Sequence record: DRR723986_11816 | Strand: one strand, 5' to 3' | DNA: 34,252 nucleotides | Shown here: positions 1 through 34,252 of the stretch, one piece after another | Numbering within the stretch: the first letter of the stretch is position 1 | Layout of the letters: every line of letters begins with the position of its first letter | Program-made: the position numbers and the translations under genes | Notes under the pieces: generated by a model | Databases searched by the model: none | What the model was told of the DNA's origin: nothing | Seen by the model: the letters and a program-made list of their open reading frames with translations, nothing else

Positions 1-417
1 GCAGATGTTGAAATAGAAATAGCTGCCCATTCCGCAGCCGCCATAAACACCAATTGGTCCGTCGATACTTTCCGGGGGATGGCCTGCGTGTTCCATCGCT
101 TCCCAAGCGGTTTCAAGGAACTTTCGGTGTTGTGGGTCAAGGATCGCAGCCTCTTTGGGGCTAAACCCAAAGAAATCAGCATCAAAGGTGTCGTAGTCAT
201 CCAGCTTGGCCGTGGCACGCACATAATTTGGATTTGCCAACAGGTCGGGGCGCTCACCGGCGGCCAGCAGGGCCTCGTCGTCCACAACCGATATGGATTC
301 AGTCCCAGACCGCAGATTTTCCCAGAATGCAGCAGCAGAGGCCGCCCCGGGGACACTTACAGACATGCCAACAATTGCGATGTCGTCGTTTTGATACTCG
401 TGTTTACTCGTTGTCAT
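1..417 (-). CDS. Type I polyketide synthase, N-terminal ketosynthase domain (partial; runs off the left edge)
   Basis: Manual translation from ATG 417: MTTSKHEYQNDDIAIVGMSVSVPGAASAAAFWENLRSG...NYVRATAKLDDYDTFDADFFGFSPKEAAILDPQHRKFLETAWEAMEHAG...IGVYGGCG. Contains the KS motifs DIAIVG, FWENL, FDADFFG and DPQHR. Absent from the ORF track because the stop lies outside the window. Confidence 0.95.
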   Translation of the reverse strand, partial: MTTSKHEYQNDDIAIVGMSVSVPGAASAAAFWENLRSGTESISVVDDEALLAAGERPDLLANPNYVRATAKLDDYDTFDADFFGFSPKEAAILDPQHRKFLETAWEAMEHAGHPPESIDGPIGVYGGCGMGSYFYFNIC

Positions 418-540
418 AGGGTGACCAAACGATCCATCAATGTGATTGCTTCGGCCCGCACCCCCCAGAAAATTAGGCACGGGGGTAAAGGATGAAGCGT
501 TTACAATTTTAAAGGCTCACGTCACCTTGACCTTAAGATC

Positions 541-575
541 TTGAAAATGCGCACCTTCGACGGCGCCATTTTCAA
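541..575. repeat. Imperfect inverted repeat between the Wzy-like gene and the PKS (terminator-like hairpin or operator)
   Basis: TTGAAAATG-CGC (541-552) pairs with GCG-C-CATTTTCAA (563-575). Confidence 0.45.
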
Positions 576-683
576 ATCCACCAATCTTGCCAGCGTGAAC
601 AAACTCAAACATCGCCTAACTTTGTGACCAGAGTAGGGACAATCTGTGTTCAATCCAGCCAGAACCAAAGATTCTCAGGGATG

Positions 684-2147
684 TCACATCACACTACGGG
701 ATGACGCATCCGTCTTTGATCGTCCGATGACAGGGCCTTTGCCAAACAGAGGCGGTTTTTCCGCTTTTGATTTTGGTGCCCGGCTCTTCTCAACGTAACC
801 CAGCACCGCACCTGCACATAACCACGTAAAGGGCGTCAAAGTGGCGTTCAAGAGCATGTCCATCATAGTCGCGGCCAAGATTATCGTGATTGTCGCCACA
901 TAGGGAGACATCTCAGATTTCTGCATTGTGCGCATTCTCAGCGAAAGATGGGCAATAGGTGCGGATAAGAGGCCCATCTGTGCAATGTATCCAAGCCAGC
1001 CAAAACTGCCAAATACGATGATCCAATTGCCGTCAGGAATGGTCAGGATTTCCCCGGTTTCGGGATGCAGTTGCAGATTGCGACCCCAGCCGCCCCAGCC
1101 AAACCATGGTTTTTCATGTGCGCGGTCTAGCAACAGTTCTTCGTTGTCGAACCGGAATCCCAAGGATTGCGCGCGCTCGGCGCTGATGCTGCCTGCATAC
1201 TCCAATATCGCTTCGAGCGGGATAAGGCCCGCGTTACGCAACATGGGGTAAAAAATTGCGATCAAGGCCATAAACGCGGCGAGGCGTACCTTGGTTCGTT
1301 GCGTCGCAAACAAGACAAGCGGTGTCAGAGCAATTCCATATGCCATCGCTGCAAAGCTTTTGCAGGCTACCAGCACAAAGAACATGTAGACTGTCGCGAT
1401 CGTCCATAGCCGGCCCGCTTCACCCTTTTCATGACGCGCCAAAGTGGCAACCGATAAAAGCACCGTAACCATGAACAGCGCTAGCCACAGCCCGTGGGGC
1501 AGGAAGACAATTGGGCGAAAGCCGCTCTCGCGGATCATCTGATTGAAATCGTGTTGGAAAAACCCATAAACAAAGATGTTGATGAGCGGGCTGATCAAGG
1601 TCTCGATCCATGCGGGGATGGAGTAGATCAATCCGCCAATGCCAAGCGCAATTATGATTTCACGCAGCCCTACCGCAGTCGCAAGAAATTGGCGAGCGAG
1701 GAAAAAGGGGATCAAAACGATGAACTGCCCAATGAGAACCGACAAGATGTCGCGCAGTCCCAGACCAGGAACGGAATAGGTTTCAAAGGTAATCGGGTCG
1801 CTGTTGGCTAGCACTTCAAAGATCAGCGGATCGCGGTTTGTCAGGATCGTGGGAACGGTCCCCACCACAAATGCAATAAGCAGCAGGCGCACGGATTTGA
1901 GCTGTGGCCAGAAACTGAGGGACTTATGCGCGACAAAAATACAAGCAAGACAGGCGCTGACGCTGGAAATGGAATCCTTGTTCATTGACGGCACCAGCGG
2001 CAGATCAAATTCGGCGACGGGGGGCAGGATCAAATACCCACCTAACAAGCTCCAGATGATAGCGCGTTCTAACGACAGCTTTTGAAACAGCTTGATACAA
2101 ACCAGCGGCCAAATCATCAGCATCAGATAGGCGAGTGCATTGGGCAT
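684..2147 (-). CDS. O-antigen ligase/Wzy polymerase-like polytopic membrane protein
   Basis: 487 aa with many hydrophobic helices; loop motif SLGFRFDNEELLLDRAHEKPWFGWGGWG resembles Wzy_C/O-antigen ligase family; flanked by glycosyltransferases. Confidence 0.7.
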   Translation of the reverse strand: MPNALAYLMLMIWPLVCIKLFQKLSLERAIIWSLLGGYLILPPVAEFDLPLVPSMNKDSISSVSACLACIFVAHKSLSFWPQLKSVRLLLIAFVVGTVPTILTNRDPLIFEVLANSDPITFETYSVPGLGLRDILSVLIGQFIVLIPFFLARQFLATAVGLREIIIALGIGGLIYSIPAWIETLISPLINIFVYGFFQHDFNQMIRESGFRPIVFLPHGLWLALFMVTVLLSVATLARHEKGEAGRLWTIATVYMFFVLVACKSFAAMAYGIALTPLVLFATQRTKVRLAAFMALIAIFYPMLRNAGLIPLEAILEYAGSISAERAQSLGFRFDNEELLLDRAHEKPWFGWGGWGRNLQLHPETGEILTIPDGNWIIVFGSFGWLGYIAQMGLLSAPIAHLSLRMRTMQKSEMSPYVATITIILAATMMDMLLNATLTPFTWLCAGAVLGYVEKSRAPKSKAEKPPLFGKGPVIGRSKTDASSRSVM

Positions 2148-2329
2148 GGGTGATCTGTTTTGCTCTTAAGCTGTAGGGTGGGGGCAGTGTATCAATTTTG
2201 TACGAATTTGTCAGATTTTAGCTTGAGAATGCGGCGAACAGATGGCGGGAATGGTACGCTTTCCTCACCATTTACTGGCCCTGAGCCTAAGGGCAGGGTA
2301 GGCAGTTGGAACCAGTTCAGGAGGGTGAC

Positions 2330-3091
2330 GTGCAGTTCACATTCGGGGATCAGACAGTTACGGTTAACATGCCGACCCGCGTCGCCTTGTTCCGGGAAAT
2401 CAAACGCCGATTTGAAGAACGACGCGGATTTGCCTTGGCAACGGTTAATTTGGATCATCTCGTGAAGCTGTCCGAAGATGCGGCGTTTGCGCAGGTTTAT
2501 GCGGCTCAGGATCTGATTGTTGCAGATGGACGCCCGATTGTGGCGTTGTCGCGGATGGCCCAGCGTCCTGTTGATTTGATGCCGGGGTCGGATCTTGTGC
2601 ACCCTTTGTGCGCGCTGGCTGCAGAAAGTGGGGCACGTGTTGCCTTGGTTGGCAGTTCTGATCAGGCGTTGGCGGATGCCAAGGCGATCCTAGTGGCGGA
2701 CACGCCGGGGCTTGAGATCGTTTATTGTTGCGCGCCGGCATATGGATTTGATCCAGATGGAGAGGCCGCAGAGGACATCCTGCTAGCCCTGAACGATGCG
2801 GGGGTACAGCTTTGCTTTTTGGCGCTGGGCGCTCCGAAACAGGAAAACCTTGCTCTGCGCGGGCGGACGTTGGCCCCGCAGGTTGGCTTTGCCTCTGTTG
2901 GTGCGGGGCTCGATTTTTTGGGCGGGCATCAGGTACGTGCGCCGGTTTGGGTACGTAAGATCGCGCTTGAATGGCTCTGGCGCGCTTGCAGCAATCCGGT
3001 TCGTCTGTTCCCACGCTATGCCAAATGTGCGCTGATCCTGCCGGGGCACATGATGCGCGCGTTCAAGTTGCGCAATGTGGCGCAGGATTAA
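2330..3091 (+). CDS. WecB/TagA/CpsF family glycosyltransferase
   Basis: Motifs TVNLDH, ADGRPIV, GSDL, ALGAPKQE, GAGLDF, RAP.W...LEWLWR...NP.RL..RY. Start placed at GTG 2330 behind AGGAGG (ORF track start 2306). Confidence 0.93.
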   Translation: MQFTFGDQTVTVNMPTRVALFREIKRRFEERRGFALATVNLDHLVKLSEDAAFAQVYAAQDLIVADGRPIVALSRMAQRPVDLMPGSDLVHPLCALAAESGARVALVGSSDQALADAKAILVADTPGLEIVYCCAPAYGFDPDGEAAEDILLALNDAGVQLCFLALGAPKQENLALRGRTLAPQVGFASVGAGLDFLGGHQVRAPVWVRKIALEWLWRACSNPVRLFPRYAKCALILPGHMMRAFKLRNVAQD

Positions 3092-5187
3092 AAGCCGAAT
3101 AGATTTGCCTCGGTTATGGCCTCGCGGATGAAACCAGCGCGATCTGCGACCGGGGTCCAGTTGAGCTGCGATTTGGCTCTTTGATTGTCAAACGGGCTGA
3201 GATGCGCCCGGGATTGCCAATCCGCCAGTGACGGGCGTGTGAGGCCCTGACGCCCAAGAACGCGGGTTTTGAGCAGGTGTTTGACGCTGTCAGCGGCATA
3301 CATCATGCGAAGATTGCCCCGACCCACGCGGATACGTGCGCCAAGGGCGTCGTGAATGGCATCGAAATAGGCCGATGCGCTGAGCATGGGATCCCCGATC
3401 AGGTTATAGCTTTCGCCCTCTAGGTCAGGAATATTCGCCATCTGGATCAAGGCGCGGGTGGTGTCATTGATAAGGGCAAAGGGCAGTGTGTTTTGCCCAT
3501 TGCCCCAAATGCGCACAGCCCCGGCACCGTGCCAACGGCCGATTCCCCAATGTTGCAGCGGCCCACCTTTGCCCACGACGATGCCGGGGCGGGCAATCAC
3601 CAAGGGCAACCCTTGGTCGCGATGCATGGCCAGCAACTGACGTTCGCATTCCGCCTTGGATCGCGCATACAGATTTCGGTCGCGCATATCCTCTGGAAAG
3701 CCGGTTTGTTCGGTGATCGTCGTTGTCGGGTCGGACATGTCATAAGAGGCGATCGTGCCGGTATAGATCAGCCGTTTCACACCAGCTTGCAGGCTGGCGT
3801 TGGCGATGCCGGTTGAAATCGCCACATCATTGTTCAGACAATCGGCCCAGCTGGTGTCAACGGACCGGGCCAGATTGAAAACCGTATCAATACCCTGCAT
3901 CGCCTCGGTCAAACCGTCAGTGTCACGCAGAGACAAGCCCACAGTTTCCACTTGATCCGGCAGGTCGCCAAACGGGCCATGATGCCCACGGCTGATGACA
4001 CGCACGTCTGACCCGTCTGCTACCAACGCACGTGTTAATGCGCGTCCAATGAAGCCGGTACCGCCAATAACCATCGCCTTTGGGCGCGGTTTGCGGGTCT
4101 GAACATGCGGGACAGGGGTGGGAAATGTGATCTGCTCAAGCGTCTGGTCCAGAACGCGCATGACTTTGACGGCTTGCGCGCCTGAGAATCTGGGGTCAGC
4201 GGGTTTGTTCTGGAGCAGCGGGTCATAAACCCCTTTCAACATGCCAAGAAAGCTGAGCCCATAGGGGGATTTCTTGTTGAGCGAAAGCAGCTGCCGCGCA
4301 GCATTCACGCCCCCGTCCTGAAGATGTTGCCAACTCAGTGACATTTGGCGTCGCAATGGGTTCAGCACCAGGTCAGAGGTATTGTCCCCATCAATCAATA
4401 AGGTGTCCGACGCAAAATCCAACCGTCCACGGGCGGTCGAGCCATGCAGTGTCACCGAGCGATCATCGACGGTTTCCACCAGCGACAGAACAAACGTCAC
4501 ATCAACTTGCCCCGCACGGGCGAGGATGCGCCAGCTTTGCGGGCGAGTTTCGCCGCCGGGAAGATCAACGGGTTTGGCCAGATTGACATGCTCAATTGTG
4601 ATCTCCCCAAACAGGTCGGTCGCATAGGCGACCAAATGCGGGGCCAATTCCAACAGCAAATTCTTTGGTTCACGCAACAGCCACAGCGAATAGGGCCCGG
4701 ATCGTAGCGGGGGCATTGGAAAGCTCCACCGAAACTCCGCCGCTGAGATTCTGCCCAAAGCGCCACGGGTCACCTGTTTTTTGAGCGCCTCGTAAGATGG
4801 CAATCCAAGGAAGTTGTGACCCGCGTGAAAGCGCCGACCTGCCTGTTGCGCCGCATCCTCGATGTCTTGCGTTTGTTTGGCGCTTAGGGCGACGGGTTTT
4901 TCCACGAGAACATGCAACCCGGCCTGAAGGCATTGAATGGCCAGATCCCGATGCAAATCGGGTGGGGTCAGAATGTGGACCGCATCGCACGCTTGTGCTT
5001 CGATCAGATCCTCGAGAGTGGAAAACACACGCGCGCCGTGGTTCTGCGCCAAAGCTTGGGCCTGATCCACAGACGGGTCGCACACCGCTGTCAGGTCGAT
5101 GTTGGAGGTCGCAGCAATCGCATCAGCATGCCAGCTGGCGATGTAACCTGCACCTATCAGGCCAATACGAAGAGAAGAAGCAGACAT
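3088..5187 (-). CDS. Fusion of Gfo/Idh/MocA oxidoreductase (N-term) and NAD-dependent epimerase/dehydratase (C-term)
   Basis: N-term GLIGAGYIA, TPPDLH, HVLVEKP; C-term GGTGFIG and YARSK (YxxxK) of extended SDRs; 699 aa. Confidence 0.9.
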   Translation of the reverse strand: MSASSLRIGLIGAGYIASWHADAIAATSNIDLTAVCDPSVDQAQALAQNHGARVFSTLEDLIEAQACDAVHILTPPDLHRDLAIQCLQAGLHVLVEKPVALSAKQTQDIEDAAQQAGRRFHAGHNFLGLPSYEALKKQVTRGALGRISAAEFRWSFPMPPLRSGPYSLWLLREPKNLLLELAPHLVAYATDLFGEITIEHVNLAKPVDLPGGETRPQSWRILARAGQVDVTFVLSLVETVDDRSVTLHGSTARGRLDFASDTLLIDGDNTSDLVLNPLRRQMSLSWQHLQDGGVNAARQLLSLNKKSPYGLSFLGMLKGVYDPLLQNKPADPRFSGAQAVKVMRVLDQTLEQITFPTPVPHVQTRKPRPKAMVIGGTGFIGRALTRALVADGSDVRVISRGHHGPFGDLPDQVETVGLSLRDTDGLTEAMQGIDTVFNLARSVDTSWADCLNNDVAISTGIANASLQAGVKRLIYTGTIASYDMSDPTTTITEQTGFPEDMRDRNLYARSKAECERQLLAMHRDQGLPLVIARPGIVVGKGGPLQHWGIGRWHGAGAVRIWGNGQNTLPFALINDTTRALIQMANIPDLEGESYNLIGDPMLSASAYFDAIHDALGARIRVGRGNLRMMYAADSVKHLLKTRVLGRQGLTRPSLADWQSRAHLSPFDNQRAKSQLNWTPVADRAGFIREAITEANLFGF

Positions 5188-6152
5188 TACTGGTACTCGA
5201 TAATTTCAGGGGGACGATTGCGAAGTTTGCGCAAGGCGTAGGTGGCCATGCCGATCACGTTGGGAAACTTGGAGATCAACAGGAACCATGCCTGTTGCAG
5301 GGATTGTGACCAAGGTAGCCCTTCGGACCGGATGCCTCGTACGCCTCGGGCATAAGACAGGGCATAGAGCAGCAGAACCAGACCGAGCAACACCGCAGAA
5401 AATGCGGCCCCGACAACGGCTAGAACGGGTAAGATCAGGCCAAAGACCAGCACACGCTTGCGTTCGGTAGAAAAATACCCGGTGTGCATGTCGCCAACTT
5501 GGGCAAACCCATGACCCGCCCGAACGGCACGGCGCCACCACTGGCCAAAGCGTGTCATCGCCGCATCATGCCGGGTCATTTGCAACGGGAGCCGCTCTAA
5601 GGCCCACCCATGCGCCGCGAGGCGCAGGCAGAATTCGTCGTCCTCTGCTGCAATGACTGTCGGGTCAAAACCGTTGACCTGATCAAAGGCTTCGGCGCGG
5701 ACCATCATGTCACCCCCACAGGCGACAATCGGGCCAGCGGGGCGATGCCATTCCACATCGCACATTGTGTTGTCCACGCTGGCCTCGGGGTGCATCTCGG
5801 ATCGCCATCCTGTCACAACGGCAAGGGTCGGATCTGAGCGAAGTTTTTGTTCTGCCGCTGCCAGCCATCCGGGCACAATCTGACAATCTCCGTCGATGAA
5901 TTGGACAAAGGTGGACGGGGCATGGCGTTGCGCAGCCCGGTACCCGGCATTGCGGGCCCGCGCTGCACTAAAAGGTTGGCTCATATCCAGTTCGACTATG
6001 ATTGCGCCAGCGGCTTTTGCTGCGGAAACGCTTTGGTCAGTTGATCCTGAATCCACATAGACGAGGCATTGCGCCTGTCCCTTAGCGGCAGCAAGGGCCT
6101 GCACCAGCCGGTCGCCTTCGTTGCGCCCGATTAGAACCAAATTGACGCTCAT
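5187..6152 (-). CDS. Family 2 glycosyltransferase
   Basis: IGRNEG, VYVDSGSTD, ARARNAG, FIDGDC (DxD), AEDDEFCLR; 1-nt overlap with the next gene. Confidence 0.92.
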   Translation of the reverse strand: MSVNLVLIGRNEGDRLVQALAAAKGQAQCLVYVDSGSTDQSVSAAKAAGAIIVELDMSQPFSAARARNAGYRAAQRHAPSTFVQFIDGDCQIVPGWLAAAEQKLRSDPTLAVVTGWRSEMHPEASVDNTMCDVEWHRPAGPIVACGGDMMVRAEAFDQVNGFDPTVIAAEDDEFCLRLAAHGWALERLPLQMTRHDAAMTRFGQWWRRAVRAGHGFAQVGDMHTGYFSTERKRVLVFGLILPVLAVVGAAFSAVLLGLVLLLYALSYARGVRGIRSEGLPWSQSLQQAWFLLISKFPNVIGMATYALRKLRNRPPEIIEYQ

Positions 6153-7279
6153 GATCCCTGCACATCCGCGAGTTCACCGCGAAAACATTGCTCTAGCCGA
6201 TCACAGGCTTTGTCCCAGCTGTGTGATTGGGCGGTTTGCAGGCAGGCCTCTGACATCTTGCGCCAATCCGGCGCGTTGAGGGATAGGATTTTGTGTGCCG
6301 CCTCTGCCAATCCTGCGGCGTCACCGACATCGGCGAGATAGCCAGTGGTGCCTTCGATGACCAGATCTTCGGCGGCCCCGACCCGAGTTGAGGCCAAGGG
6401 ACAACGACATGCCATGGCTTCGAGCAGAGGCAAAAAGAAGCCTTCGGATGTGCTGGCACACAGGAACACGTCGCAAGCGGCATAGATTTCGCGAATGCGG
6501 GACTGTTCTGGGCGGTGGTGAAATGTGGCGCCATCGGGCAGGGGCATTTTTTGTGTCGGTGGGTTGGCCCCAAAGGCAATCACGTCCAGATCAGGCATCT
6601 TTTGCTTTAACATCTGCACTGTTTCCAAAACTGTATCGGACCCTTTCATAGGCCAAGGGCTATACATAAACCCAACGGTTGGGCGTTTTGCCTTGTCACG
6701 AGGGGGGGCGTGAAACTGTGTCAGATCAATCCCGTTTGGCACCAAAATAGCGTCGGTCCGACCATAGTCGTGCCGCAGGATCTGGCCCAGCCAGTTGGAA
6801 ATAACGATGGGTTTGATCGGCAGGTAATAGGTCGCGCGCGATATCTGCCAAGGTAAAAACCTGTGCACTTCATGATGTTGGATCAAATAGAATTGAGCGC
6901 CCTTTTCAGGCGGCATAGCAGCGACGGGAAAGGCGGCCTCCCACCAGGTGGCGACCAAAATATCCGCGTCGGGCAGATCCTGCGCCTCGACCTGATAATC
7001 TGATCTGTTTGTCTCATGGATAGGCACGGTGAGCGTATCGAAATGGCCGGGTTCTGATTTGATTGGGCTAAAATCACCCTTGGTCGCGGCTTGCAAACGC
7101 TCCTTTCGGCCCCGGCTTTCCGGCCCAGGTGTCACAATCGTAACTTGATGCCCACGGTCATGCAGCATTTGCGCATAGACTGCGATGACACGCAGGCCAC
7201 CAGACAGGTTTGAACGTGGGCTGAGAAAGGTGATCCGCAAAGGGCAGGCTCCGGGTCGCATAAGCGTAAAAGGGGGCAT
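6149..7279 (-). CDS. Family 4 (GT-B) glycosyltransferase
   Basis: LSGG near N-term, VPNGID, KG, EGFFLPLLEAMAC (ExF...E motif); ATGA overlap with GT2. Start ATG 7279 chosen for upstream AGGGTG (track start 7288). Confidence 0.92.
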   Translation of the reverse strand: MPPFTLMRPGACPLRITFLSPRSNLSGGLRVIAVYAQMLHDRGHQVTIVTPGPESRGRKERLQAATKGDFSPIKSEPGHFDTLTVPIHETNRSDYQVEAQDLPDADILVATWWEAAFPVAAMPPEKGAQFYLIQHHEVHRFLPWQISRATYYLPIKPIVISNWLGQILRHDYGRTDAILVPNGIDLTQFHAPPRDKAKRPTVGFMYSPWPMKGSDTVLETVQMLKQKMPDLDVIAFGANPPTQKMPLPDGATFHHRPEQSRIREIYAACDVFLCASTSEGFFLPLLEAMACRCPLASTRVGAAEDLVIEGTTGYLADVGDAAGLAEAAHKILSLNAPDWRKMSEACLQTAQSHSWDKACDRLEQCFRGELADVQGS

Positions 7280-7444
7280 TTTATTCACCCTAAGTTTAGC
7301 ATGCGACCTAATTTGATACTAAAAAACATTGTTCGGATCTAAATAAGGCTTTCATGGTGTGCTTTTTTGAGGCGGGTTAGAGGTCAAACCATGGCAAGAC
7401 TTCGAAAGCCTGCAGGTATCGGTTTGAGGACAGAAAGGGGCGTC

Positions 7445-8419
7445 ATGGCTTTTGTTGTGGGGGATGTCGGAGGCACGAATACCCGCTTGGCTTTGGGGGA
7501 TAACGCCGGGTTGTCGGGGGCTACGACCTACAGGAATTGTGAGTTTGGCTCGTTTTATGACGTGTTGGACTGTTTCTTACGGCAGAACGCCCCGCATTCG
7601 GTGACAGGCTGCTGCTTTGCGATTGCCGGGCCCGTGTCGGGGCAGATTGCGCGATTGACCAATCGGGATTGGTCCTTGTCAGTTAGCGTGTTGAAAAGGC
7701 GATTGCCCGAGCTAGAAAACGTTGTTTTGATGAATGACCTGTCTGCGTTGGGCCACGCGTTGCAGGATCTGTGCCAAGATCAAGTTTGTGAAATCCGATC
7801 ACCAGAGCAGGTCGGCGCAACGGGTCAGACCCTTGTCGTCGGGCTTGGCACCGGGATGAACGTGAGCCTGCGGGTTGGTGCGCAGGTTGCGCAGGCTGAA
7901 TTGGGCCATGCTTGCTTATCAACGGATCTGTCCCGGCGATTGGAACGCCAGCTTGGTTCTCATCATCAGGAGTTTCGCTCGAACGAAGATCTGTTTTCGG
8001 GGCGTGGTCTTGAACGCCTTTATCAGATCATAACCGGAGAGCGTTTATCAGGTGCTGAGATCCAGCAGCGGTCTGATACCGACAGCTCTAGCGCCGCGCG
8101 TCACACACTGGAATTCCTGTCCCATCTGTTGGGGGTGTTTGTGTGCGATTTGAGGCACGTTTATCTGCCCATGGGCGGGGTGTTTTTCACCGGCAGCGTA
8201 GCGCGCACTCTGCTGCACGGCCAATCCCGCGCCTCTTTCTTGCAAGGTTTTGATCAGGGGGATACGCCGCCGCAAGTGAACACCGATATCGGTCTGTTCC
8301 TGATAACAGATGACGCTGCAGCGTTGAGGGGCGCGGCGCGGGTGTTAAACCAAACGCAGGACGAGTTACCGACCAACGGCATAGGCCTGCATCAAACGCG
8401 GCGTGGCGGCGGCGCGTAG
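7445..8419 (+). CDS. glk: Glucokinase (Glk family)
   Basis: VVGDVGGTNTR, AIAGPV, LTN..W, LMND, GLGTGMN, AELGH, SGRGL, GGVFFTGSV. Start ATG 7445 after GAAAGGGG. Confidence 0.85.
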   Translation: MAFVVGDVGGTNTRLALGDNAGLSGATTYRNCEFGSFYDVLDCFLRQNAPHSVTGCCFAIAGPVSGQIARLTNRDWSLSVSVLKRRLPELENVVLMNDLSALGHALQDLCQDQVCEIRSPEQVGATGQTLVVGLGTGMNVSLRVGAQVAQAELGHACLSTDLSRRLERQLGSHHQEFRSNEDLFSGRGLERLYQIITGERLSGAEIQQRSDTDSSSAARHTLEFLSHLLGVFVCDLRHVYLPMGGVFFTGSVARTLLHGQSRASFLQGFDQGDTPPQVNTDIGLFLITDDAAALRGAARVLNQTQDELPTNGIGLHQTRRGGGA

Positions 8420-10156
8420 TAATCCGTCGGGGGATCGGCTGGCAGCGGTCAAGCGGCCCACGGTCCAGGGGGCTGCGATTTCTAGCTGATGTCCTTTGCT
8501 CTGCAACGCAGCCAATGTGTCCTTGCCCAATGCGGGTTCCACCATCAAGTGACCGGGGCGGGCATTCCGGGGATAGAATGATTCCTGAAAATGGCCTGTG
8601 TGAAACAGGGGCGCATCAATGGCCTGTTGCAGATTGGTTTGGCCGTGGATCAGACGCAAAAGGTAAATCAGCTGCCATTGATCCTGTTGATCGCCACCGG
8701 GTGTTCCAAAGGCAACGTCAGTCCCATCCGGGCTGCGCGCGAAAGAGGGCGACAGGGTGGTACGGGGGCGACGGCCCGGGGCAAGCGATGTTGGCAGCCC
8801 CGGATCCAGCCAGAACATCTGCGCGCGCGAATTGAGCGGCATGCCCAACCCCGGCACCACTGGGGAGGATTGCAACCACCCCCCCGATGGGGTGGCCGAC
8901 ACCATATTGCCCCAGCGGTCGATCACGTCCAAATGCACCGTATCCCCCTTTTTCTGGGACAGATGCGCCATGGTGGGTTCTCCGGCCCCGTGGGCAGATC
9001 CGGTTTCATATCTGTGTTCTGCGCGGGCGATGGCTGCCTCGGCCCAGTGTTCAAAGCCGGGGATCTTGCCCGGGCGATGTTCAAGCGAGGCGGTGTCGCT
9101 CATAAGGGGTCGCCGACTGTCCGCATAGGCTGTTGAAAGCAGCGTGTCCGTTGGCAATGCGACATGCGTGGGATCACCATAAAAGGCCTCGCGATCTGCA
9201 AAGCACAGTTTCATCGCCTCAGTGACCAGATGCACAAAATCTGCGCCACAAAGATCAAGCGAGTCCAAGTCAAAGCCCGACAACAGGTTGAGGGATTGCA
9301 GCAGTGTTGGCCCTTGGGTCCACATGCCGGCCTTCCACACAGTCCACCCTTGGTACTGGGTGCTCAGCGGCGTGTCGTAACTGGCCTGCCACGTGGCCAT
9401 GTCCTGCCCGGTTAAGACCCCTTTGCGCCGTTCACCTGCTGCATCCATCACGCATGCGCTTTGGAGATAGCTGTCGATGCGTTCCGCGATAAAGCCTTGA
9501 TAAAAGACGCGGCGTGCCGCCTGGATTTGTTCGGTGCGATCCGTAAAACACTCAACCTCTTGCAACAAACGGGACCATGTTTCCGCCAGTTGCGGGTTGC
9601 AAAACAGATCCCCGGCTTTTGGCGCGGCACCGCCGGGCAGCCATGTTTCAAACGAGGTTGGCCATTCCGTTTCAAAGAAATCGGACAATCCGGCGATGGT
9701 ATCCGCCACCCTTGGCAGCACGGGGTGGCCTTTGGTGGCATAATGAATGGCGGGTTCCAAGATATCGCGCAGGGGCAAGATGCCATGATCGAGCAGCATC
9801 AACATCCATGCGTCAAACGCACCGGGGATGACCGTGGCCAACAACCCGGACCCCGGAATGCGATCCAAACCTTGATCCCTGTAGTGGTCTATCGTTGCCC
9901 TAGCAGGGGCCGTCCCTTGACCACACACAACAGTGGGGGCCGTATCGCCTGCTGGTTTCATCAACAGGGGCATATCGCCTAACGGACCATTCAGATGGGG
10001 TTCAACCACGTGCAAGGTAAACCCCATTGCTGCGGCGGCATCAAAGGCGTTCCCACCCCGTTCCAAAATCCGCATGCCGACGGCTGACGCGATCCAATGG
10101 GTCGACGTGGCGACGCCGTATGTCCCGACAATTTCAGGGCGGGTGGTAAAGGTCAT
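8366..10156 (-). CDS. Gamma-glutamyltransferase-family Ntn hydrolase
   Basis: GGNAFDAA, VEPHLNG, autoprocessing site GD/TVHLDVIDRWGNMVS, FGTPGG. Start ATG 10156 after GGAG. Confidence 0.92.
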   Translation of the reverse strand: MTFTTRPEIVGTYGVATSTHWIASAVGMRILERGGNAFDAAAAMGFTLHVVEPHLNGPLGDMPLLMKPAGDTAPTVVCGQGTAPARATIDHYRDQGLDRIPGSGLLATVIPGAFDAWMLMLLDHGILPLRDILEPAIHYATKGHPVLPRVADTIAGLSDFFETEWPTSFETWLPGGAAPKAGDLFCNPQLAETWSRLLQEVECFTDRTEQIQAARRVFYQGFIAERIDSYLQSACVMDAAGERRKGVLTGQDMATWQASYDTPLSTQYQGWTVWKAGMWTQGPTLLQSLNLLSGFDLDSLDLCGADFVHLVTEAMKLCFADREAFYGDPTHVALPTDTLLSTAYADSRRPLMSDTASLEHRPGKIPGFEHWAEAAIARAEHRYETGSAHGAGEPTMAHLSQKKGDTVHLDVIDRWGNMVSATPSGGWLQSSPVVPGLGMPLNSRAQMFWLDPGLPTSLAPGRRPRTTLSPSFARSPDGTDVAFGTPGGDQQDQWQLIYLLRLIHGQTNLQQAIDAPLFHTGHFQESFYPRNARPGHLMVEPALGKDTLAALQSKGHQLEIAAPWTVGRLTAASRSPDGLLRAAATPRLMQAYAVGR

Positions 10157-10214
10157 TGGCAACTCCGGACAGGTGCGCTGATCGTGCATGCCTGTCCGGG
10201 CAGGTCAAGATTGC

Positions 10215-13200
10215 TTAGTAATCGCGCTCAAAGAACAACCCGATCGAAGTGTCCCCTTCGTTGTCGACAGTGCCTTTGGCGGTTAGGTTATCTGTCAGAT
10301 CAAGGTTAAGATTGACCTCGGTATCCCCCTGCGTGTTGACAGTGAAATCGGTATAAACCCCATCCGCGAGGTATTTACCGGCCCCGAACTGGGGCGTGCC
10401 ATCGCTGTCTGCGCTGATATCGACAGAATCGGCGCCTGTTTTGTTACGCAACCCTTTGGTGCTATCGCCCCCTGCGCCGCTGAGCTGGGCCAGCGAGGCA
10501 GCCATCTGCGCCACAACGATTGGCGATAATTGCGAGAACCGGTTCCCAAAGAGCAACATGGCCAGCGCTTCTTCGGTGGGGCGTTCGGGATCGGAATAGA
10601 TCTTGATTTCAGGCGCATTCAACGGGCCGGAAATCTCCATGGTCGAGAGACCCTCTTCGGTGCTGGTCGAAGAGGCGAATTCGACATAAGGCGTCAAATT
10701 CCCCTGCAGCGTGACGATCCCTTTGGTCAATTTCAAACGGCGCCCCAAAATATCCAGGTTCCCGCGCACCAACTCGATCTGCCCTGAGGGGGAAATTGCA
10801 CTGGTTGTTCCGCCGATATGCAGGTTACCCCCCAATTCGGCGTTCAATCCCCGGCCGCGAACAAAGACTTTGTTAGGGGCCTGTAGGCTGATATCGAGCG
10901 CAATCTTGGAATCTGCTTTGGCCGTTTCGGTTTTGATCAGGTTGGCGCGTTTGCGTGTTGTGCGCACCGCCCCCGGTTCGCTGATGTGGGTGATTTCAGG
11001 GATCGGAGCTGATCCGACAGACCCACCTGCCGCAGCTAGGTTGATATTGGTTTCGCCAAAAATTATCTGACCGGCGATTGAGCTGTTGCCGGCCAGCGGG
11101 CCAGACATAACAACCTGCCCATTGGCAGAGCTGTCAAACAAGATATTGTCGGTCAGGATCAAATTGTTCAGGTCGACGGCGATACGGCCCTGAAACGGGG
11201 GGGATAATTCAACTGGGCCACTGACTTGAAATGTGCCGCCGGCACCCAATCCTGCGGTGATCGCTAGAGCCGCTGATCCGTTGTTGATTGAAACGGTGCC
11301 CCCAATGTCTGTCAGGGTTTGCGTGGCGCTTGGAATGGCCATTGTCGTGCCGGATGTTGTGATTGTACCGCTCAGGGCGTCCAGTCCCGGTTTCCCTTTG
11401 AGCGCCAGATCAAACTGTGCTGCGCCGTCGATTTTGTTTGGGGACACAAAGAGGTTGGCTATGCCAAGGCTCAGACTGCCCTTGGCTGAAACATCCGCTT
11501 CGCCTGCGGCTTCATCAAATGTGCCGGCCACCGTTGTCTGCACCCCAGAGGGGCCATTGGCATCGGCGTCAATTGTCCAAACTCCTTGGTCGCGTTTGGC
11601 GGATCCTTTGGCGTTCAGCGCGCCTGCGAGTTCGGGCAAGATGCGTTCCAATTGGGCAAATTCAGCATCAAACTTGAGATCAGCGTTTCCGTCGGGTTCG
11701 ACTGTTCCATTCAGTTTCGCATAGGAACTTTGCGGTCCGGTCAGATTTACATCCCCAAGGAAACCGGTCGCTGTGCGGGACACATCCCCCGCAAGCTTGA
11801 GCGGCCCTGACAGGTTGGGAACAATGCGGTTCAGGTCATCCAATGCGGCCTGAAATGCCAGTTTTCCGCCTTGATCCAACAAAGTACCTTTGGCGGTTGC
11901 TGTAACCGCCGCGGCGGCCAGATCGAAGTTCCTGATCTCTAAGCCTTCTGATGAGTTGGACGCATCCAACATGAGGGTCGTTTTGCCGGTGATCAAATCG
12001 TCCAGCTGGGCGATGCCGCTGCGCAAATCCTGCCCGCTCAGGTCCAGATCGATATCAAAGACCTTGGTTTCCGGTGTTGCGTTGCCTGTAACCGATGCGC
12101 TCACAGCGCCTGCCAAATCCTGACCTGCCAGCCCTGAAAAGAGCGATAGATCTGGCGCGGATGCTTTTAGTGTCCCGTCCAAGGACAAGGCCCCGTCCAG
12201 ACCTTTGACCTTGGCGCCGCCTTCGGCAGACACGGCGGCGCTGTCTAACGCAAACCGTCGGACATTCAGCCCCTGATCATCGCGGACCGCATCAAGTGCG
12301 ATTTTGGTTTGCCCGGCGATCAACGGATCAATATCCGCCATTCCCGTGCCTAGGTTCTGGCCATCGACATCGAGCTTGAAATCAAAGCTCCCGGTAAGTG
12401 GCGCACCTTTTCCGGTGACTGTTGCCGCAACGTTCCCAGACAAATCCTGCCCGGCCAATTTCGAAAACCGAGACAGATCAGCAGCTGTGACTTGGGCGTT
12501 CCCGTCGATTTCCAGCCCGCTTTCAAGTCCGCTGATTATGGCATCGGCCATCGCGGAATAGTCCGTTCCCTCTAGCTCAAAATCACTGAGCTGTAGAGTG
12601 CCATCCCCGGTCAGGTCAAACAGCCCATCCAACGAGATCCGGTGCCCGATTGCTTGGCTCAGCGCGGGATCGTTAAAATTCAAACCCACAAGAGCTGCAA
12701 ACATGTCACCCTGCAATTCCAGCGTTTCACCTTGGTCCAACGTGCCGCTTGCATTGATGCGGGCAGTGCCCAACAGCATATCCGGCGTCTCAACGCCGCT
12801 GGCGGTGACGCTCAGGTCAAACTGGTTGCCATTGGCACGATCCATCAGCGTCGAAAATTGCGCTGCCTTCAACGTCGTGCGCGGCCCTGACAATGGCAAG
12901 ACAATGCGATCCCCGGATGGGGGTGTTATGCGCCCTTGCAGCGCGACCTTGTCCAGCTCGCCCGCAGTAATTGCCATTTCGCCCTTTAAGGCAAGCGCGT
13001 CAGAGGTGATCCGCAACTCAGAAATCTCAAGATGCCCGTTGGGATCATTGCGCCCCTCTAGGCCCAACTGGGTGTTCGTGCCGAAAAACGTATCAAATTC
13101 TTCTTCAAGAAAGGGGGTAAGATCGCCGCCTAGATCCGCAGAAAAGGCAATGCTTGTTTGGCCCTCGTCCCCATCCGGGGTCGGTACGCCGCGCAATCGA

Positions 13201-13973
13201 ACCTGACCGCTGATCCGTTCAGCATCTCCGCTAGACAGACCGATGTCGGCGGTAAAGTCCCGCACAGGTCCAGCGCCTTTGGCGGTCAACAACAACGGGG
13301 GTTGATCGGGGATGTTCAGAGCCGTTGAAATCAATCCGCCCGCATCTTCGACCACTTGCAGGTCTAGCCCAATTTCCTGGGTCTCGTTGGCGAATTCTGC
13401 CGCCAGTTTGATAACGTCACCGGGACGATCCAACCGTGTTATGCCCAGATCCGTGTCCAGCGCCCCATCTGCAAACACCAACGATCCTGCAACTTTCAAC
13501 TCAGCAGGAATGCCAATCAGTGGCTCGCCCAATCCCAGTCGATCCACCCGGATTTCACCAAGCGTGATCGCCACAGGCAATTCAGGCAGCTGAAAAGGCG
13601 TCGTTTCCGGTGAAGGAAGGTCTGCCGGGGCGGTGCTGGGCAGGGGTGCGCGCGCGATCAAGATCTCTTCGGCAGTGAGGGCGTTGACCGAAAAACTGCC
13701 GGTGAGCAGGGCCAACCGGTTCCAGTCGAGCGTGGCGTTATTGATGGTCAGCCAAACGCCGTCGTCGTCAGACACAGCGATTTGTTCGATGGTGGCCTTG
13801 GCGCTCAGCGCGCCCTCTAGCCCTGTAACCCTGATACTGCGCCCATCCCCGGACAGGGTGTCCTCTAGAAAATTGACCAGCATTCCGCCGGATTCCTCTT
13901 CTTGGGCTGTCACCATCAGTGGGGTTGAAATGAGACATGTGGTGATAAGTAGGGAGTGTGTAATTCGTGCCAT
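10215..13973 (-). CDS. tamB: Translocation and assembly module TamB
   Basis: 1252 aa, Gly/Leu/Asp beta-rich; C-term DUF490-like VRGRGLNAELGG...GKYL...IGLFFERDY; coupled to tamA. Confidence 0.93.
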   Translation of the reverse strand: MARITHSLLITTCLISTPLMVTAQEEESGGMLVNFLEDTLSGDGRSIRVTGLEGALSAKATIEQIAVSDDDGVWLTINNATLDWNRLALLTGSFSVNALTAEEILIARAPLPSTAPADLPSPETTPFQLPELPVAITLGEIRVDRLGLGEPLIGIPAELKVAGSLVFADGALDTDLGITRLDRPGDVIKLAAEFANETQEIGLDLQVVEDAGGLISTALNIPDQPPLLLTAKGAGPVRDFTADIGLSSGDAERISGQVRLRGVPTPDGDEGQTSIAFSADLGGDLTPFLEEEFDTFFGTNTQLGLEGRNDPNGHLEISELRITSDALALKGEMAITAGELDKVALQGRITPPSGDRIVLPLSGPRTTLKAAQFSTLMDRANGNQFDLSVTASGVETPDMLLGTARINASGTLDQGETLELQGDMFAALVGLNFNDPALSQAIGHRISLDGLFDLTGDGTLQLSDFELEGTDYSAMADAIISGLESGLEIDGNAQVTAADLSRFSKLAGQDLSGNVAATVTGKGAPLTGSFDFKLDVDGQNLGTGMADIDPLIAGQTKIALDAVRDDQGLNVRRFALDSAAVSAEGGAKVKGLDGALSLDGTLKASAPDLSLFSGLAGQDLAGAVSASVTGNATPETKVFDIDLDLSGQDLRSGIAQLDDLITGKTTLMLDASNSSEGLEIRNFDLAAAAVTATAKGTLLDQGGKLAFQAALDDLNRIVPNLSGPLKLAGDVSRTATGFLGDVNLTGPQSSYAKLNGTVEPDGNADLKFDAEFAQLERILPELAGALNAKGSAKRDQGVWTIDADANGPSGVQTTVAGTFDEAAGEADVSAKGSLSLGIANLFVSPNKIDGAAQFDLALKGKPGLDALSGTITTSGTTMAIPSATQTLTDIGGTVSINNGSAALAITAGLGAGGTFQVSGPVELSPPFQGRIAVDLNNLILTDNILFDSSANGQVVMSGPLAGNSSIAGQIIFGETNINLAAAGGSVGSAPIPEITHISEPGAVRTTRKRANLIKTETAKADSKIALDISLQAPNKVFVRGRGLNAELGGNLHIGGTTSAISPSGQIELVRGNLDILGRRLKLTKGIVTLQGNLTPYVEFASSTSTEEGLSTMEISGPLNAPEIKIYSDPERPTEEALAMLLFGNRFSQLSPIVVAQMAASLAQLSGAGGDSTKGLRNKTGADSVDISADSDGTPQFGAGKYLADGVYTDFTVNTQGDTEVNLNLDLTDNLTAKGTVDNEGDTSIGLFFERDY

Positions 13974-15778
13974 CAGAACGCCTGCCCAATCCCAATATAG
14001 AACTGTAATCCTTCGCCAGTGCTACCGCTTACCGGATAGGCAAGGTCAAGCCGGAGGGCCCCCAAGCCACCCACATCGTATCGCACACCTAAGCCAGCAC
14101 CCGAATGGCTGTTTGATCCAGAGGAAACGAATGAATCAGTTCCGACGGTTCCGACGTCATAAAACCCAACCAGCGTGATTTTTTCAGTTACCTTGCCGCG
14201 TACTTCGGCGGTGAGCCCTAAGAACGACCGCCCGCCTGAAACCTCGGACCCAACGGGGATGCCCAGACTTTCATAGGGTTGTCCGCGAACTGTGCCTGCG
14301 CCACCCGAGAAAAAGAGAAGGTCAGGTGACACTTCGTTGAGCGCTGGCCCAATCACGGACCCAAGCTGTAATCGGCCTGCTAGGACAAGTCGCCCTTCGG
14401 TGCCGATGTCCCAATATCCACGACCATCCAAAATCAATTGCCCACCGGATTTGGTTTGCGACAGTCCGACAAACGGGGTCAAACGGGCATCCACATAGAA
14501 GCCACGGGTTGCACTGACTTTGTTGTCACGTTCATCCAAACGGACCCGGAACGGTAAGGTTAGATACCGAAATGTCCGATTTGAGCCAAAAGCATCATCG
14601 GAATTGGCGTAACTGAATGCAAAAGAGGCCTCGGCATAGAGCTTGGGAGAGAAGGTGCGCCTTGCACCGATCCCGACCAAACCGCGGGTAACGTTATAAT
14701 GCGTGCGATTGCGGCGTTCGATCTCGGCCAAGTAAAATGTGTTGTCATCGGGGCCCAGCGTATCAGGGCGATCCAGACGCATCCCGATGCGACCATCGAT
14801 GTCTTCGACGCCCCCAATGTTACGAATGCGCGCTTCGAAGCGGAACCGTTCCGCGCCGCCAAACAGGTTGCGGTGGATCCAGTCTGCGCTGAGGTCCATG
14901 CCATTGCGCGAAGAAAGTTCGGCACCAAAAGTCAGGCGACGCTTTGGCAAGTCCTCGAATGTCGCATCAAAATCAAGCGAACCGTCGGGGTTGGGTTGAT
15001 CGCGTTCTGTCAAAGAAACAGAGTTAAACGCGTTGGTGCGGCGCAAACGTGTGCCAACCTTTTGCACATGCTCCGGGGAATACACCTCTCCCGTTGGGAA
15101 ACCCGCTATTTTGCTGATCGAGGTCGGAGTGACATCACTTTCGCCCTGGATGTGCATTTTTCCAAAAGTGAGCTTTGGACCAGGGGCGACTGTTATGGCG
15201 GCGTTCAGTTGGGCCGACGCATGTTGCGCCCTGATGTTTTGCGACCCGATATCTGCCTTGGGGTGACCAGCCGCGTGCCATCCATCAACCGCAGCGACTG
15301 CCGCATCCCGGATCGCCCCGGTTTTTGCTGTTTGGCCAACCGCATAGCTTTCGGGAATGACTGTTTCAGGCGTCACGGGCGCGATGTCAGCCTGACCAAA
15401 GCGGAATATAGGTCCGGTCTTGACGGTGATGTTGATGGTGTTGATCGCCGTAGGGGTGTTCAAAGGATCAATATTGGCGGCTTCTTTGCCGTCGAGCCGA
15501 ATGTTGATCACAGGGCTAAAATACCCCTCGTCGTATAAAATTTGCACAAGGGTGCGATAATCTGACAATGCCGCCGACAGCAATTCAAGAGGGGTTTCCA
15601 ACCCGCGTGATTGGGCGGCAAATGCCGACGATCCGCCCTCAAGACGCTCGCGCAATTCATCCGGTGCGCCGGGCGCCTTGAGGCTGGTTTCTAACGCCAT
15701 GGCGTAGCTTGGTGCCAAGAACAGGCACGCTGCGACAAAACTGTTGCGCGTTGCTTTCCAAGGGCTGCTCGATGCCAT
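13973..15778 (-). CDS. tamA: Autotransporter assembly outer-membrane protein TamA (Omp85 family)
   Basis: Signal peptide, POTRA-like region (GYF), HRNLFGGAE, FFSGGAGTVRG, GLGVRY, C-terminal YIGIGQAF. Confidence 0.95.
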   Translation of the reverse strand: MASSSPWKATRNSFVAACLFLAPSYAMALETSLKAPGAPDELRERLEGGSSAFAAQSRGLETPLELLSAALSDYRTLVQILYDEGYFSPVINIRLDGKEAANIDPLNTPTAINTINITVKTGPIFRFGQADIAPVTPETVIPESYAVGQTAKTGAIRDAAVAAVDGWHAAGHPKADIGSQNIRAQHASAQLNAAITVAPGPKLTFGKMHIQGESDVTPTSISKIAGFPTGEVYSPEHVQKVGTRLRRTNAFNSVSLTERDQPNPDGSLDFDATFEDLPKRRLTFGAELSSRNGMDLSADWIHRNLFGGAERFRFEARIRNIGGVEDIDGRIGMRLDRPDTLGPDDNTFYLAEIERRNRTHYNVTRGLVGIGARRTFSPKLYAEASFAFSYANSDDAFGSNRTFRYLTLPFRVRLDERDNKVSATRGFYVDARLTPFVGLSQTKSGGQLILDGRGYWDIGTEGRLVLAGRLQLGSVIGPALNEVSPDLLFFSGGAGTVRGQPYESLGIPVGSEVSGGRSFLGLTAEVRGKVTEKITLVGFYDVGTVGTDSFVSSGSNSHSGAGLGVRYDVGGLGALRLDLAYPVSGSTGEGLQFYIGIGQAF

Positions 15779-15968
15779 CGCTTGGACTCCAGACTGTTAC
15801 ACTCGTACGGACGAATTTCTCGCTGAAGAACTCGCCATTTGAACGGATGCTAACACACTACATGCTGAGTATGGAAAGGGTAATCGGGGTCGCAACCCCA
15901 ACTTATTGTGGTTACTGATGCCTGTCCGTCACCATGTAAACCTGATTGCAAGCCGGGGCGCCATGGTG

Positions 15969-17198
15969 TCAGTGCTGAGCGGCGCGATACCAACGCACAA
16001 TGGCTTGCCGATCTTCCGGTTCCATGAAGGTGACATTGGCCGGGGGCATGGCGTGGGATAGGCCCGCCTGTACATAGATGGCACCGGCATTGCGGGCCAC
16101 ATCCGCCTCGGTCTCAAGCAGAACGCCCTTGGGGGCCCAAAGCACCCCGTCCCAGACCGGTTCGCGTGCGTGACACATGGAACAACGCCCCATTACGATC
16201 TCATGCGCATCTTCGAATCCATCAGCCGCAGCAAACTTTTGTTCAAAAGCGGTCAGGGGCTGTGCTTCGGCTTCTTCAATGGGTGCAAACATGGGCGCGG
16301 TGGACAGCCACATGATCAGAACAAACAGCGTGGCCGTTATGGCCCAGGTCCAGTTTGGCTGACCTTTACGGGCGTGCATGGTGTTAAAGTAGTGGCGAAT
16401 GCTGACGCCCATCAAGAAAACCAGCGCCGCGATGATCCAGTTGTATTCGGTGGCAAAGGCCAGCGGATAATGGTTCGACAGCATCAAGAAGATTACCGGC
16501 AGTGTGAGGTAGTTATTGTGCGTCGAACGGAGCTTGGCAATTTTGCCATACTTAGGGTCCGGCGTTCGGCCCGCTTGCAGATCAGCCACGACCACACGCT
16601 GGTTTGGCATGATGATAAAGAACACATTGGCGGTCATGATCGTTGCAGTAAACGCGCCCAGATGCAGCATCATCGCGCGGCCCGTGAAGATCTGGTTGTA
16701 CCCCCAGCCCATGACGACCAGCAGCACGAACAACAACCCCATCAGCAGAGTCGGCCGTGTTGCCAGTCCAGATTGGCACAACGCATTGTAAACCAGCCAC
16801 CCAACGGTGAGGGACGCTGCTGAAATGAGGATGCCTTGCCAGACCGCCAGATCCGCTTTTTGCGCATCAATCAGATACAATTCAGCCCCGGCCCAATAGA
16901 CGACCATCAACAAAGCCGCACCGCTGAGCCAGGTCGTATAGCTTTCCCATTTGAACCACGTCAGGTGGTCCGGCATTTCAGCCGGAGCGACGAGATACTT
17001 GCGGATGTGATAAAAGCCGCCACCGTGAACCTGCCACTCTTCGCCATGGGCCCCGGCGGGGAGGTCCGGAGCCTGACGCAATCCAAGGTCCAGCGCGATG
17101 AAATAGAACGAGGAACCGATCCATGCCATTGCCGTGATAACGTGAAGCCAACGTACGGCAAATCCGATCCATTCCCAGATCACGGCCATATCATACAT
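15969..17198 (-). CDS. puuD: Membrane urate hydroxylase/oxidase with C-terminal cytochrome c domain
   Basis: RWLHVIT..AWIGSSFYF, WQVHGGGFY, FKWESY, IMPNQ, RSTHNNYLTLP, SNHYP, heme motif CSMCH. Start ATG 17198 after GGAG. Confidence 0.93.
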   Translation of the reverse strand: MYDMAVIWEWIGFAVRWLHVITAMAWIGSSFYFIALDLGLRQAPDLPAGAHGEEWQVHGGGFYHIRKYLVAPAEMPDHLTWFKWESYTTWLSGAALLMVVYWAGAELYLIDAQKADLAVWQGILISAASLTVGWLVYNALCQSGLATRPTLLMGLLFVLLVVMGWGYNQIFTGRAMMLHLGAFTATIMTANVFFIIMPNQRVVVADLQAGRTPDPKYGKIAKLRSTHNNYLTLPVIFLMLSNHYPLAFATEYNWIIAALVFLMGVSIRHYFNTMHARKGQPNWTWAITATLFVLIMWLSTAPMFAPIEEAEAQPLTAFEQKFAAADGFEDAHEIVMGRCSMCHAREPVWDGVLWAPKGVLLETEADVARNAGAIYVQAGLSHAMPPANVTFMEPEDRQAIVRWYRAAQH

Positions 17199-17273
17199 GA
17201 GGGGTACTCCGGTCTTTTGTCCCAGACTAGGCAAAGAGTGGTTTATTCGGTATTCCCAGATATTATCAAGCTG

Positions 17274-17293
17274 TATCAAAAAAACTGAGAAAA
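17274..17293. promoter_or_regulatory. Candidate LysR binding site
   Basis: TCA-AAAAAAC-TGA (17276-17288) is a dyad T-N11-A box abutting the LysR start in the puuD/LysR divergent region. Confidence 0.55.
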
Positions 17294-18216
17294 TGTCTTA
17301 CCTCGACAACATCCGAACCTTTGTCCGCGTTTACGAACTGGGCAGCATGTCTGCCGCGGGACGTGACCTGCGGGTGTCTCCGGCCGTCACCTCTGCGCGT
17401 ATCTCTCAGCTCGAGGATCATCTGAACGTCCGCCTGTTTCAACGCACCACGCGAAACCTGTCTCCGACGGAGCAGGGGAAAGCGTTTTATTCAGGGGCGG
17501 TGACAGTTCTGGATTCGGTGGATCAGGCCGAAGCAAATGTGATGAATCTGACGGACACACCACGCGGATCGCTGTTTGTTGCTGCCCCCTTGGGGATGGG
17601 CCGCCGCCTTTTGGCGCCAAATGTACCGGATTTTCTGGCCGAATATTCAGAAGTCGGTATTCGGTTGCGATTGAGCGATCGCACCGTGGACCTAACAACC
17701 GAGGGGCTGGATCTGGCATTTTTCTTAGGACAACCAGAGGATAGCAACCTTCGGATCAGGAAAATAACTGATTGTCGCCGCGTGCTCTGCGCTGCCCCGG
17801 ATTATGTCCGACGGCGTGGGACGCCCGCAACTGGGGATGAACTGGTGGCGGGCGGGCACGAATGTTTGAATTTGCGTTTTCCGGGCGCGACTGAGTTTCA
17901 ATGGATGTTGCAAACCCAGAATGGCCCCAAACGATTCGCAGTTTCAGGCCGGTATGAATGTGATGATGGGGACATTCTGACCGACTGGGCCTTGTCGGGG
18001 GAGGGGATCGCAATGAAGCCTGTGTTCGAGGTTGCAGATCATCTCCTGGCTGGGCGGCTTGTCCCTGTTGCACAGGAAACACCACCCGTACCGATACAGA
18101 TGGCTGTTTTGTACACACATCGCCGCCATCAGGACCCCAAATCGCGTTTGTTTATGGACTTTATGACGGACCGGATTGGCCGGGCGGTGAAAGAGGCCGA
18201 GGCAAGCTTGCCTTAA
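17293..18216 (+). CDS. LysR-family transcriptional regulator
   Basis: HTH: FVRVYELGSMSAAGRDL..SPAVTSARISQLEDHLNVRLFQRTTR; divergent from puuD. Confidence 0.95.
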   Translation: MSYLDNIRTFVRVYELGSMSAAGRDLRVSPAVTSARISQLEDHLNVRLFQRTTRNLSPTEQGKAFYSGAVTVLDSVDQAEANVMNLTDTPRGSLFVAAPLGMGRRLLAPNVPDFLAEYSEVGIRLRLSDRTVDLTTEGLDLAFFLGQPEDSNLRIRKITDCRRVLCAAPDYVRRRGTPATGDELVAGGHECLNLRFPGATEFQWMLQTQNGPKRFAVSGRYECDDGDILTDWALSGEGIAMKPVFEVADHLLAGRLVPVAQETPPVPIQMAVLYTHRRHQDPKSRLFMDFMTDRIGRAVKEAEASLP

Positions 18217-18223
18217 GCGAGGA

Positions 18224-18294
18224 GCTCCCGCCCCTGCTTGTCTCTTACAGAGGCAGCGCAGCGTTGGGCCGGGCGCCGGACTGCCGTCCGGCGC
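18224..18294 (+). repeat. Structured intergenic element, copy A
   Basis: GCTCCCGCCC (18224-18233), 29-nt spacer with imperfect hairpin, GTTGGGC (18263-18269), 3 nt, stem GCGCCGGAC-TGCC-GTCCGGCGC (18273-18294). Confidence 0.8.
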
Positions 18295-18333
18295 GGGTAT
18301 GTGTGGCCACTGAAGGTTTTTCGCTCGATAGGC

Positions 18334-18687
18334 TTAACTGCCGCGATAGGTGGAATATCCGAATGGCGAAAGCAACAAAGGCACATGATAGTGCTTGGCT
18401 TCGCTCAACCCGAACCTGATCGGTATTTGATCTAAAAACCGCGGTGCATCACTGGGCGCTGCGTGTGCGTCCAGATAGGCCCCAGCGTGAAACACCAGTT
18501 CATATACCCCAGTCTCGAAACGGTCTTTAGCTAAGATGTGTTCGTCTGTCCGCCCATCTGAATTGGTGGTGAGGGTGTTTAAGTGCACGCGCGAGTCCCC
18601 TGAGATTTTGTACAGGTCTATACGCAACCCCTGCGCCGGACTTCCAAGCGCGGTGTCCAATACGTGCGTGGTCAGATATCCAGACAT
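18334..18687 (-). CDS. uraH: 5-hydroxyisourate hydrolase (transthyretin-like)
   Basis: [32 protein letters not shown] signature. Start ATG 18687 after GGAGG. Confidence 0.96.
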
Positions 18688-18803
18688 CAGCCATCCTCCT
18701 TTTACCTCTCTGAGGTTTCTCAGGTTTTTTGTGTATTGCAAACACTCTCTGCCCGACAGACTTTCGCATATTTCTTGAAGATCCCTAACTGTTTACGCTG
18801 CCT

Positions 18804-18873
18804 GCGCGCCGTTAGGCGCGCTTGGCCCAACGGGCGGGTGTGCATCTTTGATGCACGCGCAACGGGCGGGAGC
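18804..18873 (-). repeat. Structured intergenic element, copy B (inverted)
   Basis: On + strand: stem GCGCGCC-GTTA-GGCGCGC (18804-18821), 3 nt, GCCCAAC (18825-18831), 32-nt spacer with GTGCATC-TTT-GATGCAC, GGGCGGGAGC (18864-18873). Confidence 0.8.
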
Positions 18874-18992
18874 CTCTTCATTGCTATGGTTTTCAGTAAA
18901 GCCAAAAGGATGTGTCAAAATTGATTTGAAAATTAGATGGGAAAAAATGCGATACTTCTATTCTAAACTAAACCCCAGCCCGGAACGTTAAG

Positions 18993-20411
18993 ATGGAAAA
19001 CGCACGATACCCTCGCAATCTGATTGGATACGGAGCCAATCCGCCGCAAGCCAATTGGCCGGGGAACGCCAAGATCGCGATTCAAATCGTATTGAACTAC
19101 GAAGAAGGCGGGGAGAACAACGTTCTGCACGGAGATCAGGCGTCTGAGGCATTCTTGTCTGAGATCGTAGGTGCAGCGCAATGGCCCGGGCAACGACATT
19201 GGAATATGGAGTCCATTTACGAATATGGCGCGCGTGCCGGGTTTTGGCGATTGCATCGCCTGTTGAGGGACGTGCCGATTACCGTATACGGGGTTGCCTC
19301 AGCGCTTGCGCGTTCACCGGATCAAGTGGGGGCCATGAAGTCTGCCGGTTGGGAAATCGCGAGTCACGGCCTCAAATGGATAGAATACAAAGATGCGACA
19401 CCTGAAGCCGAGCGCGCAGATATGCGAGAAGCTATTCGGCTCCATACCGAAGTCGTCGGGGAAAGCCCTAAGGGCTGGTACACAGGGCGGTGTTCTGAAA
19501 ACACGGTCCGGCTTGCCGCCGAAGAGGGGTGCTTTGACTATGTGGCCGACACCTATGCGGATGACCTGCCATATTGGGTTCAAGAGGGAAATCGGGATCA
19601 GTTGATCGTCCCGTATACGCTTGACTGCAACGACATGCGGTTTGCAACACCACAGGGGTTCAATTCTGGGGATCAGTTTTTCACCTATCTCAAAGATAGC
19701 TTCGACGCACTTTATGCCGAAGGCGAAGATGGGTCCCCCAAGATGCTGTCGATCGGCCTGCATTGTCGTTTGATCGGCCGTCCGGGCCGTGTCATGGCGC
19801 TGAAACAGTTCTTGGACTATGCGCAGGCCCAACAAGGCGTCTGGTTTGCTACACGCCTGGAAATTGCGCAGCATTGGGCCGCAACGCACCCGCCCATGTC
19901 AAACCCTCGCCCGTCCGTCATGAAACGGGATGAATTCATAGCGGCCTATGGTGGGATTTTTGAACACTCTGCTTGGATCGCTGAGCGTGCGTTTGATCTG
20001 GAACTTGGGCCAGCCCACGACACAGCGGGCGGATTGCACAACGCTTTGGCGCGGATGTTCCGTTCCGCATCAGAGGCTGAAAAACTTGGGGTTCTGACTG
20101 CACACCCCGATCTGGCAGGCAAGCTGGCGCAAGCCAAACGATTGACCGCTGAAAGTAGCGCGGAGCAAGCCGGGGCAGGTTTGGACGCGCTGACCGATGA
20201 GGAGAAAGAGACATTCACGATGCTAAACCAAGCATACGTGGATAAGTTTAACTTCCCCTTTATCATCGCGGTCCGCGACCATGACAAAGCCTCCATTCTG
20301 GCGGCGTTCCGGCGACGTATCGAAAATGGTCGAAACGCAGAGTTTGCCGAAGCTTGTCTTCAGGTCGAACGGATTGCCGAGTTCCGTTTGCGCGATCTGT
20401 TACCCTCATGA
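18993..20411 (+). CDS. puuE: Allantoinase PuuE fused to C-terminal OHCU decarboxylase (UraD)
   Basis: N-term YPRNLIGYG, LNYEEGGE, ESIYEYG, GWYTGR, NDMRF, GLHCR; C-term FEHSAWIA, AHPDLA, EQAGAGL, KFNFPFIIAVR. Confidence 0.95.
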   Translation: MENARYPRNLIGYGANPPQANWPGNAKIAIQIVLNYEEGGENNVLHGDQASEAFLSEIVGAAQWPGQRHWNMESIYEYGARAGFWRLHRLLRDVPITVYGVASALARSPDQVGAMKSAGWEIASHGLKWIEYKDATPEAERADMREAIRLHTEVVGESPKGWYTGRCSENTVRLAAEEGCFDYVADTYADDLPYWVQEGNRDQLIVPYTLDCNDMRFATPQGFNSGDQFFTYLKDSFDALYAEGEDGSPKMLSIGLHCRLIGRPGRVMALKQFLDYAQAQQGVWFATRLEIAQHWAATHPPMSNPRPSVMKRDEFIAAYGGIFEHSAWIAERAFDLELGPAHDTAGGLHNALARMFRSASEAEKLGVLTAHPDLAGKLAQAKRLTAESSAEQAGAGLDALTDEEKETFTMLNQAYVDKFNFPFIIAVRDHDKASILAAFRRRIENGRNAEFAEACLQVERIAEFRLRDLLPS

Positions 20412-20896
20412 CCCGCCAAATCTGCATCGAAGCAATTTCGGCTGAGCGTTTTGCGCCCTTTGGGGACTTGATTGATATCACTGGGGAGGCCGATAAAGTC
20501 ATCAACCAAGGTCAGTGCGGTCGGTTTCATGATCGGGCAACATTGGATTTCGCCGACGGCCGTGCGGGGCTGAGCCTGTTCAATGCCAACCCGCGCGCAT
20601 TGCCTTATCAGTTAGATTTGGTGGAACGTCACCCCGAAGGAAGTCAGGCGTTCATTCCTATGACACACCAACCGTTCCTTGTGATTGTCGCACCTGACGA
20701 AGCTGGCAAGCCGGGACGTCCGCGTGCGTTCAAGACTCAAGCCGGGCAAGCGGTAAACTATCATCGCGGTACGTGGCACGGAGTGCTGACGCCATTGCAC
20801 GGACCCGGATTGTTCGCCGTTGTTGATCGGATCGGGGCCGGAGAAAATTTGCAAGAACACTGGTTCGACGATCCATACGTGGTTGTCGATGACTAA
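20408..20896 (+). CDS. allA: Ureidoglycolate lyase
   Basis: FAPFGD, ERHPEGSQAFIP, VNYHRGTWH, FAVVDR; ATGA overlap with puuE. Confidence 0.93.
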   Translation: MTRQICIEAISAERFAPFGDLIDITGEADKVINQGQCGRFHDRATLDFADGRAGLSLFNANPRALPYQLDLVERHPEGSQAFIPMTHQPFLVIVAPDEAGKPGRPRAFKTQAGQAVNYHRGTWHGVLTPLHGPGLFAVVDRIGAGENLQEHWFDDPYVVVDD

Positions 20897-20960
20897 GTGA
20901 ATCCGCCGATAAAGAAGCGGAAAGACCCCCATGTGATCCATTAGGGAGGACCGAGAGATC

Positions 20961-22388
20961 ATGGCCGATACTTCGATAGGAACGCCGCAACAATTGCGCG
21001 ATCCAAATTATACCCCCGCCTTACACAAGGCGATTCCCCTGGGCATTCAACATGTTTTGGCGATGTTCGTGTCAAACGTGACACCGGCGATTATTGTCGC
21101 TGGGGCTGCGGGTTTTGGATTTGGATCCAACTCCCCTGATTTTCCGGAACTGCTGTATCTTATACAGATGTCGATGCTGTTTGCGGGCATTGCCACGCTG
21201 CTGCAAACGATAACGATTGGCCCGGTAGGGGCGGCATTGCCGATTGTGCAAGGTACAAGTTTCGCCTTTTTACCCATCATGATACCGCTGGTTGCAGGCA
21301 AAGGCGTTGATGCGCTGGCTGCCTTGTTTGGCGGTGTTATCATTGGCGGGGTGTTTCACGCGCTTTTAGGAACTGTGATTGGCCGTGTTCGATTTGCCTT
21401 GCCGCCGTTGGTTACAGGGCTGGTTGTCACGATGATCGGCCTGGCCTTGGTCAAAGTCGGGATTCAGTACGCGGCAGGCGGCGTTCCAGCGATTGGGAAA
21501 CCCGAATACGGGTCCCTGTTGAATTGGTCCGCAGCGCTGGTGGTGATCTTTTCTACGCTTGGGTTGAAGTTTTTTACCCGCGGCATGCTGTCGGTTTCCG
21601 CCGTTTTGTTGGGTCTGATCGTGGGCTACGTTTATGCCCTGATGATGGGAATGATCACCGTTGAGGTCATCGGAATCAGCTGGGACCGCGCTGCAACCTT
21701 TGCGCTGCCGGTGCCGTTTAAATACGGTTTTGAGTTTTCAACCGCCGCTGTCATCGGCTTTTGTCTGATGGCCTTTGTGTCTGCAGTCGAAACCGTGGGC
21801 GACGTGTCTGGTATCACCAAAGGTGGGGCAGGGCGCGAAGCGACTGACACTGAAATCGCCGGGGCGACTTATGCAGATGGTGTGGGATCAGCGGTTGCTG
21901 GCCTGTTTGGCGCGTTTCCAAATACCTCATTCAGTCAGAATGTCGGCTTGATTGCCATGACAGGTGTGATGAGCCGTCATGTGGTGACTTTTGGCGCCAT
22001 TTTCCTGATCATCTGTGGCCTGATCCCTAAAGTCGGTGCGATTATCCGGACGGTCCCGATTGAAGTGCTAGGCGGTGGTGTGATCGTGATGTTTGGCATG
22101 GTGGTTGCTGCCGGCATTTCGATGTTGTCGGATGTTGCTTGGAACCGCCGTAACATGGTCATCTTTGCAATAGCTTTGTCCATTGGGCTGGGGCTGCAGT
22201 TGGAACCGGGTGCAGTGCAGTATCTGCCAGACACGCTGCGGATTTTGATGACCTCGGGGTTGCTACCGGCGGCTCTGATCGCAATCGTCTTGAATCTGGT
22301 TCTGCCAGAAGAGCTTGCCGATGAGGCAACCGAAGAAGTGTCTGGTGGTATGGCAGGTCACGGATCAGGCAGCCTGTCAGGCGACTGA
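20961..22388 (+). CDS. NCS2 uracil/xanthine/urate permease
   Basis: GIQH, VQGTSFAF, VETVGD, NAT motif TSFSQNVGLIAMTG. Confidence 0.95.
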   Translation: MADTSIGTPQQLRDPNYTPALHKAIPLGIQHVLAMFVSNVTPAIIVAGAAGFGFGSNSPDFPELLYLIQMSMLFAGIATLLQTITIGPVGAALPIVQGTSFAFLPIMIPLVAGKGVDALAALFGGVIIGGVFHALLGTVIGRVRFALPPLVTGLVVTMIGLALVKVGIQYAAGGVPAIGKPEYGSLLNWSAALVVIFSTLGLKFFTRGMLSVSAVLLGLIVGYVYALMMGMITVEVIGISWDRAATFALPVPFKYGFEFSTAAVIGFCLMAFVSAVETVGDVSGITKGGAGREATDTEIAGATYADGVGSAVAGLFGAFPNTSFSQNVGLIAMTGVMSRHVVTFGAIFLIICGLIPKVGAIIRTVPIEVLGGGVIVMFGMVVAAGISMLSDVAWNRRNMVIFAIALSIGLGLQLEPGAVQYLPDTLRILMTSGLLPAALIAIVLNLVLPEELADEATEEVSGGMAGHGSGSLSGD

Positions 22389-22406
22389 TCAAAAAAGGCG
22401 CGGGGC

Positions 22407-22483
22407 GCTCCCGCCCAGCGTCTACGCCTGTCGGCGTTTCCTTTGGTTGGGCGTGGCGGCGCATGGATAAATCCATGCGCCGC
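22407..22483 (+). repeat. Structured intergenic element, copy C
   Basis: GCTCCCGCCC (22407-22416), 29-nt spacer with ACGCC-TGTC-GGCGT, GTTGGGC (22446-22452), 3 nt, stem GCGGCGCATGGA-TAAA-TCCATGCGCCGC (22456-22483). Confidence 0.8.
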
Positions 22484-22514
22484 TGCATCGTGCTGCAGAA
22501 AGGGGAGGGGCCGT

Positions 22515-23504
22515 TTAGATGGTTTCAGCCATCAGTTTGGCCACGTCCAGCATACGTGCGGAAAAGCCCCATTCGTTGTCGTACCATCCAAAAACGCGGA
22601 CTTGATTTTTGCCCACCATGCGGGTTTCAGGGCCTGCAATGACCAGCGATTCCGGGCGTGCACGCAAATCAGACGACACCAGAGGCATGTCTGTCCAGCC
22701 AAGGACCGCTGAGGTTTGCACTGCGTCTTGTAAGGCGGATAGGAATTCTGCCTCACCCATTCCAGTTTCGAGTTGCACAACTAGATCCACAGCCGAAACG
22801 CTGGCCGTAGGAACCCGCACGGCCGCACCACTGATGCGCCCGGCGAGGTGGGGCAGAACCGTATCGATCAGATGCGTGGCACTGGATGTGGTTGGAACCA
22901 TCGACAGCGCACCAGCCCGGGAACGGGCCAGATCACCGCGCGGGGCGTCTACCATCGGTTGGCTGTTGGTGTAGCAGTGAATGGTTGTCATGTGACCTGA
23001 GGCAATGCCACCGATCTGATCCACAATTTTCACCAGCGGTGCAAGCCCATTGGTGGTGCAGGATGCGTTGGATACAACACGAGCATTGCCCAATTGCGCC
23101 TCGTTCACGCCCAACACAATGGTCTCTTCTGCTGCAGGGGAAGGGCCCGAAATCAGAACCTTCTTCGCGCCTGCACTCAGACCACGTCCAGCAACATCTG
23201 ACGTCCGAGCGATGCCCGTACAGTCGAGGACCACATCAATGCCTGTCAGGTCCAGCCGGGTCAAATCCGGCGTATGGGTCATCGGGATGGAATGACCATC
23301 CACAATAAGCGCTTCGTCACCGGCGAGAACCGCGCCGGGATATGGCCCAAACGTGCTATCGTATTTGAATAGGTACGCACAGGTTTCAAGCGAGGCGATG
23401 TCGTTGATCTGTACCAGTTCGACATTGGATTCAGGCGGCAGGGCCAACACCTGCCGCAGAATCGTGCGGCCGATACGGCCGAATCCGTTGATTGCGAGTC
23501 TCAT
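22515..23504 (-). CDS. Type I glyceraldehyde-3-phosphate dehydrogenase family protein (divergent paralogue)
   Basis: INGFGRIGR, NASCTTN, TTIH, RVPT, WYDNEWGFS. Confidence 0.92.
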   Translation of the reverse strand: MRLAINGFGRIGRTILRQVLALPPESNVELVQINDIASLETCAYLFKYDSTFGPYPGAVLAGDEALIVDGHSIPMTHTPDLTRLDLTGIDVVLDCTGIARTSDVAGRGLSAGAKKVLISGPSPAAEETIVLGVNEAQLGNARVVSNASCTTNGLAPLVKIVDQIGGIASGHMTTIHCYTNSQPMVDAPRGDLARSRAGALSMVPTTSSATHLIDTVLPHLAGRISGAAVRVPTASVSAVDLVVQLETGMGEAEFLSALQDAVQTSAVLGWTDMPLVSSDLRARPESLVIAGPETRMVGKNQVRVFGWYDNEWGFSARMLDVAKLMAETI

Positions 23505-23557
23505 GTCAAAGCTATGGCAGGAGCCGGAGCCGACCTCAATCCTCGTTCCGTCTCAGA

Positions 23558-23881
23558 TCACTTGCAGGCAACCTGCGTATAGAACTGACCAGAGATGTTT
23601 TGGTACATGCTGGACCTGATCACATTACATCCCGTCGCTTGCTGGACCGCTGCAATCGCTTGCGTGGTCCGCATTCTGGCTGGGGGGCCAAAAGGGTTCA
23701 GGTTGTTTGTGTCGCGCGTTGCTCGATAGATCACAGGGGCCTCTGACACTTGGGTCACAGCCCATGTTCGGCTCAGAACGTTGACAGATTTACTGGGCTG
23801 TTCGTTGATCGTCGGCACCATCTCACACGCGCTGAGTGTAAGCGCCGCCGCCAATCCCATCAAAACACTACGCAGCTTCAT
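23558..23881 (-). CDS. Small lipoprotein of unknown function
   Basis: MKLRSVLMGLAAALTLSA-C lipobox; two further Cys; GGAG upstream of ATG 23881. Confidence 0.8.
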   Translation of the reverse strand: MKLRSVLMGLAAALTLSACEMVPTINEQPSKSVNVLSRTWAVTQVSEAPVIYRATRDTNNLNPFGPPARMRTTQAIAAVQQATGCNVIRSSMYQNISGQFYTQVACK

Positions 23882-23977
23882 TTGCTGTTCTCCCAGATAC
23901 GTCACATTTGGGGAAGTTGACCAAATTGCAGGCCGGGTGTGAAGCCCCAGCCTGTGTTTTTAACAATTTGCCCCGGA

Positions 23978-24811
23978 TTAGCGTTGCAAAAGGGTCAGCG
24001 GCATGTGGCGATTGACGTCTTTGTACAACAAATACCGGAACGGGCCCGGGCCGCCAGCATAACAGGCCTGCGGGCAAAACGCGCGCAGCCACATGAAATC
24101 ACCGGCTTCGACTTCAACCCAGTCTTGGTTCAGGCGATAGACGGCTTTGCCCTCAAGTACATAGAGGCCATGTTCCATCACATGGGTTTCCGCAAAGGGG
24201 ATGACGCCGCCGGGTTGGAAGGTGACGATGTTCACATGCATGTCGTGGCGCAGATCATCGGGTTCAACAAATCGGGTGGTGGCCCATCGCCCTTCGGTTC
24301 CGGGCATCTCGTTGGGGGCCACGTCCTGTTCGTTGGTCACAAAGGGTTCGGGGCGATCTAATCCATCAACGGCTTCATACGCCTTGCGCACCCAATGAAA
24401 ACGGGCAACCGGCCCTGCATGATTGTGGACGGTCCATGTGCATCCAGCTGGCAGATAGGCATAGCCGCCCGGCTCCATTACATGGGTTTCACCCTCTATC
24501 GTCAGAGAAATGGCCCCTTCGACGACAAACAGAACACCTTGGGCATTTGGGTCGCTCTCGGGGCGGTCACTGCCACCGCCGGGTTGCAGTTCCATGATGT
24601 ATTGCGAGAATGTTTCCGCAAAGCCGCTGAGCGGACGGGCCAAGACCCAAACACGGGTTTTTTCCCAGAATGGCAGGCTTGAGGTCACGATATCACGCAT
24701 CGTACCCTTAGGGATCACGGCATAGGCGTCGGTGAACATGGCACGATCTGTCAGCAACTGATCCTGTCCGGGGTGGCCCCCTGTAGGCGCGTAATATTTG
24801 GGGTGTGTCAT
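23978..24811 (-). CDS. allE: Bicupin (S)-ureidoglycine aminohydrolase, likely the bifunctional allantoicase type (YlbA/AllE family)
   Basis: RAMFTDAYAVIP, ARPLSGFAETFSQY, metal-site ETHVMEHGLYVLEG, AFCPQAC, YLLYKDVNR. Confidence 0.9.
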   Translation of the reverse strand: MTHPKYYAPTGGHPGQDQLLTDRAMFTDAYAVIPKGTMRDIVTSSLPFWEKTRVWVLARPLSGFAETFSQYIMELQPGGGSDRPESDPNAQGVLFVVEGAISLTIEGETHVMEPGGYAYLPAGCTWTVHNHAGPVARFHWVRKAYEAVDGLDRPEPFVTNEQDVAPNEMPGTEGRWATTRFVEPDDLRHDMHVNIVTFQPGGVIPFAETHVMEHGLYVLEGKAVYRLNQDWVEVEAGDFMWLRAFCPQACYAGGPGPFRYLLYKDVNRHMPLTLLQR

Positions 24812-25021
24812 GGTCGGCCTCGCTTTCGTGTTGCGCCCACTATGAAAGCAAAGAACCGGCGGCTCCTAGTCGGGAACACCGGATAGCTTTATTCGGGAAA
24901 ATTTGAAGATTTTGCCATTGTCGCCGCGTCTGCTTTGGACAAGCCGGGTAGGGCCGTGTAACCATGGCGAAAAAGGTGCCCGCTGAATTGGCTTGCAGGG
25001 GCTTAACCATTCGAGGGTCTT

Positions 25022-25378
25022 ATGAAGTATTTGATTTCGGCAATTTTTCTAGCAACGGCTGGTATCGTGTATGGGCAGCAGGCAGATGCGAAACCGTTGT
25101 CTCAGATGATCGCCGACACCGGGCTTAGCCCCGAAGATTTCAACCTGATGAATGCGGCGACGGATGCCCTGCTTGCTAAGGGGACACCTCAGACCGGGCG
25201 ACAGCAATCCTGGTCCAACGTTGATACAAAATCAAAGGGTGTTGTCCGGGTGCAGGGTCTTCGCAGCAATTGTGTTTACTTGCAGCACCAAACCTACCCT
25301 AAAGGGCGTGCCAAACCGTTTGAATTGCGCAACCGTCTTTGCAAAGACAAAAGCGGAAAATGGGTCGCGGTGCCCTGA
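25022..25378 (+). CDS. Secreted protein resembling the 17-kDa surface antigen (RT0821/Lpp0805-like) domain
   Basis: Signal peptide ending ADA; pattern W-S-N-x-D-T-x-S-K-G...C...G...CK-x3-G-K-W. Confidence 0.6.
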   Translation: MKYLISAIFLATAGIVYGQQADAKPLSQMIADTGLSPEDFNLMNAATDALLAKGTPQTGRQQSWSNVDTKSKGVVRVQGLRSNCVYLQHQTYPKGRAKPFELRNRLCKDKSGKWVAVP

Positions 25379-25455
25379 TTTGAAACTTAGGTTTTGAAAT
25401 TGGTAGATTTTGGTTCAGCGTATGACGGTCAAAGAAGAAGAGGGAAGACGAAGAC

Positions 25456-25815
25456 ATGAAGTATACCGAAGAACATGAGTGGCTGATGCCCGAAGGGGAT
25501 CTGATCGTGGTTGGCATCACTGCTCATGCGGCAGAACAACTGGGGGATGTTGTTTTCCTTGAACTGCCCGAAGTTGGCACCGAAGTGGTCAAAGACGATG
25601 AAATCGTTGTGATTGAATCGGTCAAAGCGGCCTCGGATGTTTTGGCCCCGCTGGATGGCGAAATCGTCGAAGTGAACGACACTTTGACTGAGAACCCTGG
25701 TAAGGTGAACGACGACCCAACTGGTGATGCATGGTTCTTTAAGATGAAGCCAGCGGATCTGTCACCCATGGACGAATACATGGACGAAGCTGCGTACAAC
25801 CGTTTCATCGGATAA
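25456..25815 (+). CDS. gcvH: Glycine cleavage system H protein
   Basis: KYTEEHEW, VGIT, LGDVVFLELP, lipoyl-Lys ESVKAASD. Confidence 0.96.
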   Translation: MKYTEEHEWLMPEGDLIVVGITAHAAEQLGDVVFLELPEVGTEVVKDDEIVVIESVKAASDVLAPLDGEIVEVNDTLTENPGKVNDDPTGDAWFFKMKPADLSPMDEYMDEAAYNRFIG

Positions 25816-25836
25816 GTTTTGCGGCCATGTCGCAGC

Positions 25837-25878
25837 TCAGCGCCTCAGGACGTACCCCGAGGCGCTGAAGTGGTTTTT
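25837..25878. terminator. Hairpin between convergent gcvH and ghrA-like genes
   Basis: TCAGCGCCTC (25837-25846)/GAGGCGCTGA (25859-25868), 10-bp stem, followed by a T-run on +. Confidence 0.65.
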
Positions 25879-26812
25879 AATATCCGCGTGCACGATCTAC
25901 TTCGTGCAACAGGTCTTCGCCGGTGCTGAGGCGACGATAGTTTTCTGCCACATCGGAAAGAGCCTCGCCCAGATGCCATCCAGACACGTGGGGCGTAATG
26001 GTAACTTTGGGATGCGCCCAGAGCGGGTTATCCGCTGGCAAAGGTTCCTGACTGACCACGTCAAGGATCGCATGCTCTAGTGGGCCGTTATCCAAGGCAG
26101 ACATCAGCGCGACTTCATCAATAAGATCTCCGCGACCAGCGTTGAGCAACTGGCTGCCGGGCTTCATTGCGGCGAGCATGTCGCTGTTAAAAAGGCCGCG
26201 CGTTTCTTCGGTCGATGGCAGGATGGCGCAGACAAAGTCACATTCACCCAACATGGCAGGCAGGGTGTCATAGCCATGCAGACATTCAACGCCATCGATG
26301 GTCTTGGGGGATCGGCTCCAGCCTTTGACCTTGAACCCGATGTCGCGCAGCATTCCGGCGGACCGGCTGCCGATATGGCCAAGACCAAGCACACCCACCA
26401 CCGTGTCCGGGGTGTATCGGGGCTCGATCGGTTCCCATGCGGCATTGGATTGCGATGCGGCATGTTCGTTCAGGTGGCGTTGTGCCCGCAACACATAGGC
26501 CAGAAACCATTCCGCTATTTCCCGCGCTGGCGCATCGGGTTTCAATCGCGTGACCCGCACATGTTCGGGCAGGGCGGGGTGGTTGACGATTGTCTCGACA
26601 CCAGCCCCCAGCTTTTGCACCAATTGCAGGTTGGGCAACTGCGCTGGGCGGTCCGGGTTCAGACTGACAACCGCGGCCATTGTAATGTCTTCGGGGTTGC
26701 CCATATCCGTGCTGATGCGCACGTCGGCGCCGGGCGTACTGGCAAGCACTTGCGCCGCCAGATCGCTTTCTTCCATCCATCCAGTGATCCCGATATCGAT
26801 CAGCAACGCCAT
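25877..26812 (-). CDS. ghrA: D-2-hydroxyacid dehydrogenase, glyoxylate/hydroxypyruvate reductase A-like
   Basis: GAGVE, GVLGLGHIG, GWSRS, LNAGRG, LDV..EPLP, TPHVSG. Start ATG 26812 after AAGGA. Confidence 0.85.
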   Translation of the reverse strand: MALLIDIGITGWMEESDLAAQVLASTPGADVRISTDMGNPEDITMAAVVSLNPDRPAQLPNLQLVQKLGAGVETIVNHPALPEHVRVTRLKPDAPAREIAEWFLAYVLRAQRHLNEHAASQSNAAWEPIEPRYTPDTVVGVLGLGHIGSRSAGMLRDIGFKVKGWSRSPKTIDGVECLHGYDTLPAMLGECDFVCAILPSTEETRGLFNSDMLAAMKPGSQLLNAGRGDLIDEVALMSALDNGPLEHAILDVVSQEPLPADNPLWAHPKVTITPHVSGWHLGEALSDVAENYRRLSTGEDLLHEVDRARGY

Positions 26813-26941
26813 GTTTCTTTCCTTTGCAGACAAACTATTCGATTACGTGCCGTCACACGTCTAGACTCTCATCCGGCAGCTAAGTCATCCTCTTGTTCAA
26901 AGGTAAAGCGTTGTTTTGCCGGATTGAGGAGGAGCGAATTC

Positions 26942-28177
26942 ATGAACATGACGTTTGGAATGCGGGAAGAGAACCGCAAGTTGCTGGATCGGGTCGCAAC
27001 GATGATCCGCGACGACATCATGCCGATGGAAGAAGAATATCAAGCCGAGATCGCAAAAGAAGATCGCTGGCAGTATACCGCCCGTCAAACCGAGATCCTC
27101 GAAGGGTTGAAAGCCAAAGCCAAGGCCGCTGGCCTGTGGAATTTCTGGCTGACCGACAGTGACAAGGGGTTTGGCCTTACCACTGTTGAATACGCCTATT
27201 TTGCCGAAGAAATGGGGAAAACCCCGCTGGGCGCCGAGGTGTTCAACTGTGCCGCGCCTGATACTGGCAACATGGAAGTGTTCGAGCGCTACGGCAACGA
27301 GGCGATGAAGCAAGAGTGGCTGGCCCCATTGCTGGAAGGCAAAATCCGCTCAGCCTATCTGATGACGGAACCCGATGTTGCCAGCTCAGACGCGACAAAC
27401 GTGCGCATGTCCTGTGTGCGGGATGGCGATGACTATGTCCTGAATGGCGAAAAATGGTGGTCTTCCGGCGCAGGTGATCCGCGGTGTAAGGTTTACATCG
27501 TCATGGTGAAAACCGCCGGCGAAGAGATGCCCAAGCACCAGCGTCAATCGATGATCGTTGTGCCTGCAGATGCCGAAGGGATCGAAATTCTGCGTCCGAT
27601 GCAGGTCTATGGCCATGACGATGCGCCCCACGGCCACATGCACATTCGGTTCACCAACGTGCGCGTACCCGCCGACAGCATCCTGCTGGGCGAAGGGCGC
27701 GGGTTCGAAATCTCGCAAGGACGGCTTGGCCCCGGACGCATCCATCACTGTATGCGCGCCATCGGTCAGGCGGAATCCGCTCTGGAGCAGATGTGCAAAC
27801 GCTCGTTGCAACGCGAAGCCTTTGGCAAGAAACTGGCCAATCTGGGCGCCAACTTCGATATCATCGCCGAATGCCGGATGGATATCGAAATGGCGCGCCT
27901 GCTGTGTCTCAAAGCCGCTTGGTATATGGATCAGGGCGATCCGCGCGCGGCGGCACCTTGGATCAGCCAGATCAAAGTGGTTGCCCCGCGTGTCGCGCTT
28001 AAGGTGATTGATGAGGCGGTTCAGATGTTTGGGGGCGCTGGCGTGAGCCAAGATACCCCACTGGCGATTGCCTGGACCCATGTGCGGACCCTGCGGTTGG
28101 CAGATGGGCCTGATGCGGTTCACCGCCGTCAGGTGGCGCGTGTTGAACTTAAGAAGTACACCCAAGAAAAAATCTGA
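26942..28177 (+). CDS. Acyl-CoA dehydrogenase (ACAD10/11-like)
   Basis: FNCAAPDTGNME, MTEPDVASSDA, NGEKWWSSG, QGRLGPGRIHHCMR, LRLADGPDAVH. Start ATG 26942 after GAGGAGGAG. Confidence 0.95.
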   Translation: MNMTFGMREENRKLLDRVATMIRDDIMPMEEEYQAEIAKEDRWQYTARQTEILEGLKAKAKAAGLWNFWLTDSDKGFGLTTVEYAYFAEEMGKTPLGAEVFNCAAPDTGNMEVFERYGNEAMKQEWLAPLLEGKIRSAYLMTEPDVASSDATNVRMSCVRDGDDYVLNGEKWWSSGAGDPRCKVYIVMVKTAGEEMPKHQRQSMIVVPADAEGIEILRPMQVYGHDDAPHGHMHIRFTNVRVPADSILLGEGRGFEISQGRLGPGRIHHCMRAIGQAESALEQMCKRSLQREAFGKKLANLGANFDIIAECRMDIEMARLLCLKAAWYMDQGDPRAAAPWISQIKVVAPRVALKVIDEAVQMFGGAGVSQDTPLAIAWTHVRTLRLADGPDAVHRRQVARVELKKYTQEKI

Positions 28178-28187
28178 AGGTGACACG

Positions 28188-28994
28188 ATGAAAGACACTC
28201 TCTTTGGTGGCGCGACCTATTTCACGCAAACTCCTGAGGGGGTGTTCTTGGGCAATGACCCTGCACGGGGGCCTTGGTCCCCGGATCATTGTCATGCCGG
28301 CCCTGTGACCGGATTGGTGGCCCGGGCCGCTGAAACCGCTGTTGGTCCCGACAAAATGCTGACCCGTCTCACGCTGGATGTGTTGCGTCCGCTGCCCGTC
28401 GCCGGGTTGGTTATTGAAACGGAATTGACCCGGAACACGCGCACCTTGGCGACCACGCGGGTTGAGGTGCACGGGCTGGATGGAACGTTGTGCATGACGG
28501 CCACGTCAATGCATTTGACCCGGAAAACTATGTCGGACGTGCCAACCGCACAGGTCCAGCCGTTGAATTTTGAGGATGCGATCCCTGCTGACCCGCTCTT
28601 GGTCGGGGCTCTGCACGACAAGCCATCGTTTGGCCAATATACGGAAACAGCTTTTCCTCCGGGTGTGACACGCGAACCAGGGCCCAAGACGGTCTGGATG
28701 CGCACGCCTGCGTTGTTAGAAGGCGAAGATCCATCGCCGATCCAATCCATGTGCGCGCTTGCGGATTGCGGCAACGGGATTTCGTGGAACGCCCCGCCGG
28801 TTAAACTGGGTTTTATGAACACAGACCTGACGCTGCAGATCCATCGTGAGCCTGTTTCAAATTGGCTCGCGTCCGAAGCGATTTCGCATTGGCATGATAA
28901 CGGTGTAGGGATGTCGCATTCCATCCTGCACGACACCCAAGGGCCTGTAGGCGTTGCGCTACAAACCTTGGTTCTTCACCCGATCAAAGCCTGA
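28188..28994 (+). CDS. Thioesterase family protein (double hot-dog fold)
   Basis: GPW...HAGP, LADCGNG, FMNTDLT..IHREP..W; 10 nt downstream of the acyl-CoA dehydrogenase. Confidence 0.85.
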   Translation: MKDTLFGGATYFTQTPEGVFLGNDPARGPWSPDHCHAGPVTGLVARAAETAVGPDKMLTRLTLDVLRPLPVAGLVIETELTRNTRTLATTRVEVHGLDGTLCMTATSMHLTRKTMSDVPTAQVQPLNFEDAIPADPLLVGALHDKPSFGQYTETAFPPGVTREPGPKTVWMRTPALLEGEDPSPIQSMCALADCGNGISWNAPPVKLGFMNTDLTLQIHREPVSNWLASEAISHWHDNGVGMSHSILHDTQGPVGVALQTLVLHPIKA

Positions 28995-29762
28995 TCAGGC
29001 AAACGGATCTTGTGAATACACAACACCTGCAAGGTACAACCCTTGCGGGGGGCAAACCGGGCCGCAGGCTGCGCGCTCTTTCGCCTCAAGTGCGTCGCGC
29101 ACATCTTCGGGTGTCCACGACCCTGCACCGACGCGTTCCAGCGTGCCAACAAAGCTGCGGACTTGATTGTGCAAGAACGAACGTGCGCGCACGTGGAAAT
29201 GCACCTCGGTCCCTGCAAACCCATCAACCTGTTCAACGCGTAATTCATCTAATGTTTTGATGGGGCTGAGTGCCTGACAGATGGTTGACCGAAACGTGGT
29301 GAAATCGTGCTTGCCTAGCAACATGTCAGCCGCGCGCTGCATCTCGGGCACGTTCAACGGGTTGCTGACTTGCCAAACCTGCCCCTTGTCATGGGTCGCT
29401 GGGGCGCGGCGGGTTAGGATGCGGAACAGATACTGGCGCTCCAACGCAGAAAAGCGCGCGTGCCAATCGTCATCAACCCGAGAACAGGCGACAATCGCAA
29501 TTGGGTTTGGTTTTAGATGGTAATTCAGCGCCTCGGACAATCGAAAAGGGTCCCAGTCCCGCGTCATGTCACAATGCGCAACCTGCCCCAGACCATGCAC
29601 CCCGGCATCGGTACGCCCGGCCGCTGCGATGGTATGGGGACCGGGTTCCAGCTTTGCCAGGGCTGCTTCGATCGTGCCTTGAACAGACACGTGTTCCTTT
29701 TGCCTTTGCCATCCGACAAAGGGTGCTCCGTGGTATTCGACTTTTAGCGCAAAACGTGGCAT
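28995..29762 (-). CDS. truA: tRNA pseudouridine(38-40) synthase
   Basis: [32 protein letters not shown]. Confidence 0.97.
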
Positions 29763-29795
29763 GGGCGCGCTGGTAACGTGATGATGGATACAAGT

Positions 29796-29824
29796 CTAGG
29801 CATGGCGTGTTGGTCTTCCTATCT
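29796..29824 (+). promoter_or_regulatory. Candidate RpoH-type promoter for ycjX
   Basis: CTAGGC-N16-CCTATCT resembles the alphaproteobacterial RpoH consensus (CTTG..-N15/16-CCTATCT); ycjXF is sigma-32 regulated in E. coli. Confidence 0.4.
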
Positions 29825-29850
29825 TGAAGCAAAGCAATAGGGGCAGCGGT

Positions 29851-31266
29851 TTGGTATTTTCTTCTCTCGCCGATAATTTGGTACGCGGCGTTGAATCTGT
29901 AAGCGACTCAATTTCCGAGACGTTTTTTGAACCGGTGATCCGGGTGGGTGTAACAGGGTTGGCGCGGTCGGGCAAAACGGTGTTCATCAGCTCTTTGGTT
30001 GCGAACTTGCTGGACCGAGGGCGGATGCCGGGGCTTGTGGCCGCTCAAGAAGGGCGGATCGAAGCCGCCTATTTGCAGCCCCAGCCCGATGACACGGTGC
30101 CACGCTTTGACTACGAGGCACATCTTGGTGCCCTGACTGGCCCGTCACCGCATTGGCCTGACAGCACACGGGCCACATCAGAGCTGCGCTTGTCGCTGCG
30201 TGTGCGCCCTTCGGGGTTGCTGAGCGGCCTGCAAGGCCCGTGCACGGTGCATTTGGATATTGTGGATTATCCCGGCGAATGGCTGTTGGATCTGGCCCTG
30301 CTGGACAAAAGCTACGAGGACTGGTCGCGCGAAACATTGGACCGGGTCAAGAACCGGGCGTGTGCTAGCGATTTCCTTGCGTTGGTTGCCAAGATTGACC
30401 CCGCAGCGGCACATGCTGAACCTGAGGCCCAAGGCCTTGCGCGTGCATTTGCCGATTACCTGTCCGCCGCGCAGAGCGAAGGGTTTTACGACTGCACTCC
30501 GGGGCGGTTTTTGCTGCCGGGTGATTTGGCGGGCTCGCCTGTTTTGACTTTTGCCCCCCTTGCTGTCCAAGGTGTCGGCCCTCGCCGCAGCCTGCATCGG
30601 GAAATGCAGCGGCGGTACGAGGCGTATAAATCACAGGTGGTGAAGCCGTTCTTTCGGGATCATTTCGCCAAGATCGACCGGCAGGTGGTATTGGTTGACG
30701 TGTTGGGTGCTATCCACAAAGGCCCGCAAGCAGTTGAGGACATGCGCCGGGCTATGGCCGATATTCTGGGGGCGTTTCGCCCCGGGCGGAATGCGTGGCT
30801 GACCCGATTGCTGTTGGGCAAGCGAATTGACCGGATCCTGTTTGCCGCGACCAAAGCGGATCACCTGCATCATACGCAACACGCGCGCCTTACAGCGATT
30901 ATCGAGGCCCTGACCCGCGAAGCCCGAGACCGGGCACAGTTTGCAGGCGCTGAAACCTCGGCCTTGTCGCTGGCGGCCTTGCGCGCCACAACCGAAGAAA
31001 TCCGTAGCCACAATGGGCGTGACTTGCCCTGCGTTCGCGGGATTTTGCAAGAAAGCGGAAAACCCGCCGCGTTTTATCCCGGTGAATTGCCGCAGGATCC
31101 CGGGCATTTGTTGGGCCCCGCCAGAGACGGGGCAGACACGTGGTTGGATGCAGATTTTCAGGCGATGTCATTTGCGCCAGCACCTCTGACATTGGTGCCG
31201 GGCGATGGTCCGCCGCACATCCGACTTGATCGCGCCGCGCAGTTTTTGATCGGAGATCGGCTATGA
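29851..31266 (+). CDS. ycjX: YcjX family P-loop GTPase
   Basis: GVTGLARSGKT, DIVDYPGEWLLDL, PGRFLLPG, FAATKADH, PHIRLD. Start uncertain (TTG 29851 after AGGGG; track start 29824). Confidence 0.93.
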   Translation: MVFSSLADNLVRGVESVSDSISETFFEPVIRVGVTGLARSGKTVFISSLVANLLDRGRMPGLVAAQEGRIEAAYLQPQPDDTVPRFDYEAHLGALTGPSPHWPDSTRATSELRLSLRVRPSGLLSGLQGPCTVHLDIVDYPGEWLLDLALLDKSYEDWSRETLDRVKNRACASDFLALVAKIDPAAAHAEPEAQGLARAFADYLSAAQSEGFYDCTPGRFLLPGDLAGSPVLTFAPLAVQGVGPRRSLHREMQRRYEAYKSQVVKPFFRDHFAKIDRQVVLVDVLGAIHKGPQAVEDMRRAMADILGAFRPGRNAWLTRLLLGKRIDRILFAATKADHLHHTQHARLTAIIEALTREARDRAQFAGAETSALSLAALRATTEEIRSHNGRDLPCVRGILQESGKPAAFYPGELPQDPGHLLGPARDGADTWLDADFQAMSFAPAPLTLVPGDGPPHIRLDRAAQFLIGDRL

Positions 31267-31715
31267 CGCTCGTTCTACGGTCTGCCCGTTCGACCGAAAC
31301 GGGGAGTTTAGGGGCGATTTTGTACGATTCACTGACTACGGCAGAGGGCACGGCAGATCTGTATTCGCTGGCGGAAACCATCGCCTTCTGCGGAGTGATG
31401 GTGGATCGCGGCTGGGTCACGGTCGCAGAGCAGGACGGACGCGCCGTCGGCTTCATGGCATTGGATGGGGATGAGATCTGTAGCCTCTATATCGCGGCTG
31501 ATGCACAGGGGCAGGGGATAGGGCAGCAGTTGTTGGCTTTTGCCCGACAGCAGGTATCCCGTCTGACAGTGCGCGCCGTTCAGGCCAATATAGGGGCGCA
31601 GCGGTTTTATCTGCGCCACGGCTTTACCGAACTAGGTCGTGGAAACGGCCTCGATAACGAAGAGAACCTGCCGGACATCACATATGTCTGGCAACGCGAG
31701 GGGCGTGCAGCATGA
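31263..31715 (+). CDS. GNAT family N-acetyltransferase
   Basis: LYI...QGQGIG..LL acetyl-CoA motif, N..AQRFY.RHGF; ATGA overlaps at both ends. Confidence 0.9.
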   Translation: MTLVLRSARSTETGSLGAILYDSLTTAEGTADLYSLAETIAFCGVMVDRGWVTVAEQDGRAVGFMALDGDEICSLYIAADAQGQGIGQQLLAFARQQVSRLTVRAVQANIGAQRFYLRHGFTELGRGNGLDNEENLPDITYVWQREGRAA

Positions 31716-32710
31716 CCAAAGGTCCGGTTTTGATTGATCTTGAGGATGAGGCGCAAGAGGCCCCCCAAGTTGCAGATGCACCACCGGTGCCGGATCTCGT
31801 GGCGCCAACCGGGCAGGCCATGCAGATGGCCGCGCGGGTCGCTGCGCGCAAACCATCGGCCCTGTCTAAATGGTTCTGGGGATTGGCAATGGCGGTGCTC
31901 GGGGCGATGGTCTCGGTCGCGGCGTGGGATTTCGCCAATTCGTTGATCCTGCGGATGCCGATCTTGGGTTGGGCCATGACCGGGTTGCTGGGCGCGTTTG
32001 TTGTGGTTTTGCTGCTGATTGCGATCCGCGAAATTGCTGCGATTGGTCGACTGAGCCGTATTGATGGCGTGCGGCAGGCCGCTGACACAGCCTTGGCCGA
32101 TCAAAGTTTGGATCAGGCCCGCGCGGTGATGAAGCGTCTTGATGCGTTGTATTCCGGGCGAGAGGATACGCGCTGGGGACGCGAACGGCTGGCGGAACGC
32201 GCATCAGATCAATTTGATGCCGTTGCGTTGATGGATCTTGCAGAAAATGAACTGCTGGCCCCGCTGGATGCGGCGGCCCTGCGTGAGGTCGAAGTCGCCG
32301 CCCGGCAAGTTGCAACAGTAACGGCCCTTGTGCCATTGGCCTTGGCGGATGTGGCCACGGCGCTGACGGCGTCGCTGCGCATGATCCGGCGTATTGCTGA
32401 GATTTACGGGGGCCGGGCCGGGTTCTTGGGGAGCTGGCGCCTGACCCGTGCTGTTTTCACACATTTGGTGGCGACGGGTGCCGTAGCGGTTGGGGATGAT
32501 TTGCTCGAACCGATCCTTGGGGGGTCGATCCTGAGCCGTTTGTCCCGTCGGTTTGGCGAAGGGTTGGTTAACGGGGCGCTGTCGGCGCGCGTTGGGATCG
32601 CCGCGATGGAAGTGTGCCGGCCCTTGCCGTTTTCTGAGCGTCACCAACCCTCGGTGCGCAAAGTGATTAAAAACGCCCTTGGCGGATTGTTCTCGAAGGG
32701 GTCAGAATAA
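31712..32710 (+). CDS. ycjF: YcjF family membrane protein
   Basis: Two N-terminal TM helices, LAPLD, RRIAEIYG, LSRRFGEG..NG..SARVG.AAM..CRPLPF. Confidence 0.92.
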   Translation: MTKGPVLIDLEDEAQEAPQVADAPPVPDLVAPTGQAMQMAARVAARKPSALSKWFWGLAMAVLGAMVSVAAWDFANSLILRMPILGWAMTGLLGAFVVVLLLIAIREIAAIGRLSRIDGVRQAADTALADQSLDQARAVMKRLDALYSGREDTRWGRERLAERASDQFDAVALMDLAENELLAPLDAAALREVEVAARQVATVTALVPLALADVATALTASLRMIRRIAEIYGGRAGFLGSWRLTRAVFTHLVATGAVAVGDDLLEPILGGSILSRLSRRFGEGLVNGALSARVGIAAMEVCRPLPFSERHQPSVRKVIKNALGGLFSKGSE

Positions 32711-33124
32711 TACGGGCGGTGCGTCTTTGGGTTGGCGCATCGACACGATCCCGGTGCGGAACCCTTCGCCAATCCGTTGGGCCAGAACGGCCCATTTGCG
32801 GCCGATATCATGGGGCAACTCTTCGGATAGCACTTGGTAAAACAGGTCGAGCCAATCGGGGAAATGTTCGGCCTTGATGTCGGGGCGAGACACGTGAACG
32901 CGCATGGGGTTGCCGTTATAGCTGCCCTCGCGCAGGATCGCATTGCGCCAGAACCCGGCGATCTTTTCCTCGTGCTCAGGCCAATCCGTGACATGGTTTG
33001 CAAACACCGGACCCAGCACAGCGTGGGTTCGAATGCGGCCATAGAACACCGCGACGACGCGGTTTATCTCTTCTGCCGATATGTCGAATTTGCGCAACGG
33101 GTTGGGCAGGGGCTGATCGGTCAT
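32702..33124 (-). CDS. Group III truncated haemoglobin
   Basis: VAVFYGRIR.H..LGPVF, W.EH..KI..FW, Y.GNPMRVH, HF..WL.LF. Start ATG 33124; the longer track ORF overlaps the VIT1 gene. Confidence 0.92.
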   Translation of the reverse strand: MTDQPLPNPLRKFDISAEEINRVVAVFYGRIRTHAVLGPVFANHVTDWPEHEEKIAGFWRNAILREGSYNGNPMRVHVSRPDIKAEHFPDWLDLFYQVLSEELPHDIGRKWAVLAQRIGEGFRTGIVSMRQPKDAPPVLF

Positions 33125-33187
33125 GTCATTTCTCACCAGTTTATCATGCTCAGAGATAGAGAGCGCACCGCGGCTGGGAAACCCCCT

Positions 33188-33217
33188 TTGACCTGACGCA
33201 AAGCTGATATGCATTAA
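33188..33217. promoter_or_regulatory. Tandem FNR/DNR-family boxes
   Basis: TTGAC-CTGA-CGCAA (33188-33201) and CTGAT-ATGC-ATTAA (33204-33217) versus consensus TTGAT-N4-ATCAA. Confidence 0.6.
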
Positions 33218-33263
33218 AGCTGACAAGATGAACTGACCCCTAGCCAGCCAATCGGAGCCAGCC

Positions 33264-33974
33264 ATGCAGGACCACAGCCACGAGCCAGAGGATATCGCGC
33301 AGCGGATCGGAACGGCGCAGGGGCATGGGGTTCTGCGGGATGTAGTGTATGGGGCGATTGATGGGTCTGTGACAACGTTTGCGATTGTGGCTGGTGTTGC
33401 TGGGGCAGGTTTGTCGCCTTTTATTATTGTCGCTCTTGGGCTGGCGAATGTGTTCGCTGACGGGTTTTCCATGGCCGCAGGTAATTATTCAGGAACCAAG
33501 GCCGAGTTGGACAATATCCAACGCCTGCGCGCGATAGAGGAGCGTCACATTGCGCGATACCCCGATGGCGAACGTCAAGAAGTGCGCGAGATCCTGAGCC
33601 AGAAGGGCCTGAGCGGTCAGGTTCTGGAGGACGCGACACAGGAAATCACGTCAGATCGCAACAATTGGATCCAGCTTATGTTGGATGGGGAATACGGCCT
33701 TGGGGGTGTTGACCCGCACCCTTTGCAGGCTGCGATGGCGACGTTTTTCGCCTTTCTCGTCGCGGGTATGATCCCGTTGGTGCCCTTTTTGTTGGGGCTC
33801 GAGGGTGCCTTTGCTTATTCGGCATGGATGACTTTGGGGGTGTTTTTTGCGATCGGTGCGTTGAAGTCGCATTGGTCGTTGGCGCCTTGGTGGCGATCTG
33901 GGGCGGAAACACTGGCTATTGGCGGGGTTGCTGCAGGCATAGCCTATGGTGTTGGGACTTTGTTCAATCAGTGA
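33264..33974 (+). CDS. VIT1/CCC1 family Fe/Mn transporter
   Basis: LRDVVYGAIDGSVTTFAIVAG, ANVFADGFSMAAGNY, Glu-rich cytosolic segment, G.IPL.PF. Confidence 0.93.
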   Translation: MQDHSHEPEDIAQRIGTAQGHGVLRDVVYGAIDGSVTTFAIVAGVAGAGLSPFIIVALGLANVFADGFSMAAGNYSGTKAELDNIQRLRAIEERHIARYPDGERQEVREILSQKGLSGQVLEDATQEITSDRNNWIQLMLDGEYGLGGVDPHPLQAAMATFFAFLVAGMIPLVPFLLGLEGAFAYSAWMTLGVFFAIGALKSHWSLAPWWRSGAETLAIGGVAAGIAYGVGTLFNQ

Positions 33975-34017
33975 ATTGTGCAGCCCAAGTAAACCAACCT
34001 GCGGCAACCGGGCCCTC

Positions 34018-34046
34018 TGGACGGGGTCGCAAACCCGGCCTATAAG
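34018..34046 (+). promoter_or_regulatory. Candidate sigma-70 promoter of the ileS leader
   Basis: TGGACG (34018-34023)-N17-TATAAG (34041-34046). Confidence 0.55.
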
Positions 34047-34056
34047 CCGACCCAAG

Positions 34057-34104
34057 ATGTTTGGTATGTCGATCATTATTCGAATTATAAACCCGGCGCT
34101 CTGA
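34057..34104 (+). CDS. Putative Ile-rich leader peptide MFGMSIIIRIINPAL
   Basis: ATG TTT GGT ATG TCG ATC ATT ATT CGA ATT ATA AAC CCG GCG CTC TGA: 5 Ile within 6 consecutive codons, ending 85 nt before ileS; hairpin CCCGGCG/CGCCGGG (34092-34120) overlaps its stop. Confidence 0.75.
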   Translation: MFGMSIIIRIINPAL

Positions 34105-34189
34105 TAGACGAGACGCCGGGCAAAGGTGTTTGAGAACTCGCGCCGACCCAAACCGTTCCCCTGATACGCTGATCCAAAGGACGCCACAC

Positions 34190-34252
34190 ATGTGCGCCGA
34201 CACTCCTGAAACGCCCGACTACAAATCCACGCTGAACCTGCCCAAGACCGAT
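34190..34252 (+). CDS. ileS: Isoleucine--tRNA ligase, N-terminus (partial)
   Basis: MCADTPETPDYKSTLNLPKTD matches the DYKxTLNLPKT N-terminal motif of bacterial IleRS; AAAGGA RBS upstream. Only 21 codons visible. Confidence 0.88.
   Translation, partial: MCADTPETPDYKSTLNLPKTD

Follow-up and report, generated by a model that had tools for sequence, protein, structure and literature searches.

The ileS gene at the end of the analysed DNA (34,252 nt of record DRR723986_11816, hereafter the window) is preceded by a short leader ORF and a hairpin which probably constitute an Ile-tRNA-sensing, ribosome-mediated attenuator without an intrinsic terminator. Rho as the output of this sensor was deduced from the C-rich tail of the leader and is put forward tentatively, at somewhat below an even chance. 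Judged from the comparisons below, the element is real and conserved and presumably translated; it is attenuator-like but does not possess the terminator of the classical type. Its conserved core, as read from the alignments, is the codon pair CGA-AUU together with the position of the hairpin, and the run of Ile codons is apparently a lineage-specific addition. A ribosome waiting at this pair probably reports isoleucine shortage.

The layout of the leader is given in Table 1. The features of the original prediction were all found by direct reading of the window: the promoter pair, the uORF with no Shine-Dalgarno (SD) sequence, its five Ile codons in six including ATA, the hairpin over the uORF stop, and the C-rich stretch before the ileS RBS with no U-tract or intrinsic terminator. 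A weak second hairpin (P2) and the fixed spacing between CGA-AUU and the first hairpin (P1) were added to them. The Ile codons follow in the order ATC ATT ATT (CGA) ATT ATA, and the stop codon TGA at 34102-34104 is followed by TAG. The transcription start would lie at about 34053-34054, leaving 3-4 nt before the AUG. Upstream, a VIT1-family gene occupies 33264-33974 and ends 43 nt from the -35 box. The downstream gene was identified as that of IleRS (Pfam tRNA-synt_1, E 7e-57, full-length copy in G001); G001 is the nearest genome, with 95% identity to the window over 989 nt. The terminator scan detected no intrinsic terminator in the leader and no U-tract after P1, and the Rfam scan of 33800-34252 at E up to 10 gave no T-box, the one weak match of 11.5 bits being unrelated.

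Table 1. Positions of the ileS leader features in the window.
Feature	Position	Strand	Remark or evidence
-35 box TGGACG	34018..34023	+	17 nt before -10 box
-10 box TATAAG	34041..34046	+	10 nt before ATG 34057
Leader ORF, 15 codons (48 nt), without SD	34057..34104	+	translation MFGMSIIIRIINPAL
CGA-ATT-A (rare Arg codon, then control Ile codon)	34081..34087	+	conservation
Hairpin P1, stop codon inside loop	34092..34120	+	folding, covariation
Hairpin P2, weak and family-specific, not followed by a U-tract	34125..34144	+	covariation, folding
C-rich, G-poor tail, candidate rut-like stretch	34145..34175	+	base composition
ileS Shine-Dalgarno AAAGGA	34176..34181	+	direct reading; AGGA in 80/94 loci
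ileS start, ATG 34190, gene runs off window	34190..34252	+	similarity to G001 copy

The ileS loci used for comparison were selected through similarity to IleS, independently of the motif. They comprised 29 loci from the relatives of G001 and 80 from named records, the latter mainly Rhodobacteraceae/Paracoccaceae; three copies near-identical to the window and one locus with no anchor were left out. The motif was present in 97 of the 106 loci (window and relatives). One of the nine motif-less loci belonged to a family member, five to the other family of the order and three to other families; L030, counted as motif-less at first, was later found to carry a variant element. The loci of this other family, all five of them (L022, L024-L027), were without the element directly before ileS. 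The family genomes, which represent nearly all genera by one genome each, matched the stricter pattern in 106 of 121 cases, compared with 1 match of the reversed control; in this count not every match was checked and the genomes, being kin, represent non-independent trials.

An in-frame ATG was found in 96 of 97 loci, compared with 16 and 3 in the other two frames. Its distance from the TATAAG-like -10 box upstream is 6-7 nt in 82 of 94 loci and 10 nt in four, the window included. Judged by this spacing only, the leader ORF appears to start leaderless in most family loci and near-leaderless in the window, which agrees with the near-leaderless uORF proposed at the outset. The -35 hexamer, 17 nt upstream of the -10 box, was TTTACC in 25 of 94 loci, TGGACG in 19, TGGACC in 16 and TTTACG in 10, the rest being rarer. 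The leader peptide was 16 aa long in 65 of 94 loci. The Ile run of the window is the sole 6-codon stretch with at least five Ile codons among 68,470 in its six frames. The corresponding six codons of the family loci (n = 94) contained 5 Ile in 42, 4 in 17, 3 in 17, 2 in 15 and 1 in 3. The predicted conservation of an Ile-rich uORF in relatives was thus borne out for the uORF and the hairpin but not for the full run.

The pair in the middle of the run was far less variable, CGA being present in 94 and ATT in 96 of 97 loci (one row was mis-anchored). CGA-ATT showed no synonymous change, in contrast to the neighbouring codons, which vary. In the collected ileS sequences Arg is encoded by CGA in 2.0% and Ile by ATT in 11.4% of cases. 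The remaining Ile codons of the leaders (n = 294) were ATT in 119, ATC in 114 and ATA in 61 cases, compared with an ATA share of only 0.6% in ileS. The A after ATT was kept in 97 of 97 family-level loci. The leader stop codon was kept as well, with TGA, TAA and TAG interchanging. CGA is read through inosine wobble; the 41 Rfam tRNA matches in G001 (91% complete) included no Arg(TCG), Ile(TAT) or Arg(ACG).

Three other roles of the conserved letters were considered and rejected. A nascent-peptide arrest leader of the SecM/RAPP type would keep its peptide motif under synonymous codon change; here codons and not residues are fixed, and Pro is absent in the CGCG-type stems and in L212 and L222. 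A tRNA T-loop mimic disagrees with the variation of the two bases before CGA. An anticodon-loop mimic disagrees with the P1 loop, which is constant only at the stop codon.

The fold energy of P1 in the window was -18.1 kcal/mol. Between the first base of CGA and the beginning of the hairpin the distance is 11 nt, and its stem was 10-12 bp long in 85 of 97 loci. In the covariation alignment, which held 66 of the 90 alignable loci, 97.1% of the P1 cells were paired and 5 of 10 pairs had double changes. Counted from CGA, the pairing probability was 0.03-0.04 at +4 to +7, 0.34 at +11 and 0.97 at +12. P2 was found in 77 of 94 loci, with an energy of -5.7 kcal/mol in the window, 93.2% of cells paired and double changes in 5 of 7 pairs; a T-tract of 5 or more followed it in 4 of the 77. 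For P1 and P2 together, 95.5% of cells were paired and 58 double changes were counted; none of the 500 shuffles came as high, and the slid controls stayed far below.

The consensus promoter scan, which demands T at -10 position 6, did not report the ileS leader promoter, and the whole 159-nt leader was not better folded than its shuffles (z -0.90). Both results would suit an ORF that occurs by chance in A/T-rich promoter DNA. The probability of this explanation is practically negligible, as the rarity of the Ile run among the 68,470 stretches, the frame lock and the recovery in family genomes against the reversed control all speak against it, and conservation together with covariation beyond all shuffles refutes it. 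The promoter and the hairpins are supported by conservation and covariation, not by the promoter scan or the whole-leader folding.

In bacteria the mRNA channel takes up 11 nt, counted from the first P-site base, and a stem-loop placed 11-12 nt from that base slows A-site tRNA binding, which one at 13 nt does not (PMC7282821). The length of the stem matters for this effect and the loop sequence little (PMC8861025). The stem length and loop of P1 and its 11-12 nt spacing to the P-site codon match the geometry of such A-site-blocking stem-loops, and likewise the frameshift stem-loops of dnaX and HIV gag-pol, with a stem of about 10-12 bp 11-12 nt from the P-site base and a loop (PMC7282821, PMC8861025). 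Unlike these, the ileS leader contains no slippery sequence and has no fixed frame relation to ileS, and at most a leader pause would be expected. The spacing of P1 is that of a stem which would abut a ribosome whose P site contains CGA and whose A site contains AUU. The 11-nt spacing marks the stall site but is equally what any attenuator needs for its hairpin to stay intact right beside a stalled ribosome, hence it is no proof of A-site blocking.

The sensing would proceed as follows. Transcription would start at the leader AUG or 3-4 nt ahead of it, and a 70S ribosome would initiate at this AUG. Once CGA occupies the P site and AUU the A site, P1 would stand exactly at the mRNA entry channel, and the slow codons and the hairpin together would produce a rate-limiting decoding step that needs charged tRNA-Ile(GAU); sensitivity would be raised by the additional Ile codons of roseobacters. 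At low Ile-tRNA the ribosome would wait, leaving P1 and P2 folded and no more than about 30 nt of C-rich RNA open, presumably too short for Rho loading, so that ileS would be transcribed. At ample Ile-tRNA the ribosome would melt P1, stop in its loop and leave, which would open about 80 nt of weakly folded RNA with a C-rich end; Rho would then end most transcripts before or early in ileS. The frame lock, the leaderless spacing, the choice of rare codons and the covariation of P1 were all counted for the sensor. Against this scheme, P1 would refold fast once the ribosome leaves.

The tail contained 37.7% C and 16.1% G with a mean length of 32 nt, and C exceeded G in 77 of the 77 loci with P2. 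Compared with control leaders, of which there were 15 only, C exceeded G in 91 of 92 loci versus 7 of 15, with skews of +0.43 and -0.02, respectively. A C-over-G unstructured stretch after the uORF, as in the Rho-dependent type of uORF, is thus present in the ileS leader. On the other hand, the tail is short and adjoins the ileS SD, and its low G content may just keep the RBS open.

A translational output of the same sensor was considered in parallel. According to it, P1 and P2 would keep the ileS start open, and a ribosome occupying the P1 5' arm would let the P1 3' arm take the P2 5' arm, whereupon the freed P2 3' arm would pair over the ileS AUG and codons 2-3. RNAalifold indeed predicts a helix between the P2 3' arm and the ileS start codon. 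The alternative helices were pairable in 95% of cells but had only 2 double changes, and 175-204 of 500 shuffles scored as high. A 4-bp 2:3 helix, the candidate antiterminator, was pairable in 93.9% of cells, with no covariation and a mean probability of 0.07-0.12. Constrained folding of the stalled and the stop state changed the RBS opening energy by a mean of -0.06 kcal/mol (27 up and 33 down of 91), and no switch in pair probabilities was detected in 74 loci. The structural switch that had been suggested originally thus gained no support from folding or covariation. Codon 2 of ileS is Cys in 86 of 94 loci versus 0 of 51 control genes, followed by a stretch of variable length. This agrees with pairing over the start and is left unexplained by the Rho model, but the Cys codon occurs with P2 (74 loci) and without it (12 loci). 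The distance between leader and ileS was spread evenly over the frames (35/31/28), which speaks against translational coupling and by which readthrough or frameshift coupling to ileS was rejected as well. In spite of the precedent of mycobacterial polycysteine leaderless sORFs (10.1101/834739), the translational output at ileS is regarded as quite unlikely. As a separate observation, ileS codons 1-4 (34190-34200 in the window) are complementary to both P2 arms, with no covariation found.

No common downstream fold was shared by the 22 distant ileS loci described below. With no U-tract, no shared fold and no RBS switch, the C-rich tail, which suits Rho, and the unpaired A/U-rich site, which suits RNase E, remain. 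In the latter case the stalled ribosome would cover an RNase E site at the control codon, and run-through would allow a cut in the A/U-rich stretch 5' of the stem, giving a monophosphate end and decay of the ileS message. Such an output requires no common downstream fold. It would account for conservation at the nucleotide level, including the invariant A after ATT in a stretch that is predicted to be unpaired. The RNase E sites of R. sphaeroides are AU-enriched at the cut (PMC6238624), and the Salmonella speF leader acts partly via RNase G (PMC6386406). However, the choice of rare codons accounts for these letters and for the preceding rare Ile codons as well, 12 of 41 distant elements have another base than A at +7, and the family-wide C-rich tail and P2 would have no role. 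Control by mRNA stability is therefore considered unlikely, and Rho is kept as the tentative output at ileS.

Outside the family, 137 ileS loci were chosen by protein, 86 class-wide and 51 from one order, which makes the set uneven. A short uORF containing an in-frame CGA-ATT was found in 40 of them. A loose class-wide pattern matched 67 of 201 genomes compared with about 45 for the reversed control; because of this noise, only copies with a real stem and an in-frame uORF were used. The strict pattern matched 12 of 38 genomes inside the class by hand count and 1 of 113 outside it, the latter with a poor stem. The distant loci contained 41 CGA-ATT pairs versus 7 other Arg-Ile pairs, and 22 of the 41 elements had a single Ile codon. 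The pairing started at +12 for the 26 CCCG stems and at +13 for the 15 other stems (eight of them with a CGCG-type base), so the position of the hairpin is kept despite another stem sequence. With the spacer left free, about 19 stems of at least 8 bp were counted by eye at the standard spacer and 2-3 over the eleven other spacers together, among the 150 of 427 matches listed. In eight loci of one genus with the CGCG-type stem (L357-L364), CGA-ATT is kept and the uORF is SD-led, not leaderless. In many ileS loci without the element ribF runs straight into ileS; in L164 the element precedes ribF of a ribF-ileS operon.

The genes behind the element were surveyed in 70 pattern loci and 7 more, about 14 of the 70 being dropped as chance for a weak stem or a missing uORF. 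True copies preceded ileS in 22 distant loci and a stand-alone ACT-like gene (about 95 aa) in 22 by motif, with a few more by eye. The ACT-like family (90-110 aa) is widespread. Its 20 members tested had no Pfam family and no PDB sequence match, and the exact look-up was empty; matches to the NCBIfam AHAS small subunit were weak (1-2 of 20 members, E 0.01-0.02). An HMGL-like gene follows the ACT-like gene in L112 and L146 and a PALP gene in L160, and PALP enzymes stand directly behind the element in L144 and L342. The HMGL-like protein would be a citramalate synthase and the PALP protein a threonine dehydratase. Together, ileS, ribF-ileS and the ACT-like, HMGL-like and PALP genes fit isoleucine control and were counted for Ile sensing. 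Two tandem elements precede the ACT-like gene in L172 and L173 (in the latter at 405 and 605, 200 nt apart).

In 12 of the 22 ACT-type loci (L112, L118, L133, L138, L148, L151, L152, L159, L162, L165, L177, L180) the hairpin loop contains no uORF stop, and the uORF overruns the next RBS and the start of the ACT-like gene, the ATG lying mostly at +79 after CGA. A ribosome past the checkpoint would cover that RBS, which suggests RBS occlusion as a translational output at these genes. The overlap counts against Rho there, and it shows that an output of this kind is available to the element, a point in favour of the translational alternative at ileS.

The element also precedes AAA_33 genes (L143, L147, L174, L181, L345, L346, two of them within the family of the window) and DUF6841 genes (L127, L149). 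These six and two copies, having no known link to isoleucine, count against the Ile reading. They would suit a non-specific role, in which a constitutive pause or a general sensor of elongation stress tunes or protects the message, or the site is bound by IleRS or another protein. The single Ile codon of 22 distant elements and CGA being nearly as fixed as ATT point the same way, as does the RNA of Caulobacter ileS, little changed by the medium (PMC4117421). However, the fixed codon is one for Ile, the main client is ileS, and the roseobacter copies add up to four further Ile codons enriched in ATA and ATT. An anticodon-like loop is opposed by the P1 loop, which keeps only the stop codon and that with TAA and TAG swaps. 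The non-specific role is accordingly held to be improbable, and isoleucine sensing is retained. In L174, the gene behind the small AAA_33 P-loop gene encodes a nucleotidyltransferase with an AadA C-terminal domain. As a guess, the AAA_33 copies might be linked to IleRS-inhibiting compounds.

A wider reading, possible though on balance doubtful, would make the element one portable, Alphaproteobacteria-wide isoleucine 'ribulon'. A frameshift-type stem-loop behind the weak CGA would let a single AUU gauge charged tRNA-Ile, with differing outputs (Rho or decay at ileS, RBS occlusion at ACT-like genes), and the AAA_33 genes would be informed of IleRS-inhibiting antibiotics. If true, the stand-alone ACT-like protein and the AAA_33 kinases would be tied to isoleucine status, and the element would be the feedback control that is missing so far for the IleRS of Alphaproteobacteria, no T-box having been detected at the ileS examined here. 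It would also be a natural conserved case of a leader peptide that may owe its sensitivity to the position of the hairpin, not to the number of codons.

Classical leader-peptide transcription attenuators are E. coli pheM-pheST, ilvL and thrL and the alphaproteobacterial trpL and ilvL, and E. coli tnaC is a case of uORF control through Rho. The ileS leader resembles the classical attenuators in having, ahead of a synthetase or biosynthetic gene, a short uORF whose cognate codons are often rare, and in the hairpin overlapping the uORF end. Unlike them, it has neither a U-tract terminator nor a supported antiterminator, and its conserved unit is one codon pair at a fixed distance from the stem instead of a codon run. 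The alphaproteobacterial trpL is leaderless too (PMC10117765). Similarly to the Salmonella speF leader, where translation of the uORF orf34 steers Rho termination or decay without a U-tract (PMC6386406), the output would need no intrinsic terminator. In speF and tnaC, however, the amino acid and the gene are different, and the C-rich stretch of ileS lies 65-95 nt past the stall site and would not be directly covered. The mycobacterial 'Cys ribulon' shares with the element a leaderless sORF, the absence of an intrinsic terminator and the occurrence ahead of several genes belonging to one amino acid; in mycobacteria, a duplex that would sequester the RBS is blocked by the stalled ribosome, whereas at ileS such a switch is unsupported and one codon is often enough (10.1101/834739). 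The ileS T-boxes of Actinobacteria and Firmicutes control the same gene by the same presumed signal, uncharged tRNA-Ile (PMC1262725). In contrast to a T-box, the ileS leader is presumably translated, is about 135 nt long and has no Rfam T-box match.

Comparative attenuator surveys, reportedly those of Vitreschak 2004 and Lopatovskaya 2010, could hold a prediction for this leader. In the available parts of the literature searched no mechanism was described for an alphaproteobacterial ileS leader, nor was an isoleucine or ileS leader mentioned in those of PMC4833913, PMC10117765 and PMC13285730, whose supplements may list one. The original prediction named no characterised case for Roseobacter ileS. 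The ORF itself is not entirely without report, as a leader CDS of ileS, CCNA_03934, is annotated in C. crescentus (PMC4117421). According to ribosome profiling it is a leaderless ORF of 45 nt with a triphosphate 5' end, and it ends 78 nt before ileS, compared with 48 nt and 85 nt for the leader of the window (PMC4117421). In the available part of that report CCNA_03934 serves only as a negative control and is given no mechanism. Its putative homology with the leader of the window is one of position, size and leaderless start, and in one further order (81 genomes, 51 ileS loci) no locus had the exact Caulobacter dimensions and gene order. The RNA density of the Caulobacter leader was 6-8-fold that of ileS (829 versus 138 and 1185 versus 148 RPKM), with ileS itself at 138 in rich and 148 in minimal medium; the high leader values may derive from the 5'-end peak described there (PMC4117421).

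At the distal side of the VIT1-family gene, and divergent from it, an ORF of 140 aa lies at 32702-33124 on the minus strand. It gave no Pfam match at E 0.01 and may be globin-like.
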